Origin: a virus
Lineage: Duplodnaviria; Heunggongvirae; Uroviricota; Caudoviricetes
Length of the DNA stretch: 11,051 nt
IMG/VR virus record: IMGVR_UViG_2671180296_000007
Span: 1 to 11,051 of that record
Direction: 5' to 3' (one strand)
The position numbers were made by a program, and so were the translations under genes. How positions within the stretch are numbered: the stretch's first letter is position 1; every line of letters starts with the position of its first letter. Positions 1 through 11,051 of this stretch are shown piece by piece. Below the pieces are notes generated by a model. It was given only the letters and a program-made list of their open reading frames with translations, did no database searches and was not told the DNA's origin.

Positions 1-1242
1 ATGGCGAGAAAAACACCCCCATTAACCACAGTGCAGATCAAAGCAGCCAGACCAGCGCAAAAGGAGTACACCCTACAGGACGGCGGTGGGCTTTTTCTCC
101 TGGTAAAACCGTCCGGATCAAAACTCTGGCGATTTTCCTACTACCGACCATCGGACAAAAAAAGAATATTGCTGAGTTTTGGATCGCTTGAAGATGTTTC
201 CCTGGCTGATGCCAGAAAACGCCGTAGCGAGTACAGGACGTTAATCAGTGCCGGAACTGACCCGCAGGACCATGAGAAGAAAAAACGAGAGGCAGAGGCC
301 CGAAGACAAGGGAACACGTTCGAAAATGTGGCGGCGGCATGGTACCAGGTGAAAATCAGCCAGAATCTGGCCCCCAACACGATTAAAGACATCTGGCGTT
401 CGCTGGATAAATATGTATTCCCGTTCATCGGCAACACGCCAATAGATACCCTCACTGCCCGAAGGTTCGTTGAGGTGCTTACACCCATCAAGGAGCGCGG
501 CAACCTGGAAACACTCAAGCGGGTTTTACAGCGCGTTAATGAGGTAATGGATTACGCCGCCAACAGTGGGCTGATTGATGCCAATCCGGCTATGAATGTG
601 CGTAAGGCGTTCCCCTCCCCTGTAAAAAAACATATGCCAACAATCCGCCCCGAACAGTTGCCGGAGCTTATGCAGGCTTTATCCGTATCAGCAACAGAAC
701 GGCAGACCAGATTACTGATTGAATGGCAGCTACTGACTGTAACCCGTCCGGTTGAAGCATCGTCAGCACGCTGGGAAGAAATCGACATGGACGCGCAACA
801 ATGGACGATCCCCGCCGGACGCATGAAGATGCGGCGTGATCACGTTATCCCGCTTTGTAGTCAGGCTATGGCGGTACTGGAGGCCATGAAGCCAATCAGC
901 CACCACCGCGAGCACGTTTTCCCTAGCCTGAAAGACCCACGGCAGCCTATGAACAGCCAGACCGCCAACGCAGCATTGCGGCGAATGGGATTCGCTGGCG
1001 TGCTGGTGTCTCATGGATTACGCGCCATATTCAGCACAGCAGCGAACGAGGAAGGATTCGAGCCGGACGTAATCGAGGCCGCACTCGCACACGTGGACAC
1101 GAACGAGGTAAGGCGAGCATATAACCGAAGTAACTACCTGGAAAAGCGCGTGGTGCTTATGCGCTGGTGGGGGGAATTTGTAGAGGCCGCAGCAACCGGA
1201 GTGACCATAGCCAGTGGTAAAAGGGGTATCCGTGCCGTGTAA
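1..1242 (+). CDS. int: Tyrosine recombinase / phage integrase, P4-type
   Basis: Full ORF of 413 aa. The N-terminus (KEYTLQDGGGLFLLVKPSGSKLWRFSYY) is typical of the P4-integrase N-terminal domain, and the C-terminal half has the recombinase-like HGLRAIFST region and a tyrosine near the C-terminus (RRAYNRSNYLEKR). Recognised from family knowledge, not searched. Confidence 0.9.
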   Translation: MARKTPPLTTVQIKAARPAQKEYTLQDGGGLFLLVKPSGSKLWRFSYYRPSDKKRILLSFGSLEDVSLADARKRRSEYRTLISAGTDPQDHEKKKREAEARRQGNTFENVAAAWYQVKISQNLAPNTIKDIWRSLDKYVFPFIGNTPIDTLTARRFVEVLTPIKERGNLETLKRVLQRVNEVMDYAANSGLIDANPAMNVRKAFPSPVKKHMPTIRPEQLPELMQALSVSATERQTRLLIEWQLLTVTRPVEASSARWEEIDMDAQQWTIPAGRMKMRRDHVIPLCSQAMAVLEAMKPISHHREHVFPSLKDPRQPMNSQTANAALRRMGFAGVLVSHGLRAIFSTAANEEGFEPDVIEAALAHVDTNEVRRAYNRSNYLEKRVVLMRWWGEFVEAAATGVTIASGKRGIRAV

Positions 1243-1343
1243 CTGTACAAAAAACCAGTAAAAGCGATGCAAACCATGCTAAACCATCGTATAATCACCA
1301 TATACAGAGAGACCCGACTCTTGAAATTCAAGGAGTTATCCGA

Positions 1344-1586
1344 GTGTTTTTCAATGAAAAGGTATCCCCTGCCTATGGTGAAGGCCTTCAACTGGCCTTA
1401 ATGGCAAATCGTGAATTCTGGTCAACGTACGATCCGGAAGACAAATCAACTGCCCCCACAAAACACGAGGTAGTCAGTTTTTTGCGCTCGCGTGGCGCAT
1501 CGAAAAATCTGGCTGAAAGTATCGACAAGGTGCTGAGGCCCACCAGCCTTAAATGCGGTGGGCGACCTAAGAAGTGGAAACGGTAA
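1344..1586 (+). CDS. Hypothetical small protein (80 aa from GTG, or 61 aa from the ATG at 1401)
   Basis: ORF preceded by AGGAG (1331-1335) 8 nt before GTG 1344 and followed by a hairpin plus T-run. Basic C-terminal tail GGRPKKWKR. No family recognised. Confidence 0.35.
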   Translation: MFFNEKVSPAYGEGLQLALMANREFWSTYDPEDKSTAPTKHEVVSFLRSRGASKNLAESIDKVLRPTSLKCGGRPKKWKR

Positions 1587-1591
1587 TCACA

Positions 1592-1621
1592 ATAGCGGCC
1601 CCTTGCGGTCGCTATTTTTTT
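1592..1621 (+). terminator. Rho-independent terminator-like hairpin plus T-run
   Basis: Imperfect stem atagcggcc / ggtcgctat immediately followed by tttttttt, 6 nt after the stop of the 1344-1586 ORF. Confidence 0.4.
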
Positions 1622-1657
1622 GCAGAAAGAAAAGCGTAATCAATAAGATAAAAAACA

Positions 1658-1691
1658 GTGGGTACCGTTTTAAAACGGTGGGTACTGTTTT
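1658..1691. promoter_or_regulatory. Putative operator: perfect 16-bp palindrome within two direct 14-bp repeats
   Basis: ACCGTTTTAAAACGGT (1664-1679) is a perfect palindrome. It sits inside tandem copies GTGGGTACCGTTTT (1658-1671) and GTGGGTACTGTTTT (1678-1691), about 70 bp upstream of the alpA start. Confidence 0.4.
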
Positions 1692-1756
1692 TCCCGCCCT
1701 GCCCTGTTTTACCGTATTTATCACCGGAATACGCCGGATTAACGAGGTAAAACATA

Positions 1757-1963
1757 GTGGAAACAATCAGAAAAATTCTTACCCGTCAGGAAGTAAAAAA
1801 TATTCTGCGCATCAAGGCAGACAGTTCGCTACAGGACATGATCAACGCCGGAAAATTCCCGAAAGGCTTCAAAATCGGTCTGCGCCGTGTTGGCTGGTAT
1901 GAAGATGAAGTGCTGGCCTGGCTGAAAGAGCGCGAGGAAGAAGCGCGCGGAACGGCTGCGTAA
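1757..1963 (+). CDS. alpA: AlpA-family DNA-binding regulator (phage transcriptional regulator / excisionase-like)
   Basis: 68 aa with GTG start. Pattern LTRQEV..IL.I...S..DMINAGKFPKGFKIG.RRVGWYEDEVLAWL fits the AlpA signature. Position directly after int is the canonical P4/PICI arrangement. Confidence 0.8.
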   Translation: METIRKILTRQEVKNILRIKADSSLQDMINAGKFPKGFKIGLRRVGWYEDEVLAWLKEREEEARGTAA

Positions 1964-2110
1964 TGGTGTGAGGCGTAACGCGATGAACATAACAAAAAGC
2001 GCCCCGTTGCCGGAGCGCCCTTGCGAACAATTAACCTGCTGCGAAAAAAATGGATCAGTGCAGTGGAATTATATCAACCGTGTGACGAAGCGCCACAATT
2101 GCCGGATAAC

Positions 2111-2142
2111 AGGCAAAACAAAGGCCACCCGCTACGGTGGCC
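2111..2142 (-). terminator. Putative rho-independent terminator for the minus-strand small gene
   Basis: Stem ggccacc (2123-2129) / ggtggcc (2136-2142) with a 6-nt loop. On the minus strand it is followed by TTTGTTTTGCCT. Confidence 0.4.
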
Positions 2143-2245
2143 CCTCGACACAAGCTACACGTTATCCCCAACGCATGAGCATAGCCAACAATGCCACATT
2201 TGCGGCTGGTGGGCAAAGCGTAACCGGAAAAAAATTCCGGTGGAG

Positions 2246-2425
2246 CTACTCCTGCTCTTTGGCCTTGCGGCGCTGGCGGCGTTTGATCTCGCCGCGCATG
2301 GCTGCACTTATAAACTGCCCTGTACTTTCGCCTTCTTCTTTCACGTTTTCCATGCCTTCAATAATTTCATGGGCAATACGTGCAGTTACAGATTGTGATT
2401 TTGCATTCTTTGGACCTGTTGCCAT
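2246..2425 (-). CDS. Small basic-tailed protein (59 aa), putative transcriptional regulator of the divergent switch
   Basis: Start set at the internal ATG (2425) because a perfect AAGGAG lies 5 nt upstream on the minus strand. Sequence MATGPKNAKSQSVTARIAHEIIEG...KRRQRRKAKEQE. Divergent from the Icd-like operon with shared repeated operators. Function inferred from context only. Confidence 0.5.
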   Translation of the reverse strand: MATGPKNAKSQSVTARIAHEIIEGMENVKEEGESTGQFISAAMRGEIKRRQRRKAKEQE

Positions 2426-2445
2426 GTCTAACTCCTTATGTTTTT

Positions 2446-2540
2446 GGTGTAAGACAATATACACGAAAAAAAATTATTTTGAAGGGTTGACGTGTAAGAC
2501 ACTATTATTTTACATTGTGTCTTACACCTTGTTGATACAA
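2446..2540. promoter_or_regulatory. Divergent promoter/operator region with three copies of TGTAAGACAC
   Basis: Direct copies at 2447-2456 and 2492-2502; inverted copy at 2517-2527, giving a perfect 11-bp inverted repeat with 14-bp spacer. Candidate -35 TTGACG (2487-2492) and -10 TACATT (2511-2516) for the + operon. Candidate minus-strand -35 TTCAAA / -10 TATATT overlap the operator copy at 2447-2456. Confidence 0.45.
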
Positions 2541-2624
2541 GGTGCAGAAACGACGAAACCCGGCAGTGCGCTAACACTAACCGGGCTTCTAACCACCAAC
2601 GATAACGAGAGTATCGAGGTAGCT

Positions 2625-3239
2625 ATGTTAAATCATACCATACACCCGCAAGGGCGGGACTCGCACAACCTGAATAAATATATCTGGCGTTTTATCGCCC
2701 TGAGCACAGCACAACCGCGCGTGATTACCATTGAGGCCACCAGCGAACAGGAAGCACGCCAGAAAAACCAGTTGATCGCCATTGCCAGCCAGGGCTATGA
2801 TTTATCCGCACCAGCAAAATCTGGTGCCGGGATTGGCGTCCTGGTATTTAACGAAGCGCACAACACGCGCCCTGCGTGTTTTTTTGTGCCGGATAGTCAC
2901 ACCTTATCAATGGTGGGCTGTATGGGGGCGGAGCAATCCGCGCCGGGTTCTTCGTTAACCGGTTACGCCAACCCTGTACAGTCTACCGCCAGCGAAATTG
3001 GCGTTTCCTGCGGTGGGTTTATTAAACCTAACGAAGAGGCTGCCAACATGGCTACTATCCCTGCCCTCGTACATTCTCAAACTGCCTTTATCTGGCGCTT
3101 TATCATCTTTGGCGCGTCAGAATCCCAAATCATCCACGTAACCGCCTGGACGGAACGCGAAGCGCGTAGTCGTTGCCCGTCCGGTTGTGTTGCTGTATTC
3201 GCCGCCCGTATTCGTCAGGAGGTGCGCCATGTGCAATAA
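2625..3239 (+). CDS. Icd-like (host cell division inhibitor-like) protein with two copies of the Icd motif
   Basis: The track ORF 1968-3239 is trimmed to ATG 2625 (GAGG 6 nt upstream), because the upstream part overlaps the minus-strand gene and the promoter region. Two copies of the motif: YIWRFIALSTAQPRVITIEATSEQEAR (N-terminal) and FIWRFIIFGASESQIIHVTAWTEREAR (C-terminal). Family assignment is from memory of the Icd-like signature. Confidence 0.5.
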   Translation: MLNHTIHPQGRDSHNLNKYIWRFIALSTAQPRVITIEATSEQEARQKNQLIAIASQGYDLSAPAKSGAGIGVLVFNEAHNTRPACFFVPDSHTLSMVGCMGAEQSAPGSSLTGYANPVQSTASEIGVSCGGFIKPNEEAANMATIPALVHSQTAFIWRFIIFGASESQIIHVTAWTEREARSRCPSGCVAVFAARIRQEVRHVQ

Positions 3240-3699
3240 CACCCGTCCGGACGCAGCCGCCGAAGCTATCAGAACGCTGATGCACGCGCTGATTAATATT
3301 TCTGTTATCGCAGACATGGCGCATAAACACGCCACCAGCGAAACAGAATATGCCGGGGCTTTCGTTCCTCACTCACTGGCTGTTATGCAATTTAGTGCTG
3401 ATATGGCACTGAATGAGGCTAAAGCCATCCTGATTGCTGATTGTGAAAATGGGGGGGTTATGCGTGATGATCGTTTTAATGCCCTGAAACAGGAATTTTC
3501 CGGCGTATCTGATGATGCGAGTGATGCGCTTTCGTCAATATCCGAACTGATAAGAGCGGCCTTTTTCTTACTTGGCACGAAAGAAAATAAAACAACGGGG
3601 TTTGATGTACTAAATATCACCGCTGATTATGCGGAATATGTGGCAGAAGTCGATTTAAGAAAAATCCCGAATTGTCGCGGCATTAATAACGCTTCTTGA
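3229..3699 (+). CDS. Hypothetical protein (156 aa)
   Basis: ATG 3229 preceded by AGGAGG (3217-3222) with a 6-nt spacer; overlaps the end of the upstream gene by 11 nt, suggesting one operon. Acidic, alanine-rich. No family recognised. Confidence 0.6.
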   Translation: MCNNTRPDAAAEAIRTLMHALINISVIADMAHKHATSETEYAGAFVPHSLAVMQFSADMALNEAKAILIADCENGGVMRDDRFNALKQEFSGVSDDASDALSSISELIRAAFFLLGTKENKTTGFDVLNITADYAEYVAEVDLRKIPNCRGINNAS

Positions 3700-3777
3700 G
3701 CCTGTAATAAATGAATCGCAGGAAATAGAAACATTGCACGACAGATATAAAGAACAGCACACCGGAGAATAAAAATA

Positions 3778-4077
3778 ATGAAACTTAAATATTCTGGCTT
3801 AACTGCCAGTGGCAACACTCACCCTAAATTTACGCGCGGTGATATTTACCGCGACCAGTACGGCGGCACGGTAATGATTAAGGGCGTGGCGGGACGGTGC
3901 GTAACTTACCGCCGTGAAGGTTACGAATATGATTGCGTGATGCCTGTTTATCAGTTCCGGCGTGATTTTTCTCTGGTACAGGCAGCGCCCCGCAGTAAAC
4001 CAACCAGCAGGGAGAAAGCACGCGCCAATATTCAGAAGATGAAAACCATGATTAAAGGATTCAGGGGTAAAAAATGA
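3778..4077 (+). CDS. Hypothetical small protein (99 aa), translationally coupled to the primase
   Basis: GGAG 3762-3765 upstream of ATG 3778. The stop overlaps the primase start in an ATGA motif (4074-4077). Confidence 0.6.
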   Translation: MKLKYSGLTASGNTHPKFTRGDIYRDQYGGTVMIKGVAGRCVTYRREGYEYDCVMPVYQFRRDFSLVQAAPRSKPTSREKARANIQKMKTMIKGFRGKK

Positions 4078-5828
4078 AACTGGCACCGAACGTAAAACAG
4101 CAGTCACGCGGCATAAAACACAAAGAAACAGAAGTCATTATTTTTGCGGGTAGTGATGCCTGGTCACACGCGAAACAATGGCAGGAACATGATGCGCGTA
4201 TGGCCGGAGATAATGAGCCTCCTGTGTGGCTTGGGGAGCAGCAGCTATCCGAACTGGATAATCTGCAAATTGTGCCGGAAGGCCGAAAATCAGCACGCAT
4301 ATACAGGGCCGGATATCTTGCGCCAGTAATGATAAAGGCGATTGGCCAGAAGCTGGCGGCGGCAGGCGTACAGGATGCAAATTTTTACCCTGATGGTATG
4401 CACGGTCAGAAGGTGGAGAACTGGAGCGAATATCTGGCCCGTGAGCGCCAGAATCTTTCTGATGGTCTGGTCATTGAGCTTCCGGTAATGCAAAAGGCGC
4501 AACTTTCGCAGATGGCGGACAGTGAGCGCGCACAGATGCTTGCTGGTCGATTTGATGGCGTTTGTGTGCATCCGGAAAGTGAAATCGTTCACGTATGGCG
4601 CGGCGGGGTATGGTGTCCGGTCAGCACAATGGAACTTAGCCGCGAAATGGTGGCGATCTATTCAGAGCACAGGGCCACTTTCAGCAAGCGCGTAATCAAT
4701 AACGCCGTGGAAGCGTTAAAAGTTATTGCCGAACCAATGGGCGAGCCGTCCGGCGATTTGTTGCCGTTCGCCAATGGTGCGCTTGACCTGAAAACGGGGG
4801 AATTTTCCCCGCACACGCCGGAGAACTGGATCACCACGCACAACGGCATTGAGTACACGCCACCAGCACCTGGGGAGAACATCCGCGATAACGCGCCAAA
4901 CTTTCATAAATGGCTTGAGCACGCAGCCGGAAAAGACCCGCGCAAGATGATGCGTATATGTGCCGCGCTGTACATGATTATGGCGAACCGGTACGACTGG
5001 CAGATGTTTATTGAGGCCACCGGAGACGGCGGGAGCGGTAAAAGTACATTCACGCACATAGCCAGCCTTCTGGCAGGGAAACAGAACACGGTGAGCGCGG
5101 AGATGACATCGCTTGATGATGCTGGTGGACGTGCGCAGGTTGTCGGGAGTCGTCTTATCGTCCTGGCTGACCAGCCGAAATATACAGGCGAAGGAACGGG
5201 CATCAAGAAAATCACGGGCGGCGACCCCGTGGAAATAAACCCGAAATATGAGAAGCGTTTTACGGCGGTAATCAGGGCGGTGGTGCTGGCTACCAACAAT
5301 AACCCGATGATATTCACCGAACGGGCCGGAGGTGTGTCACGTCGTCGCGTAATTTTCCGTTTCGACAATATCGTCAGTGAGGCCGAAAAAGACAGGGAGC
5401 TACCGGAAAAGATTGCGGCTGAAATCCCTGTCATTATCCGCCGATTGCTGGCGAACTTTACCGACCCTGAGAAGGCACGGGCTTTACTACTGGAACAGCG
5501 TGACGGTGATGAAGCACTGGCAATAAAGCAACAGACGGATCCGGTTATTGAGTTTTGCCAGTTCCTGAATTTTCTGGAGGAAGCGCGCGGCCTGATGATG
5601 GGTGGCGGTGGTGATTCAGTGAAGTACACGACCAGGAACAGCCTTTATCGCGTCTATCTGGCGTTTATGGCGTACGCAGGCAGGAGCAAACCGCTAAACG
5701 TAAATGACTTTGGCAAGGCTATGAAGCCAGCCGCGAAAGTTTACGGACATGAATATATTACGCGGAAAGTTAAGGGAGTAACGCAGACTAACGCAATAAC
5801 AACAGACGAGTGCGACGCGTTTTTATAA
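4074..5828 (+). CDS. DNA primase/helicase, P4-alpha C-terminal type (D5_N-like domain plus SF3 P-loop NTPase)
   Basis: 584 aa. Walker A GDGGSGKST (about 5018-5046), Walker B-like LIVLADQP, downstream NNNP motif. Overall resemblance to phage/plasmid primase P4-family C-terminal domain proteins (PICI pri-rep type). Confidence 0.85.
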   Translation: MKLAPNVKQQSRGIKHKETEVIIFAGSDAWSHAKQWQEHDARMAGDNEPPVWLGEQQLSELDNLQIVPEGRKSARIYRAGYLAPVMIKAIGQKLAAAGVQDANFYPDGMHGQKVENWSEYLARERQNLSDGLVIELPVMQKAQLSQMADSERAQMLAGRFDGVCVHPESEIVHVWRGGVWCPVSTMELSREMVAIYSEHRATFSKRVINNAVEALKVIAEPMGEPSGDLLPFANGALDLKTGEFSPHTPENWITTHNGIEYTPPAPGENIRDNAPNFHKWLEHAAGKDPRKMMRICAALYMIMANRYDWQMFIEATGDGGSGKSTFTHIASLLAGKQNTVSAEMTSLDDAGGRAQVVGSRLIVLADQPKYTGEGTGIKKITGGDPVEINPKYEKRFTAVIRAVVLATNNNPMIFTERAGGVSRRRVIFRFDNIVSEAEKDRELPEKIAAEIPVIIRRLLANFTDPEKARALLLEQRDGDEALAIKQQTDPVIEFCQFLNFLEEARGLMMGGGGDSVKYTTRNSLYRVYLAFMAYAGRSKPLNVNDFGKAMKPAAKVYGHEYITRKVKGVTQTNAITTDECDAFL

Positions 5829-5839
5829 TTTTTTGTAAT

Positions 5840-6070
5840 TGCTGTCTACCCTGTCTACCTGAGTAAAGAAAAATACATTTAATTCAGTGCATTAAGTTAT
5901 GTAGATAGCCTTTTTTTACTATCTACCCACTATCTACCCTCTCTACCTGATTTTACCTGAATCAGACAGGGAGGTAGACACGGGGTAGATAGTGGATAAA
6001 AGCACTCTACCCCGCTGAAAGCCGCGCCATTACTGGCATGAGGGCCACTAAGGTAGATAAGGTAGACAAG
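5840..6070. repeat. Iteron array / putative origin of replication
   Basis: Hexamer core TCTACC on + at 5845, 5854, 5922, 5933, 5942 and 6006. Its complement GGTAGA at 5973, 5984, 6052 and 6061. Arms form an imperfect inverted repeat (ccactatctacc 5927-5938 versus ggtagatagtgg 5984-5995). AT-rich stretch 5872-5920 and a DnaA-box-like TTATCCACT (complement of 5991-5999). Located immediately downstream of the primase gene. Confidence 0.6.
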
Positions 6071-6116
6071 GGGAGGCACAACTCAAAACTTTTTAAACGA
6101 GGGGGTAAAAATAAAT

Positions 6117-6395
6117 ATGCACACTTCAGGGAAATTTAATAAATCACTCAAAAAACGCAGAGACAGAACAGAACCGAAATATCGCGCGTTAGACATGACA
6201 GAGCACGCTTTAAAGGTGGCAATCAGAACGATAGACCGCCACGCGGGGGAAGGATACGCGAAAGCACATCCCGACCTGATAAGCGCATTCATGACCACGA
6301 CGGCGGCAAATTTTGCCACGCTGACAGAGCGGGAGATTGCCGAAGCGGAACAGGTAACAACAATCAACGTTAAAACCGGAGAGGTGGAATCATGA
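6117..6395 (+). CDS. Hypothetical protein (92 aa)
   Basis: GAGGGGG upstream of ATG 6117. Stop overlaps the ssb start (ATGA at 6392-6395). No family recognised. Confidence 0.55.
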   Translation: MHTSGKFNKSLKKRRDRTEPKYRALDMTEHALKVAIRTIDRHAGEGYAKAHPDLISAFMTTTAANFATLTEREIAEAEQVTTINVKTGEVES

Positions 6396-6814
6396 CAGCA
6401 CAGATAGCCGCTTACGGGCGGCTGGTGGACGACCCGCAGGTAAAACAGACCAGCAAGGGCACACCGATGACGCTGGCGCGTATGGCGGTCCCCCTTCCGT
6501 GCAGCCAGGCAGATGACGGAACGGCGACGATGTGGTTATCCGTCCTGGCATTTGGCAGACAGGCCGAAGCACTGGAAAGGCACCGCAAGGGTGAACTCCT
6601 GAGCGTGGCGGGTAACATGCAGATCAGCCAGTGGACTGGGCAGAACGGAGAAACGCGGCAGGGCTGGCAGGTTATCGCAGACAGTGTAATCAGTGCGCGA
6701 ACGGCGCGACTGGGCGGCAAAAAAGGTCAACAGGGCCAGGCTACTGACGCGCTGAACAGGGCAAAACAACAGGCGGGGAATGATGATCCGTACGGGGATA
6801 ACATACCGTTTTAA
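6392..6814 (+). CDS. ssb: Single-stranded DNA-binding protein (SSB-like OB fold)
   Basis: 140 aa. Pattern GRLVDDPQVKQT..G...LARMAV...W..VLAFGRQAE......KGELLSVAG.....W....G..R follows the SSB OB-fold signature. Gly/Gln-rich linker and C-terminal DDPYGDNIPF, resembling the acidic ...DDDIPF tip of E. coli SSB. Confidence 0.8.
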   Translation: MTAQIAAYGRLVDDPQVKQTSKGTPMTLARMAVPLPCSQADDGTATMWLSVLAFGRQAEALERHRKGELLSVAGNMQISQWTGQNGETRQGWQVIADSVISARTARLGGKKGQQGQATDALNRAKQQAGNDDPYGDNIPF

Positions 6815-6829
6815 GCGACGAGTGACAGA

Positions 6830-6852
6830 AGCCGGAGCAATCCGGCTTTTTT
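6830..6852 (+). terminator. Rho-independent terminator
   Basis: Stem agccgga / tccggct with a GCAA loop followed by TTTTTT, 16 nt after the ssb stop. Confidence 0.6.
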
Positions 6853-6900
6853 ACGGGTCCTCCTAGCGGGGTGGGCCTGAACACGGGGCGGGAGGCGCGG
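6853..6900 (+). other. Degenerate cos-like sequence (cosQ-like ACGGGTCCT plus mutated cosN)
   Basis: acgggtcctcctagcggggtgggcctgaacacggggcgggaggcgcgg parallels the intact cos at 9294-9343 (acgggtcctttccggcatatggacctgttacggggcggcgacctcgcgcg). The 12-nt cohesive-end core is altered (GGGCGGGAGGCG versus GGGCGGCGACCT). Confidence 0.4.
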
Positions 6901-7032
6901 AAAAAAGCGCATTTTTGTGATTTTATCGTCATCATCATCATGAGCGTAATTTATTGTTTTTAATTGTTTTGATGCAAAAAAGATGATGTTTGTGGTTAAT
7001 TTTTGTTCGACATCTTTGCAGGCAGATAAAAA

Positions 7033-7069
7033 AGCCCGATAAGGTCAGAGGTGGCTTATCGGGCTTTTG
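7033..7069. terminator. Bidirectional terminator-like hairpin
   Basis: Stem agcccgataag (7033-7043) / cttatcgggct (7055-7065) flanked by an A-run upstream and a T-run downstream. Confidence 0.5.
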
Positions 7070-7100
7070 CATATGAGGCTTTTTGGTGCACTGACACACA

Positions 7101-7198
7101 TGATCGGGATCATCATTTCATAATTTGCAACACAACTCAACATCATTGCATAAAATGCAATCATGATTATAATCATAACTGGATGAACATCCAGTTAT
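7101..7198 (+). promoter_or_regulatory. Near-consensus sigma70-like promoter with nested palindromic operators upstream of the capsid operon
   Basis: -35 TTGCAT (7146-7151), 16-bp spacer, -10 TATAAT (7168-7173). Palindromes: TGATCggGATCA (7101-7112), TTGCATaaaATGCAA (7146-7160), ATGATTATAATCAT (7163-7176), and a perfect 11-2-11 ATAACTGGATGaaCATCCAGTTAT (7175-7198) over the predicted transcription start. Confidence 0.5.
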
Positions 7199-7229
7199 GA
7201 TTTTTTAAGTCAAAGAGGAATTTCTTACT

Positions 7230-7436
7230 ATGGCTGAAGAGAAAAAAGGCGGTGTTTCGGTGTACATAAGCCCCGAAATCGTGGAGGTGCTCAAGCAGCG
7301 CCACAAAAAAAACTATGAGGCTGGCGTGGCGGCTGGACTGGATCCGCTGATGACGCCGGAGCCGTCGATAGGTTCACTTGTACGCTCTTATTTACTTGCG
7401 GCGCTTGGGATGCATAAAAATTATGGGGGTGAATAA
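7230..7436 (+). CDS. Hypothetical small protein (68 aa), first gene of the capsid operon
   Basis: AAGAGGAA (7213-7220) upstream of ATG 7230. Stop overlaps the capsid gene start (TAATG). No family recognised. Confidence 0.55.
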   Translation: MAEEKKGGVSVYISPEIVEVLKQRHKKNYEAGVAAGLDPLMTPEPSIGSLVRSYLLAALGMHKNYGGE

Positions 7437-8491
7437 TGGCAGGCAAAGCAACGGCACTTAACACTAACCAGCTTTTCGCGTACCTGAATCGCGGGGATAT
7501 TGCGGAATTTAAATTCAGTCCGCTGTTTACCACGCTGTTTTTCCCGAACGTGGCGACATTCAACACCCAAAGCATCATGCTGGACACCCTGGACATTGAA
7601 GAGGTTACGATGTCGGCGTTTTGTTCGCCTATGGTGGGTAGTCAGGTCCAGCGCGATAAAGGGTACGAAACCAGCACGATTAAACCTGGATACATGAAGC
7701 CGAAGCACGAAATCGATCCAACGAAAACCATCATGCGTATGGCTGGAGAAGATCCGGCACAGCTTAATGACCCAACCTATCGCCGTATGCGCCTGATTAC
7801 TGGCAACATGCGCCGCCAGATAAACGCGATTAAAGCGCGCGTGGAATGGCTGGCGGTGAATGCGGTAACGACCGGAAAAAACATCATTGAGGGCGAAGGC
7901 ATAGAACGCTATGAAATCGACTGGAAGATACCGGAAAAAAACATCATAGAGCAGGCCAAAGGCCGTAAATGGTCCGAGCAGGACAAAGAAACCCACGATC
8001 CAATCTATGATATCGAGCTTTATGCGGATCAAGCAGGTTGCCCCTCCAACGTCATGATCATGGGCGCTGAGGTATGGCGAACGTTACGCAGCTTTAAAAA
8101 ATTCCGCGAACTGTACGATCTTTCCCGTGGTTCAGAGTCCTCCGCAGAGCTGGCCTGTAAAAACCTGGGCGAAGTGGTGAGCTTTAAAGGATATCTGGGC
8201 GATATTGCCCTTATCGTCTATTCCGGCAAATACACTGACAGCGACGGCACCGAAAAATATTTCCTTGAGCCTGATTTGCTGGTCCTGGGCAACACCAACA
8301 ATAAAGGGCTGGTGGCCTATGGTGCGATTATGGATCAGGAAGCGGTCAGAACGGGCGCAACGCAAAACATGTTTTACCCGAAAAACTGGATTGAGGACGG
8401 CGATCCGGCGATTGAGTACGTGCAGACGCACAGCGCACCGCAGCCGGTTCCGGCAGATATTCGCAAATTTGTTACCGTCAAAATTGGTTAA
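7436..8491 (+). CDS. Major capsid protein, lambda gpE family
   Basis: 351 aa. Matches to lambda E recalled from memory: FKFSPLFTTLFF (lambda FKFDPLFLRLFF), PGYMKPKHEI (PGYVKPKHEV), DPTYRRMR (DPAYRRRR), SFKGYLGDIALIVYSGKY (SYKGMYGDVAIVVYSGQY), YPKNW, and full-length collinearity. GGGGG RBS 6 nt upstream. Confidence 0.9.
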   Translation: MAGKATALNTNQLFAYLNRGDIAEFKFSPLFTTLFFPNVATFNTQSIMLDTLDIEEVTMSAFCSPMVGSQVQRDKGYETSTIKPGYMKPKHEIDPTKTIMRMAGEDPAQLNDPTYRRMRLITGNMRRQINAIKARVEWLAVNAVTTGKNIIEGEGIERYEIDWKIPEKNIIEQAKGRKWSEQDKETHDPIYDIELYADQAGCPSNVMIMGAEVWRTLRSFKKFRELYDLSRGSESSAELACKNLGEVVSFKGYLGDIALIVYSGKYTDSDGTEKYFLEPDLLVLGNTNNKGLVAYGAIMDQEAVRTGATQNMFYPKNWIEDGDPAIEYVQTHSAPQPVPADIRKFVTVKIG

Positions 8492-8502
8492 CGGGGGATT
8501 CT

Positions 8503-8838
8503 ATGGACACTCCATACATTGAGTTATTTGCAGGCAGTCAGCAGGTTGCCACGACGCTGGTACATTTTGCCGCTGATGCTGGCGTTATTCAGGAATTTAC
8601 CCCGCTGATGCTGGCGGACAATGGCGAATTTAAGCCGTGGGATGGTCAGGAATCTGGCAAGGCTGTTTATCTGACGGCGTATCCCGTGGACACGTCAACG
8701 CAGAAATCAGCACAGTGTTACAAGACGGGGATATTCAATATTGCCGCCGTTAACTGGCCTGAGAGCGTCGACACCGACGCGAAAAAATGTGCCGCCTTTG
8801 CGGGTTCTGGTGTATCTGTTCAGCCGCTGGCGCGATAA
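8503..8838 (+). CDS. Head decoration protein, lambda gpD family
   Basis: 111 aa. TPLMLADNGEFKPWDG and C-terminal YKTGIFNIAAVNWPESVDTDAKKCAAFAGSGVSV parallel lambda D (TPLMLDTSSRKLVAWDG ... [35 protein letters not shown]). Confidence 0.8.
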   Translation: MDTPYIELFAGSQQVATTLVHFAADAGVIQEFTPLMLADNGEFKPWDGQESGKAVYLTAYPVDTSTQKSAQCYKTGIFNIAAVNWPESVDTDAKKCAAFAGSGVSVQPLAR

Positions 8839-8851
8839 GCAGGGGGGAACG

Positions 8852-9265
8852 ATGGCAACGAATGAAAGTATCATGGCGCTACCGCTGGCGAGTAAATTTA
8901 AAGCTGAAGCGCGGGCAATGGCTGACAGATGTCTATCAACCTACGAAGCTATATATCAACTTAACAAACTGGAAGAACAGGACAAGCCGCGCGCTGATGC
9001 GATTATGTCGCTTCATGAATCTGACGACTATCAGCCGCTGTTACGTGCAATGGCAAACGTGCCTTGTATTGATGTTGATACGGCTAAAAACATCCTGAAC
9101 ATGACCATAGAACAGGAACGCCAGAAGGTTGCACCAGAGCTTACCGCAGCCTTTGAAAACTTTATGGACATGCACAGCCCACAAGCCGTATCAGCTGGCA
9201 TGGCATACGATGGCAGAAACCCGGGCGATGACGGCGACATTGATCGCATACTGAAAACCATCTGA
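8852..9265 (+). CDS. Hypothetical acidic protein (137 aa), last gene before cos
   Basis: The track ORF 8741-9265 is trimmed to ATG 8852, preceded by AGGGGGG. It is followed by a terminator and then cos. No family recognised. Confidence 0.55.
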   Translation: MATNESIMALPLASKFKAEARAMADRCLSTYEAIYQLNKLEEQDKPRADAIMSLHESDDYQPLLRAMANVPCIDVDTAKNILNMTIEQERQKVAPELTAAFENFMDMHSPQAVSAGMAYDGRNPGDDGDIDRILKTI

Positions 9266-9271
9266 GACAAG

Positions 9272-9293
9272 GCCGGAGAAATCCGGCTTTTTT
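9272..9293 (+). terminator. Rho-independent terminator
   Basis: Stem gccgga / tccggc with a GAAA loop followed by TTTTTT. Nearly identical to the terminator at 6830-6852. Confidence 0.6.
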
Positions 9294-9500
9294 GCGGGTC
9301 CTTTCCGGCATATGGACCTGTTACGGGGCGGCGACCTCGCGCGTTTTCACTATTTATGAAAATTTTTCGGGATCCATGTCCGGTTTCTCTGCAAGTTAAC
9401 CATATGAAAAATATAAAAACATGCTTTCCATGAACCGGACATGCGCAAAAAAACAGACACTAAAACCGGACATCGTACCCGTTAACCGGAAGTGTGCAAA
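9294..9500 (+). other. Lambda-type cos site, forward orientation (cosQ-like, cosN, candidate cosB)
   Basis: cosQ-like GGGTCCTTTCCGG (9296-9308). GTTACG then the 12-nt cohesive-end sequence GGGCGGCGACCT (9326-9337). Downstream TTTTCACTATTTATGAAAATTTTTCGG closely matches the lambda left end (CGCGGGTTTTCGCTATTTATGAAAATTTTCCGG). Candidate terminase-binding repeats AACCGGACAT at 9433, 9464 and 9484, with an inverted copy at 9374-9384. Confidence 0.8.
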
Positions 9501-9699
9501 AATCACACGCATTGCTGCGCGTGATTAACAATTTATCGGCTTTACTGTTCTGTATAGGCTGGGTGGCGTCATGCCGTAGCCGTTCTCCGTGCCAGCATGG
9601 AATAATCCGTAGTTACAGAGCGGTAAAGTTAAAAATCACTTTCTGTTACGCCATCAAATACGCGATACAACAACCATGTGTTTTTACAAAACCATTTGA

Positions 9700-9898
9700 T
9701 ATCATTGAATTTTTTCACATTAATGACATCAAAATACATCGTAAGGTTGTTGTATTTATTTTATTTTATTTTTACCTTACTTATCAATTAGATATACCAA
9801 ACAATTAAACAACAACCACCCCATCAAAAAATCTCATAAATAGCGAAAAACCGCGAGGTCGCCGCCCCGTAACGGGCCATAATTCCTGGAAGGACCCG
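9700..9898 (-). other. Second lambda-type cos site, inverted orientation (cosQ-like, cosN, different candidate cosB)
   Basis: On the minus strand: cgggtccttccagg ... gttacgGGGCGGCGACCTcgcggtttttcgctatttatga. The cosN core is the complement of 9856-9873. The inward-facing flank carries GGTTGTTGT-type repeats (minus-strand reading), not AACCGGACAT. Confidence 0.7.
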
Positions 9899-9931
9899 AC
9901 GACACCAGACTATCAGAACGATGGGGGCACA

Positions 9932-10213
9932 ATGACAGAAGCCGAACTACTGCGATTAATCCGTCGCGTTGCCGGAATCAGCCAGCAGGCTGACGAACAG
10001 GCCACGCAGCCGGACAGCGTGACCGCAGAAAATTATGTTCGTGTGGTTGCTGAGGTGATGCACCGTGATGGTATCCAGCTTAATGATGCGGATATGCGCG
10101 ACATACGGATCCGCGTTCTTGAAATGCTGGCCTACCGTCGCCGGATACAGACGTACAGGGAAAAAGCCAAAATAACGTACCAGTGGAAGAAGCCGGAGCG
10201 GTTACGGCGGTAA
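9932..10213 (+). CDS. Hypothetical protein (93 aa)
   Basis: GGGGG 5 nt upstream of ATG 9932. First ORF downstream of the cos region. No family recognised. Confidence 0.55.
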   Translation: MTEAELLRLIRRVAGISQQADEQATQPDSVTAENYVRVVAEVMHRDGIQLNDADMRDIRIRVLEMLAYRRRIQTYREKAKITYQWKKPERLRR

Positions 10214-10233
10214 CTTGCTGAAGTTAAAGCATA

Positions 10234-10332
10234 ATGCAAATTTGCACTCTGGCCTAACCCGTTAATATTTCAGCAAAGTGCAAATTTGCGTTCTGTAGCT
10301 GGTGGCTGGCAGAATGTAAATTTACATTCTGG
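10234..10332. repeat. Three tandem about 19-bp repeats, each containing a 12-bp palindrome
   Basis: aTGCAAATTTGCActctgg (10234-10252), gTGCAAATTTGCgttctg (10279-10296), aTGTAAATTTACAttctgg (10314-10332). They lie in a convergent intergenic region between the stops of the flanking genes. Confidence 0.6.
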
Positions 10333-10336
10333 TGAT

Positions 10337-10636
10337 TTAATCATCTGATTTACCCAGCCCGTACCGGATTACCGTACAGTGAGCGCCATCGCTACCGATA
10401 CGCACATCAAAGCGGGGTTCGCGCACTTTCACGCGGTACAGGATCCCATCATTTACCATAGCGTTTAACGTTCGTCGGGTTGCCTCTATGTGATATCGCT
10501 GATATTCGGAACCATAGAGCAGCACTGTCACACCACGAACATCAAAAGGCGGATCTCCGGCCTCCACCCGCACCCAATCGCGATATTCAGGTTTGTAAAG
10601 TTCAAGAATCTGTTTTTTGTGCCTGGTCATTCTCAT
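10337..10636 (-). CDS. Hypothetical protein (99 aa)
   Basis: The track ORF is trimmed to ATG 10636 (MRMTRHKK...), which has AAGGAA 7 nt upstream on the minus strand. The longer N-terminal extension is hydrophobic and low-complexity and lacks an RBS. No family recognised. Confidence 0.5.
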   Translation of the reverse strand: MRMTRHKKQILELYKPEYRDWVRVEAGDPPFDVRGVTVLLYGSEYQRYHIEATRRTLNAMVNDGILYRVKVREPRFDVRIGSDGAHCTVIRYGLGKSDD

Positions 10637-10742
10637 GTGTGATTCCTTATTGTGGGACAGTACTGTCATACAATAAGCTATGAGGGAAATTATCAAAAGA
10701 ACGGAAACCAACCATTCAGATTTAACAGGTATCAATGGGATT

Positions 10743-11051
10743 ATGCTTATGGTGCATGATGACAAAGCGGAAGAACTGGAAGCGAAAGGTTTATGGCGAC
10801 GGGCGGCTAATCGCTGGGGTGAGTTACTGAAACAGGCGGCAAGTGATGAAGCGCGTCAGTATGTAACGGAACGACGAACGGCATGTATCCGGAAGGCAAC
10901 CATAACCCGGGAACCGGAAAGAGACCTGATTTGTGCCATAAGAACCGCCGCCACAAAAACACTAACGGACATGGGGATCGACCTGAAAAAAGAAGATCCA
11001 CTGCGGGGCATTCAGCACGGACATACAAAGCGGGATAAACGCAGGAAGTAA
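10743..11051 (+). CDS. PerC-family transcriptional regulator-like protein
   Basis: N-terminal AEELEAKGLWRRAANRWGELL recalls the conserved PerC/Pch-family motif, from memory and not searched. Start is uncertain (10680, 10743 or 10749); 10743 is chosen to leave room for a divergent promoter. The perfect palindrome GACAGTACTGTC (10656-10667) lies in the intergenic region. Confidence 0.45.
   Translation: MLMVHDDKAEELEAKGLWRRAANRWGELLKQAASDEARQYVTERRTACIRKATITREPERDLICAIRTAATKTLTDMGIDLKKEDPLRGIQHGHTKRDKRRK

Follow-up and report, generated by a model that had tools for sequence, protein, structure and literature searches.

The window analysed here, a stretch of 11,051 nucleotides, extends exactly from the start codon of int to the stop codon of perC and, apart from rppA, every gene in it is intact (Table 1). 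Two of its genes are leftward, that of the YlcI/YnfO family among them. Domain searches and motif counts recovered all elements listed in the first-pass annotation, namely a P4-type integrase at the edge, AlpA, a primase/helicase with an adjacent iteron origin, SSB, E/D capsid genes and dual cos sites. Its remark that lysis, tail and terminase genes are missing likewise held: no terminase, portal, tail or lysis function was present among the Pfam, PHROG and NCBIfam matches of the window, and a reverse tblastn search of the window, with the Nu1, A, W, B, C, Nu3, D, E, FI, FII, Z and U proteins of lambda and PhiR12 as queries, detected only D and E. Neither the small gene between int and alpA nor the 98-aa gene near the right end matched any family in Pfam, PHROG, PADLOC or NCBIfam. 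PerC-like genes, such as the one closing the window, are reported to be common accessory genes of phage-inducible chromosomal islands (PICIs) (PMC11773190).

Table 1. Genes and other features of the 11,051-nt window.
Feature	Position	Strand	Evidence
P4-type tyrosine integrase, 413 aa, left edge of island	1..1242	+	Pfam Arm-DNA-bind_3, Phage_int_M, Phage_integrase
Small hypothetical gene between int and alpA	1401..1586	+	"hypothetical protein" in relatives' annotation
AlpA-family regulator, 68 aa	1757..1963	+	PF05930, E 4.5e-8
YlcI/YnfO-family small protein	2246..2464	-	NCBIfam NF041551, E 2.2e-18; phrog_949
Icd-like gene, 5' part, broken by 429-bp segment	2625..2765	+	NCBIfam phage_ICD_like, E 4.1e-10
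429-bp segment	2766..3194	+	isrK / a1b1 element, C4 antisense RNA, second Icd-like gene start
isrK / a1b1 element in 429-bp segment	2795-2884		Rfam isrK 80 bits; c4-a1b1 42.9 bits
C4 antisense RNA in 429-bp segment	2906-2993		Rfam C4 73.4 bits
Second Icd-like gene, begins inside 429-bp segment	3048-3239		
phrog_2512 hypothetical protein, 3' of icd-like gene	3229..3699	+	PHROG E 1.7e-70
DUF4222 protein, overlaps primase gene start	3778..4077	+	PF13973, E 2e-23
Primase-helicase Pri-Rep, 584 aa	4074..5828	+	D5_N, DUF5906, Pox_D5 domains
Iteron replication origin, adjacent to primase-helicase	5842..6069	none	YTVTCTACC repeats
phrog_1231 hypothetical protein, overlaps ssb start	6117..6395	+	PHROG E 1.7e-51
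SSB (single-stranded DNA-binding protein)	6392..6814	+	PF00436, E 4.9e-15
68-aa hypothetical protein (phrog_3255), first gene of capsid module	7230..7436	+	PHROG E 8.5e-46
Lambda E-family major capsid protein (MCP), 351 aa	7436..8491	+	PF03864, E 2.7e-52
Lambda D-family head decoration protein (Dec), 111 aa	8503..8838	+	PF02924, E 2.1e-18
137-aa protein akin to C-terminal (Nu3 / scaffold) part of lambdoid gpC	8852..9265	+	phrog_1999
cos1, rightward	9326..9473	+	cosN 9326-9337, then cosB with CCGGACAT repeats
rppA remnant, final 22 codons only	9558..9623	+	tblastn, EcCICFT073 RppA residues 123-144, 72.7% identity
cos2, leftward	9640..9867	-	cosN 9856-9867 (minus), then cosB with three GGTTGTTGT repeats
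93-aa hypothetical protein (phrog_1561), conserved right of cos2	9932..10213	+	PHROG E 8.3e-55
98-aa hypothetical accessory gene	10337..10633	-	"hypothetical protein" in GB089 annotation
PerC-family regulator, right-end accessory gene	10749..11051	+	PF06069, E 7.7e-23

The source contig, LFZI01000002.1 (GCA_001264195.1), matches the window exactly. There, an 11,815-bp insertion separates yejM from yejO at the 3' end of tRNA-Pro (proL), and the window lies within it. Where the first-pass annotation had allowed for a full-length lambdoid prophage in the flanks, we found that the island is bordered by yejM and tRNA-Pro at one end and by yejO and narP at the opposite end. Comparison of these flanks with the empty, uninterrupted site in E. 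coli K-12 set the island ends at attL = CTCTCGTGCCGACCA and attR = CTCTCGTGCGACCA. The att repeats, to be sought by just such a comparison, thus both lie outside the window, with attL at the 3' end of tRNA-Pro, 208 bp upstream of int; the island reaches about 208 bp further left and 556 bp further right. Because the window sits in this 11,815-bp insertion at proL, with core genes on both sides and an empty site in K-12, the element is a discrete island and not a prophage fragment, as had been proposed in calling it a satellite.

Compared with their counterparts in EcCICFT073, the model Gram-negative cos PICI, from E. coli CFT073 (Fillol-Salom et al. 2018, 2019), the proteins of the window show 85-98% identity. 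The Pri proteins of the two islands are 98.1% identical, and dN/dS of Pri-Rep is 0.06-0.08. Downstream of it, the YTVTCTACC iteron occurs in eight exact copies (chance expectation, 0.23), split in two sets flanking an AT-rich spacer, a layout that agrees with the E. coli PICI ori described in PMC6092414.

In the capsid module, the leading 68-aa protein is without significant similarity to lambda W. The MCP shares 96.6% of its residues with EcCICFT073 c1499 and 43.6% with lambda E; among 50,697 records, no phage capsid protein exceeded about 47% identity. The decoration protein is 97.3% identical to EcCICFT073 c1500, and the 137-aa phrog_1999 protein (p1999) is 91.9% identical to its counterpart there. 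The latter also matches positions 493-567 of the 583 in phrog_53 (E 2.8e-8), residues 382-493 of PhiR12 gpC (27% identity, E 7e-8 by blastp) and, weakly, residues 125-199 of lambda Nu3. At 0.08-0.14 for the MCP and 0.07-0.13 for Dec, dN/dS over the pair (0.07-0.14) is similar to the Pri value. The capsid shell module, comprising an E-like coat, a D-like decoration protein and a Nu3-like scaffold fragment, is kept under strong purifying selection. Of 29 reference Gram-negative PICIs, 21 are reported to have a capsid gene (PMC10111431), and SatelliteFinder counts capsid among the five core components of its PICI model (PMC10085698). Right of cos2, the phrog_1561 protein (p1561) is 85% identical to its EcCICFT073 counterpart.

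The lambda cosN 12-mer GGGCGGCGACCT occurs in two exact copies, one on each strand and both inside 73-nt inverted arms; this copy number was matched in none of 200 shuffles. Over 179 bp, cos1 shares 94.4% identity with the cos that directly precedes Nu1 in phages PhiR12_1/2/4/5; over about 200 bp, cos2 shares about 95% with the cos that precedes Nu1-A-B in lambdoid IMG/VR contigs, at least 40 of them. The two cosB regions, in inverted orientation, are about 94-95% identical to those of two different lambdoid phage groups. Between the cos sites, the identity of the RppA query that revealed the remnant was checked by its match to PDB RppC 6hlk (E 5e-31). The remnant shows that deletion or recombination gave rise to the cassette. 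The same Rpp-less cassette is found at full length and 96-98% identity in nine other complete E. coli genomes, in two further ones with coverage of about 90%, and in eight IMG/VR contigs; in at least one of these islands, L006, it occurs alongside a different integrase and a primase of the DUF927 type. Both orientations of the inter-cos segment are seen among related islands. In at least one carrier genome, CEA601S, the cassette query matched one place only, and a resident phage with matching cos was not seen.

Lambda and phi80 transfer EcCICFT073 efficiently only with RppA, whose mechanism is described in PMC6739421; deletion of rppA cut transfer, while plasmids with PICI cos sites were still transferred without RppA (PMC6739421). 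In the present island, cos1 carries a complete PhiR12-type cosB and cos2 a complete cosB of the second type, each copied from an actual group of lambdoid phages. From these sequences we infer that the island is packaged by directly mimicking the cos sites of two helper specificities, and not through redirection of TerS by Rpp.

The 429-bp segment interrupting the icd-like gene is not found in the nearest relatives (L001, L002, L004 and L006), and identity between the window and L001 ends at 2765 and returns at 3195. It is found in 224 E. coli genomes, another proL island included.

By homology with EcCICFT073, alpA would be turned on by a lambdoid helper phage, and AlpA would then activate the rightward operon. 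Int would excise and circularise the island, and Pri-Rep and SSB would replicate it from the iteron origin into concatemers. Helper terminase would cut at a cos site, the island DNA being packaged into helper-made particles, and Int would reinsert it at proL of a new host. In EcCICFT073, AlpA is the activator of the island cycle and is turned on by helper phages; AlpA activation and the functions of int and pri-ori are described in the same work as its cos-dependent transfer by both lambda and phi80 and its packaging into capsids of phage size (PMC6092414). It is on this likeness that we infer induction, helper identity and transfer for the present island.

Taken as a whole, the window is very probably the int-to-perC body of an 11,815-bp EcCICFT073-family PICI at proL in an Escherichia genome, with the life cycle predicted and the packaging by cos mimicry proposed above. 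A degraded lambdoid prophage, or a rearranged internal segment of one that retained E, D and cos, would account for the lambdoid origin of the E, D and Nu3-like genes and of the lambda-type cosN. It is nevertheless extremely improbable, as it is at odds with a discrete 11.8-kb insertion bearing its own att repeats at a tRNA between core genes, with a P4-type integrase and primase-iteron replicon of its own, with an MCP so far from every phage capsid protein among 50,697 records (below 47% identity), with purifying selection on the capsid genes, and with the recurrence of the same organisation at several chromosomal sites. A defective PICI, its packaging crippled by rppA loss and its persistence owed mainly to vertical inheritance, is the more serious alternative, possible though doubtful. 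Reduction of rppA to 22 codons and the RppA requirement for efficient EcCICFT073 transfer by lambda and phi80 both fit it, as do frameshifts in relatives, which show that decay does take place in the lineage: the phrog_2512 gene is frameshifted in L001 and L011 and, in L001, the closest relative, so is the capsid gene. Moreover, among 5,426 complete genomes just two reach a coverage of 80% or more of the window. However, the remaining genes of the window are all intact, an identical Rpp-less cassette resides in islands that differ in integrase, primase module and chromosomal site, both cosB regions stay close to those of live phages, and PICI-cos plasmids are transferred even without RppA.

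Two other satellite families share part of this gene content. A P4-like satellite would also have a P4-type integrase, AlpA and a P4/D5-type primase, carry cos sites and place a C4/CI-type antisense RNA upstream of its replication genes. Yet int, alpA and primase alone cannot separate the two families (PMC10085698), homologs of psu, delta, sid and epsilon were not found in Pfam, PHROG and NCBIfam searches, cosN and cosB are of lambda type, and lambda-family E and D genes are present; with independent evolution of P4 and E. coli PICIs argued in PMC6092414, we give this assignment next to no weight. That the island is a capsid-forming PICI (cf-PICI) making its own small capsids and taking only tails from a helper is very unlikely, even with a coat, a decoration protein and a scaffold-like fragment encoded and all under purifying selection. 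Family searches and reverse tblastn found no portal, prohead protease, head-tail adaptor/connector, TerL or TerS, so that the defining components of the family are already missing; EcCICFT073 has a 97% identical capsid protein and yet is packaged as DNA of phage size, and deletion of its c1499 or c1500 gave no relief of interference (PMC6092414).

The EcCICFT073-type satellite family is already described, and the window, nearly all of an 11.8-kb satellite of that type beside a proline tRNA gene of E. coli, is a close relative of its model. The first-pass statement that E/D genes with dual cos match no known satellite family is therefore not supported: capsid homolog c1499, decoration homolog c1500 and functional cos1 and cos2 are published for EcCICFT073 (PMC6092414; PMC6739421). 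Both islands follow the order int, alpA, ylcI, icd-like, DUF4222, pri, ori, ssb, 68-aa gene, MCP, Dec, p1999, cos1, cassette, inverted cos2, p1561, and both have two inverted cosN sites. Both also have a PerC-family gene, which follows ssb in EcCICFT073 and stands at the right end in the present island. They differ in integrase and att site (proL tRNA-Pro versus beside phoQ). What sets the present copy apart is the loss of rppA, intact in EcCICFT073, the presence of two phage-type cosB regions and the 429-bp isrK/C4 segment, which EcCICFT073 lacks. The CCGGACAT cosB lies at cos1 here, and the same module forms the inverted cos2 of EcCICFT073; unlike the latter, cos2 here has a second phage-type cosB.

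Among PICIs at the same att site (Nissle 1917, MFDS1022581, GB089 and STEC316), the overall order is shared and the integrase, where measured, is 95.6-100% identical, the upper value being that of MFDS1022581. The Nissle 1917 island differs in having a Nu1-like TerS gene between its cos sites; those of MFDS1022581 and GB089 retain about half of rppA, the former with a frameshifted capsid gene, and that of STEC316 lacks an E/D module and has a primase of the DUF927 type, but does contain the C4 segment. The cf-PICIs (Alqurainy et al., bioRxiv 10.1101/2022.09.08.507074) have int, alpA, primase and a satellite-encoded MCP, as here, but also encode the portal, protease, head-tail connectors and terminase lacking here, and build their own small capsids. 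Satellite P4 shares the P4-type integrase, an AlpA/Vis-like regulator, a primase-helicase, the helper's cos and C4/CI-type RNA immunity; it has a psu-delta-sid operon, absent here, and a P2-type cos, whereas the present island has a lambda-type cos, coat and decoration genes and, by homology, a lambdoid helper. The cos SaPIs SaPIbov5, which has the capsid protein homolog Ccm, and SaPIbov4, which is reported to have two putative cos sites (PMC6092414), likewise carry the helper's cos. Unlike the present island, both come from a Gram-positive lineage that has an Stl repressor and is divergently transcribed, and Ccm of SaPIbov5 makes small capsids, whereas none were seen for EcCICFT073.

The window corresponds exactly to positions 5928-16978 of a 698-kb contig (LFZI01000002.1, here L072; GCA_001264195.1). 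Compared with E. coli K-12, where the site is uninterrupted, this contig contains an 11,815-bp insertion (L072 5720-17534) at the 3′ end of a tRNA-Pro gene, bordered on the left by radD, rplY, yejK, yejL, yejM and tRNA-Pro itself, and on the right by yejO, narP and an IS110-family transposase gene. The first-pass annotation had suggested locating att repeats by means of an empty site, and the K-12 comparison defines both ends: the island starts directly after the tRNA 3′ end, CTCTCGTGCCGACCA, and terminates in a partial copy, CTCTCGTGCGACCA. The att sites are situated beyond the window, at distances of ~208 bp and ~556 bp, and no tRNA gene was found within the window itself. The tRNA fragment at attR (L072 17521-17534) is one base short relative to the tRNA 3′ end, as is its counterpart in the island of MFDS1022581 (L001 19276-19290); damage of this kind is typical of PICIs (PMC10111431). 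Repeats containing GTTATAC are clustered inside both island ends and are candidate arm-type integrase binding sites. A full-length lambdoid prophage in the flanking sequence had been named as the observation that would overturn a satellite interpretation. As the 11,815-bp insertion lies between chromosomal core genes, that interpretation survives. The island is discrete, falls within the ~10-20 kb expected of a PICI, and occupies a specific att site between direct repeats, outside of a prophage.

All elements previously listed from the sequence were recovered by ORF mapping and family searches, and are compiled below together with additional features.

Features of the window, with coordinates, family assignments and remarks
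Feature	Position (strand)	Family or evidence	Remarks
Integrase	1-1242	P4-type domain architecture	
Palindrome	1651-1692		21+21 nt, AAAAACAGTGGGTACCGTTTT / AAAACGGTGGGTACTGTTTTT
AlpA	1757-1963		
429-bp segment	2766-3194		Contains both RNAs
isrK/a1b1 element	2795-2884	Rfam	
C4 antisense RNA	2906-2993	Rfam	
Primase-helicase	4074-5828	D5_N/DUF5906/Pox_D5	
Iteron origin	5842-6069	YTVTCTACC, eight exact copies	Directly after primase gene
SSB	6392-6814		
Hairpin-plus-T-run elements	6831-6861 and 9272-9302		31 nt each
Major capsid protein (MCP)	7436-8491	Lambda E family; PF03864, E 2.7e-52	
Decoration protein (Dec)	8503-8838	Lambda D family	
p1999	8852-9265	phrog_1999	
cos1 (cosN)	9326-9337 (+)	Lambda cosN 12-mer	
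rppA remnant	9558-9623 (+)	tblastn with RppA	Last 22 residues only
cos2 (cosN)	9856-9867 (-)	Lambda cosN 12-mer	
Direct repeats	10211-10295		Two, 41 nt each
98-aa gene	10337-10633 (-)		
PerC-family regulator	Right end		

The integrase gene at the left end is followed by alpA, with transcription directed mostly rightward and only two small genes on the minus strand. The primase gene is followed by two sets of iterons around an AT-rich spacer (eight copies observed versus 0.23 expected), an arrangement that matches the E. coli PICI origin layout of PMC6092414 (Fig. 2). A capsid morphogenesis homologue is present as well; such a gene is carried by 21 of 29 reference Gram-negative PICIs (PMC10111431). 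Of the packaging determinants of a PICI, the window has two cos sites and no TerS, and only 22 codons of its rppA are left. Searches of Pfam, PHROG and NCBIfam gave no match to the tail, holin, portal or head-tail connector components that a PICI should lack. The SatelliteFinder model for PICIs comprises five core components and forbids tail, holin and cf-PICI portal/connector genes (PMC10085698). Judging from the text of that paper, these five seem to be int, alpA, pri-rep, capsid and terS; by our reading of the scheme the window, having all of these except terS, would be a Type B PICI.

For comparison, the island EcCICFT073, the model Gram-negative cos PICI, was taken from the CFT073 chromosome (L004). 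Its proteins are 98.1% (Pri), 96.6% (MCP, encoded by c1499), 97.3% (Dec), 91.9% (p1999), 84.9% (p1561) and 72% (SSB) identical to those of the window. The genes of EcCICFT073 include c1499, for a putative capsid protein, and c1500, for a head decoration protein, and each of its two cosN sequences is functional; lambda, phi80 and a resident CFT073 prophage all mobilise the island, which is packaged as phage-sized DNA (PMC6092414). We therefore consider the identification of a satellite to be right, but the accompanying statement that lambda E/D genes with dual cos match no known satellite family to be wrong, since this architecture had already been published. The window is securely assigned as an EcCICFT073-family PICI with a variant packaging module. 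Helper-dependent induction, packaging, transfer and interference have been demonstrated for EcCICFT073 only (PMC6092414), and by analogy would be expected here.

Other origins fit the gene content less well. A P4-like satellite would account for int, alpA and the primase, but no ORF matches the psu, delta, sid or epsilon families and, in contrast to P4-like satellites, the cos is of lambda type. A cf-PICI requires a portal, prohead protease, head-tail adaptor/connector and TerL (plus TerS/HNH), none of which was detected in the window; these components are listed as cf-PICI-specific (PMC10085698). A lambdoid prophage, intact or degraded, would explain the E and D genes and a Nu3-like fragment, but should also show lambdoid genes for regulation, replication, lysis, terminase and tail in the locus or beside it. 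E, D and the Nu3-like fragment are the only lambdoid genes in the window: reverse tblastn with Nu1, A, W, B, C, Nu3, D, E, FI, FII, Z and U of lambda and the lambdoid PhiR12 phages retrieved only D and E. Degradation of a prophage is excluded by the core-gene flanks, by an integrase and a replicon that belong to the island itself, and by a capsid protein that is under purifying selection and shares less than 47% identity with any of the phage capsid proteins in a set of 50,697 records. The same discrete position, integrase and replicon uphold the earlier preference for a satellite over a degraded prophage.

The capsid protein is under purifying selection, dN/dS of the coat and decoration genes being 0.07-0.14 against five relatives, compared with 0.06-0.08 for the primase. 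Downstream of these genes, p1999 aligns with positions 493-567 of the 583 in phrog_53 (E 2.8e-8) and with residues 382-493 of PhiR12 gpC (E 7e-8), its match to lambda Nu3 being weak; at sequence level it resembles the C-terminal Nu3/scaffold part of lambdoid gpC. Given the E-like, D-like and gpC-like proteins, a coat/decoration/scaffold-like set has been kept without portal or protease. The name "phage head-tail connector protein", given to p1999 in some RefSeq records, found no support. The 68-aa p3255 was compared with lambda W because of their equal lengths, and showed no similarity. Four copies of the 11.8-kb island amount to ~47 kb, within the helper genome range of 46-54 kb. Conservation of the E/D/Nu3-like module as strong as that of the primase is seen despite published knockouts, which revealed no role for the capsid and decoration genes with lambda. 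In MFDS1022581, the closest complete-genome relative, the capsid gene (L001 15028-16081) and a phrog_2512 gene (10821-11292) are frameshifted; both are intact in the window.

The packaging module is where the window departs from EcCICFT073. In that island the product of c1503 is RppA, which by binding to the TerS of the helper redirects this protein towards the island cosB (PMC6739421); we verified the identity of this rppA by comparison with the solved structure of RppC, which it matches (E 5e-31). In the window only the rppA remnant is left, and tblastn with RppA and with the Nissle TerS revealed no second Rpp or TerS gene anywhere in it. The lambda cosN 12-mer, GGGCGGCGACCT, occurs exactly twice, in opposite orientations within 73-nt inverted arms. 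The cos1 side (9295-9561) comprises cos1 and a cosB in which CCGGACAT is repeated three times. It corresponds, in reverse complement, to the EcCICFT073 cos2 region (94.4% identity), and over 179 bp it shares 94.4% identity with the cos that immediately precedes Nu1 in PhiR12_1, _2, _4 and _5. The cosB of EcCICFT073 cos2 (L004 8074-8339) is likewise near-identical to the cos upstream of Nu1 in PhiR12 phages; the original papers assigned it to no phage. A literature search on PhiR12 phages returned no relevant paper.

The inner flank of cos2 contains three repeats of another motif, GGTTGTTGT, and matched nothing in the GenBank phage set beyond cosN plus ~60-85 bp. Scanning IMG/VR with a long degenerate pattern of this flank also retrieved nothing, and a shorter pattern located the GGTTGTTGT motif on 60 contigs. 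At least 40 of these have it ~46 bp beyond cosN and followed, ~185 bp later, by a Nu1-A-B head gene block, and cos2 is ~95% identical to such phage cos over ~200 bp, diverging at the start of the phage Nu1 leader. Since cos1 resembles the PhiR12 cos and cos2 that of the Nu1-A-B contigs, both are complete phage-type sites. On sequence grounds they are predicted to derive from two different terminase specificity groups, whose Nu1 proteins are 71% identical to one another and 36% to lambda Nu1. An ORF in this cassette (9494-9808) was rejected as a gene: its frame differs from that of the rppA remnant, it is of low complexity, and no gene is annotated there in the identical cassette of L006, a related island.

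Comparison across islands shows which parts of the cassette vary. In the RppA cassettes of EcCICFT073 and the related island L007, the cos upstream of rppA and the leader are identical (133/133 bases), and the cos2-side cosB is of PhiR12 type in one and of the second type in the other. The shared cos fits the published finding that cos1 is the Rpp-dependent site, and the difference on the other side suggests that cos2 may be a variable slot mimicking a helper. In the Nissle island a Nu1-like TerS occupies the inter-cos slot. The window's Rpp-less cassette is found at full length with 96-98% identity in nine other complete E. coli genomes, at ~90% coverage in two further ones, and in eight IMG/VR island contigs. 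At least one island with this cassette, L006, located at cspD-clpS, differs in its integrase and encodes a primase of the DUF927 type. The packaging module is modular and exchangeable: the inverted cos arms are always the same, and they enclose either Rpp or a Nu1-like TerS, or no gene of this kind. Sequence searches of the PDB with p1999, p1561 and the Nissle TerS-like protein yielded nothing useful.

The cassette also occurs in both orientations. Among eight IMG/VR islands with the same flanking genes, the 604-bp segment (window 9295-9898; 96-97% identity) has the window orientation in four and is inverted in four. The inverted form is found in L013, L015, L022 and L029, the window form in L016, L027, L045, L070 and also L006. 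According to sites that distinguish the arms, the outer cosQ-side flanks are fixed and the exchange takes in all sequence inward of a point 5 nt past cosN, which places the breakpoints within the 22-bp identical core, GTTACGGGGCGGCGACCTCGCG, that contains cosN. This fits a flip by recombination between the inverted arms. Alternatively, terminase might cut both cosN sites, followed by re-annealing: a fragment cut in this way would carry identical 5′-GGGCGGCGACCT overhangs at each end and could re-anneal either way round. Simple inversion of the whole EcCICFT073 cassette does not give rise to that of the window, as the rppA remnant retains the plus orientation, so that additional recombination or deletion is needed. 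The word "inverted" is absent from the main text of both EcCICFT073 papers (PMC6092414, PMC6739421).

What the paired sites do can be read in two ways. One may be functional and the other a spare; or, as we tentatively propose at somewhat less than even confidence, the two inverted cos act as a dual-specificity packaging module. The cosB adjoining each cosN closely matches, almost to identity, that of a separate lambdoid terminase group, so that helpers of two kinds could package a single island in the absence of Rpp. By analogy with lambda, a translocating terminase would probably not take an inverted second cos as a termination site. This would explain the inverted rather than direct arrangement, which would prevent a terminase that begins at one site from ending its run at its partner. 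The inter-cos segment of 0.5 kb could flip by either of the two routes, recombination or cut-and-reanneal of symmetric cohesive ends.

Outside the packaging module, the 429-bp segment is missing from L001, Nissle, EcCICFT073 and L006. It is nevertheless common among other E. coli islands: 224 E. coli genomes have it, and one further proL island is among the carriers. It splits one Icd-like gene and supplies a second, upstream of the operon leading to the primase. We presume that this C4/Icd region may be comparable to the P1 c4-icd-ant module and to P4 CI RNA immunity. A 423-aa frame across it (1968-3239), unusual in its length, is almost certainly not a gene, as it reads through ylcI in antisense and continues unbroken across the two RNA genes and both Icd-like segments. 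A scan of the window for promoters and terminators contributed little, its promoter hits being no more numerous than expected from shuffling. The two hairpin-plus-T-run elements (GCCGGAG.AATCCGGCTTTTTT), which are 94% identical and close the ssb and capsid modules, look like duplicated terminators. The 41-nt repeats, each containing the palindrome TGCAAATTTGC, separate a 93-aa gene from the leftward 98-aa gene and are putative operators; the palindrome that precedes alpA by ~65 bp is a candidate site for regulation of the AlpA promoter. The 98-aa gene, without a match in Pfam, PHROG, PADLOC or NCBIfam and disrupted in L001, may be an accessory gene. PADLOC detected no defence system among ten small window proteins, and NCBIfam returned only YlcI and Icd-like families.

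Partial matches to the window (megablast) occur in 2,442 of 5,426 complete E. coli genomes, with coverage of at least 80% in only two; islands at the proL site are found in MFDS1022581, GB089, Nissle 1917 and STEC316. A separate 36.7-kb IMG/VR contig (L042) encodes a Nu1-like TerS, a p1561 homologue and a capsid protein that shares 56% identity with that of the window, with the PICI-type genes ~7 kb from a lambdoid portal, terminase and cos; it may represent a helper-embedded PICI.

In its overall architecture the window is not new, being a further copy of an experimentally characterised family already detected by SatelliteFinder. The near-identity of cos2-type sites to real phage cos suggests candidate helpers and a testable reason for two cos sites, namely putative Rpp-independent mimicry of two helpers' cos. 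Were the dual-specificity reading true, cos2 of EcCICFT073 would itself be reinterpreted as a PhiR12-type phage cos.

Follow-up and report, generated by a model that had tools for sequence, protein, structure and literature searches.

RHH repressors acting at divergent promoters are already known. In the immI region of phage P22, the RHH repressors Mnt and Arc act at the divergent Pmnt/Pant region, where two proteins and one operator of 17–21 bp, bound by a tetramer, control the phage antirepressor. RHH proteins of the CopG type control plasmid rep operons; copG heads the operon that CopG represses, and CopG binds one pseudo-symmetric element. Stl proteins, master repressors of Gram-positive PICIs (SaPIs), are larger, of the HTH type, and are inactivated by helper-phage proteins.

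Regarding Gram-negative phage-inducible chromosomal islands (PICIs), the prototype is EcCICFT073. Over-expression of AlpA alone induces this island, and a reporter placed in a downstream ORF requires alpA (PMC6092414). To those who described EcCICFT073, the matter of a global repressor in such islands was ‘unclear’. Immunity RNAs of the P4 seqA/CI type and of the P1 immI type have previously been noted in such islands (PMC10111431).

Here we analyzed a stretch of 11,051 nucleotides of Caudoviricetes DNA (hereafter, the window), in which a 59-aa gene on the minus strand is divergent from a plus-strand operon. An initial annotation of its letters had proposed that this small gene and a set of repeated motifs form the switch of the island.

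Organization of the window

The window runs from an integrase gene through alpA and the 59-aa gene into the plus-strand operon, which comprises the Icd-like/Ash ORF and the genes for a phrog_2512 protein, a DUF4222 protein, a P4-type primase and SSB; genes for a lambda-E-like capsid protein and a decoration protein come after SSB (Table 1). Gene for gene, this organization is that of EcCICFT073. Judged by gene content, the window also has the attributes of EcCICFT073-type PICIs, with int, alpA and the P4-type primase co-directional, a size of ~10–15 kb and a helper-related capsid gene. Between 91 and 95% of the window is present in two E. coli genomes, and some part of it is matched in 2442 of 5426 complete genomes.

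At 7230–8838, the genes for a 68-aa ORF, a 351-aa capsid protein and a 111-aa decoration protein have the order and lengths of c1499/c1500 and their neighbor in EcCICFT073, where those genes were reported to be dispensable for transfer (PMC6092414). In Rfam searches, the int-alpA RNA motif (RF02996) was found between int and alpA in the related loci L008, L010, L046, L061 and L065; the window gave no match to it at E values up to 1.

Between alpA and the 59-aa gene lie two terminator-like hairpins, both with a T-run on the minus strand and with none on the plus strand. A perfect palindrome (CCGGAAAAAAATTCCGG, 2225–2241) directly follows the stop codon of the 59-aa gene; we did not score it as a terminator because it is too weak and its flanking T residues are too sparse.

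Table 1. Coordinates of genes, candidate regulatory elements and RNA matches in the window, with the predicted parts of the 59-aa protein
Feature	Position	Strand	Details
Integrase gene	1–1242		
AlpA gene	1757–1963		
Terminator-like hairpin with T-run	1995–2022	-	second of the two
Terminator-like hairpin with T-run	2120–2145	-	~100 nt past the 59-aa gene
59-aa gene	2246–2425	-	ATG start; MATGPKNAKSQSVTARIAHEIIEGMENVKEEGESTGQFISAAMRGEIKRRQRRKAKEQE
Shine-Dalgarno sequence	2432–2437	-	AAGGAG, 6 nt ahead of the ATG; ‘aggag’ kept in 57 unique upstream regions
Candidate operator O1	2447–2457		GTGTAAGACAA; TTGTCTTACAC on the strand of the gene
Predicted -10 of the 59-aa gene	2456–2461	-	TATATT; TATACT in most relatives
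Candidate -35 of the 59-aa gene	2478–2483	-	TTCAAA; 16 nt spacer; weak or absent in most relatives
Predicted -35 of the early (Icd/replication) promoter	2487–2492	+	TTGACG; 18 nt spacer to the -10
Candidate operator O2	2492–2502		GTGTAAGACAC
Predicted -10 of the early promoter	2511–2516	+	TACATT
Candidate operator O3	2517–2527		GTGTCTTACAC; inverted relative to O2
Structured leader of the early transcript	2525–2624	+	predicted hairpins 2525–2544, 2555–2589 and 2604–2619; conserved TCTAACCA
Icd-like/Ash ORF	2625–3239	+	204 aa; first gene of the controlled operon; contains the isrK and C4 RNAs
Sigma-70-like site	2772–2801		TTGATC-18-TATGAT
c4-a1b1 (Rfam match)	2795–2847		
isrK (Rfam match)	2808–2884		own terminator
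C4 (Rfam match)	2906–2993		
P4-type primase gene	4074–5828	+	
59-aa protein, predicted parts	residues 1–59		N-terminal arm 1–9; beta-strand ~10–17; helix A 19–28; helix B 35–58

A selected gene of the YlcI/YnfO family

The textbook RBS ascribed to the small gene is indeed present. A mechanical ORF list gave a longer version of 72 aa starting from a GTG at 2464, and we preferred the 59-aa start because all homologues begin with MATG. For comparison, we collected 80 loci from species-representative Enterobacterales genomes, oriented on the 59-aa gene. The ORF is neither unconserved nor disrupted among its relatives: clustering at 90% leaves 113 homologues, every one from Enterobacterales, and the gene is intact in all 80 loci, which come from many genera of this order. 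With a median dN/dS of 0.25 over 813 pairs, indicative of purifying selection, the comparison identifies the ORF as a real, selected gene. The family is small and narrow, since it has only 88 representatives among 1.84 billion proteins. A tblastn search of the protein against 50,697 GenBank phage records gave no match, so at that level of similarity the gene does not count as a bona fide phage gene.

The initial annotation had judged the protein to be unlike recognized regulators, and here we disagree, as it matches the YlcI/YnfO family (E = 1.2e-18). The match to NCBIfam model NF041551 scores 66.8 bits against a cut-off of 30, with residues 9–50 covering the entire 42-position model; PGAP names the E. 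coli orthologues YlcI/YnfO family protein, and phrog_949, which has no function assigned, also matches. A Pfam scan gave no match for the 59-aa protein. Among 54 family members compared with the Pfam RHH models, one matched RHH_1 (E = 0.0093) and one RHH_5 (E = 0.09), both non-significant; a PDB profile search with the family found no sequence relative, and sequence homology of the protein to Arc or Mnt was not detectable. Judging by titles and abstracts, the literature on YlcI, YnfO and DUF3950 holds incidental mentions, with none on the function of the family, and the PICI papers that we consulted do not mention the 59-aa protein.

Structure prediction had been suggested as a check. From the single sequence, AlphaFold gave one long, uninformative helix, and we used an alignment-based monomer model instead. 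This model consists of a beta-strand followed by two helices, i.e. an RHH fold, and it matches RHH repressors and antitoxins, with a CopG-family protein as the best fold match. Helix B carries an invariant basic stretch, EIKRRQR(K/R), whose possible roles are contacts to the DNA backbone or a partner-binding surface. We therefore describe the protein as a member of the YlcI/YnfO family that belongs to the RHH superfamily by predicted fold, since the link to RHH models at the sequence level is non-significant.

Longer variants of the family (~100 aa) occur in E. coli Nissle 1917 (L113, 3124–3429) and in loci L060, L073, L074 and L076. In place of the basic tail, they have an additional helical segment with a second basic motif at its end; this segment may be an added oligomerization module.

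Three candidate operators over two divergent promoters

The motif TGTAAGACA has exact matches at 2448–2456 (+), 2493–2501 (+) and 2518–2526 (-), within less than 80 bp, and none elsewhere in the 11 kb. By chance, 0.06 matches would be expected, and three or more appeared in none of 200 shuffles. The extended sites are 11-mers of the form GTG-N5-CAC, two direct (O1 and O2) and one inverted (O3), as originally reported. So are their overlap with candidate promoter elements on both strands and the divergence of the small gene from the Icd-like operon (Table 1).

O2 occupies the first 10 nt of the spacer of the predicted early promoter (about -31 to -21), and O3 lies directly past its -10, over the predicted start (about -6 to +5). 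O1, whose first base differs from the GTG consensus, covers the last 2 nt of the predicted -10 of the 59-aa gene together with the predicted start (about -8 to +3); relative to this start, the center of O2 is at about -48. As judged by sequence, O2 and O3 would sit at classic positions for repression of the divergent promoter, and O1 for autoregulation.

This layout recurs in the relatives. Three sites of the GTG-N5-CAC form are found in 69 of the 80 loci, as 11-mers at -32, -77 and -99 to -112 from the ATG, and the three copies within one locus are identical or near-identical. O1, at -32, always reads xTG-N5-CAC, with the core of O2. O3 is direct or inverted and 22, 23, 25, 26 or 35 bp away from O2, a variation in spacing and orientation that does not allow co-operative binding to be assumed. 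Across 57 unique upstream regions, the GTG/CAC ends, GTATACTG and TTGAnG-17-TAannT are conserved, and the N5 cores are free to vary. GTATACTG, the gene’s own predicted -10, is near-invariant and overlaps the first two bases of O1. TTGAnG is conserved beside O2, with TAannT 17 nt after it, and the family consensus at the -35 position of the 59-aa gene is merely T-rich. Within the window’s own class, the three sites are invariant and the spacers between them vary freely. We also considered extra copies of the operator elsewhere in the islands and rejected them: each locus’s own site, with up to one mismatch, gave 7 further matches in 515 kb against ~8 expected by chance. Hence, the comparison lends good support to a regulatory architecture of three putative sites and two predicted promoters.

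The position of the sites bears on one further reading of the fold. Many RHH proteins are antitoxins of toxin-antitoxin pairs or serve as partition or packaging adaptors; for the 59-aa protein, we find such a role barely tenable. In the window, no partner ORF exists, the stop at 2246 is followed by a hairpin and terminator-like structures, and the sites lie right on promoter elements. Past the gene, EcCICFT073 (L111, 10243–10416, minus strand), and two other E. coli islands, L001 (9347–9544, minus strand) and L002, do have a second small ORF of 57–65 aa, with a basic N-terminus and the motif ERFAPC[AS]FALE[QK]FLKEYR; neither the window nor any of the 80 species-representative loci has this ORF. 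Finding no conserved ORF adjacent past the stop, we rejected membership in a type II toxin-antitoxin system.

Operator cores track a predicted beta-strand

The N5 core falls into 21 classes that go along with the identity of residues 12 and 14 in the predicted beta-strand (Table 2); the remaining classes follow the same pairing pattern as those tabulated. When the information on operator class above a shuffle null was calculated for each alignment column, columns 14 (1.43 bits) and 12 (1.23 bits) gave the highest values, and the equally variable columns 27 and 54–59 gave 0.1–0.3 bits. Because the gene and the sites are adjacent, shared descent inflates this co-variation. The code is not one-to-one either: K12/S14 occurs with two cores, and TCGGA with two strands. 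R16 is invariant, and residues 12, 14 and 16 alternate with hydrophobic or small residues at 13, 15 and 17, a pattern that in the model would be that of an RHH strand with outward residues reading bases. Changes in codons 11–15 are mostly non-synonymous (6976 vs 1473 synonymous), and those in codons 46–53, the invariant basic stretch, mostly synonymous (5739 vs 935 non-synonymous).

Table 2. Predicted strand (residues 10–17) and candidate site in operator classes of the family
Strand	Site
SQSVTARI / SQSITVRV	GTGTAAGACAC
SQMTTVRI	GTGAAATACAC
SKKLEARV	GTGTCAGCCAC
SQQLNARF	GTGAATCGCAC
SLQVSVRL	GTGAACACCAC
SQALKARV / SQSLKSRV	GTGTGGCCCAC
SKRFDVRV	GTGTCGGACAC

We then reversed the comparison by choosing IMG/VR contigs by their operator pair alone and reading the neighboring ORF. 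The pair of the window’s class was found in 27 contigs, 26 of which were analyzed. A YlcI ORF was reported in 20 of these, always with S12/T14, and for the remaining 6 the ORF reported was the Icd-like one on the opposite side; S12/T14 is retained while the remainder of the protein falls to ~75% identity. The GTGTCAGCCAC pair was accompanied by SKKLEARV in 19 of 20 contigs, the 20th having no family ORF within reach, and the GTGTATTTCAC/GTGAAATACAC pair by SQMTTVRI in all 32. EcCICFT073 (SQALKARV) has GTGGGCCACAC twice in the promoter region, as predicted from Pseudocitrobacter and Enterobacter loci, and sites of the TGTAAGACA type are present with the long variant of Nissle 1917 (S12/T14). 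Taken together, these comparisons show, at the level of sequence, an allele-specific pairing of predicted strand and core.

Probable exchange of a specificity cassette between the window and EcCICFT073

EcCICFT073 carries the module under a late-added locus tag, C_RS30120, with a specificity that differs from that of the window and with a degenerate O1. Over the last 16 codons of the 59-aa gene, the two islands show 100% identity, and a second flank, which begins at the end of the leader and takes in the Icd-like ORF, is ~97% identical. Between these flanks lie the N-terminal 43 codons, the operators and the hairpins of the leader, where identity is far lower. A mosaic boundary inside the gene is seen when window positions 2246–2625 are compared with 10474–10855 of L111 (EcCICFT073), which suggests that recombination at conserved flanks swaps specificity cassettes.

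One could argue that the repeats are bound by another factor, such as AlpA, the Icd-like protein or a protein of the host or the helper phage, with the small ORF unrelated to them. AlpA is a DNA-binding activator encoded nearby (PMC6092414), and adjoining features are co-inherited, so that linkage alone could mimic co-variation. Several observations nevertheless make a different binder very unlikely. Variation of the cores goes with variation at those positions of the 59-aa protein that are predicted to read DNA, and the ORF of this protein is the only protein gene constantly adjoining the sites. The window’s operator and its S/T strand also occur in Xenorhabdus loci that have an unrelated or undetectable AlpA and very different integrases, and the operators of the window and EcCICFT073 differ although their Icd-like genes are ~97% identical; on these two grounds we rejected AlpA and the Icd-like protein as determinants of specificity. 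A host factor, for its part, is unable to explain 21 core classes.

The early leader and an accessory RNA layer

Among relatives, 7 of the 19 pairs predicted in the leader of the early transcript show compensatory changes. The first hairpin of this leader takes in the right end of O3 and the last lies just ahead of the ribosome-binding site. A sub-threshold Rfam match to symR overlaps the leader on the opposite strand.

Three Rfam RNAs, c4-a1b1, isrK and C4, lie inside the Icd-like/Ash ORF. A sigma-70-like site (Table 1) ends 7 nt ahead of the isrK match. By sequence, the segment 2772–2993 looks like an internal immunity unit of the P4 PLE/seqA/CI type. In the window, the isrK/C4 RNAs would add a second control layer, which is also present in the closest relative, L001. 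These RNAs are absent from EcCICFT073, from the cf-PICI-like L002 and from 17 diverse relatives, all of which have the RHH module, and we therefore rejected them as its essential partner. The RNA layer is thus accessory, and the protein module is the conserved part.

A proposed single-protein repression module

We think it likely that the 59-aa protein, a predicted RHH protein, represses the early/replication operon in an allele-specific manner and regulates its own synthesis; both its binding and its role in induction we infer from the comparative data and the predicted fold. A dimer would bind each 11-bp GTG-TAAGA-CAC site through the N-terminal beta-strand, chiefly with residues 12 and 14, and the invariant R16 probably reads the GTG/CAC ends. 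Occupancy of O2, in the spacer, and of O3, at the start site, would block RNA polymerase at the early promoter, which serves Icd-like/Ash, DUF4222, primase and SSB, and the replication operon of the island would be kept silent. Occupancy of O1, over the gene’s own -10, would limit synthesis of the repressor; O1 would be the weaker site because of its non-G first base, which comes from the overlap with TATACT. O2, at about -48 from the gene’s own start and beside a poor -35, may stimulate the repressor’s own promoter, and the roles of O1 and O2 together would give a lambda-OR-like logic with one protein. The module would be an exchangeable specificity cassette, with at least 21 operator classes among PICI-type and related satellites.

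The proposal of a divergent repression switch comparable to cI/cro stands in one part: three candidate operators over two divergent promoters, together with a small putative DNA-binding protein, are borne out by the comparison. A two-protein cI/cro toggle is not, since only one regulator is evident. The further idea that this is the derepression switch of the island needs narrowing, because AlpA over-expression alone induces EcCICFT073 (PMC6092414); the repressor is thus not the sole gate, and would be at most one control layer. More speculatively, AlpA-driven upstream transcripts could run antisense through the repressor gene into the operon, as the only terminator-like hairpins between alpA and the gene have minus-strand T-runs, and lift or bypass repression. 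Such read-through would fit both the induction by AlpA alone and the alpA-dependent downstream reporter (PMC6092414).

The same three sites could serve a different purpose, with the protein acting after induction as a CopG/Cro-like replication damper that sets copy number, or providing immunity against satellites of the same class. The controlled operon contains primase and replication genes of the sort that RHH CopG proteins control in plasmids, AlpA induces EcCICFT073 despite the presence of the gene, and the many specificity classes fit competition between elements. The sequence is compatible with this role or with one in quiescence; the repressor gene’s own promoter, separate from the operon and conserved in all loci, suits constitutive expression when integrated. 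On balance, we consider the post-induction or immunity role unlikely and retain repression of the early operon as the preferred reading.

In its broadest form, which we put forward tentatively, as a possibility rather than an expectation, the YlcI/YnfO RHH proteins would be the missing repressors of Gram-negative PICIs and cf-PICIs, including EcCICFT073. They would shut the replication promoter when the island is integrated, in at least 21 mutually orthogonal, cassette-swapped classes, and helper-induced AlpA would override them by antisense transcription.

What is new here is an uncharacterized family at the regulatory heart of a very common type of satellite whose describers found no repressor, and apparently a natural series of orthogonal specificities in YlcI/YnfO-type modules. 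Should the early promoter be repressed by this protein, a second layer would have to be added to the model of how a very common class of E. coli satellites is induced, and island-to-island immunity classes would become a testable idea. Built on one scaffold, the ~20 natural, compact and apparently orthogonal repressor/operator pairs would be of use to synthetic biology as parts and would form a clean data set for RHH-DNA recognition; if the pairing is indeed that of repressor and operator, the series would yield a readable RHH code, strand residues 12 and 14 against the N5 core.

Comparison with known systems

Within the YlcI/YnfO family, the E. coli K-12 proteins YlcI and YnfO (DUF3950; prophages DLP12 and Qin) share the NF041551 model and the beta-strand/helix pattern. 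They are distant, with related YnfO-like loci at ~33–40% identity, and are encoded at the cos end of lambdoid prophages instead of in a satellite. K-12 ylcI (L112, 8252–8446) is at the right end of DLP12, divergent from nohD and with a lambda-type cos sequence between the two genes; the three-site layout is not evident upstream of it.

With respect to satellites, the Stl/Rpr regulators of SaPIs are also divergent from the excision/replication operon (PMC6092414), and only this divergent position is shared: the window has a 59-aa RHH protein, and induction of the prototype runs through AlpA (PMC6092414). P4 immunity (PLE/PLL, Vis and CI RNA) and the P1/P7 immI c4-icd-ant region find their counterpart in the isrK (seqA-like) and C4 (CI-like) RNAs of the window’s Ash/Icd-like ORF, which come after an AlpA/Vis homologue and ahead of a P4-type primase (PMC10111431). 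The 59-aa protein sets the window apart from these systems, being without a match in the GenBank phage records. The exchange of a cassette with the Icd-like protein left unchanged resembles lambdoid immunity regions.

Like CopG of pMV158, the protein would be an RHH of ~45–60 aa on the promoter of an operon for replication initiation, and a CopG-family protein is its best fold match. The window’s gene is instead divergent, with its own promoter and three dispersed sites, and there is no sequence relationship between the two. Regarding the layout of the sites, it resembles the logic of lambda OR or of P22 Mnt, but would be run by a single protein. By analogy, the closest functional counterpart is P22 Mnt/Arc at immI, from which the window differs in having one protein and three separate 11-bp GTG-N5-CAC sites, placed at the Icd-like and replication genes of a satellite.

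Follow-up and report, generated by a model that had tools for sequence, protein, structure and literature searches.

The 204-codon Icd-like open frame of a PICI-type satellite as a probable P4 eta/kil-type nested gene pair with an isrK-C4 RNA cassette

Immunity loci in which a C4-type antisense RNA acts on a small icd-like gene belong to a mechanism class known since the 1990s, and the hallmark of Icd-like proteins such as P1 Icd and P4 Kil is the inhibition of host cell division on their expression. In the immI region of phage P1, arranged as c4-icd-ant, the C4 RNA blocks the ribosome-binding site (RBS) of icd (PMC8198154). In P4, the CI RNA is encoded within eta, and Kil is a truncated form of Eta; only transcription from an upstream promoter yields full-length Eta, the translation of which prevents termination (PMC10111431). 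The isrK-orf45-anrP region of Gifsy-1 has its own promoter, read-through of a leaky terminator, coupled ORFs, and a stretch with conserved nucleotides and a variable peptide (PMC4825925). The presence of this mechanism class in Gram-negative PICIs was noted in 2023, where the Rfam models C4 and isrK were reported to detect relatives of CI and seqA in several of these elements (PMC10111431).

The locus described here lies in a stretch of 11,051 nucleotides (positions 1 to 11,051 of IMG/VR record IMGVR_UViG_2671180296_000007), which is referred to as the window. A sequence-only reading had interpreted its open frame 2625-3239 as a fused tandem Icd protein. Features were collected from the ORF list, profile searches, promoter consensus and terminator scans, pattern searches, and an Rfam scan at gathering threshold (isrK 50 bits, C4 45 bits):

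2246-2464, minus strand: ORF of a YlcI/YnfO gene, divergent from the upstream promoter (YlcI_YnfO_N, NF041551, 66 bits)
2487-2527, plus strand: candidate sigma-70-like promoter TTGACG-18-TACATT (2487-2516) inside an inverted repeat (consensus scan)
2625-3239, plus strand: long open frame of 204 codons, probable equivalent of P4 eta (ORF list, profiles at both ends)
2625-2760, plus strand: 5' fragment of a stand-alone Icd-like gene, 45 codons plus 1 nt (partial NF033153 match, relatives)
2772-2801, plus strand: candidate internal promoter TTGATC-18-TATGAT, ending 7 nt short of isrK (consensus scan)
2808-2884, plus strand: isrK-type small RNA (Rfam RF01394, 80 bits, model positions 1-77 of 77)
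2833-2839 and 2849-2856, plus strand: first bipartite C4 target inside isrK, a1 TTGGCGT and b1 TAACGAAG (pattern search)
2862-2880, plus strand: intrinsic terminator of isrK, stem plus T run (terminator scan)
2906-2993, plus strand: C4/CI-type antisense RNA (Rfam RF01695, 73.4 bits, full model)
2950-2957 and 2965-2971, plus strand: C4 loops b' CTTCGTTA and a' ACGCCAA, complementary to a1/b1 and a2/b2
2998-3039, plus strand: second bipartite C4 target, a2 TTGGCGT (2998-3004) and b2 TAACGAAG (3029-3036) (pattern search)
3048-3239, plus strand: complete 63-aa Icd-like/P4 Kil-like gene with its own Shine-Dalgarno sequence (SD) and ATG, nested at the 3' end of the long frame (NF033153)
3229-3699, plus strand: downstream 156-aa ORF with SD AGGAGG, its ATG overlapping the icd stop codon (ATGTGCAATAA) (phrog_2512, unknown function)

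The long frame starts at ATG 2625, preceded by the SD GAGG (2616-2619), and ends with TAA (3237-3239). It leads from an icd-like start codon through the RNA cassette into a complete icd/kil-like gene. Both RNA genes are members of their Rfam families, with scores well above the gathering thresholds, isrK ending in its terminator and C4 showing compensatory changes. In the C4 fold, none of the 27 base pairs was broken among 10 alleles including P4 CI, and 11 pairs showed compensatory double changes. The bipartite motif TTGGCGT...TAACGAAG or its complement was found three times in the 11-kb window (0.00 expected): in isrK (2833-2856), 3' of C4 (2998-3036) and, as the complement, in the C4 loops (2950-2971). 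The antisense RNA is thus complementary to sites on both of its sides. Among the relatives, a1/a'/a2 and b1/b'/b2 co-vary three ways with complementarity always retained, which yields at least nine allele combinations built from five a-types and seven b-types. The b2 element overlaps the SD GAAGAGG (3033-3039) of the internal in-frame ATG at 3048. Duplex prediction with RNAduplex (whole C4 against 30-nt windows) was uninformative, as it unfolds C4 and returns mostly self-pairing; an explicit pattern search for loops and targets was used instead.

The middle of the long frame also matches a protein family, Pfam PF10554 (Phage_ASH; aa 59-151, 59.5 bits, cut-off 26); this is the part of the frame occupied by the isrK and C4 genes. 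Variable sites in the cassette (2766-3047) are distributed over codon positions 1, 2 and 3 as 52/48/55. In the 63-aa gene the distribution is 10/9/26, with an excess at third positions. The pattern is thus that of a protein in the nested icd gene and that of an RNA, free of constraint on amino acid identity, in the middle. When Phage_ASH was examined as a protein domain, no purifying selection at the amino acid level was detected in the cassette, where changes track RNA pairing; hence, the Phage_ASH 'domain' behaves in this clade as a conceptual translation. By family, the 63-aa product is a putative cell-division inhibitor. In RefSeq, the homologous gene is annotated as a separate 63-aa CDS and the upstream part as an 'ash family' or Icd-like pseudogene 'missing C-terminus'.

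Together, these findings make it probable that the 204-codon frame is a nested gene pair of the P4 eta/kil type which carries an RNA immunity cassette with a translation-through switch. By analogy with P1, P4 and Gifsy-1, the internal promoter would drive isrK and, by read-through, a C4 precursor. In the quiescent state, processed C4 would pair with a2/b2 and hide the icd RBS; with this RBS occluded, icd and the genes coupled to it would be silent and premature termination would be favoured, which would constitute satellite immunity. Once the upstream operator-controlled promoter fires, ribosomes initiating at ATG 2625 would translate the whole stretch of isrK with its terminator, C4 and a2/b2. 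Translation-through would prevent RNA folding, pairing and termination, and transcription would reach the replication genes. The long polypeptide would be largely a by-product ending in a full Icd domain. Like P4 eta, the long frame is probably translated under some conditions. The two promoters of the P4 plan have their candidates in the consensus matches at 2487-2516 and 2772-2801; at the internal site, the -10 hexamer is invariant and the -35 hexamer nearly so, with a variable spacer (alignment of 31 relatives).

Whether the frame is kept open was determined in relatives from IMG/VR (80 loci) and E. coli RefSeq (1,856 matching records; 77 complete genomes covering at least 80% of the region). 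Diversity was taken from these two sources; a search of genome contigs with the 204-aa query returned one locus only (L005, a short form). Three layouts were found: (i) long forms with isrK and C4; (ii) long forms with a shortened first Icd motif or none; (iii) short forms with a lone icd gene of 58-67 aa directly after the upstream promoter and without RNA genes. No Rfam matches were present in the short forms L005, L042, L046, L049, L058, L060, L086 and L087. Most long-form relatives lack the first Icd motif, and it is dispensable in close relatives.

Thirty-one distinct long forms and P4 were aligned. The only length difference within the cassette is a 3-nt indel located in the spacer. In cassette frame 0, no stop codon occurs in any correctly extracted allele except that of L021; frames 1 and 2 contain 1-10 stops. 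This count leaves out L003, L027 and L030, which were clipped at the 5' end during extraction and whose frames are all open. According to dinucleotide shuffles, the chance of openness is 0.02-0.13 per allele and 0.02 for P4; the difference between frames is a moderate one, since many alleles have no more than 1-2 stops in frame 1. At least four types of N-terminal junction occur, all in frame with the cassette (slash marks the joint): ..EQEAR/QKNQ..; ..YIWRFLA/RKNQ..; ..HNLNK/AGMKN.. or ..HNLNK/PDVKN..; and ..FVWRFLALNIGE/KNQ...

The same data bear on a more modest explanation, namely that only the RNAs and the 63-aa icd gene are functional, that the first fragment is a dead stump, and that the openness of the frame, due to chance or hitch-hiking, contributes nothing to read-through. 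An open frame could indeed be passively inherited, given that the RNA genes are conserved. This would agree with the RefSeq annotation of the upstream part as a pseudogene, with the flat codon-position pattern of the cassette, with the loss of the first motif from most long forms, and with L021 (2109-2184), in which the second isrK hairpin has lost 1 nt (GCC-GGATT), which disrupts the long frame and leaves C4 and icd2 intact. Openness is therefore not obligatory, and L021 provides a natural test case for whether translation-through matters. However, the frame is open in 32 of the 33 long-form relatives, across at least five diverged RNA alleles, and in P4; the spacer indel comprises exactly 3 nt; and four or more independent junction types would all be in frame with a probability of about (1/3)^4 if unconstrained. 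In addition, ATG 2625 and its SD are retained, and the long frame of P4 is described as translated and needed for anti-termination in PMC10111431. A passive remnant is thus considered rather unlikely.

In some relatives, a second C4 RNA gene is located about 480 nt downstream of the first and is followed by another Icd-like ORF (L002, 2364-2451; L017, 2684-2772; L024, L035 and L036, near 2687-2775). In L024, L036 and L037, the second C4 is preceded by a match to Rfam c4-a1b1 (RF03163) at 2571-2620. These double-C4 loci are predicted tandem immunity cassettes of differing specificity.

The interpretation as a genuine fused tandem protein, in which a flexible Gly/Ser-rich linker would connect two functional Icd domains and activity would be altered, starts from a correct observation. 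NCBIfam profile NF033153 (phage_ICD_like, 'host cell division inhibitor Icd-like protein'; 48 positions, cut-off 25 bits) matches the long frame twice when its N- and C-terminal parts are searched separately, in agreement with the two Icd-type motifs that the sequence-only reading had recognized. The C-terminal 63 aa match the complete profile (positions 1-48 of 48; 59.6 bits, E 2.3e-16). The N-terminal 61 aa (2625-2807) match positions 1-32 of 48 with aa 19-46 (40 bits, E 2.9e-10). Although its score exceeds the cut-off, the first copy does not cover the full profile, as the part corresponding to CPxGC..FAARIRQ is replaced by the cassette at 2760/2761. The near-identical DNA repeat of 16 nt reported along with the motifs is real: 2681-2696 (TATCTGGCGTTTTATC) and 3089-3104 (TATCTGGCGCTTTATC) are identical at 15 of 16 positions, the initially proposed boundaries (2677-2697 and 3086-3106) being a few bases off. 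It codes for the I-W-R-F-I motif common to both icd copies and is thus due to their common ancestry rather than to a separate signal; a function as a separate regulatory element was rejected on the same grounds.

Apart from the two profile matches in a single open frame, the exact 204-aa model is present in NCBI as an 'Icd-like' or 'ash family' protein on 108 contigs, which would be compatible with a fused protein. Against this stand the absence of profile positions 33-48 from the first copy and the nature of the presumed linker. The middle is literally Gly/Ser-rich in conceptual translation, but its DNA is made up of the Rfam RNA genes isrK and C4, a promoter-like site and a terminator, and its substitutions are flat across codon positions and follow RNA pairing. 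Further, the first motif is dispensable in close relatives, and the second copy has its own SD and ATG. A true start elsewhere that splits the ORF, which the sequence-only reading had itself named as evidence against a fusion, was found in ATG 3048 and in the separate 63-aa gene of RefSeq. A comparison with single-domain homologues, also proposed at that stage, showed that many relatives carry lone icd genes without the cassette. The fused tandem protein is largely refuted by these results and is regarded as very improbable. An assembly or sequencing artefact joining two icd genes, for which no supporting point was found, is practically out of the question given the identical 204-aa product on those 108 contigs, including a complete chromosome of 5.49 Mb, the presence of the region in the 77 complete E. 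coli genomes and the same layout on IMG/VR contigs.

What distinguishes the frame, read as an eta/kil-type pair, is its N-terminal part. Leader MLNHTIHPQGRDSHNLNK and first motif YIWRFIALSTAQPRVITIEATSEQEAR both lie in the 5' fragment (2625-2760), in which the C-terminal third of the profile has no counterpart. Stand-alone icd genes of E. coli match query nt 1 or 6 to 136-141 (window 2625-2760) at 92-97% and diverge beyond; this 5' stretch of about 136 nt is common to hundreds of E. coli islands at the same level. The stand-alone gene of L086 reads MLNHTTHPQGRDSHNLNKYIWRFIALSTAQPRVITIEAASEQEAR-LQSPAGCVMVFAARIRQGVCHA (...EQEAR-LQSPAGCVMVFAARIRQGVCHA), and 2760/2761 is the exact point where such genes and the window part company. 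As the window follows the stand-alone gene for 45 codons and then switches, the first 'domain' corresponds to the 5' two-thirds of a resident icd gene. The breakpoint indicates that the 3' end of this gene is replaced by a promoter-isrK-C4-icd unit, recombined in frame with its own icd copy. The earlier suggestion of internal recombination found some support: in L087 (O157:H7), leader 1 and YIWRF are fused to a different icd body, which makes the IWRF motif a joint at which modules recombine. Natural variants have the appearance of recombinants formed at the Icd motif.

In 278 phage records, among them SfV (27612-27866), Salmonella phage 118970_sal3 (28036-28291) and Stx2 phages, there are regions with 70-75% identity to the isrK-C4 segment (window approximately 2817-3069). 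In these records, the segment lies under ORFs named antirepressor, Rha, transcriptional regulator or 'immunity region', and there, too, the cassette may sit in frame within the 5' portion of antirepressor genes.

The frame lies in a window that, by its gene content, looks like a capsid-encoding PICI-type satellite. The following profile matches were obtained outside the locus:

1-1242: integrase
1757-1963: AlpA
3778-4077: DUF4222
4074-5828: P4-type primase
6392-6814: SSB
7436-8491: major head protein (phrog_29)
8503-8838: head decoration protein (phrog_49)

Upstream of the long frame, inverted repeat I1 (arms 2492-2505 and 2514-2527, 14 nt, 93% complementary, core GTGTAAGACAC/GTGTCTTACAC) overlaps the -35 and -10 hexamers, and transcription of all 204 codons would start from 2487-2527, a candidate promoter under operator control. 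The homologue-matched start of the divergent YlcI/YnfO gene is ATG 2425 (60 aa). The palindrome and YlcI/YnfO are likely to be a putative operator and repressor of the early operon of the satellite. A homologue of the small minus-strand 'hypothetical protein' encoded between alpA and ylcI in relatives was sought in the window and not found. The overlap of the icd stop with the next start is kept in all relatives though the downstream gene differs. The 156-aa ORF (3229-3699) is probably translationally coupled to icd and is a candidate for a helper-derepression or antirepressor function; searches of Pfam and NCBIfam gave no match for it, nor any sign of an Ant-type antirepressor.

The long frame is part of a stop-free stretch on the plus strand (1926-3236) which comprises 437 codons and is the second longest in the window. 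This stretch starts just before the AlpA stop (1963) and runs through YlcI/YnfO, antisense and not codon-aligned, and through both promoters. About 60% of the relatives are likewise open far upstream (up to 819 codons in L010); in the remainder, a stop lies shortly before the promoter. In L086, PGAP names part of the upstream stop-free stretch an 'Icd-like' pseudogene. The upstream openness could be a relic of a P4-like overlap of eta with an alpA homologue, or due to chance.

With respect to annotation, two regulatory RNAs underlie the coding frame that goes by the name 'Icd-like' or 'ash family protein' in E. coli prophage-like islands, which number in the thousands. Gene callers report this frame in one of three ways: a single protein of 204 aa, a 63-aa gene with a pseudogene upstream, or the 63-aa gene by itself; for the present locus, the exact 204-aa product is already in NCBI and a 63-aa model exists as well. 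The P4-type plan offers a ready hypothesis for how the replication genes of a capsid-encoding satellite are silenced and activated, and the five a-types and seven b-types represent a natural catalogue of orthogonal RNA immunity specificities. More speculatively, promoter-isrK-C4-icd may be a portable 'gene-within-a-gene' cassette that moves among satellites and phages by recombination, with Icd-like coding sequence as homology arm, and that is tolerated only where the recipient frame stays open, translation-through being the universal off-switch. This idea is tentative and has perhaps a modest chance of being correct; if true, the 'Ash family' of Pfam and PGAP would not be a protein domain but the result of conceptually translating RNA genes that are free of stop codons.

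Of the described systems, Gifsy-1 of Salmonella shares with the window an isrK with an intrinsic terminator, a leaky one in Gifsy-1, and with a promoter of its own, here a candidate site, followed by an 'ORF' with conserved nucleotides and variable peptide and by a coupled gene. It differs in that the downstream gene encodes an antirepressor, that IsrK acts as a trans-activator of translation, and that an Icd-like gene is not reported there. The Phage_ASH or PGAP 'ash family protein' class has in common with the long frame the match of aa 59-151 above cut-off and the annotation of RefSeq relatives. The immI loci of P1 and P7 (c4-icd-ant1/2) resemble the locus in that a C4-family RNA lies upstream of a small icd gene with targets upstream (a1/b1) and over the icd RBS (a2/b2), in that icd is coupled to the next gene, and in that specificity alleles arise by co-variation of loops and targets. 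In contrast to P1/P7, the downstream gene is not Ant by any profile (phrog_2512), and a1/b1 is carried by a terminated isrK-type sRNA. The long frame spanning the RNAs is a feature of P4.

P4 is the closest counterpart. In its genome (NC_001609), a 214-codon frame on the minus strand (8168-8812) contains matches to isrK (8615-8692) and to the C4/CI RNA (8420-8507). P4 Eta matches Phage_ASH with aa 37-161, i.e. the RNA region, and NF033153 with aa 161-208; its 65-aa Kil segment scores 76 bits. Common to P4 eta/kil (seqA - cI RNA/seqB - seqC) and the locus are (i) a long ORF, of 214 aa in P4 and 204 aa in the window, running through isrK/seqA and C4/CI; (ii) an identical reading phase through the RNAs, with ..MVG/MVW.. 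at the C4 5' end; (iii) a nested Icd-like gene of 63-65 aa at the C-terminal end with its own start and RBS (..EEAANMAT.. here, ..QEAAIMAT.. in P4); (iv) a bipartite antisense/target layout on both sides of the RNA; and (v) a downstream start overlapping the stop codon. The candidate internal promoter (2772-2801) would be the analogue of PLE of P4 and of the isrK promoter of Gifsy-1. The position of P4 epsilon and P1 ant is occupied by the 156-aa ORF. Differences concern the surroundings and the N-terminus. P4 eta overlaps the end of, and is coupled to, the alpA homologue vis, whereas here a divergent YlcI/YnfO gene and the palindromic operator/promoter candidates lie between alpA and the frame, so that upstream control differs; the host element is a capsid-encoding PICI-like satellite and not P4. 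Finally, the N-terminus of P4 Eta is devoid of an Icd motif, whereas that of the present frame consists of a truncated icd gene. Judged by its layout, the architecture is that of P4 eta/kil with the retained 5' icd fragment at the N-terminus as the sole variant feature. The locus opens no new question; it is an ordinary member of a known system, and its main value lies in annotation.

Follow-up and report, generated by a model that had tools for sequence, protein, structure and literature searches.

Replication origins of Gram-negative PICIs have been described as lying immediately 3' of the initiator gene, with sets of iterons on either side of an AT-rich region (Fillol-Salom et al., 2018, ISME J, PMC6092414). 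For EcCICFT073, constructs designated pri-ori, pri-Δori and Δpri-ori were tested on a thermosensitive plasmid, and pri and ori were both found to be needed (PMC6092414). Deletion of a segment equivalent to positions 5833 to ~6139 of the DNA analysed here impaired Pri-dependent plasmid maintenance, and the authors stated that this origin organisation is common to no other known replicon (PMC6092414). According to the summary in the same paper, SaPIs and other Gram-positive PICIs (for example SaPIbov1) also carry their origin immediately 3' of the initiator, with iterons that flank an AT-rich region. These origins have different iteron sequences, and Pri and Rep are often encoded separately there. 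In P4, the winged-helix domain of the alpha protein binds the origin repeats, and unwinding and priming follow (PMC4234260, PMC4889955).

The stretch of DNA that we analysed (the window, 11,051 nt) is a Gram-negative PICI, that is, an E. coli phage-satellite island. It carries the genes int, alpA, pri, SSB, capsid E, decoration D and perC, all on the plus strand, together with cosN, and an array of TCTACC repeats fills most of the gap downstream of pri (Table 1). We compared it with the CFT073 island (NC_004431.1:1377749-1389210, L009), which has the same pri, SSB and capsid module: window positions 3662-9372 are 92-93% identical between the two, and the pri genes are 92% identical at the DNA level. 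For window positions 1-1990, which take in the integrase gene and the DNA as far as alpA, the CFT073 island offers no match, so the integration modules differ. A capsid-forming PICI (cf-PICI) had been our first idea, and it was dropped when this comparison pointed to the classical EcCICFT073 type. When 5,426 complete genomes of E. coli were searched with a 501-nt query over the array, 563 gave a match, chromosomal every time, with up to four copies per genome in some of them; at least 80% of the whole window was covered in only 2 of the 5,426. The island is a mosaic.

Table 1. Genes of the island and parts of its putative origin, in window coordinates
Feature	Position	Strand	Remarks
Tyrosine integrase (int)	1-1242	+	
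AlpA (alpA)	1757-1963	+	
Ash/Icd-like ORF	1968-3239	+	
DUF4222	3778-4077	+	
pri, 584-aa D5_N / SF3 helicase / Pox_D5	4074-5828	+	Pfam and NCBIfam matches
Intergenic region with iteron array	5829-6116		Between pri and small ORF
Whole putative origin	5836-6097		11 iterons, AT-rich stretch, conserved block, terminal A/T tract
Iterons 1, 2 (TGTCTACCC, TGTCTACCT)	5843-5860	+	Direct, abutting, 9-nt spacing
AT-rich spacer, candidate DNA-unwinding element	5861-5898		Assigned by composition; putative role
Iteron 3 (TATCTACAt)	5899-5907	-	Inverted, degenerate; then T-run 5908-5919
Iterons 4-6 (TATCTACCC, TATCTACCC, TCTCTACCT)	5920-5948	+	Direct, 11- and 9-nt spacing
Central spacer at pseudo-dyad	5949-5971		Small non-conserved hairpin and decayed 12th iteron position
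Iterons 7, 8	5972-5991	-	Inverted, 11-nt spacing
Iteron 9 (ACTCTACCC)	6004-6012	+	Lone direct copy
Conserved non-iteron block, 61% GC, core CTGAAAGCCGCGCCATTACTG	6013-6050		Between iteron 9 and last pair
Iterons 10, 11	6051-6068	-	Inverted, abutting; mirror image of iterons 1, 2
A/T tract AAAACTTTTTAAA	6085-6097		After last iteron pair
Small ORF	6117-6395	+	
SSB	6392-6814	+	Island-encoded; Pfam SSB, E=4.9e-15
Lambda-E-type capsid protein	7436-8491	+	
D-type decoration protein	8503-8838	+	
PerC (perC)	10680 onward	+	
Lambda-type cosN core GGGCGGCGACCTCG, exact copy	9326-9339	+	First of two, in inverted orientation
Lambda-type cosN core GGGCGGCGACCTCG, exact copy	9854-9867	-	Second of two, in inverted orientation

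Two further features of the island deserve mention. Both exact cosN copies agree with the pair of candidate cos sites that has been reported in EcCICFT073, and a copy with one mismatch lies inside pri (5216-5229). A packaging site was considered as the role of the array and rejected, as cosN sits at 9326 and 9854. The ORF preceding DUF4222 (423 aa) combines an Ash-family match with an Icd-like match, and in its place related islands have several short genes, some of them on the opposite strand; this long reading frame may have arisen by fusion, or part of it may be spurious.

We counted 11 exact copies of the hexamer TCTACC in the window against 2.5 expected, a number that 0 of 200 dinucleotide-preserving shuffles reached. 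All but one of these copies, the exception being at 2982, fall within 222 nt (5845-6066). A first reading of this DNA made from the sequence alone (the sequence-only reading) had counted at least six copies on one strand and four on the other, and we find the same: six on the plus strand (starts at 5845, 5854, 5922, 5933, 5942 and 6006) and four on the minus strand (5973, 5984, 6052 and 6061). The copy at 6006 is exact in TCTACC and has two mismatches in its flanks. A search with TRTCTACCY that allowed up to one mismatch added one degenerate copy on the minus strand (5899-5907), bringing the array to 11 iterons, 10 exact and one degenerate. In the window this degenerate copy reads TGTAGATA, and 41 of 43 unique relatives have GGTAGA at the same place, a G-to-T difference at the first base of the core.

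With plus-strand iterons written as > and minus-strand iterons as <, the order is > > (AT-rich) < > > > (centre) < < > (block) < <. The inverted arms that had been placed around 5955-5970 resolve into three independent pairs, 5843-5864/6047-6068, 5901-5938/5973-6010 and 5938-5952/5960-5974, which share a common centre, the pseudo-dyad, at ~5956. The adjacent AT-rich stretch that had also been pointed out is likewise there, at 24% GC for 5861-5898 and 25% for 5861-5919, compared with 50% for the window. The first iteron starts at 5843 and pri ends at 5828, so that the array follows directly 3' of the gene for the initiator; the 24%-GC stretch has iterons 1-2 on one side and 3-6 on the other, the arrangement described for PICI origins. 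The functional unit probably extends from ~5836 to ~6097, slightly beyond the 5840-6070 first delimited.

The closest described relative of this array is the origin of EcCICFT073 itself. In both islands 288 nt separate pri from the gene that follows, and the two gaps are 94% identical (window 5829-6116). None of the 11 iteron positions is lost, and the AT-rich stretch, block and A/T tract are likewise kept; the few point differences include the window's G-to-T in iteron 3. When the published cloning primers were mapped, the Δori construct was found to end at window-equivalent 5832 and the ori construct to reach ~6139; the homology arm of a primer in the supplement of PMC6092414 corresponds to window 5818-5876 at 56 of 59 bases. 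The published 'ori' that was deleted therefore spans the whole array, so that the replication experiment proposed in the sequence-only reading has in effect already been done on a near-identical allele. The array would thus be an ordinary PICI origin of an already known kind, of which a 94%-identical copy was described and tested in 2018. Positions 5836-6097 very probably constitute the vegetative replication origin of an EcCICFT073-type PICI, recognised by Pri.

Repeats in this position might instead serve mainly as transcriptional operators, through which Pri or another island regulator controls the hyp-ssb-capsid genes or pri is autoregulated, with replication a minor function or none at all. 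The array does lie between co-oriented genes, and the ribosome-binding region that comes shortly after it is perfectly conserved; moreover, the iteron-binding initiators of plasmids often autoregulate as well. However, our scan gave no sigma-70-like promoter on the plus strand and no terminator, and it gave one promoter-like site on the minus strand, which is no more than shuffled sequences contain. Loss of the homologous segment impaired plasmid maintenance that depends on Pri (PMC6092414), and in P4 the same layout is an annotated replication origin. We consider a mainly regulatory role very unlikely.

We next turn to the protein that would act on this origin. Pri contains D5_N, SF3 helicase (DUF5906) and C-terminal Pox_D5 winged-helix domains. 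Its residues 138-579 match residues 321-762 of P4 alpha with 40% identity over 443 residues (E=7e-114), and within this region residues 488-579 (codons 5535-5810, plus strand) gave a phmmer match to the origin-binding domain of P4 alpha (PDB 1KA8, E=6.9e-7). The D5_N/SF3 core also matches the staphylococcal primase-helicase 7OLA (E=6e-15), and it is this core that SaPI initiators have in common with Pri. Judged by its domains, Pri is P4-alpha-like: a hexameric helicase of the SF3 (D5-type) group whose C-terminal part is a winged-helix domain for origin binding. The two initiators are homologous, each with a helicase and a winged-helix origin-binding domain, and by this homology Pri would bind the TCTACC iterons; the origin-binding domains of the two proteins are ~33% identical.

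The homology with P4 alpha takes in the helicase and origin-binding parts only. The N-terminal module of Pri (approximately residues 1-130; 4074-4463, plus strand) has a Toprim-like fold without the DxD motif. Profile comparison revealed no similarity between this module and the primase domain of P4 alpha, and Pfam gave no match to it at E values up to 10. P4 alpha carries a 320-residue DnaG-type primase domain, whereas the corresponding part of Pri is a 137-residue module unrelated to it in sequence. The annotation of Pri as a 'primase' may thus be wrong. The array had been proposed as the cognate origin of the upstream primase/helicase: the reading as an origin is supported by the 94% identity to the tested EcCICFT073 sequence, but the 'primase' label is not established.

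To see which parts of the region are conserved, we used a footprint alignment of seven E. coli/Shigella sequences that are 69-99% identical in the array region. In this alignment 83% of the columns in iteron cores are invariant, as against 21% in spacers (Fisher p=6e-16), and the cores of iterons 1 and 2 are invariant throughout. One spacer behaves differently: in the 38-nt block at 6013-6050, 64% of columns are invariant compared with 21% in the other spacers (p=1e-5, same seven sequences), and the block core CTGAAAGCCGCGCCATTACTG is also present in L085, an element of the TGTTCAC class. The A/T tract AAAACTTTTTAAA is invariant in the E. coli relatives, and both P4 crr units, Morganella, Serratia and L085 have an equivalent after their last iteron pair. 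P4 ori, Serratia, Morganella and KppS-Ant also have an AT-rich stretch that agrees in length and position with that of the window.

More distant relatives were collected by a scan of IMG/VR queried with an alignment (80 loci) and a scan of a genome collection queried with a single protein (3 loci). In 70 of the 80 IMG/VR relatives, no hexamer is commoner than GGTAGA within 330 nt downstream of the stop codon of the helicase gene. Among 43 unique TCTACC-class origins, the modal number of iterons is 11 (range 8-13) and the consensus is YTNTCTACCY. The layout is mostly kept among relatives whose helicases are 41-64% identical, some of which have other cores (TGTTCACC, TGTTCAT or TGTATACC). The full pattern of 11-12 copies is present downstream of helicases 41-53% identical in Serratia (core TGTTCAC), Morganella (TGTTCAT) and the induced element vB_KppS-Ant (TGTTCACC); an extra inverted iteron occupies the site of the central spacer in S1-KEN and KppS-Ant.

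Some relatives depart from this picture. In the IMG/VR elements L089-L091, the 300 nt after the helicase stop contain the core TGTATACC, one base off the window's TGTCTACC, in iterons whose orientation with respect to the helicase gene is apparently mirrored. A similar origin-binding domain is present in L084 and L088, but downstream of the helicase these two have a terminator and no iterons. A natural deletion of ~85 nt in E. coli FDAARGOS_943 (L005:2630-2834) has removed five central iterons; what is left, > > (AT) < > (block) < <, comprises two outer '2+1' modules with six iterons and offers a natural candidate for a minimal origin.

An inverted array of this kind could also encode a terminator hairpin or some structured RNA, or it could be a chance cluster. 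The single strand does fold far better than shuffled sequences (z=-5.1), and sub-threshold Rfam matches to miRNA precursors cover 5887-6027. These matches, obtained at a permissive E-value, are far under the gathering scores and belong to eukaryotic hairpin families, and they are explained by the inverted repeats. No terminator was found by the scan, and conservation falls on the 6-nt cores and not on paired positions, with spacers varying freely. In the window form of the block we looked for a consensus hairpin and found none. In L071-87 a hairpin-forming sequence replaces the block and shows three compensatory pairs, with weak overall support; a palindrome bound by a protein would produce this pattern as well. 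Chance clustering is excluded by the shuffle count given above, and we regard this group of explanations as almost inconceivable.

We then compared the array with the origin of P4, taking the positions of the P4 type-1 repeats from the annotation of the P4 GenBank record and reading them in the orientation of alpha. Measured from start to start, the spacings in P4 ori are > 10 > 44 < 21 > 11 > 10 >, and those in the left half of the window array are > 9 > 46 < 22 > 11 > 9 >. The left half thus equals the six type-1 repeats of P4 ori in copy number, orientation and spacing: iterons 1 and 2 are the counterparts of the first two repeats and iterons 4-6 those of the three direct ones. In both, two direct repeats are followed by ~37 nt of AT-rich DNA, one inverted repeat and three direct repeats. 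The right half, < 11 < 22 > 46 < 9 < then AAAACTTTTT, resembles one P4 crr unit, < > > > 44 < 9 < then AAAAAAAACTTTTTT, in having a ..CTGAAA.. spacer, a terminal inverted pair and an A/T tract. The CTGAAA of the P4 crr spacers is found at the position of the window block 6013-6050, and in P4 the crr units come shortly after alpha, in the way that the window array comes after pri. The iterons of both elements are octamers of the form TGTnnACC.

There are also differences between the two. The window core is TGTCTACC, whereas the P4 core is TGTTCACC, which is seen also in Serratia, KppS-Ant and L085. In P4, ori and crr, both of them required in cis, are 4.5 kb apart and the crr unit is duplicated, whereas in the window the two halves are fused within ~260 nt. 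The window lacks the P4 type-2 repeats as well as psu, sid and delta, and the element is a PICI.

The correspondence with P4 raises the question of whether the array is one origin or two joined elements, with the origin proper in the left part (5843-5948), as the counterpart of P4 ori, and a cis enhancer equivalent to one crr unit in the right part (5972-6097). Each iteron of the left half has its partner in P4 ori, and the right half aligns with crr units, including the CTGAAA-containing spacer and the terminal A/T tract, and P4 itself holds its ori and crr far apart. In six relatives (L071, L072, L074, L075, L085 and L086) the crr-like half comes first in the 330 nt after the stop codon and is followed, after ~70 nt, by the ori-like half; this opposite order suggests that the halves are separable modules. 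The L005 deletion is in keeping with such a division, in that it takes out the centre and spares the two outer '2+1' modules. However, in most relatives the halves abut with a near-perfect dyad, which a single head-to-head assembly fits equally well, and the iteron orientations of crr are not exactly those of the right half of the window. We think it rather unlikely that only the left half is the true origin and the right half an enhancer.

A related possibility, which we put forward tentatively, is that the PICI origin is a fused and compact version of the P4 bipartite origin, made up of a separable ori-like half and one crr-like unit, and that the crr-like half contains a second recognition element, namely the CTGAAAGCCGCGCCATTACTG block with the A4CT5 tract. 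Since the block and the A4CT5 tract are common across classes of different iteron specificity, they would be read by something else than the origin-binding domain. Their reader would be, for example, a host factor, or they would be used at a priming or loading step.

Iteron plasmid origins of the pSC101, R6K, P1 and F type consist of clustered direct repeats by an AT-rich region, with the initiator gene adjacent. Their arrays are purely direct, whereas those of the window are opposed, and their Rep-family binder recruits DnaB, whereas Pri combines a helicase of its own with a winged-helix domain. Many iteron plasmids depend on host DnaA, and the DnaA-box-like site noted in the sequence-only reading could suggest the same here. 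The site does exist: TTATCCACT, at 5991-5999 on the minus strand inside the array, matches the DnaA box at 8 of 9 positions and is kept in the clade at least 94% identical, including CFT073. However, it does not fit the relaxed consensus TTWTNCACA, and the window holds five one-mismatch matches to TTATCCACA where 2.4 are expected, a count equalled in 23 of 200 shuffles. Among the 43 unique related origins TTATCCACT occurs in 17, which is not above chance, and 0 of these 17 fit TTWTNCACA. It is absent from the relatives that are 69-74% identical in the region and also from all the TGTTCA-class origins. The window box is thus non-conserved, unlike those of the DnaA-box iteron plasmids; being neither conserved nor enriched, it should not be counted as a part of the origin, and the role first suggested for it falls away.

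A string that includes the DnaA-like box, GTGGATAAAAG, is found at 5992-6002 in the window and at ~4279-4289 in P4 (L010), on the outer edge of crr, and the P4 copy is a perfect TTATCCACA. This similarity could be taken in favour of a DnaA-dependent origin, but the string is placed differently relative to the iterons in the two elements, so the resemblance is probably a coincidence. P4 replication is not known to need DnaA. We judge a host DnaA-dependent origin to be highly improbable, and the TTATCCACT site is probably incidental.

The sequence-only reading had also proposed that the iteron sequence determines replicon specificity and that iteron cores should be compared across related islands. 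In the comparison that we ran, the cores track the class of origin-binding domain, in agreement with that proposal. In the alignment, all elements with TCTACC have an origin-binding domain 84-98% identical to that of the window, and elements with TGTTCA(C/T), P4 alpha among them, have a second class of domain, whose identity to it is only 32-34%. In L079-87 the core is still TCTACC but the domain is intermediate and clearly diverged, and what this domain has in common with the window class is the segment FGKA.K.AAK.Y..EY.TR..KG..QTN, which we infer to be a candidate specificity determinant. Drawn from sequence comparison across few independent switches (~3-4 classes), this co-variation supports the idea that the iteron core and the class of origin-binding domain together set which initiator fires which origin.

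These observations can be assembled into a possible course of initiation. After induction and excision, the origin-binding domains of Pri would bind the 8-9-bp iterons (YTNTCTACCY). The opposed arrays would gather helicase subunits on either side of 5861-5898, and this stretch would melt. The helicase would then unwind the DNA and the island SSB, likely an accessory replication factor with a presumed role at the origin, would coat the single strands. Primers would come from the Toprim-like N-terminal module of Pri or from host DnaG, and host Pol III would replicate the circle. We infer the melting site and the primer maker in this scheme, and the same applies to whether replication is bidirectional.

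What is added here to the published origin is modest: a link between the P4 ori and crr and the origins of Gram-negative PICIs, and a precise map of 11-12 iterons. The map is of use for annotation, as RefSeq records carry no annotation of the origin region. Iteron cores of the form TGTnnAC(C/T), at least four in number, are paired with classes of origin-binding domain, and from this pairing one could begin to predict which co-resident satellites cross-replicate or are incompatible. If the PICI origin is indeed a fused P4 bipartite origin, this would correct the 2018 statement that its organisation is unique to these replicons. The function of crr in P4 is, to our knowledge, still unexplained, and the small islands would then offer a tractable system for working it out.

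Follow-up and report, generated by a model that had tools for sequence, protein, structure and literature searches.

Why does a phage satellite with an inverted pair of lambda-type cos sites carry a third cos-like element between its ssb gene and its capsid operon? [quoted passage not shown] In the model island EcCICFT073 two lambda-type cos sites were reported, and its authors did not settle why more than one should be present in some PICIs. The DNA analysed here (11,051 nt in all, referred to as the window) holds three such elements, and the third had been read in the initial annotation as a decayed or deliberately inactivated cos.

The island and its lambda-type cos pair

Judged by its genes, the window is a PICI of the EcCICFT073 family. 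It carries an integrase, AlpA and a P4-type primase with an adjacent iteron origin (Pfam matches), then homologues of E-like capsid and D-like decoration proteins and an inverted pair of lambda-type cos sites, and its closest copies lie beside a tRNA. The genes and the cos pair are arranged as follows.

1-1242, tyrosine integrase
1757-1963, AlpA
4074-5828, P4/D5-type primase, with iterons directly after it
6392-6814, SSB
7230-7436, 68-aa protein
7436-8491, lambda gpE-like capsid protein (PF03864, 2.7e-52)
8503-8838, gpD-like decoration protein (PF02924, 2.1e-18), with a 137-aa and a 93-aa protein after it (93-aa ORF at 9932-10213)
9272-9367, plus strand, lambda-type cos (terminator, cosQ, cosN GGGCGGCGACCT), in direct orientation relative to the third copy, partner of a 31-nt repeat and aligned to the lambda junction
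9826-9898, minus strand, second lambda-type cos, inverted (inverted repeat I1, 73 nt, 82% complementary with 9295-9367)

Near-identical islands adjoin tRNA-Pro/yejM in E. coli MFDS1022581 and GB089, and a relative at 93-95% identity is present in Nissle 1917 and ATCC 25922. EcCICFT073 (CFT073 1,377,930-1,388,654) is 92-93% identical to the window in the primase-ssb region and in the capsid module. Across most of window 3657-9372, the islands of EcCICFT073 and Nissle match it at 92-95% of nucleotides. The annotation of the closest genomic copy (MFDS1022581, L001 10028-11081) gives a frameshift in the capsid gene, which is intact in the window. The iterons at 5842-6068 (CTGTCTACCC and GGTAGA repeats, direct and inverted) stand directly 3' of the primase gene, where the replication origin of a PICI is expected. 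Rfam matches above the gathering score were obtained on the plus strand at 2808-2884 (isrK Hfq-binding sRNA, 80 bits) and 2906-2993 (C4 antisense RNA, 73 bits), both in the icd-like region of the island. Just 3' of the 93-aa gene, a palindromic motif, (A/G)TGCAAATTTGC(A/G) with the variant TGTAAATTTACA, is repeated at intervals across 10211-10330, three copies in all, in what looks like an operator array. In several IMG/VR loci (L032, L051, L074, L076, L090, L091, L097, L118 and L126) islands of the window's family lie inside the large-terminase gene of a prophage, with TerS-TerL-integrase-primase on one side and the 93-aa gene followed by TerL on the other, a layout that fits the helper-embedded PICIs (PMC10111431).

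The two lambda-type sites of the window (9295-9367 and 9826-9898) are the counterparts of cos1 and cos2 of EcCICFT073 (L007 32529-32605 and 33268-33340). The latter combine lambda-like cosQ and cosN (GGGCGGCGACCT) with an unusual, non-phage cosB that is read by a heterocomplex of Rpp (RppA) and the phage TerS (Nu1) (PMC6092414, PMC6739421). EcCICFT073 has no third cos and was transferred efficiently by lambda and phi80 (PMC6092414). Between the cos pair of the window, all that is left of RppA is a C-terminal remnant of 22 residues (9558-9623); the single ORF in this gap is unrelated to RppA, and no TerS is encoded in the window. The protein in the corresponding gap of EcCICFT073 matches RppC (PDB 6hlk) at 5e-31. 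The 93-aa ORF at 9932-10213 was considered as an Rpp and rejected: it has no PDB match, and RppA is the 144-aa protein encoded between the cos pair of EcCICFT073.

The segment between the inverted sites is a variable cassette (window 9295-9826; L007 32529-33340; L002 12434-13375). In EcCICFT073 it is occupied by rppA, in Nissle 1917 by a Nu1-like terS, and in the window by only the rppA remnant plus AT-rich DNA. Window 9295-9561 aligns to the opposite strand of EcCICFT073 at 94% identity, an inversion of the kind that recombination between the inverted cos sites would produce by flipping the cassette.

Anatomy and phage relatives of the third cos

The third element and the hairpins on either side of it, all on the plus strand, consist of the following parts.

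6827-6852, intrinsic-terminator-like hairpin and T-run after ssb (RNA fold -15.4 kcal/mol, z -5.85)
6853-7027, indel segment of 175 nt holding the whole third cos, absent from EcCICFT073
6855-6861, cosQ heptamer GGGTCCT, identical in the lambda junction and invariant in 21 class-2 phage cos sequences
6882-6905, cosN region, with left arm CACGGGGCGG (6882-6891), variable core GAG (6892-6894) and right arm GCGCGGAAAAA (6895-6905)
6906-7017, cosB-like region of class 2 (VT1-Sakai type), from an alignment of 46 unique sequences and cosB clustering; putative TerS binding site
6907-6941, phage-invariant cosB block GCGCATTTTTGTGATTTTATCGTCATCATCATCAT
6954-6963, phage-invariant cosB block TTGTTTTTAA
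6976-6988, phage-invariant cosB block AAAAAAGATGATG
7000-7017, phage-invariant cosB block TTTTTGTTCGACATCTTT
7030-7068, second strong hairpin and right bound of the cos insert (-23 to -25 kcal/mol, z -4.2; inverted repeat I19)

The near-identity of the terminator and cosQ segment to 9272-9300, pointed out in the initial annotation, is real: 6831-6861 (GCCGGAGCAATCCGGCTTTTTTACGGGTCCT), made up of the hairpin of the terminator plus the heptamer of cosQ, has 29 of 31 positions in common with 9272-9302 (repeat family D8). GGGTCCT, which we take to be the lambda cosQ (bp 48473-48479), occurs exactly three times in the window, once per cos (6855, 9296 and, on the minus strand, 9891). The cosN motif ACGGGGCGG likewise occurs exactly three times (6883, 9323 and, on the minus strand, 9862), against an expectation of 0.18, and none of 200 shuffles reached three. 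The distance from the start of GGGTCCT to the start of ACGGGGCGG is 28 nt at the third cos and 27 nt at both lambda-type copies and in lambda. The proposal that the next segment parallels cosN with a changed core was borne out in part. The core does differ (GGGCGGGAGGCG in the third copy, GGGCGGCGACCT in the other two, so that the 12-nt cohesive end of lambda is not found here) and ACGGGGCGG stands at the lambda spacing, but the remainder of 6862-6935 resembles neither the lambda-type copies nor lambda to a significant extent. Local alignment gave z = 1.4-1.9, with 119-241 of 2000 dinucleotide shuffles scoring as well, and relatedness of the cosB region to these sites is thus at the level of shuffles. 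Because the similarity after cosQ is not significant, what connects the copies is the 31-mer together with the 9-mer at its fixed spacing.

In EcCICFT073 the same terminator hairpin follows perC, with no cos behind it. The terminator is there joined straight to the second hairpin (L007 30235-30270), which the two islands have in common (L007 30260-30305), and BLAST homology resumes at window 7028. The post-ssb hairpin recurs at 9268-9294, ahead of the lambda-type cos. A hairpin with T-run abuts cosQ in every context (window 6827-6854 and 9268-9295; L003 3487-3505; the right end of lambda, L140), and its sequence varies: AT-rich in lambda and Stx phages, one of two GC-rich hairpins in islands. 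This constant juxtaposition may be functional. Within the site, a 22-nt direct repeat was found (6901-6922 and 6976-6997). A scan for the IHF consensus placed a single site with one mismatch in the cosB-like region, at 6947-6959, with a window-wide count equal to chance; Rfam and tRNA scans gave no match at the third cos, and no promoter-like site was seen in the insert.

A search of phage genomes with 6815-6935 recovered VT1-Sakai, eight Stx2-converting phages, CP-1639 and 1720a-02 at 92-94% identity and mEp460-type phages at ~80%. Local alignment of the third cos with VT1-Sakai gave z = 36. In VT1-Sakai the match is located between Rz and the gene for a 158-aa protein that directly precedes the large terminase, which is the position of cos in lambda. 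The 158-aa protein belongs to DUF1441 (PF07278, 3.8e-48; PHROG 141, "terminase small subunit"). The TerL of this class has GpA_ATPase and GpA_nuclease domains and is 24% identical to lambda gpA; its TerS shows no detectable similarity to lambda Nu1. A likeness of GGCGGGAGGCGCGGAAAAAAGCGC to the 19-nt cohesive end of P2/186 was considered and dropped, the phage search having given only lambdoid phages of the DUF1441 class.

We collected ~140 cos sites of the DUF1441-class family by a pattern scan of IMG/VR. The phage context was always Rz, cos, a DUF1441 TerS 164-208 nt downstream, and TerL. The 46 unique sequences aligned for the window's subclass are collinear base for base from cosQ (6855) to 7017. 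Among 21 unique phage cos sequences, 122 of the 166 columns (6855-7017) are invariant and the window keeps 121 of them, or 100 of 101 when the 21 invariant columns fixed by the search pattern are set aside. At the 44 phage-variable columns the base of the window is one seen in phages in 41 cases. Its identity to the phage sites is 86-92%, inside the range among the phages themselves (84-100%). One change is private to the window, G to A at 6865, in a phage-invariant column.

The core of cosN is a segment that varies in sequence and length among the phages of the class (GCG, ACG, GCGG, GTCG and GAGCG). The GAG core of the window is identical to none of these; in IMG/VR it was found in island-sized contigs in 16 of 16 cases and never beside a phage terminase. 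Cores of 3-5 nt within one terminase family would imply cohesive ends of 10-12 nt if the nicks fall where they do in lambda, with a predicted 10 nt for the third cos. The nick positions of the third cos were likewise placed by analogy with lambda. Our literature search found no mapped DNA ends for phages with a DUF1441 TerS.

Clustering of cosB (140 nt downstream of cosN) gave five classes, with the window in class 2. In phages, class 2 is followed in 24 of 24 cases by a TerS 93-100% identical to VT1-Sakai H0025; identity of the phage TerS to that of VT1-Sakai is 62-78% in class 3 and 56-74% in class 4, and cosB class thus tracks TerS subtype. As far as its sequence can tell, then, the third element is a complete cos of the packaging class with DUF1441 TerS and gpA-type TerL. 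It is not a decayed lambda cos, because collinearity is full, the invariant columns are kept and the "changed core" falls within the phage-variable segment. The earlier reading as a decayed or inactivated cos is contradicted by the 92-94% identity to Stx phages (6848-6935), the z of 36 against VT1-Sakai and the 121 of 122 invariant columns. The extent first proposed, 6830-6900, does cover a cos-like element with cosQ and left cosN homologous to the other copies; homology to phage cos spans 6853-7017.

The likeness to the DUF1441/gpA-type phages (VT1-Sakai/Sp15, Stx2 LC5678xx, CP-1639 and 1720a-02) therefore amounts to 165 collinear nt at 86-94% identity and takes in cosQ with its spacing, the two arms of cosN and all invariant blocks of cosB; mEp460, mEp213 and Fels-1 are more distant relatives. 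Unlike in these phages, the site belongs to a satellite and is not followed by terminase genes, its GAG core is unseen in phages, and their AT-rich upstream hairpin is replaced by the GC-rich terminator of the island. Phage lambda (Nu1/gpA) has the same cosQ heptamer, a cosQ-cosN spacing within 1 nt, the ACGGGGCGG left arm, a hairpin with T-run abutting cosQ and a TerL in the same Pfam families, whereas it is unrelated throughout cosB and in the right half of cosN (TerL 24% identical, TerS without detectable similarity). A common cosQ side and left cosN arm, next to a right half that differs, would fit homologous TerL and unrelated TerS proteins in lambda and the DUF1441 class.

Distribution and possible exchange of the post-ssb cos

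The capsid-operon leader of the window's island type is present in 597 of 5,426 complete E. coli genomes and is joined to the third cos in 169 of the 597 (~28%), leaving ~72% without the site. The 169-nt site was found at 95-99% identity in 158 genomes and at 80-90% in ~350 further genomes, largely as O157:H7 prophages. In 15 of the best 17 matches among genomes carrying the site there was no second class-2 cos, that is, no resident matching helper. Since EcCICFT073 does not have the third site, only two cos sites appear in the literature; the third is unmentioned in both reports on that island (PMC6092414, PMC6739421).

Nucleotide diversity among 18 unique islands is 0.015 in the third cos, compared with third-codon-position values of 0.10 (ssb), 0.18 (68-aa gene) and 0.11 (capsid gene), which makes the cos ~7-fold lower. 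The flanking non-coding elements are conserved to a similar degree, and because of this a recent spread or sweep instead of selection is possible. Variants of cosQ occur in 3 of the 18 islands; in the window's own group, window included, cosQ is canonical in 17 of 21 copies of the site. A metagenome scan returned 13 contigs, with the site internal in all and none ending there. The IMG/VR fragment L020 starts 2 nt before CACGGGG, but the stored piece is incomplete at both ends and says nothing about physical DNA ends.

Islands with a different capsid module, in which ClpP is fused to the major capsid protein (ClpP-MCP), carry a cos of the DUF1441 family 489 nt after the ssb start and a second copy of it, in direct repeat, after the capsid gene. 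This post-ssb slot (489 nt after the ssb start) is occupied in islands of either capsid-module type and holds class 1, 2, 3 or 4 depending on the island; class 1 was seen only in islands. The lineages with an occupied slot have primases 43-99% identical. Ten loci contain both the post-ssb and the post-capsid cos of one island, and in each of the ten the two differ in cosB class. The left halves of the post-ssb copies share an island-specific signature (CCTGGCGGGG) across classes 2 and 3, and homology of the window to the ClpP-MCP islands breaks within the third cos (~6956) and resumes past the outer cos (~9919-9931); the shared left half and the break suggest, at the level of sequence, that exchange took place near cosN. 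Terminase-cut cos ends stimulate recombination in lambda. Shuffling of modules at cos, as the initial annotation proposed, is supported in part by this break and by the different capsid module that ClpP-MCP islands carry between their post-ssb and post-capsid cos. The simpler expectation of a capsid module present or absent at these boundaries did not hold among the related islands compared: none simply without the module was found, and EcCICFT073 holds the same capsid module without the third cos.

Among the post-ssb class-3 copies of ClpP-MCP islands, 14 of 19 have a mutated cosQ, GTAGGTACTCC (AGGTACT) instead of GCGGGTCCTCC, next to a phage-like cosB, and these loci (L036, L059, L074, L079, L090, L135 and others) have the island-only cosN cores AGGG, GAGG and GAGGG. 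Such a site could be a non-terminating or initiation-only cos.

A proposed packaging address for a second helper class

We lean, by a small degree, towards the reading that the third cos is a working cos for a second class of helper, located after the terminator of ssb and ahead of the capsid operon. When a class-2 helper replicates in the cell, its own TerS would bind the phage-like cosB (6906-7017), and its TerL would then nick cosN at about 6885-6895. Island concatemers would be packaged rightward to the next copy of the same cos, whose cosQ would support the terminating cut. An island protein such as Rpp would be unneeded, because cosB is of the phage's own type. Together with the lambda/phi80-type inverted pair (9295-9898), the third cos would give the island two addresses and a wider set of helpers, with packaging signals in one island probably serving helper phages of two types. 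This second address may matter more here, in an island that encodes neither Rpp nor TerS: because no TerS and only the 22-residue RppA remnant are present, the phage-type cosB may be the best handle that the island has on a terminase. The intact phage-invariant blocks, the low diversity of the site and a slot kept across divergent lineages speak for a working cos. Against it count the island-only GAG core, the change at 6865, the cosQ variants in 3 of 18 islands, the many islands without the site, the usual lack of a matching resident prophage, the lack of contigs ending at the site, and the transfer of EcCICFT073 without it.

Some of these observations would be expected if the third cos were instead a passenger from island-phage or island-island exchange at cos, intact in sequence and unused in packaging of the island. 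The homology break inside the site, with resumption just past the outer cos, and the island-specific left half (CCTGGCGGGG) across two cosB classes are what exchange near cosN should leave behind; such a relic would also account for a site that most islands with the same capsid module do not have, whose GAG core is unseen in phages and whose matching prophage is usually not resident. We nevertheless regard it as rather unlikely, given the retention of 121 of 122 phage-invariant columns, a diversity 7-fold below that of flanking third codon positions, and a slot filled in divergent lineages by four cosB classes, three of them also found at phage cos, a pattern hard to obtain by neglect alone. 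An altered cosN core could also mean that the element is a TerS-binding site and less than a full cos, either initiation-only or a terminase-titrating decoy that interferes with the helper. PICIs are known to interfere with helper packaging via TerS (PMC6739421), island-only cores (GAG, AGGG, GAGG) do stand beside phage-like cosB, and 14 of 19 class-3 post-ssb copies in ClpP-MCP islands combine a mutated cosQ (AGGTACT) with a kept cosB. In the window's group, however, cosQ is canonical in 17 of 21 copies, and the core segment varies among phages too, which leaves this explanation improbable.

Two further explanations fare worse. The site lies between two strong hairpins in an intergenic region conserved as a whole, and it might be a transcriptional spacer that insulates replication from the capsid operon, its resemblance to cos being incidental. 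But EcCICFT073 has both hairpins without the 175-nt insert, and the insert, with neither a promoter-like site nor an Rfam match, has phage and island cos regions as its only homologues; we consider a spacer very improbable. The least credible proposal is that the island's own lambda-type cos was copied and that the copy decayed or was deliberately inactivated. The terminator-cosQ 31-mer (29/31) and ACGGGGCGG are indeed common to the lambda-type copies, but past cosQ the similarity to them falls to shuffle level (z 1.4-1.9, as compared with 36 for VT1-Sakai), and the element is collinear with phage cos over 165 nt.

The working-cos reading for a second helper class can be set beside known satellites. 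A satellite with a helper-type cos is a known device (EcCICFT073, SaPIbov5 and 11capE). EcCICFT073 is of the same island family, and its cos1/cos2 are of a helper type, so that the helper terminase packages the island (PMC6092414, PMC6739421); the third site differs from them in the core of cosN and in its cosB, which is of phage type and belongs to the DUF1441-TerS class, and EcCICFT073 does not have it. SaPIbov5 has a cos identical to that of its helper and no satellite TerS (PMC6092414). The helper-embedded PICI 11capE uses the helper's own cos, with 258 bp at 90% shared with the helper and, again, no satellite TerS (PMC10111431). SaPIbov5 and 11capE were described with a single packaging specificity, whereas in the window a second specificity would stand beside the lambda-type pair. 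In our literature search we found no PICI cos of the DUF1441 class and no single island with cos sites for two terminase families; a search on DUF1441 as a terminase and on a third or dual-specificity PICI cos returned nothing relevant.

More tentatively, and with some doubt, the PICI family may keep a fixed post-ssb "address slot" in which the cosB half has been swapped repeatedly, at or near cosN, among at least four classes, with a cos of another class after the capsid module. Each island would then be addressed to two terminase specificities, in the window those of Stx-type and of lambda-type phages.

If the third site works, the islands of ~170 of 5,426 complete E. coli genomes would signal to two unrelated families of small terminases, and this two-family subset includes the Nissle 1917 and ATCC 25922 lineages. 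The helper range would be wider, and commensal and probiotic strains would be linked to Stx-type phages as possible vehicles. The retargeting of a satellite would have a simple, testable picture, the swap of the cosB half of a cos, and the cosQ mutants and 3-5 nt cosN cores would form a natural set of cos variants for work on gpA-type terminases. Should the address-slot reading also be true, Stx-type phages of pathogenic E. coli could mobilise the islands of strains like Nissle 1917.

Follow-up and report, generated by a model that had tools for sequence, protein, structure and literature searches.

The capsid operon and its promoter

In Gram-negative PICIs (phage-inducible chromosomal islands, a type of phage satellite), capsid homologues are encoded downstream of the replication origin, and in EcCICFT073 the lambda-blocking gene c1503 is found there as well. 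How such a region is switched on is the question raised by the DNA studied here, a window of 11,051 nucleotides (the whole stretch that was analysed) in which a capsid operon follows an unusually palindromic control region. Judged by its gene content, this 11-kb window is an EcCICFT073-type phage satellite, that is, a Gram-negative PICI of E. coli. Gram-negative PICIs of this type are recognized as islands of ~10–15 kb with a specific att site and co-directional int, alpA and pri-rep genes, and the window has int, alpA and the primase gene in one direction and lacks the full phage structural/lysis set. The genes for a tyrosine integrase (int, 1–1242) and AlpA (1757–1963) are followed by that of a DUF4222 protein, listed between alpA and the D5_N primase, and by the D5_N/P4-type primase (4074–5828) and SSB (6392–6814) genes; a PerC-family regulator lies at the right end. 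A strong, G+C-rich intrinsic terminator formed by an inverted repeat on the plus strand (7023–7075) closes the primase-SSB replication module. The RNA fold of 7020–7085, which includes it, has a free energy of -25.1 kcal/mol (z -3.8). The terminator is kept in relatives and marks the left boundary of a common capsid module, with many E. coli islands matching the window only from ~7028 on.

The operon on the other side of this boundary is read from the plus strand. Its first gene (7230–7436, phrog_3255) encodes a 68-aa protein and has its EcCICFT073 counterpart in the gene that precedes c1499. The second (7436–8491, phrog_29) codes for a homologue of the major capsid protein of the lambda gpE family (PF03864, E 2.7e-52) and the third (8503–8838, phrog_49) for a homologue of the head decoration protein of the lambda gpD family (PF02924, E 2.1e-18). 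The fourth (8846–9265, phrog_1999) is scaffold-like and weakly matches the C-terminal part of a head maturation protease. The proposal of an earlier reading of the letters alone (hereafter, the sequence-only reading) that this is the capsid operon of a phage satellite is thus borne out by the int, alpA, D5-type primase, SSB, 68-aa ORF, capsid and decoration genes. As far as the sequence tells, positions 7110–7229 are the control region of this capsid ('late') operon.

The module is widespread. When 551 bp from the control region into the beginning of the capsid operon were used as a query, 788 of the 5,426 complete genomes of E. coli searched gave a match. For example, E. coli GB089 has a control region 99.3% identical to that of the window, within an island of the same gene order that extends from tRNA-Pro/yejM to yejO. 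The gene order of EcCICFT073 is also that of the window. For comparative purposes, we gathered the corresponding region of over 170 related loci drawn from E. coli genomes, IMG/VR contigs and NCBI assemblies; these collapsed to 37 distinct sequences of a 78-bp core region.

The control region contains, on the plus strand, the hexamers TTGCAT (7146–7151) and TATAAT (7168–7173) separated by 16 nt, a sigma-70 layout of two hexamers with a 16–18 bp spacer before a gene. The sequence-only reading had described this arrangement as a near-consensus promoter. Both hexamers and the spacer are indeed present, and the description suits the -10, which matches the consensus at 6/6 positions; it does not suit the -35 (3/6 against TTGACA) or the 16-nt spacer. 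A consensus scan demanding at least 4/6 for the -35 did not call the site, because its -35 has only 3/6 and its spacer only 16 nt. The same scan found 11 promoter-like sites across the window, against 13.2 expected by chance. What makes the promoter credible is its position, between the terminator and a Shine-Dalgarno sequence and start codon, together with its conservation. The terminator at 7023–7075 lies upstream, the start codon of the first ORF lies 57 nt downstream of the -10, and the Shine-Dalgarno sequence of this ORF (AGAGGA, 7214–7219, plus strand) is kept in relatives as AAGAGGAATTTC. TATAAT is identical in 36 of the 37 distinct variants (the remaining one has TGTAAT), and the TTGC of the -35 is found in all 37. 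EcCICFT073 keeps TATAAT and has TTGCTC as its -35 hexamer. In two more distant lineages, introduced below as L413 and L414, TAAAAT stands in the register of TATAAT.

Further upstream on the plus strand is a conserved element, (A)ATCATTTCATAATTTGCAAC (7110–7131), at about -70 to -49 relative to the predicted start. It is near-invariant among the E. coli variants and is retained as TTTACAAC in a Salmonella clade; one subgroup of variants diverges completely upstream of ~7110. The element could be an UP-like sequence or a site for a regulator.

Palindromes over the promoter and a predicted LexA box

Three perfect palindromes overlap the promoter, in agreement with the count of at least three in the sequence-only reading. 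The first (dyad A, ATTGCAT-AAA-ATGCAAT, 7145–7161) is a 7-3-7 repeat that contains the -35. The second (dyad B, ATGATTA/TAATCAT, 7163–7176) is a 7-0-7 repeat centred on the -10. The third and largest, AATCATAACTGGATG-AA-CATCCAGTTATGATT (7171–7202), spans the predicted transcription start (~7178–7182), as had been proposed. It had been given as an 11-2-11 dyad within a stretch ending at 7198; its arms are in fact 15-2-15 and extend to 7202. Immediately after it, and within the 5' leader, is a run of T's on the plus strand (7201–7206). The 15-nt arms make this the longest palindrome of the window, and the longest arm in 300 dinucleotide shuffles was 13 nt. Positions 7100–7229 hold eight records of perfect palindromes with arms of at least 6 nt (three nested sets and one further record), where 0.62 are expected; none of 2000 local shuffles reached eight. 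The outer pair of dyad B (7163/7176) varies: of the 37 variants, 13 have A..T, 11 have C..G and 13 have no pair there.

The core of the largest palindrome provides an explanation for its symmetry. The 20 bp at 7177–7196 (AACTGGATGAACATCCAGTT) have the CTG-N10-CAG core (CTG at 7179–7181, CAG at 7192–7194) within an imperfect palindrome resembling TACTG(TA)5CAGTA. By its sequence, the core of the large dyad is an E. coli-type LexA (SOS) box and a predicted operator, and the long perfect palindrome is an intrinsically palindromic LexA box lengthened by flanking bases, the outer AATCAT/ATGATT. To score the box, we derived a heterology index (HI) matrix from 18 E. coli SOS boxes given in Table 4 of PMC3009722. 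Its HI is 6.98, whereas the 18 published boxes range from 0.27 to 8.51 when scored by the matrix that they define and reach up to 12.6 in leave-one-out scoring. For example, the ruvA box (CGCTGGATATCTATCCAGCA) has an HI of 6.54 and has the arms CTGGAT....ATCCAG in common with the box at 7177–7196. With a similar, non-identical matrix, E. coli K-12 sequences that bind LexA cluster at an HI of ~7.3 and those that do not at ~22 (PMC12527982).

A score this low is rarely obtained by chance. The best site in each of 1000 shuffled windows had a median HI of 13.1, and the probability of a best site at or below 6.98 was 0.002. Shuffling only the local, A+T-rich 130 bp gave an HI of 6.98 or less in 0.03% of cases (P 0.0003). 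Among all sites of the window, the box ranks second. In five full-length islands with their flanks (16–18 kb each), HI values below 10.5 were confined to the capsid-promoter box and one or two sites in the int-alpA intergenic region. The position of the box is also suggestive. It starts 3 bp past TATAAT and lies across the position predicted for transcription initiation. In SOS promoters such as those of lexA and colicin genes, the LexA box overlaps the -10 or the start site. The large dyad thus looks like a repressor operator lying across the start site, which supports the part of the sequence-only reading that placed the capsid operon under repressor control; host LexA is the most likely repressor. 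The same reading had proposed a helper- or island-encoded repressor acting as the induction sensor, a proposal that finds no support: the dyad core is a canonical host LexA box, and the dyads are absent from lambda and from the rest of the island.

The box is retained across a range of relatives. Twelve of the 13 box variants in the related loci that we fetched have HI values of 5.2–9.2 and lie at the same position; the exception carries a 1-bp insertion. In the Salmonella clade, whose capsid protein is 68% identical and whose flanks have diverged, the box is GACTGGATGAAAATCCAGTA (HI 6.69). EcCICFT073 has the 32-bp palindrome and the LexA box in identical form, upstream of the gene preceding c1499. 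The most telling comparison is with an island of Lelliottia (capsid 59% identical), where a different predicted LexA box, CACTGTTTTTTCATACAGTT (HI 5.8), precedes the first ORF of the same operon by 26 nt in an upstream region otherwise dissimilar in sequence to that of the window. We regard this predicted box as independent support for LexA control. Conservation of the box is not universal. No LexA box was found at the locus in the lineages L413 (an E. coli lineage with a 64% identical capsid, in which the box has decayed), L414 (an Edwardsiella lineage) and L416, all of which retain the promoter and dyad A. LexA control cannot therefore be universal in this family, and some other control must operate in these three lineages.

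From these features, their statistics and their conservation we infer where transcription starts, that LexA binds and that SOS induces the promoter, as follows. The sigma-70 promoter (TTGCAT-16 nt-TATAAT) would direct transcription from ~7180. In undamaged cells, a host LexA dimer bound to 7177–7196 across the start site would keep the promoter shut. DNA damage would activate RecA and lead to LexA self-cleavage, opening the promoter for production of the 68-aa protein, the capsid and decoration homologues and the products of the downstream genes. Expression of the capsid operon would then coincide with the induction of SOS-inducible lambdoid helper prophages. Because the largest palindrome of the region is built around a predicted LexA site, the capsid cluster is most likely switched by the SOS response, and we put the probability that a LexA-repressed, SOS-inducible sigma-70 promoter drives the operon at about 70%. 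The weak -35 (3/6) and the silence of the promoter scan count against this reading. Furthermore, LexA accounts neither for dyads A and B nor for the conserved element at 7110–7131 or the 6 bp at the outside of the palindrome. EcCICFT073 also interferes with lambda upon infection of non-lysogens (PMC6092414); if the gene responsible were within the capsid operon, expression in cells with no overt SOS signal would be needed as well.

Hairpin, antitermination and other regulators

The largest palindrome can also be read at the level of RNA. Transcribed from the plus strand, positions 7171–7202 would fold into a 14-bp hairpin followed by U's (-17.3 kcal/mol, z -5.3), and the 15-2-15 palindrome and T-run could be an intrinsic terminator or insulator that protects the capsid operon from read-through out of the early replication operon. 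A scan flags the palindrome and T-run as terminator-like, and the O157 and Salmonella variants preserve a hairpin of -13.8 to -14.1 kcal/mol. Some of the variation is compensatory in character: the pair 7176/7197 is seen as T-A, G-C, C-G and T-G and the pair 7177/7196 as A-T, G-T and G-C, with every G-T wobble on the plus strand. Seven cells of the comparison are doubly changed, a number matched by none of 500 shuffles. The double changes affect two pairs of the large hairpin (four when dyad A is counted), and 33 of the 518 cells are unpaired in that helix.

Other properties of the hairpin are those of a poor terminator. Only 4 of its 14 pairs are G-C, the base of the stem next to the U-run is all A-U, and just 4 U's extend beyond the stem. 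The pair 7176/7197 is unpaired in 16 of the 37 variants and the G-C pair 7182/7191 is lost in 4. This loss results from a C-to-A change at 7191 (ATACAG), which lowers the HI of the box from 6.98 to 5.95; thus, the change brings the box nearer to the LexA consensus although it breaks a pair of the hairpin. Lineages L413 (z -1.0) and L414 (z -0.3) keep the T-run and have no significant hairpin, and the hairpin of the Lelliottia island reaches only -6.1 kcal/mol. Moreover, 100 nt upstream there is already the strong terminator at 7023–7075, and a reading by eye of the conserved module revealed no upstream promoter from which an RNA with the whole hairpin could be made. Because the lineages lacking the box keep the T-run and not the hairpin, the hairpin goes with the LexA box and does not qualify as a conserved terminator. 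We therefore consider a terminator or insulator at this site improbable. The RNA hairpin is probably incidental to the LexA box. The outer extension of the palindrome would be secondary: it may be incidental as well, or insulate modestly against read-through. No known RNA family was recognized at the site; the search returned only a sub-threshold match to GcvB on the minus strand (E 0.17).

Under the terminator reading, the embedded promoter starts within the left arm of the palindrome and its own transcripts escape termination. Since they begin inside this arm, they do not contain the hairpin.

The succession of a -10-like hexamer, a hairpin and a T-run also resembles the layout of a lambdoid pR'-qut-tR' cassette, in which a constitutive promoter, a TATAAT pause element and a terminator would await read-through mediated by a helper Q protein. 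The helpers of the EcCICFT073 family of PICIs are lambdoid (PMC6092414), which would fit such a cassette. Upstream of TATAAT, the conserved region offers, on a reading by eye, only candidate promoters with spacers of 10 or 19–22 nt or hexamers without the key -10 bases. The hairpin begins inside the hexamer and not tens of nucleotides downstream of it, and we detected no meaningful similarity to lambda pR'. A Q-antitermination cassette is thus discounted by the missing upstream promoter and the missing similarity to lambda pR', and we regard it as exceedingly improbable.

Dyad A poses a separate question. In addition to LexA or in its place, a dimeric regulator specific to the PICI or its helper could bind this dyad and act as the main switch. 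The dyad is the sole TTGCA-N5-TGCAA of the window and occurs once in each island that has an exact copy. It is also spread more widely than the LexA box. For example, lineage L413 has ATTGCAAAAAATGCAAT followed, at an identical 16-nt spacing, by TAAAAT, L414 has two tandem copies with no LexA box, and L415 has GTTGCATTTTATGAAAC. The changes observed in dyad A are symmetric, with A-T or G-C at the outer pair and T-A or C-G at the inner pair. Conservation beyond the LexA box and symmetric change point to another regulator or to a structural constraint on the promoter. Part of the conservation is due to the overlap with the -35, and the evidence for LexA at the start-site dyad is not displaced by a second regulator. 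Such a regulator acting at the -35 dyad is possible, but as the main switch we consider it unlikely. Dyad B and the upstream TTTGCAAC may also be involved in this type of control, which of all the alternatives to LexA comes nearest to the proposal of the sequence-only reading.

Such a second regulator could be encoded by the helper or by the island; in the latter case, the 68-aa protein, controlling its own operon, is one candidate and any other island protein another. In four lineages, the promoter is accompanied by the small first ORF. In an AlphaFold model (pLDDT 73), the 68-aa protein has an extended N-terminal segment followed by two helices, a predicted topology (strand-like segment, then helices) that a small DNA-binding protein could have. 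The same model retrieved no significant fold from the PDB (best E 2.2), and the sequence had no Pfam match even at an E-value of 10. A ribbon-helix-helix autorepressor, which we considered, is not supported, given a pLDDT of only 73 and the absence of a PDB or Pfam match to the fold or sequence; the modelled topology is consistent with, and no proof of, a small DNA-binding fold.

Searches for the dyads elsewhere offered little to connect them to a helper. The sequence-only reading had pointed to the helper phage genome as a place to find the same dyad, yet lambda, which is known to help PICIs of this family, has none even when 2–9 mismatches are allowed. Dyad A is also missing from the lambdoid prophage of CFT073 that adjoins EcCICFT073. 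A blastn search of 7080–7235 against 50,697 phage records returned only short matches at chance level. A 17-mer scan of IMG/VR recovered the PICIs themselves and unrelated environmental contigs and was uninformative about the helper. Nearly all the matches of a 16-mer scan of metagenomes were due to chance, with two true E. coli loci among them, and a scan of viral contigs with the Salmonella capsid returned the same E. coli set again. Within the island, we found no further copies of the dyads or of the upstream element, nor any motif common to the capsid promoter and the alpA promoter region.

The TTGCA/TGCAA motifs at 7124–7131, 7145–7151 and 7155–7161 also bring to mind the host regulator CytR, a member of the LacI family. 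These half-sites resemble the CytR octamer (GTTGCATT / AATGCAAC), and TTTGCAAC-N13-ATTGCATA fits the SELEX form AYGTGCAAC-N10-13-GTTRCATT (PMC3454398). All known CytR-regulated promoters have at least one CRP site, however, and in most of them a CRP site lies on either side of the CytR site (PMC3454398). A reading by eye of the control region yielded no convincing conserved CRP site (the best, at 6/10, is not conserved). Furthermore, the halves of dyad A are oriented opposite to the published CytR inverted repeat (TGCAA-N2-3-TTGCA), and control by CytR lacks a biological rationale. We reject this reading as very improbable because the CRP sites are missing. Look-alikes of Fur, FNR/CRP and IHF sites, also sought by eye, were partial, unconserved or wrongly arranged.

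More tentatively, the two dyads could be combined. The PICI may have LexA wiring at both ends of its life cycle, through the predicted boxes in the int-alpA region (1241–1260) and at the capsid promoter (7177–7196), with dyad A as a second input. In such a scheme, dyad A may be a family-specific operator, and expression of the capsid genes may need both DNA damage and a signal from the PICI or its helper. We view the whole arrangement as doubtful. If true, it would be convergent with SaPI operon I (see below) and would offer a handle on the timing of the enigmatic capsid homologues of PICIs.

Comparison with known systems

Control of a PICI morphogenesis operon by LexA has a precedent in Gram-positive bacteria. 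Operon I of the staphylococcal SaPIs, which contains genes for capsid morphogenesis and packaging, is LexA-controlled (Ubeda 2007, Mol Microbiol 65:41; bib30 of PMC6739421). The sequence-only reading started from the premise that late operons are usually activator-dependent, which overlooks this LexA-repressed operon. Both are PICI morphogenesis/packaging operons placed after the replication module, with a host LexA box (here predicted) in their own promoter, so that the SOS signal responsible for helper prophage induction would lift their repression too. The two systems differ in several respects. The host here is Gram-negative, and the box is accordingly of the E. coli type (CTG-N10-CAG). 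The contents are unrelated, with lambda gpE-, gpD- and scaffold-like genes in place of cpm, ptiA and terS. LexA control is predicted here and is not universal, as three related lineages have no box. By analogy, then, the LexA-repressed capsid promoter would be the equivalent of SaPI operon I in Gram-negative hosts, and the mechanism itself is not new. If this is true, Gram-positive and Gram-negative PICIs independently reached the same timing of their morphogenesis genes with the induction of the helper prophage.

The predicted box also has counterparts on the host chromosome. The ruvAB (CGCTGGATATCTATCCAGCA) and cho (CACTGGATAGATAACCAGCA) promoters have boxes of the same CTGGAT...(A/C)CCAG type, with similar HI values and an overlap with the core promoter, as is predicted here. 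Unlike these, the box described here is associated with the capsid genes of a mobile element and not with DNA repair genes, and it lies within a 32-bp perfect palindrome accompanied by dyads over the -35 and -10. The reliance of a mobile element on the host SOS repressor, with no damage sensor of its own, is reminiscent of colicin operons, integron integrases and phages such as GIL01. What sets the present promoter apart from those is that the genes under its control are the structural capsid homologues of a satellite.

Previous studies of EcCICFT073 provide the functional background for this proposal. Its induction, replication and packaging by a helper phage have been demonstrated (PMC6092414). 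Deletion of c1499 or c1500 did not restore normal plaque formation by lambda (PMC6092414), and the capsid genes of PICIs have been reported to be dispensable for helper-assisted transfer (PMC10111431). The published work on EcCICFT073 deals with AlpA, replication, cos packaging and Rpp and not with the control of the capsid promoter. The three EcCICFT073 papers in which LexA occurs mention it once each, in PMC6739421 in the reference list (bib30). In the literature that we searched, which excluded subscription-only articles, we found no report of LexA control in Gram-negative PICIs or of c1498–c1500 expression; the papers searched also contained no start-site or expression data for the capsid-promoter locus. 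A LexA operator on the capsid promoter would be a simple and testable answer to how this region is switched on. It would also have a practical consequence. In engineered PICI 'drones', the cargo was placed in the capsid region (c1498–c1501 replacements), and its expression from the native promoter would be SOS-dependent if LexA control were true.

The island of the window and EcCICFT073, the prototype of the Gram-negative PICIs (Fillol-Salom 2018, 2019), belong to the same family and have in common the gene order, TATAAT, the 32-bp palindrome and the LexA box. The window's island has no TerS-like gene, in contrast to its relatives. It also differs from EcCICFT073 in its location at tRNA-Pro/yejM, in having a different integrase and in carrying the PerC gene at its right end.

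The capsid module as a mobile unit

Many E. coli islands have sequence in common with the window only from about position 7028 onward, among them the O157:H7 islands inserted at the roxA-phoQ site. The latter carry a different integrase, a RepA-type helicase as their replication protein and an upstream-placed PerC gene. We therefore infer that the capsid module and its control region move as a unit between PICI backbones, with the terminator after the SSB gene (7023–7075) as the recombination boundary.

Upstream of the capsid promoter, at 7101–7114, we identified a dyad resembling the sites of the FNR/CRP family (TGAT-N4-ATCA, ATGATCGGGATCAT), whose centre lies some 72 bp ahead of the predicted transcription start. 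The dyad is perfect only within the sublineage of the window island, most relatives having GATAATCAT instead, and it is therefore probably not functional. The late region is longer in the relative L414 (Edwardsiella tarda contig, 4562–8029), where the capsid and decoration genes are followed by a portal fragment, by an S49 protease and by another decoration gene. L414 may be an "elongated" PICI, or a PICI that adjoins a prophage or lies within one.

The cos site and the TerS position

The minus strand carries a lambda-type cos site (GGGCGGCGACCTCGCGGTTTTTCGCTATTTATGA, about 9836–9868), in the opposite orientation to the capsid operon. Its sequence is nearly the same as bases 1–33 of the lambda genome, which comprise cosN and the start of cosB. 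Four related island loci (L002, L004, L005 and L090) encode a TerS/Nu1-like protein, annotated "terminase small subunit", after the capsid module. This gene is missing from the window at 9266–9931, and a tblastn search of the window with the L002 protein gave no match at E <= 1e-3. In the island of E. coli strain GB089, which has the same gene order as the window, a hypothetical ORF of 70 aa is all that lies at the TerS position.

A second LexA-like box between int and alpA

The top-scoring LexA site of the whole window is a candidate box at 1241–1260 (AACTGTACAAAAAACCAGTA) with a heterology index of 4.68, a better score than that of the capsid-promoter box. It overlaps the stop codon of the integrase gene and sits 30 nt upstream of a TATAAT motif (1290–1295); downstream of it, before alpA, is a small ORF of 80 aa (1344–1586). 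Related islands with a different integrase likewise have LexA-like sites in the int-alpA intergenic region. Some of these sites, that of the prototype EcCICFT073 (TACTGTTTTTTTATACACTG) among them, have CAC or CAT in the right arm in place of CAG. Published work on EcCICFT073 has alpA induced by the helper, not by the SOS response.

Immediately upstream of alpA, direct repeats (GGGTACCGTTTTAAAACGGTGGGTACTGTTTTT, 1655–1700) are possible sites of AlpA autoregulation and bear no relation to the capsid promoter motifs.

A possible antisense RNA cassette and an 11-0-11 palindrome

The Icd-like region of the island contains Rfam matches to isrK (2808–2884, 80 bits) and C4 antisense RNA (2906–2993, 73 bits), both above the gathering score, and to the c4-a1b1 target (2795–2847), which at 42.9 bits falls slightly under its gathering score of 46.7. 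Together (2795–2993), they look like an antisense immunity cassette of the P1/P4 type.

The second longest palindrome in the window is a perfect 11-0-11 repeat at 10310–10331. It is intergenic, just downstream of a minus-strand ORF of 142 aa (10337–10765), and a PerC-family gene follows about 350 nt downstream of the palindrome.

Follow-up and report, generated by a model that had tools for sequence, protein, structure and literature searches.

The window that we analysed, namely the whole 11,051-nucleotide stretch of DNA, carries at positions 7230-9265 a tight operon of four genes, which encode, in that order, a protein of 68 amino acids (68-aa protein), an E-type capsid protein, a D-type decoration protein and a protein of 137 amino acids (137-aa protein) (Table 1). 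The ORF coordinates proved to be exactly those of an earlier reading of the sequence (the first-pass annotation); the start of the 137-aa protein is an ATG located inside the listed ORF 8741-9265, and the published length of its counterpart c1501 is also 137 aa. The stop codon of the 68-aa gene overlaps the start codon of the capsid gene (TAATG), these two genes being translationally coupled, and the remaining intergenic gaps comprise 11 and 13 nucleotides. With 92.6% nucleotide identity over its whole 2036 bp, the cassette is recognizable as c1498-c1501 of EcCICFT073, the prototype of the classical Gram-negative PICIs, which was reported in 2018 (PMC6092414). It is therefore already known and not a new discovery, and the idea of the first-pass annotation that it sets the island apart from classical PICIs has to be abandoned. 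We regard it as practically certain that we are dealing with the late cassette, for "capsid morphogenesis", of an EcCICFT073-type Gram-negative PICI integrated at tRNA-Pro. What is new in the present analysis is the assignment of a scaffold domain, the selection data and the recognition that the key negative experiment was run without the capsid gene.

Table 1. Features of the island and of its capsid cassette (positions in the 11,051-nucleotide window).
Feature	Position	Strand	Basis
Satellite backbone	1-6814	+	Pfam, Rfam, RefSeq annotation of relatives
Integrase	1-1242	+	Pfam domains
AlpA (PF05930)	1757-1963	+	Pfam
isrK and C4 immunity RNAs (P4-type)	2808-2993	+	Rfam
DUF4222	3778-4077	+	Pfam
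P4-type primase (D5_N, DUF5906, Pox_D5)	4074-5828	+	Pfam
92-aa protein	6117-6395	+	Backbone ORF
SSB	6392-6814	+	Pfam
Promoter-like region upstream of the cassette	7110-7175	+	Repeated TTGCA/TGCAA motifs; perfect TATAAT at 7168-7173
Hairpin with 14-bp stem, then T run, just 5' of the ribosome-binding site	7171-7202	+	Terminator scan
68-aa protein, homologue of the gene upstream of c1499	7230-7436	+	phrog_3255, 8.5e-46
Lambda E-family major capsid protein (HK97 fold), c1499 orthologue, 351 aa	7436-8491	+	PF03864, PDB, BLASTP
Head decoration protein, gpD/SHP family, c1500 orthologue, 111 aa	8503-8838	+	PF02924, PDB
137-aa helical protein, c1501 orthologue, Nu3/gpC C-terminal-domain homologue	8852-9265	+	PHROGs, hhalign, bridge protein
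Intrinsic terminator at the cassette end, GCCGGA-GAAA-TCCGGC then T6	9272-9293	+	Read from sequence
First cosN, lambda cohesive-end sequence GGGCGGCGACCT, exact match	9326-9337	+	Sequence match
rppA remnant, last 22 codons only	9558-9623	+	tblastn with CFT073 RppA (residues 123-144 only); alignment
Second cosN, inverted	9856-9867	-	Exact lambda cosN match

The 351-aa product covered the Phage_cap_E model (PF03864) almost end to end (2.7e-52, 178 bits for a cut-off of 22.9), and matched the major head protein family of PHROGs (8e-109), the PDB entry 3BQW, which is the capsid protein of EcCICFT073 itself (97% identity, 2.9e-233), the structure 7VI9 of lambda gpE (7.5e-83) and, by BLASTP, lambda gpE (44% identity, 4e-94). 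Similarly, the 111-aa product matched HDPD (PF02924; 2.1e-18, 67 bits for a cut-off of 29.1), the head decoration family of PHROGs (5e-28), the structure 1C5E (4.2e-10), lambda gpD (BLASTP, 38% identity, 3e-14) and the decoration protein of EcCICFT073 (97% identity), its closest solved relative being the SHP protein of phage 21 (1TD0, 2.6e-14), which ranks above lambda gpD. The first-pass annotation had read both genes as clear homologues of lambda E and D in E-then-D order, which is the reverse of the lambda order; Pfam, PHROGs, BLASTP and the comparison with 3BQW and 1TD0 all agree with it. The cassette DNA matched none of 50,697 phage records at blastn sensitivity. At the protein level, the phages of INPHARED reached at most 47% identity to the island E, and a C-terminal signature that is absent from lambda E is common to all PICI E proteins; both observations indicate a lineage that has been resident for long and has an E-D pairing of its own.

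The two small genes located on either side had both been taken as unknown, a view that has to be corrected for the second. The 68-aa protein belongs to a family, phrog_3255, which carries no assigned function, and searches of Pfam, NCBIfam, PDB sequences and Foldseek returned no match to it. Its AlphaFold2 (AF2) model (pLDDT 71) displays two helices with no fold match, and gave no support to the ribbon-helix-helix fold that had been suspected from the sequence. The 68-aa gene also occurs in a Salmonella PICI. By contrast, the 137-aa protein matched positions 493-567 of the 583 of phrog_53 (head maturation protease; 2.6e-8), it is connected with the lambda scaffold Nu3 by the bridging protein P0041, and hhalign aligned its residues 41-118 with the C-termini of Nu3 and of the protease gpC (97.3% probability, E 2.7e-11). 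From these comparisons we identify it as a homologue of the C-terminal domain of Nu3 and gpC, with a putative scaffold activity. Since no match was found to the S49 peptidase, with which the N-terminal part of Nu3 overlaps, and only residues 41-118 align, we view it as a scaffold-domain homologue, not as a Nu3 orthologue. The Pfam, NCBIfam and PDB searches returned no match to this protein, and its all-helical AF2 model is of low confidence (pLDDT 48), too poor for a fold search. The name "phage head-tail connector protein", which RefSeq gives to some of its copies, was supported by none of the libraries scanned. The 137-aa gene is missing from the Salmonella, Kluyvera and helper-embedded PICIs that we examined, and its presence showed no apparent link with the N-terminal arm of E.

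The putative promoter region located upstream of the cassette is kept nearly base for base in the islands of CFT073, Nissle and E423, the last of which is just ~65% identical in coding DNA. Of these islands, those of CFT073 and Nissle have kept the hairpin that follows, which is not conserved in E423; it could be a terminator or an operator. The terminator at the cassette end, which the terminator scan did not list, is conserved in CFT073 and Nissle. Both cos sites lie inside a 74-bp inverted repeat (85% identity), as described for cos1 and cos2 of EcCICFT073, and the sequence flanking the first cosN corresponds to the cos2 flank of EcCICFT073 in reverse complement. Between the cos sites, where an Rpp or TerS-like gene might be expected, only the 22 last codons of the packaging-redirection gene rppA remain, the gene being otherwise deleted in this copy. 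This loss probably impairs the island's preferential packaging. As Rpp is typical of the cos-type E. coli PICIs, not of all PICIs, this copy reads as a degraded member.

The first-pass annotation had recognized a PICI/P4-like backbone, which is borne out by the integrase, AlpA, the immunity RNAs of P4 type, DUF4222, the D5/P4-type primase and SSB; a lambda-type cosN is also present. AlpA and the primase/replication module are co-oriented, and the island extends over ~11 kb between tRNA-Pro and yejO, both features being those of an EcCICFT073-type PICI (about 10-15 kb, with neither tail nor lysis genes, no portal and no large terminase), a description that the island matches. The two complete genomes that are closest have the island between tRNA-Pro/yejM and yejO/narP, and in them no morphogenesis genes occur past either end of the window; in relatives, the integrase lies ~200 bp from tRNA-Pro. 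Because the island is bordered by tRNA-Pro/yejM and yejO, no portal or terminase genes belong to it outside the window, and the objection that such genes lying just beyond would make it a fragment of an ordinary prophage fails. In the whole window, tblastn with seven lambda genes (Nu1, A, W, B, C, FI and FII) gave nothing better than E = 0.085 (W) and 0.088 (FI), and the E-D shell module supplies the only head genes. Capsid-forming PICIs are characterized by island-borne genes for portal, protease, head-tail connectors and large terminase; we found none of these in the window or in its flanks, and the ORFs scanned had no Pfam match to Sid, Psu or Delta. Relatives of the island carry pseudogenes.

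Purifying selection constrains E and D to about the same degree as the primase, with dN/dS values of about 0.1 (0.07-0.13 for E, 0.085-0.13 for D and 0.06-0.08 for the primase); the value for the 68-aa gene is 0.27. Among 80 loci, E was intact in 80/80, a count that is biased because the loci were picked by their match to E, D in 77 of the 78 assessable copies, the 68-aa gene in 79/80 and the 137-aa gene in 69/76, with about seven disrupted. The decay of E and D in related copies, which the first-pass annotation had named as a possible counter-indication, is thus not seen in the bulk of the loci, but it did occur in the closest complete-genome relative, where the capsid gene is frameshifted. 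The gene order is identical to that of our cassette at the locus L003, and the E-then-D pair always occurs together in the PICIs of Salmonella, Kluyvera, Cedecea, Superficieibacter and Kosakonia. A near-unchanged cassette is present in 597 of 5426 complete E. coli genomes (~11%), including O157:H7, O26 and O55 strains, Nissle 1917 and CFT073, and a further ~7% have more diverged matches only (60-80% nucleotide identity), of which we inspected two, one proving to be a diverged cassette and the other a helper-embedded E-D pair. A stringent pattern scan of genome contigs returned 4 loci only. Most copies occupy chromosomal sites that are distant from any helper.

In EcCICFT073, for which helper-dependent induction, packaging and transfer have been demonstrated, c1499 was assigned to the capsid and c1500 to decoration (PMC6092414). 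These genes were taken up again in PMC6893505 and PMC10111431, and capsid genes are listed in 21 of 29 reference PICIs in work published between 2018 and 2023. The deletion of c1499 or c1500 neither reduced the transfer by the native helper nor relieved the interference with lambda (PMC6092414), phi80 transfers the c1499::cat island to titres reaching 1e6 per ml, and the induction of CFT073 with an intact cassette yielded no PICI-monomer band. Among the genes cloned from the region, only c1503 (rppA) inhibited lambda, and it also reduced the plating of phi80; the other genes, expressed individually, did not reduce the plating of lambda, phi80 and HK97. In the experiments with lambda and phi80 the island carried cat in place of c1499, and the strain table implies that no island other than this c1499::cat one can have given the "phage-sized DNA" published for lambda. 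We also considered that the c1501::tetA marker might disrupt the scaffold-like gene, which the primer sequences ruled out: the insertion lies just past the stop codon, so that c1501 is intact in that island. The related PmCI172 possesses a capsid homologue and makes small capsids (PMC6092414).

The most likely role of the cassette, to which we would give an even chance, is a structural one in the shells of transducing particles. The full-length family matches of E and D speak for it, as do the homology between the 137-aa protein and the C-terminus of Nu3/gpC, the compact coupled operon, which has a conserved region upstream and ends with a terminator shortly ahead of cos, the dN/dS of E and D close to that of the primase, the intact loci and the E-D pairing across five other genera. 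On the other side stand the lack of a deletion phenotype, the transfer of the c1499::cat island by phi80, the missing monomer band, the inhibition of lambda by c1503 only, the frameshifted capsid gene of the closest complete-genome relative, and a 137-aa gene that several related PICIs lack and that is disrupted in ~7/76 loci. In the mechanism that we propose, after induction by a lambda-like helper the island E, alone or mixed with the helper gpE, would assemble lambda-type procapsid shells on the helper portal, with scaffold contacts provided by the Nu3-like island protein; the helper protease, terminase, connectors and tails would carry out the remaining steps, and the island D would lock the expanded shell. 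The helper E and D would be able to substitute for those of the island, which would make the cassette accessory under laboratory conditions. It is possible, though doubtful, that islands go as far as building an icosahedral shell from their own E, D and Nu3-like mini-scaffold, borrowing the portal, protease, terminase and tails of the helper. Such a shell might differ in size or stability, and may have been overlooked because c1499 was marker-replaced in the lambda and phi80 islands and because helper E and D would mask its loss.

The cassette might also redirect capsid size: the island E, with the Nu3-like protein in the role of an alternative internal scaffold, would force small shells that exclude the helper genome and fit one or two island genomes, in a manner resembling SaPIbov5 Ccm plus SaPI1 CpmB. 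CpmB is a short protein bearing the C-terminal capsid-binding end of the helper scaffold, and works by that logic. The island, with about one quarter of the lambda length, indeed pairs a capsid homologue with a protein that has only the scaffold C-terminal domain, PmCI172 offers a related precedent, and the phage-sized DNA was obtained with an island devoid of c1499. We nevertheless consider this explanation unlikely, knowing that CFT073 yielded no PICI-monomer band from an intact cassette, that the c1499 and c1500 deletions left interference in place, and that RppA fully accounts for interference. More unlikely still is the idea, proposed by Mageeney et al. (PMC10111431), that the capsid genes serve as a back-up when the E gene of the helper is interrupted or repressed; in chromosomal PICIs they would then just travel as passengers. 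It fits the E-D pair carried by PICIs embedded in lambda-like E genes (L006, L009, L011), and 3 of the 80 loci (L062, L063, L074) that also have lambda-like portal, protease or FII genes inside the fetched stretch, but it sits uneasily with the strong purifying selection on copies that mostly lie far from helpers. Moreover, as the island E is just ~43% identical to lambda-type E, a simple substitution of the helper protein is not assured.

Our confidence is lower again in a role in interference or defence, whereby the island E and D would poison capsid assembly in lambdoid phages other than the helper, or would serve as decoys that divert capsid-sensing host systems. PICIs often interfere with phages, and a defence function would suit genes that are conserved without a transfer phenotype; however, single-gene expression lowered the plating of lambda and phi80 for c1503 only, PADLOC found a defence-system match for none of the cassette proteins, and poisoning alone hardly explains a cognate decoration protein and a scaffold domain. 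As to the cassette being a remnant, now in decay, of late genes captured from a helper, or a piece of an ordinary prophage, this very improbable reading is in keeping with the capture of late genes by PICIs (PMC10111431) and with the decay visible in the deleted rppA, in the pseudogenes of relatives and in one frameshifted capsid gene. It is largely refuted by the selection and flank data, namely a dN/dS of about 0.1 with nearly all copies intact, the identity of 47% at most to phages, the persistence of the cassette across genera and the core genes that flank the island. A structural role thus remains our preferred reading. E and D are as constrained as a replication gene, although the published deletion tests saw no phenotype, and if the island proteins do enter transducing particles, the view of how classical PICIs exploit lambda-like helpers would have to be revised, a point that would also matter for PICI-based delivery vehicles built on EcCICFT073.

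The four genes of our cassette also occur in EcCICFT073, where they are arranged alike; both elements have, further downstream, a pair of inverted lambda-type cos sites, and both are built on the int-alpA-DUF4222-primase-SSB backbone. Our island differs from EcCICFT073 by its location, at tRNA-Pro/yejM instead of between roxA and phoQ; by its 22 codons in place of a c1503 (rppA) gene; by the cos2-type flank of its first cos site; by the position of PerC, at the right end here and upstream of the cassette there; and by its 68-aa protein, which is just 68% identical. The helper-embedded PICIs of the 11capE type (Mageeney et al. 2023) also possess a PICI-type E followed by D (53-56% identity) with the C-terminal signature, but they are inserted in the helper E gene, have neither the 68-aa nor the 137-aa gene, and their D is followed by an AlpA-like gene and a Nu1-like gene. 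The capsid-forming PICI EcCIEDL933 is likewise a satellite with an int-alpA-primase backbone that encodes head proteins; unlike our island, which has E, D and a scaffold domain only, capsid-forming PICIs form small capsids of their own and carry, besides an HK97-type capsid protein, genes for portal, protease, head-tail connectors, HNH, TerS and TerL.

As in SaPIbov5 with its Ccm protein, a homologue of the helper capsid protein is encoded here by the satellite; the SaPI proteins Ccm and CpmB belong, however, to unrelated families and to Gram-positive hosts, and small capsids have been demonstrated for SaPIs, whereas the literature on EcCICFT073 argues against capsids of satellite size, the lambda test there having used the c1499::cat island. 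With P4, the island has in common the P4-type primase, an AlpA/Vis-like regulator, the CI/C4-type immunity RNA and the use of the helper cos; it differs in having no Sid, Psu or Delta among the ORFs scanned. In comparison with lambda, the gene order is E-D-Nu3-like instead of Nu3-D-E, and the protease domain, portal, W, FI, FII and terminase are absent. The cosN is identical, and E (44% identity), D (38%) and the Nu3 C-terminal domain (~25%) are homologous. The head proteins of this island, unlike those of P4, are homologues of the helper shell proteins and not external scaffolds.

The first-pass annotation had placed lambda-type capsid E and decoration D genes in window 7230-9265, and its coordinates coincide exactly with four ORFs (see the table). 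The second ORF encodes a full-length Phage_cap_E protein (Pfam, 2.7e-52) and the third an HDPD decoration protein (Pfam, 2.1e-18), in agreement with PHROGs, and the genes are tightly packed, with a TAATG overlap followed by 11- and 13-nt gaps. From the ORF coordinates, the Pfam and PHROGs matches and this packing, the E/D observation is confirmed, far beyond chance. The capsid protein is 44% identical to lambda gpE and 97% identical to PDB 3BQW, titled 'Putative capsid protein of prophage'; the decoration protein is 38% identical to gpD, and nearer to phage 21 SHP. The cassette closes with a hairpin-T6 terminator, which lies some 30 bp ahead of the first cosN. In the region upstream of the cassette (7110-7202), TTGCA/TGCAA motifs recur and a perfect TATAAT is present. 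This region is kept even in a diverged island (E423) with about 65% identical coding DNA; the hairpin that follows the motifs (14-bp stem, then a T run) is not kept there.

Features of the island in the window
Feature	Coordinates	Strand	Remarks
Integrase	1-1242		
AlpA	1757-1963		
isrK and C4 immunity-type RNAs	2808-2993		Rfam: isrK 80 bits, C4 antisense RNA 73 bits; side by side
DUF4222	3778-4077		
D5_N/P4-type primase	4074-5828		
92-aa protein, unknown			between primase and SSB
SSB	6392-6814		
E-D cassette	7230-9265		followed by two cos sites
68-aa gene	7230-7436		
Capsid E	7436-8491		
Decoration D	8503-8838		
137-aa gene	8852-9265		
rppA remnant	9558-9623		last 22 codons
Conserved 93-aa gene	9932-10213		just beyond second cos site; phrog_1561; dN/dS 0.17-0.47
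142-aa ORF	10337-10765	-	opposite strand; overlaps PerC gene start
PerC-family gene			right end of window

ORF, Pfam and Rfam scans showed that the window is a single co-oriented island, beginning where the integrase gene starts and ending at the PerC stop codon. Both of its nearest relatives among complete genomes, 97.8% and 94.7% identical to the window over its length, carry it between tRNA-Pro/yejM and yejO/narP. When the lambda proteins Nu1, A, W, B, C, FI and FII were searched against the window by tblastn, no hit was stronger than E = 0.085. These core-gene flanks and the tblastn result led us to reject the possibility that the window is a fragment of an ordinary prophage, with further genes lying beyond its ends. 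The isrK/C4 pair, which falls within a spurious 423-aa ORF (1968-3239), is an immunity RNA pair of the P4 CI/seqA type, such as has been noted in some Gram-negative PICIs. No family match was obtained for the 93-aa gene or the 142-aa ORF.

Over its 2036 bp the cassette shares 92.6% identity with CFT073 1,393,707-1,395,741, in an island located between roxA and phoQ with the same gene order as the window. This island is EcCICFT073, the prototype Gram-negative PICI, in which c1499 (E) and c1500 (D) were both deleted by Fillol-Salom et al. (PMC6092414), whose supplement gives c1501 as 137 aa. The capsid homologue was noted in Dokland's 2019 review (PMC6893505), 21 of 29 reference Gram-negative PICIs were reported to have a capsid gene (Mageeney et al. 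2023, PMC10111431), and 'capsid morphogenesis' is among the PICI core components listed by SatelliteFinder. The cassette is therefore already known, and the proposed difference from classical PICIs was wrong. Of 5426 complete E. coli genomes, 597 carry it at a query coverage of at least 80%, among them O157:H7, O55:H7, O26:H11 and Nissle 1917.

The arrangement of the window is shared by only two of the 5426 genomes. In the stretch 9266-9931 of this copy only the 3' end is left of rppA, which in EcCICFT073 redirects packaging, and two exact lambda cosN sites lie within a 74-bp inverted repeat (85% identity), the first cos flank matching the EcCICFT073 cos2 flank in reverse complement. The low-GC filler between the cosN sites holds no convincing gene. 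The capsid gene is frameshifted in one of the two genomes, which is the nearest complete-genome relative of the window (NZ_CP169399; 19028-20081 of locus L001); the E, D and flanking genes of the window itself are intact. This rare island lineage may be decaying. Both close relatives also have pseudogenes between alpA and DUF4222.

Pairwise dN/dS values among the window, CFT073 and Nissle copies were 0.07-0.13 for E, 0.085-0.13 for D (0.30 for CFT073 versus Nissle, where dS is only 0.04), 0.15-0.25 for the 137-aa gene and 0.06-0.10 for the primase. The 68-aa gene gave 0.38-0.39 against CFT073 and Nissle, 0.2-0.3 against E423, and 0.76 for CFT073 versus Nissle, where dS is again only 0.04. Over 80 IMG/VR loci, E had a pooled dN/dS of 0.13 and D one of 0.10; E is intact in 80/80, a biased count as the loci were chosen by E match, D in 77 of the 78 that could be assessed, and the 68-aa gene in 79/80. 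No INPHARED phage capsid protein exceeds about 47% identity to the island E, and the E proteins of Salmonella, Kluyvera, Cedecea, Superficieibacter and Kosakonia PICIs are 53-68% identical to it; a C-terminal motif, PGDPAIEYVQTHSAPQP, that is absent from lambda is common to all PICI E proteins compared. The cassette is paired with several integrase, replication-module and packaging-gene types. The 80 loci combine it with at least three integrase types, with a primase 89-100% or about 48% identical to that of the window or matching it only in part, and with three packaging options (RppA-type, Nu1-like, none); three of them also have lambda-like portal, protease or FII genes. The four-gene cassette thus behaves as a mobile module.

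The anatomy described at first pass was right, except that one of its "two unknown small genes", the 137-aa gene, encodes a scaffold-domain homologue. The protein has no match in Pfam, NCBIfam or PDB. Among PHROGs it matches the head-maturation-protease family at the C-terminal end (positions 493-567 of 583; 2.6e-8), and only eight proteins came up when 1.84 billion representatives were searched exhaustively with HMMER. One of these, P0041 (195 aa, three repeats), matches both the C-terminus of lambda Nu3 (2e-16) and the 137-aa protein (2e-10), and profile-profile alignment of the 137-aa family with the Nu3/gpC C-termini gave 97.3% probability (E 2.7e-11, residues 41-118). By these four homology results, the cassette holds E, D and a protein related to the Nu3/gpC C-terminal scaffold domain, without the protease domain. 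Our literature search found no paper linking PICIs to Nu3. P0041 contains three copies of the Nu3 C-terminal motif (IM..L..EA.GRE ... PGMT...A..IL); the 137-aa protein seems to have two, at residues about 5-35 and 50-85, which hints that scaffold-domain copy number varies. A Salmonella PICI, the Kluyvera and Superficieibacter PICIs examined and the helper-embedded islands of E. coli (L006), Cedecea and Kosakonia all lack the 137-aa gene, and about 7 of 76 related loci have a disrupted copy.

We propose that the island E and D most likely contribute structurally to the lambda-type shells of transducing particles. Portal, protease, terminase and tails would come from the helper; E with its cognate D, plus, in the lineage of the window, a Nu3-like scaffold domain, would come from the island. 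That the genes are a relic is opposed by the dN/dS values, the intact copies and the distance from phage E, which argue that the cassette is a long-resident, selected satellite module and not a recent capture. Interference is another, less likely role; deletion of c1499 or c1500 did not relieve interference with lambda, which is caused by RppA (PMC6092414). Nor did either deletion in CFT073 lower transfer by the native prophage, and for a structural contribution such a loss could be masked in the laboratory by the helper's own E and D.

Alternatively, the island might redirect capsid size. Upon CFT073 induction a PICI-monomer band was not seen, and in lambda or phi80 lysogens EcCICFT073 appears in Table S7 of PMC6092414 only as c1499::cat, so that the conclusion of phage-sized capsids with lambda was reached without the island capsid gene. 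We considered whether the c1501::tetA marker disrupts c1501 and rejected this, since the primers (PMC6092414) place the insertion directly after the stop codon, thereby leaving c1501 intact; the insertion makes the island larger. The literature searched yielded no particle proteomics. A last alternative, that the genes are a back-up capsid copy, concerns the helper-embedded relatives. The PICIs of Cedecea (L009), Kosakonia (L011) and E. coli (L006) split a lambda-like E gene, and each of these islands has its own PICI-type E-D pair, followed after D by a Nu1-like gene in the E. coli and Kosakonia islands.

Follow-up and report, generated by a model that had tools for sequence, protein, structure and literature searches.

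Why should a packaged island carry two complete cos sites that face each other, and what could each of them serve? The question is raised by the 11,051-nucleotide stretch of IMG/VR record IMGVR_UViG_2671180296_000007 analysed here (the window), for which a preliminary description had reported two intact, inverted lambda-type cos sites with a GGGTCC motif and an identical cosN core. Pfam searches of the window identified the following genes:

1-1242, tyrosine integrase
1757-1963, AlpA
4074-5828, D5-type primase
7436-8491, lambda E-like major capsid protein
8503-8838, D-like decoration protein
elsewhere in the window, Ash-domain protein, DUF4222, SSB, and PerC

Because gene order and synteny match the island of CFT073 (locus L003), the prototype, the window is clearly assignable to the EcCICFT073 family of Gram-negative cos-type PICIs and represents a small E. 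coli island that parasitises phages. Classification as a capsid-forming PICI (cf-PICI) was rejected, as the window ORFs include no terL, portal, protease, or head-tail connectors of its own. Both cos sites are flanked on the left by the gene that follows the decoration gene and on the right by a gene encoding 93 amino acids:

8852-9265, plus strand, left flank gene, phrog_1999 (E=5e-62), always just upstream of the left cos
9932-10213, plus strand, right flank gene, 93 aa, phrog_1561, always just beyond the right cos

The left flank gene is a homologue of the CFT073 gene directly upstream of cos1 and is annotated in RefSeq as "phage head-tail connector" or hypothetical; the left flank is 95-98% identical in all islands. 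On the right, the end of L001, a related island that is complete, is reached about 1 kb past the 93-aa gene.

With the 12-nt cohesive-end sequence as the common register, both cos copies were aligned to the joined ends of lambda; cosQ was defined as in Fig. S5 of PMC6092414. The alignment confirms that two complete lambda-type cos sites (cosQ-cosN-cosB) converge in the window, as had been described. Their common elements are:

9295-9367, plus strand, left arm of the inverted repeat, spanning cosQ, cosN, and the conserved sequence that precedes cosB
9290-9306, plus strand, left cosQ-like element TTTTGCGGGTCCTTTCC, island Q1 type, from the alignment registered on cosN
9326-9337, plus strand, left cosN 12-mer GGGCGGCGACCT, exact match
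9826-9898, minus strand, right arm of the inverted repeat
9856-9867, minus strand, right cosN 12-mer, exact match
9888-9904, minus strand, right cosQ-like element GTCGTCGGGTCCTTCC, island Q2 type, from the alignment registered on cosN

The arms form a 73-nt inverted repeat with 82% complementarity and 458 nt between them. They contain the 22-mer GTTACGGGGCGGCGACCTCGCG, which occurs exactly twice in the window (9320-9341, plus; 9852-9873, minus), with 0 copies expected from 200 shuffles of the window. At both sites, GGGTCC precedes cosN by 30 nt, with matching orientation and in register with lambda, the cosN 12-mer is identical to that of lambda, and the ~35 nt after cosN (CGCGnnTTTTCnCTATTTATGA...) are conserved among lambda and both window sites. 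Past this shared stretch, the left copy, the right copy, and lambda all diverge from one another. The left site would direct packaging rightward and the right site leftward. The two cosN 12-mers are 518 nt apart, and cutting both sites is expected to release 542 nt including overhangs, which corrects the initial estimates of about 480 and 530 bp. This interval had been called AT-rich and non-coding; it is AT-rich (37% G+C vs 50% for the window) and has no annotated gene in relatives, yet it holds a remnant of the 3' end of rpp. A 104-aa ORF at 9494-9808 was discarded as a gene: it matches no family, its frame differs from that of the rpp remnant, and it is unannotated in relatives. A scan for promoters and terminators returned nothing above shuffled background that bears on the cassette.

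The inward flanks do carry different cosB repeat families, as first noted, namely B2 on the left and B3 on the right. The left module comprises:

9338-9473, plus strand, cosB module B2 of phage PhiR12 type, 96% identical over 136 nt to PhiR12_1, with repeats
9375-9385, R3-position repeat CATGTCCGGTT, bp 50-60 from the cos end, with the inverted copy ATGTCCGGTT at 9376
9433 and 9464, exact repeats AACCGGACAT, in opposite sense to the R3-position repeat
9484, degenerate repeat copy AACCGGAAGT

Where three copies of the left repeat plus an inverted one had been counted, the exact sequence is present only twice, accompanied by the degenerate and the inverted copy. The layout of the left cosB is one R3-position repeat with two or three opposite-sense copies. 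Its counterpart in PhiR12_1 starts at cosN and ends 48 nt before Nu1; homology to the phage ends at bp 148, and the last phage repeat (R1) is missing from the left cosB. The B2 sequence is that of the cosB of the published EcCICFT073 cos2. A search for IHF sites in the left cosB gave no one-mismatch match to WATCAANNNNTTR.

The right module comprises:

9647-9825, minus strand, cosB module B3 of lambdoid prophage type with an AT-rich spacer, 73-97% identical to prophages L007, L008, L009, and L015
9817-9809, minus strand, R3, GGTTGTTGT, bp 51-59
9745-9753, plus strand, R2, copy of GGTTGTTGT in opposite sense
9675-9665, minus strand, R1, direct copy of GGTTGTTGT

With its three copies of GGTTGTTGT at 9745 (+), 9667 (-), and 9809 (-), the right site shows the R3>, R2<, R1> layout of lambda. 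The IHF-site search gave one-mismatch matches only, at 9782 and 9795. B3 is found in 299 of 5,426 complete E. coli genomes, and each of the four non-island copies that we opened lies between cosN and the start of terS of a lambdoid prophage (O145 RM10425, L007; CFSAN061770, L008; Ceylon31, L009; LH50-c, L015), in the gene order lysis genes - cos - terS - terL - head-tail joining - portal. All three B3 repeats are kept in the island and the prophages, and homology ends just after R1. E. coli LH50-c harbours a window-type island together with a prophage whose cos-B3 upstream of terS is 97% identical. A collection of isolated phages, searched with the right cos plus B3, matched in the shared cos core only and contained no B3. 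Two further candidates were dismissed: the CFT073 prophage in L003, whose cos matches the published phi4 sequence, carries neither B2 nor B3 and agrees in the 34-nt core only, and H214, considered as a B2-type prophage, is in fact an island of the canonical rpp type.

The TerS proteins encoded next to B2 and B3 are near-identical from about residue 65 onward, and their genes are 91% identical from about nt 200, while the N-terminal DNA-binding domains (B2 group, MATQTEVARHLSLTDRQLRRLQKL...; B3 group, MASSIGISVQAFDKWGVPPVERRGRE..., also given as MASSIGISVQAFDKWGV...) cannot be aligned. Because unrelated DNA-binding domains are joined to near-identical C-termini, this pattern is a classical mosaic of two packaging specificities that work with the same large subunit. 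Since each cosB adjoins the terS of a different lambdoid group and the TerS DNA-binding domains differ, adaptation to two helper specificities, one of the readings offered at the outset, is favoured by the comparison.

The space between the two cosB modules records what the island formerly encoded:

9533-9561, minus strand, 29 nt of the last bases of rppA and the downstream spacer, antisense, 97% identical to L003 3075-3103
9557-9626, plus strand, rpp 3'-end remnant, last 22 codons and stop, by tblastn and blastn

The 29-nt piece is the end of a block common to CFT073 cos2. A tblastn search of the whole window with RppA gave residues 123-144 at 9558-9623 as the sole significant match and no intact rpp, and a search of the window for the Rpp-type cosB (B1) gave no match beyond the shared 35 nt. 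Judged by these searches, the window has neither Rpp nor a cosB of the Rpp type.

For PICIs of the EcCICFT073 family, a pair of inverted cos sites is already known. The initial assumption of a single cos in known cos-type PICIs does not hold for the prototype, as EcCICFT073 has two sites, cos1 and cos2, published as functional (Fillol-Salom et al, 2018 ISME J, PMC6092414; 2019 Mol Cell, PMC6739421). Cloned singly, either one allows a plasmid to be transduced by lambda and phi80; in the island, deletion of cos1 lowers transfer, deletion of cos2 raises it, and double deletion abolishes it (PMC6092414). The cosB of cos1 is recognised by the RppA-TerS complex (PMC6739421). According to these papers, no phage cosB was identifiable in the island, and cos2 was given no role (PMC6092414; PMC6739421). 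The words "inverted" and "orientation" are absent in this connection from their text and supplements, and later discussion of cos2 was not found in the literature searched.

The window shares with EcCICFT073 the island family, the flank genes, the convergent cos pair, and cosQ/cosN. In contrast to EcCICFT073, which has rppA and an Rpp-specific cosB at cos1, it has neither and retains the 22-codon remnant only. Moreover, it has a second phage-type cosB (B3), and B2 is located at the left site instead of the right. As far as sequence comparison goes, the novelty thus lies in an rpp-less variant with two helper-type cosB modules that can be assigned to two TerS classes.

In lambda, cos is organised as cosQ-cosN-cosB with R3-I1-R2-R1 (Feiss review, PMC9026076). 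The window sites resemble it in the 12-nt cohesive end, GGGTCC at 30 nt, the 35 nt after cosN, the first repeat at bp 50-60, and, at the right site, three repeats with the middle one inverted. Unlike lambda, they have other repeat sequences, are two and not one, and are followed by no terS on either side. Further, SaPIbov5 and SaPIbov4 are cos-type SaPIs that carry the cos of their helper, so that the unmodified helper terminase packages the island. Compared by description, the helper-cos strategy is alike, whereas the SaPIs form an unrelated Gram-positive system whose cos phages are HNH-dependent; SaPIbov4 also has two putative cos sites (PMC6092414). Relatives that bear terS, such as E. coli MS20654 and the Nissle 1917 island, share the flanks and the convergent cos pair with the window; they differ from it in encoding a complete small terminase beside the left site and in having a right-site cosB of B4, B5, or phi4-like type.

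Segment-by-segment BLAST resolved the cassettes of relatives into the following layouts, where FL and FR are the conserved left and right flanks and (rc) denotes a module on the minus strand:

CFT073 (L003): FL - cos(+) - B1 - rppA - B2(rc) - cos(-) - FR
E. coli Ch1 (L002): FL - cos - B1' - rpp - B3(rc) - cos - FR
window and 8 other genomes, e.g. CEA601S (L001): FL - cos - B2 - rpp remnants - B3(rc) - cos - FR

The remnants in the window type begin with 29 nt of antisense rppA tail, followed by 70 nt from an rpp 3' end in sense. The closest backbone relative of the window, MFDS1022581 (97.8% identity), belongs to an L005-like lineage of three genomes, in which B2 with a complete phage cosB precedes a fusion that joins the initial 28 nt of a PhiR12-type Nu1 to the 3' half of rpp, and B3 comes next. 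This Nu1'::rpp' fusion in L005 is a direct footprint of cos-cosB capture from a phage. Cassettes with two helper-type sites have arisen at least two times, once as the window type and independently as the L005 type. The arrangement seen in the window recurs in 14 complete E. coli genomes, and the rpp-less cassette is rare (14/5,426 genomes; 6/55 sampled cassettes).

For the survey, 128 loci from metagenomes and IMG/VR were anchored on the 93-aa flank gene. Both cos sites were resolved in 55 loci, and all 55 have a forward and then a reverse site; together with eight hand-picked cassettes including the window, the pair is convergent in 63/63 resolved cassettes. The 55 cassettes of this unbiased sample are distributed as follows:

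B3'-terS with B5 right site, 16 loci
B3'-terS with B4 right site, 13 loci
B3'-terS with phi4-like right site, 2 loci
B1-rpp with B2, 10 loci
B1-rpp with B3, 7 loci
window type (B2 ... B3, rpp remnant), 4 loci
window type, flipped, 2 loci
CFT073 type, flipped, 1 locus

In the usual layout, the left site adjoins the rpp or terS of the island, as a phage cos adjoins Nu1, and the right site has a repeat-bearing cosB (B2, B3, B4, B5, or phi4-like) with no specificity gene beside it. By their layout, both sites of the window type are of this right-hand, gene-less kind. An automatic "lambda" label for the cosB of 16 right sites was rejected: these share a lambda-like layout and 77-81% identity over 57 nt only, and were classified as the distinct cosB B5. 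A search of genome contigs with the 93-aa protein as sole query returned one locus.

The cassette also varies in orientation. In STEC2018-607 (L004) and JNEC-KY203, a window-type cassette is inverted relative to the flank genes, and GF4 has two islands with cassettes in opposite orientations. At the phoQ-side insertion site that CFT073 also uses, WP4-S17-ESBL-08 (L010) encodes an RppA (WP_000565609.1) identical to that of CFT073 but on the opposite strand. Junction matches in complete genomes gave the following counts:

FL-cos-B1-rpp (canonical), 69 of 5,426
FL-cos-B2, all, 31 of 5,426
FL-cos-B2, window type, 9 genomes
FL-cos-B2, L005-like, 3 genomes
FL-cos-B2, apparently flipped CFT073 type, 15 genomes, of which L010 was opened and the other 14 were assigned by identical junction matches
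FL-cos-B2, other, 4 genomes
FL-cos-B3 (all flipped window type), 3 of 5,426

In L004, the exchange falls inside the identical GTTACG-cosN-CGCG core. A Q2-type cosQ is found on both arms in 15/63 islands (L010, L022, and 13 others), and four islands have the cosN variant GGGCGTCGACCT in common on both arms. As the exchange points vary and Q2 occurs on both arms, the pattern points to flips by homologous recombination and gene conversion between the arms. Junction sequences are identical within each flipped group, so the flipped forms probably stem from few events and not from a fast switch.

Our preferred answer to the opening question, held with moderate confidence, is that the window cassette is a dual-helper packaging cassette, which has lost the specificity factor of the island, Rpp, together with the private cosB, and now presents two helper-type cos sites in convergent orientation. 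In lambda, cosB-bound TerS is needed to initiate packaging, and a correctly oriented cosQ-cosN is needed to terminate it (PMC9026076); from this biology we infer how the window sites would be bound, cut, and used for transfer. For the homologous EcCICFT073 sites, cos function has been shown by genetics (PMC6092414). A helper with a PhiR12-type small terminase would bind the AACCGGACAT repeats, cut the left cosN, and package rightward round the concatemer as far as the following left site. If the helper has instead the second type of TerS (MASSIGISVQAFDKWGV... N-terminus), it would bind the GGTTGTTGT repeats, cut the right cosN, and package leftward, ending at the next copy of the right site in the concatemer. 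Having its own cosQ, either site could also terminate. The translocating terminase would meet the other site backwards, within the first 0.5 kb, and ignore it, for which reason packaging from either site is expected to carry both sites to the next host.

The dual-helper model would also account for the constant geometry. With inverted sites, the packaged molecule would hold the other site intact and rebuild its own site on circularisation. With direct repeats, a run from the downstream site to the first site met would delete the interval and one cosB. Thus, the pair may always be convergent because direct repeats would lose one cosB, whereas inverted ones keep both. Recombination or gene conversion between the arms would occasionally flip the cassette with neither site damaged; flipping should be harmless because an exchange within cosN again gives two complete sites. 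The gain in transfer by lambda and phi80 upon deletion of cos2 agrees with a site that brings no benefit, and does slight harm, when the helper does not match it. The published deletion concerned a B2-type site, and a non-matching second site can be a cost, which speaks against the model. Further points against it are that the left cosB is missing the R1 of its phage counterpart, that B3 is known here from prophages only and from no isolated phage of the collection searched, and that the variant is rare and recombination debris is clear, so that the cassette could be a tolerated by-product.

This last alternative holds that the second site is debris of phage-island or island-island exchange in the cos core, with at most one site used and the other neutral or mildly harmful. 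The rpp remnants in both senses at 9533-9626, the Nu1'::rpp' fusion in L005, the rarity of the variant, and the effect of the cos2 deletion on transfer by lambda are all in line with it. The second site is nevertheless complete, with cosQ, cosN, and correctly spaced repeats, in 63/63 cassettes and with at least five cosB types. Moreover, prophage homology ends just after the last R element, as if whole functional modules had been kept, and transfer of EcCICFT073 is abolished by double but not by single site deletion. We consider a mere by-product unlikely. The recombination scar suggested in the preliminary description stands in part, as history, in the form of the rpp and Nu1 remnants, but leaves unexplained why the pair is universal and complete.

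Alternatively, the helper-type cos sites might serve interference, titrating or misdirecting the terminase (e.g. by release of the 542-bp fragment) in place of Rpp. The island has lost Rpp, a known interference factor, and multicopy replicating islands would offer many phage-type cos sites. Such a decoy is quite improbable: double cutting would destroy the island's own packaging substrate, and the TerS of one helper should recognise just one of the two cosB types.

It is equally doubtful that the cos pair additionally acts as a terminase-operated "cassette shuffler" that diversifies the helper range. Cutting at both inverted cosN would yield a 542-bp fragment with two identical cohesive ends that match both flank ends, and this fragment could re-anneal and be ligated either way, or be swapped with its equivalent from a co-resident island. 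The L004-type flip is compatible with terminase-mediated flipping, but the L010-type flip, with Q2 on both arms, is not. Because of the latter, ordinary recombination or gene conversion certainly operates, and cutting and religation by terminase was rejected as the sole flip mechanism on account of the Q2 elements on both arms in L010, L022, and 13 further islands.

Bidirectional in situ packaging of the chromosome on both sides of the integrated island (lateral transduction), another reading offered at the outset, found nothing in its support beyond the opposite directions of the sites, which point towards and through each other. Packaging from cos is completed only at a cosQ-cosN in the correct orientation about one head-length away (PMC9026076), no such terminal cos was seen in the flanks of the loci examined, and the island has int and AlpA for excision, all of which makes this very improbable. 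Finally, an assembly artefact or a phase-variation switch run by a dedicated site-specific invertase is scarcely credible despite the inverted repeats flanking a segment found in both orientations, because the arrangement, far from being absent elsewhere, recurs identically in numerous independent complete genomes as well as on contigs from metagenomes and IMG/VR, the window ORFs and the annotation of relatives show no invertase or recombinase gene in or beside the cassette, exchange points vary, and the flipped forms look clonal and infrequent.

Returning to the dual-helper reading, it would give a role to the second site of the whole family. The published work explained cos1 through Rpp-TerS and left cos2 unexplained; the second site would be the cosB of lambdoid phages other than lambda and phi80. 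In the EcCICFT073 family, one site of the pair would be "private", used by the Rpp or TerS of the island itself, and the other "public" and of helper type; the window would be the extreme case, in which both sites are public, each for a different TerS class, and the private one is gone. The reading predicts which prophages mobilise which islands, and names PhiR12-type phages and B3-type prophages, the latter common in STEC, as candidate helpers. EcCICFT073-family islands often carry virulence or defence cargo.

The 93-aa flank gene also occurs in another context. At 58 of the 128 anchor loci, its homologue has no cos within 1.9 kb upstream and lies in a different packaging module. In Shigella flexneri (L017), a homologue with 88% identity directly follows HNH - terS (Terminase_4) - terL, and the sequence upstream of it is common to several of the 58 cos-less loci. 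The L017 module is an HK97-like or cf-PICI-like packaging module.

Between the two convergent cos sites of the window, the remnant of rpp, the redirecting phage packaging gene, takes the form of a small inverted duplication (9533-9630), in which two pieces abut in opposite orientation:

9533-9561, antisense: rppA tail and spacer, 29 nt
9557-9626, sense: 3′ end of rpp, 70 nt

This duplication of the rppA tail and the rpp 3′ end has left a pair of imperfect inverted repeats, each about 16 nt long, at 9536-9551 and 9612-9628. The whole segment 9533-9630 looks like the junction of a flipped CFT073-type cassette with a Ch1-type cassette.

An rpp-disrupted cassette independent of that in the window is found in E. 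coli 2012C-4221 (locus L005) and likewise in MFDS1022581 and GB089. It is arranged as follows:

L005 3127-3532: PhiR12-type cosB in complete form, followed by a fusion of the opening 28 nt of the small terminase gene Nu1 with the 3′ half of rpp, and lastly the lambdoid prophage-type cosB module (B3)

The Nu1::rpp fusion is in frame and is annotated as a 69-aa protein. The L005-type cassette is the footprint of a phage-to-island capture of cos-cosB. In other island relatives, namely E. coli MS20654 (L013 2654-3532) and the Nissle 1917 island (H278), a full 180-aa small terminase adjoins the left cos. The left site of these terS-bearing relatives has a B3-like cosB, while the right site has B4, a phi4-like module, or “B5”, whose CAGATCC repeats are arranged as R3/R2/R1 much as in lambda.

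In the second island of E. coli Ch1 (L011 9100-9700), the cosN of the right-hand cos is the 13-nt variant GGGCGTCGAACCT, and a terS fragment, from the 5′ end of the gene, comes after this cos; the left cosN of this island likewise lacks the exact lambda 12-mer. A further cosN variant, GGGCGTCGACCT, is common to both arms within one island in L027 and three other islands, and 15 of the 63 islands with both cos sites resolved have a Q2-type cosQ on both arms. Judged from these sequences, the shared variant and the paired Q2-type cosQ point to concerted evolution, by gene conversion, of an island's two cos arms.

Of the 11 genomes with a close window-type cassette, 8 have at least one additional locus that matches B2 (the PhiR12-type module) or B3; among 5,426 complete E. 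coli genomes, only 438 have any B2 or B3 match. These extra loci may reflect co-residence with matching helpers; LH50-c is the sole genome in which this is confirmed, and one such locus in GF4 is a second island.

Homologues of the 93-aa gene of the window (9932-10213) also occur apart from lambda-type cos sites, with none within 1.9 kb upstream in 58 of the 128 metagenome and IMG/VR loci. In Shigella flexneri (L017 1354-4282), a homologue with 88% identity directly follows an HNH endonuclease, terS (Terminase_4), and terL, which together constitute an HK97-like or cf-PICI-like packaging module.

A hairpin spotted by eye (GCCGGA-GAAA-TCCGGC followed by T6, 9273-9297) lies directly after the c1501-like gene of the window and reaches into the beginning of the left cosQ; it is not among the terminators listed by a terminator scan of the window. 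Two further features lie near the window end:

10337-10765, minus strand: 142-aa antisense ORF
10680-11051, plus strand: PerC-family regulator, continuing past the window end

A family search with the antisense ORF gave zero matches. The PerC-family gene starts at 10680 in the window, whereas in CEA601S (L001) and similar relatives it is placed upstream of the capsid gene.

Follow-up and report, generated by a model that had tools for sequence, protein, structure and literature searches.

The window analysed here, an 11,051-nt stretch of DNA from a Caudoviricetes virus record (IMG/VR IMGVR_UViG_2671180296_000007, positions 1 to 11,051), is by gene content a phage satellite of the phage-inducible chromosomal island (PICI) type. 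Its gene order is P4-like integrase, AlpA, the isrK and C4 sRNAs, DUF4222, P4-type primase, SSB, lambda-type major capsid protein E, decoration protein D, a 136-aa gene, a 93-aa gene, and a cassette of a winged helix-turn-helix (wHTH) gene and a perC gene; profile searches detect no tail or lysis genes in the 11 kb. Integrase, AlpA, and the primase/replication module stand in the conserved order of Gram-negative PICIs, by criteria that also comprise a size of about 10-15 kb, an att site of the element's own, and absence of tail and lysis genes. Close relatives of the island are integrated at tRNA-Pro; yejM lies on one flank and yejO on the other, and perC is the final gene before yejO. One copy of a repeat like an integrase arm site precedes int, and another is located about 450 bp past the perC stop codon. 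In the relative of the island in Nissle 1917, everything from position 10222 onward is absent, which identifies the cassette as a variable right-end module. Where the end of the element is discernible, namely in this island, in its relatives, and in EcCIMP1, the wHTH gene lies at or near the satellite end and points inward. The placement of the cassette at the right end of the island, made in an initial annotation of the sequence, is borne out.

The coordinates of the cassette and its neighbourhood are collected in Table 1. The 93-aa gene is the convergent neighbour of the wHTH gene and occupies the same position in relative satellites, and in several loci of other genera 61-aa relatives that also end in YQWKKP lie downstream of the wHTH gene on the opposite strand. 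A pRiA4b-ORF3-like gene often stands between the wHTH gene and the 61-aa gene in those loci. Three TGCAAATTTGCA palindromes at 10230-10331 were considered as additional operators and rejected, since their number and sequence differ between loci and since their position is 3' of both convergent genes. The gene at 3778-4077 (DUF4222) is a homologue of RgdR with the RGD motif intact (cf. PMC3378721); the 99-aa wHTH ORF, which has the same length as RgdR (99 aa), was considered for that role and rejected in favour of the DUF4222 gene.

Table 1. Features at the right end of the satellite (positions in the window; a slash marks the middle of the palindrome)
Feature	Position	Strand	Remarks
93-aa gene	9932..10213	+	phrog_1561, E=8e-55; C-terminal YQWKKP
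wHTH gene, 99 aa	10337..10636	-	'hypothetical protein' in RefSeq relatives
Shine-Dalgarno AAGGA of wHTH gene	10644..10648	-	7 nt before ATG
32-bp imperfect palindrome, CTTATTGT-GG-GACAGT/ACTGTC-AT-ACAATAAG	10646..10677		putative wHTH operator
TATGAC, candidate -10-like hexamer facing wHTH gene	10665..10670	-	hand-read; TATGAT in most relatives
TACAAT, candidate -10-like hexamer facing perC	10669..10674	+	hand-read; in perC-proximal palindrome arm
5' part of 123-aa ORF	10680..10748	+	probably perC 5' leader, non-coding
perC-family gene	10749..11051	+	100 aa, stop codon included; satellite's last gene; WP_001360810.1

The initial annotation had recognized a PerC/Pch-like regulator by the motif GLWRRAANRW, encoded at 10788-10817 within a longer + strand ORF of 123 aa (10680-11051), and had named absence of a family profile match, or a different start yielding a protein without the motif, as grounds for abandoning that reading. 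A profile search gives a match to Pfam PF06069 (PerC transcriptional activator) of 81 bits (E=7.7e-23; gathering cutoff 22.6), which spans profile positions 1-82 of 90 and begins at residue 24 of the 123-aa ORF. The protein also matches PHROG 994 (E=2.5e-25), and the matching PHROG families are annotated 'transcriptional activator'. An alignment of eleven loci shows that the ATG at 10680 is ATA in most related loci, that the ATG of M22 is ACG in one locus (L007), and that the ATG at 10749 (M24) is kept in all loci, as the sole conserved start; the RefSeq protein is an identical 100-aa product, and PchE and PchA likewise begin MVHD/MLHD. From the single conserved ATG, the RefSeq length, and the shared N-terminus, we conclude that the gene runs from 10749. 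The start thus differs from the one first assumed, yet the motif is retained, as residues 14-23 of the 100-aa protein. The nucleotide sequence upstream of the corrected start, back to 10680, is conserved together with perC.

The family assignment is further specified by residues A7, L10, E11, G14, R17, R18, A19, R22, and W23, which are invariant in an alignment with PchA, PchD, and PchE. The protein contains the PerC core A..LE..G..RRA..RW, its 100 aa fall within the size of the family (about 90-105 aa), and its carriage on a tRNA-Pro-integrated satellite agrees with the carriage of PerC-family genes on prophages, satellites, or virulence plasmids. A search of PDB sequences with the PerC protein returns no match. 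The score against the ANR (AraC negative regulator) model NF033650, 18.4 bits (E=1.4e-3; cutoff 32), indicates distant resemblance and not membership. We conclude that assignment of the gene to the PerC/Pch family is, at the level of sequence, secure. A satellite-borne PerC is an already known kind of gene; members of the family on E. coli PICIs are described in two publications, one of them by Fillol-Salom et al. (PMC6092414, PMC11773190), and the gene in the window is an additional allele, of a distinct PchE-like subgroup.

The partner of perC is a divergent ORF about 112 bp away. Its 99-aa product has no match in Pfam (even at E<=10), NCBIfam, PHROGs, or PADLOC, and a profile of its family has no match to PDB sequences at E<=10; a role in a defence system was considered and, with no PADLOC match, rejected. 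A word-indexed homologue search returned just 17 close E. coli relatives, whereas exhaustive comparison with HMMER against 1.84 billion representatives yielded 60 relatives. The homologues in other genera are 29-52% identical, retain the conserved motif, and are encoded by intact ORFs. The relatives have in common an N-terminus MR[ML]T.RKK.IL, a segment G.PPFDV.G, and a strongly conserved segment E[ST]TRRTL..MV.DGLLE.V; most of them also carry a C-terminal tail of roughly 20 aa (LPG...V.RD..G.D..I.GE) that the allele in the window does not have. The Shine-Dalgarno sequence AAGGA is kept in nearly all homologous loci.

An AlphaFold model built on a shallow 12-sequence alignment was unusable (pLDDT 51), and with 25 diverse sequences the model is confident. 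It comprises a three-helix bundle followed by a beta-hairpin wing and superposes on solved winged-helix domains, with fold matches to the BlaI/MecI-like Rv1846c, to members of the MarR, ArsR/SmtB, Fur, and IclR families, and to Z-alpha and TFE domains. The top Foldseek matches against the PDB have the same fold at E > 1e-3, which places the resemblance at the level of the superfamily only, and by sequence the protein belongs to none of the named wHTH families compared (MarR, ArsR, BlaI, PadR, GntR, and others). As modelled, the 99-aa protein is a winged helix-turn-helix protein of a family not previously described.

Between the two genes lies the imperfect palindrome, symmetric at 28 of its 32 positions. 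Its proximal end overlaps the wHTH Shine-Dalgarno sequence by 3 nt (AAG of AAGGA); its core, GACAGTACTGTC, at 10656-10667, occurs once in the window, as do its 16 outer-arm bases at the given spacing, for which 0.07 occurrences would be expected by chance. The palindrome is present 5' of the wHTH gene in every satellite-borne homologue examined, in a comparison that took in 5 to 9 E. coli contexts and, from a related-locus search with an 8-sequence alignment, 17 loci of 12 other genera (Buttiauxella, Mixta, Atlantibacter, Pluralibacter, Enterobacter, Kluyvera, Erwinia, Shimwellia, Serratia, Lonsdalea, Tatumella, and Hafnia), all 17 of which have it. It is also present upstream of a metagenomic wHTH relative of 34% identity and of the EcCIMP1 homologue. 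Sequence similarity between loci ends at the distal edge of the palindrome, beyond which the loci are unrelated. Among 20 distinct sequences, 90.7% of pair cells are symmetric, vs. 28-52% with partner columns slid; there is essentially no variation in the eight outer pairs, three inner pairs show two-sided changes, and the 2x2 asymmetry (AT vs. CC) is conserved. We conclude from this conservation that the palindrome is not a product of chance.

The palindrome accompanies the wHTH gene also where perC is not adjacent (in the second copy in EC12, in SCU-171, and in the other genera), and it is therefore a cis element of the wHTH gene. The initial annotation had taken the palindrome between the divergent genes as the sign of a small regulatory cassette. 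The cassette stands, in that it contains a wHTH protein and a conserved cis element; what needs correction is the ownership of the palindrome, which belongs to the wHTH gene and not to perC. The best reading of the palindrome is that of an operator of the wHTH protein, through which the gene would be autoregulated. The recognition-helix motif is nearly identical among relatives with differing palindrome cores, so the invariant outer arms may be the contacts. The outer arms are about 24 bp apart from centre to centre, which is wide for a simple dimer.

A consensus promoter scan of 9800-11051 finds no complete canonical sigma-70 site, and the promoter positions in Table 1 are accordingly hand-read candidates. 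The two candidate hexamers stand back to back within the perC-proximal arm of the palindrome. TACAAT is the only -10-like hexamer facing perC, and the columns of the hexamer facing the wHTH gene are conserved as T-A-[T/G]-G-A-[T/C]; the aligned loci have no conserved -35 element accompanying either.

Pairing of the two genes recurs within E. coli. The wHTH gene is present in 49 of 5426 complete E. coli genomes, and the perC allele of the window with its leader in 56 of 5426 (50 of those at >=80% coverage); in all window-type loci, the distance between the genes is 111-120 bp. Three diverged E. coli allele pairs are arranged head to head and differ from one another in the palindrome core: the pair in the window (GACAGT/ACTGTC), a pair of a 123-aa wHTH homologue and an 82%-identical perC (GAGACA/TCTCTC), and a pair with a 74%-identical perC (GAGGAA/CTCATC). 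In all three pairs, as read from the sequence, the palindrome also covers the likely perC promoter. Outside these pairs, none of the 17 wHTH loci of other genera has an adjacent perC, and the pchA, pchD, and pchE loci have no such wHTH partner.

We propose, with a probability of roughly 60%, that the last two genes of the satellite form a divergent cassette in which the wHTH protein binds the palindrome and represses both its own gene and perC, and in which PerC acts on H-NS complexes. The wHTH protein would bind the palindrome as a dimer or higher oligomer and, bound 5' of its own ribosome-binding site, would repress transcription of its own gene. In E. coli, where the palindrome covers the only perC-facing -10-like element, an occupied operator would also be expected to keep perC expression low, and an inducing signal that abolished wHTH binding would release both genes. 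PerC, once made, would most likely target nucleoprotein complexes that contain H-NS, and not work as a classical sequence-specific activator, by analogy with PchA; PchA/Pch relieves H-NS silencing at LEE1 (PMC4764244). The mechanism so proposed is a conventional one. Counting against the proposal are the missing C-terminal tail of the window allele, fold matches confined to the superfamily level, the lack of a canonical sigma-70 site and of a conserved -35 element in the scans described above, the wide spacing of the outer arms, the occurrence of either gene without the other as neighbour, and a frameshifted wHTH gene beside an intact perC in the nearest full-length relative of the island.

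The alternative that survives best is that the wHTH gene and perC are mere neighbours, the wHTH gene regulating itself or serving the satellite life cycle and perC being an independently expressed accessory gene that was inserted beyond the wHTH gene. Examples of such a role for the wHTH protein are interaction with the helper phage and recombination near attR. This alternative would account for the occurrence of the wHTH gene and its palindrome without adjacent perC in the 17 other-genus loci and EcCIMP1, for satellite perC genes that are found after ssb (pchE, Sakai Sp7), and for the 71-bp leader (10678-10748) whose conservation follows perC and not the wHTH gene. It also fits the nearest full-length relative of the island, in which the wHTH gene is frameshifted and perC is intact, and in which the pairing is therefore dispensable. 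Set against it are the head-to-head layout kept by three diverged pairs, the near-perfect co-occurrence of the two genes in complete E. coli genomes, and the position of the sole perC-facing -10-like hexamer inside the palindrome. On balance we regard mere neighbourhood as unlikely, and as an alternative to be taken seriously.

A separate question is what PerC would do if released. The initial annotation had suggested that a satellite carrying such a gene could couple its presence to activation of virulence loci (LEE). The PerC protein of the window is 51% identical to PchE (over 78 aa), 40% to EcCIMP1_025, 35% to PchA, and 35% to PchD, and under 47% identical to plasmid PerC proteins. PchE affects LEE little, acts as a repressor of curli and adhesion, and increases flagellar expression (PMC6265319, PMC7369912), and EcCIMP1_025 silences LEE1 in C. 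rodentium (PMC11773190, a 2025 ISME J study). Since the closest characterized relatives are not LEE activators and the activator PchA is just 35% identical, LEE activation by the satellite is not predicted. An activation of ler/LEE1 by this allele, such that satellite carriage raised virulence expression in attaching-effacing E. coli, would be in keeping with its membership in PF06069, with the LEE activation reported for some PICI-borne PerC homologues in a passage that cites Porter 2005 (PMC6092414), and with the presence on the same island of the RgdR homologue with its intact RGD motif (PMC3378721). Copies identical to the perC of the window occur in O145:H28 STEC genomes, which likewise speaks for such an activity. 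Serotype O145:H28 is LEE-positive. The cassette is also found in isolates from chickens/poultry, pigs, wild birds, bats, and seawater, a range of sources that speaks for a role independent of LEE. With the repression of adhesion by PchE and the silencing of LEE1 by a satellite homologue also against it, we consider LEE activation by this allele improbable.

About as doubtful is a reading of the palindrome as RNA rather than DNA, namely as a hairpin in the 5' UTR of the wHTH mRNA, with a 3' arm that would pair with the first Shine-Dalgarno bases and limit translation. The - strand RNA from 10685 to 10625 does fold (-14 kcal/mol, z=-2.3), the 3' arm overlaps the AAG of AAGGA, and the two-sided changes of the inner pairs keep pairing. 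However, a hairpin of this kind would require a promoter upstream of the palindrome, where the loci are unrelated in sequence; the 8-nt outer arms are invariant in sequence beyond what pairing demands; a conserved 2x2 mismatch together with a centre of 2 nt suits a hairpin poorly; and the encoded protein is predicted to have a DNA-binding fold. The weakest alternative, namely a spurious 99-aa ORF beside a chance or terminator-like palindrome, could appeal to a short ORF without match in any family library and is effectively refuted by the intact other-genus homologues at 29-52% identity, the confident fold, the Shine-Dalgarno sequence at the correct spacing, and a palindrome that lies 5' and not 3' of the gene.

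The divergent cassette with a wHTH repressor remains our preferred reading. The only phage homologue found, in Klebsiella phage vB_KpnP_ZX1, is encoded directly upstream of an antirepressor gene, as are two metagenomic relatives, and the ZX1 locus has a similar inverted repeat that overlaps a promoter-like site. By analogy, this suggests that the wHTH protein may be descended from, or may interact with, a phage immunity-type module. A bolder proposal, which we regard as a long shot, is that the wHTH gene and its palindrome are a conserved terminal regulator of Enterobacterales PICI-type satellites, the experimentally studied EcCIMP1 among them, and possibly the repressor or sensor missing from them, which would be displaced by the helper or would act in trans, with PerC released during helper activity. 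If that were so, accessory or interference genes might be held off until a helper product, such as an antirepressor, displaced the wHTH protein; alternatively, the wHTH protein might act in trans on look-alike operators that stand in front of the homologue-ant operon in certain temperate phages. Release of PerC would in that case be specific to periods of helper activity, and PerC would counter H-NS silencing of satellite or helper DNA.

To our knowledge, control of Gram-negative phage satellites has so far been explained through AlpA alone, and Gram-negative PICIs lack a known repressor or sensor. A wHTH family with an almost invariant 32-bp operator-like site, present in at least 13 genera beside satellite-type genes, is a testable candidate for a regulatory input into these satellites. 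What is new here is this small wHTH family with its well-supported operator-like site; the PerC half of the cassette is known biology. E. coli satellite PerC homologues have already been tied to virulence, adhesion, and motility, with alleles of opposite effects, and a PchE-like subgroup that is probably under a dedicated repressor is a caution against annotating the perC gene of the window as a LEE activator.

Among characterized PerC-family proteins, PchA/B/C and EPEC PerC, the LEE1 activators and H-NS anti-silencers, belong to the same Pfam family as the window protein and are likewise small and horizontally acquired, and the core L-E-x-x-G-x-x-R-R-A-x-x-R-W is invariant between the Pch proteins and the window PerC. 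In contrast, the late region of the lambdoid prophage Sp4 carries pchA as a moron, whereas perC of the window is on a satellite, and LEE activation is documented for PchA/B/C and PerC (PMC4764244) and not for the subgroup to which the window protein belongs. PchE (ECs_1588; Sakai Sp7 / O-island 51; group 3) is closer: it has the N-terminus MVHD..AEELEAKG..RRAA.RWGE in common with the window PerC, and its carrier Sp7 is a satellite of the same type as the window (int, RgdR/DUF4222, primase, ssb). Yet pchE directly follows ssb and is co-directional with the operons, unlike perC of the window, which is the terminal gene; pchE has neither the divergent wHTH partner nor the palindrome, both of which the window perC has; and the C-terminus of the window PerC is longer and basic. 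Curli repression and flagellar activation are phenotypes of PchE, whereas the window allele is known here from its sequence. EcCIMP1_025 is, like the window protein, a satellite-borne PerC-family protein, both being weakly ANR-like, and EcCIMP1 has a wHTH homologue of 51% identity with the same palindrome at its terminal end; in EcCIMP1 the perC-like and wHTH genes are convergent, about 1.1 kb apart with two genes between, whereas in the window they are head to head.

Among characterized repressor systems, the layout in ZX1 and in the two metagenomic relatives resembles the immI-type arrangement of P22, in which a small repressor gene lies immediately upstream of ant. P22 Arc and Mnt, however, are ribbon-helix-helix and not winged-helix proteins, and no ant gene follows the wHTH gene of the window, so the likeness is one of analogy only. 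Autoregulated repressors of the MarR, BlaI/MecI, and ArsR types differ from the window system: the 99-aa protein has no sequence-level membership in any of these families, is much smaller than MarR and has no recognizable ligand-binding or dimerization domain, and the palindrome of the window, at 32 bp with widely separated outer arms, departs from the sites of those systems. There are also likenesses: those repressors are winged-helix proteins with a long beta-hairpin wing, as is predicted for the 99-aa protein, and they have a palindromic site that overlaps their own expression signals together with a divergent gene, which is the layout found in the window.

In satellites, perC-family genes occupy at least two positions, either the right end of the island or the position directly 3' of ssb. 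The second position is that of pchE in the prophage-like element Sp7 of O157:H7 Sakai (see the table) and likewise that of perC in a Shimwellia locus; in JNEC-KY176, an E. coli satellite, three perC paralogues occur together with a ProQ/FinO-family gene. In the window, the stretch that follows ssb (6815-7229), between ssb and a 68-aa gene just before the one for the capsid protein, is AT-rich and holds no credible ORFs. The equivalent stretch in Sakai Sp7 holds pchE, and in SCU-171 a frameshifted perC lies just 5' of that same gene pair. The stretch in the window could be a decayed perC site or a replication origin, an element described for E. coli PICIs (PMC6092414).

Features discussed in the text, with coordinates in the window or in the compared locus (L-number)
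Feature	Coordinates	Strand	Context
isrK Hfq-binding sRNA	window 2808-2884	+	Rfam
C4 antisense RNA	window 2906-2993	+	Rfam
DUF4222 protein, 99 aa	window 3778-4077	+	just 5' of primase gene; RgdR homologue
22-bp palindromes (three), CAGAnTGYAAATTTRCAnTCTG	window 10230-10251, 10274-10295, 10310-10331		between stop codons of convergent 93-aa and winged-helix genes
pchE	L016 21773-22045		Sakai Sp7, directly after ssb
Three perC paralogues and ProQ/FinO-family gene	L039 1367-3116		JNEC-KY176
WP_032286879.1, 119-aa 'hypothetical protein'	L040 8037-8396		E. coli MP1, terminal gene of EcCIMP1
Winged-helix homologue	within L037 4001-5098		Klebsiella phage vB_KpnP_ZX1, immediately 5' of antirepressor (ANT) gene
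Winged-helix homologue	within L005 4001-5141		immediately 5' of ANT gene

The direct repeat TTTTAGTTATACGTTTrGTTATACG probably corresponds to integrase arm sites at the two ends of the island. In a near-identical relative (L001), one copy (2733-2768) lies 5' of int and the second (13579-13614) lies ~450 bp past the PerC stop codon, so the island probably continues past the window's right edge. Window 9265-9930, which separates the 136-aa gene from the 93-aa gene, holds no convincing gene; a small terminase subunit gene occupies the matching position in the relatives from Nissle 1917 and SCU-171, and the sole gene there in MFDS1022581 and GB089 encodes a 69-aa hypothetical protein. The island in the window appears to have lost terS.

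The three 22-bp palindromes between the 93-aa and winged-helix genes range in copy number from 0 to 3 in related loci, and other loci have different hairpins with AAATTT or AATTTT centres plus GTAGCTGG tandem repeats. They resemble a terminator or hairpin-repeat region of variable make-up. The winged-helix protein itself is 51% identical to WP_032286879.1 of the experimentally studied PICI EcCIMP1, and the palindrome that precedes the window's winged-helix gene also precedes the EcCIMP1 gene; a term search of the EcCIMP1 paper (PMC11773190, main text) found no mention of this protein. Phage and metagenomic homologues lie in an early region with the order RecA-dependent nuclease gene, winged-helix homologue, ANT gene, and one distant homologue, P0073, occurs as a fusion with a T5orf172/GIY-YIG-like domain.

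Matches to isrK (80 bits) and C4 antisense RNA (73 bits), both above the Rfam gathering score, fall in the window where relatives have Icd-like gene annotations. Further downstream, the DUF4222 protein is the homologue of RgdR (ECs1581 of Sakai Sp7/O-island 51), which has been reported to activate LEE1 and repress motility (PMC3378721); the RGD motif, which is important for function, is intact in the DUF4222 protein (residues 20-22, …KFTRGDIY…). With PerC and the RgdR homologue, the island thus has two small regulators from families linked to control of LEE.
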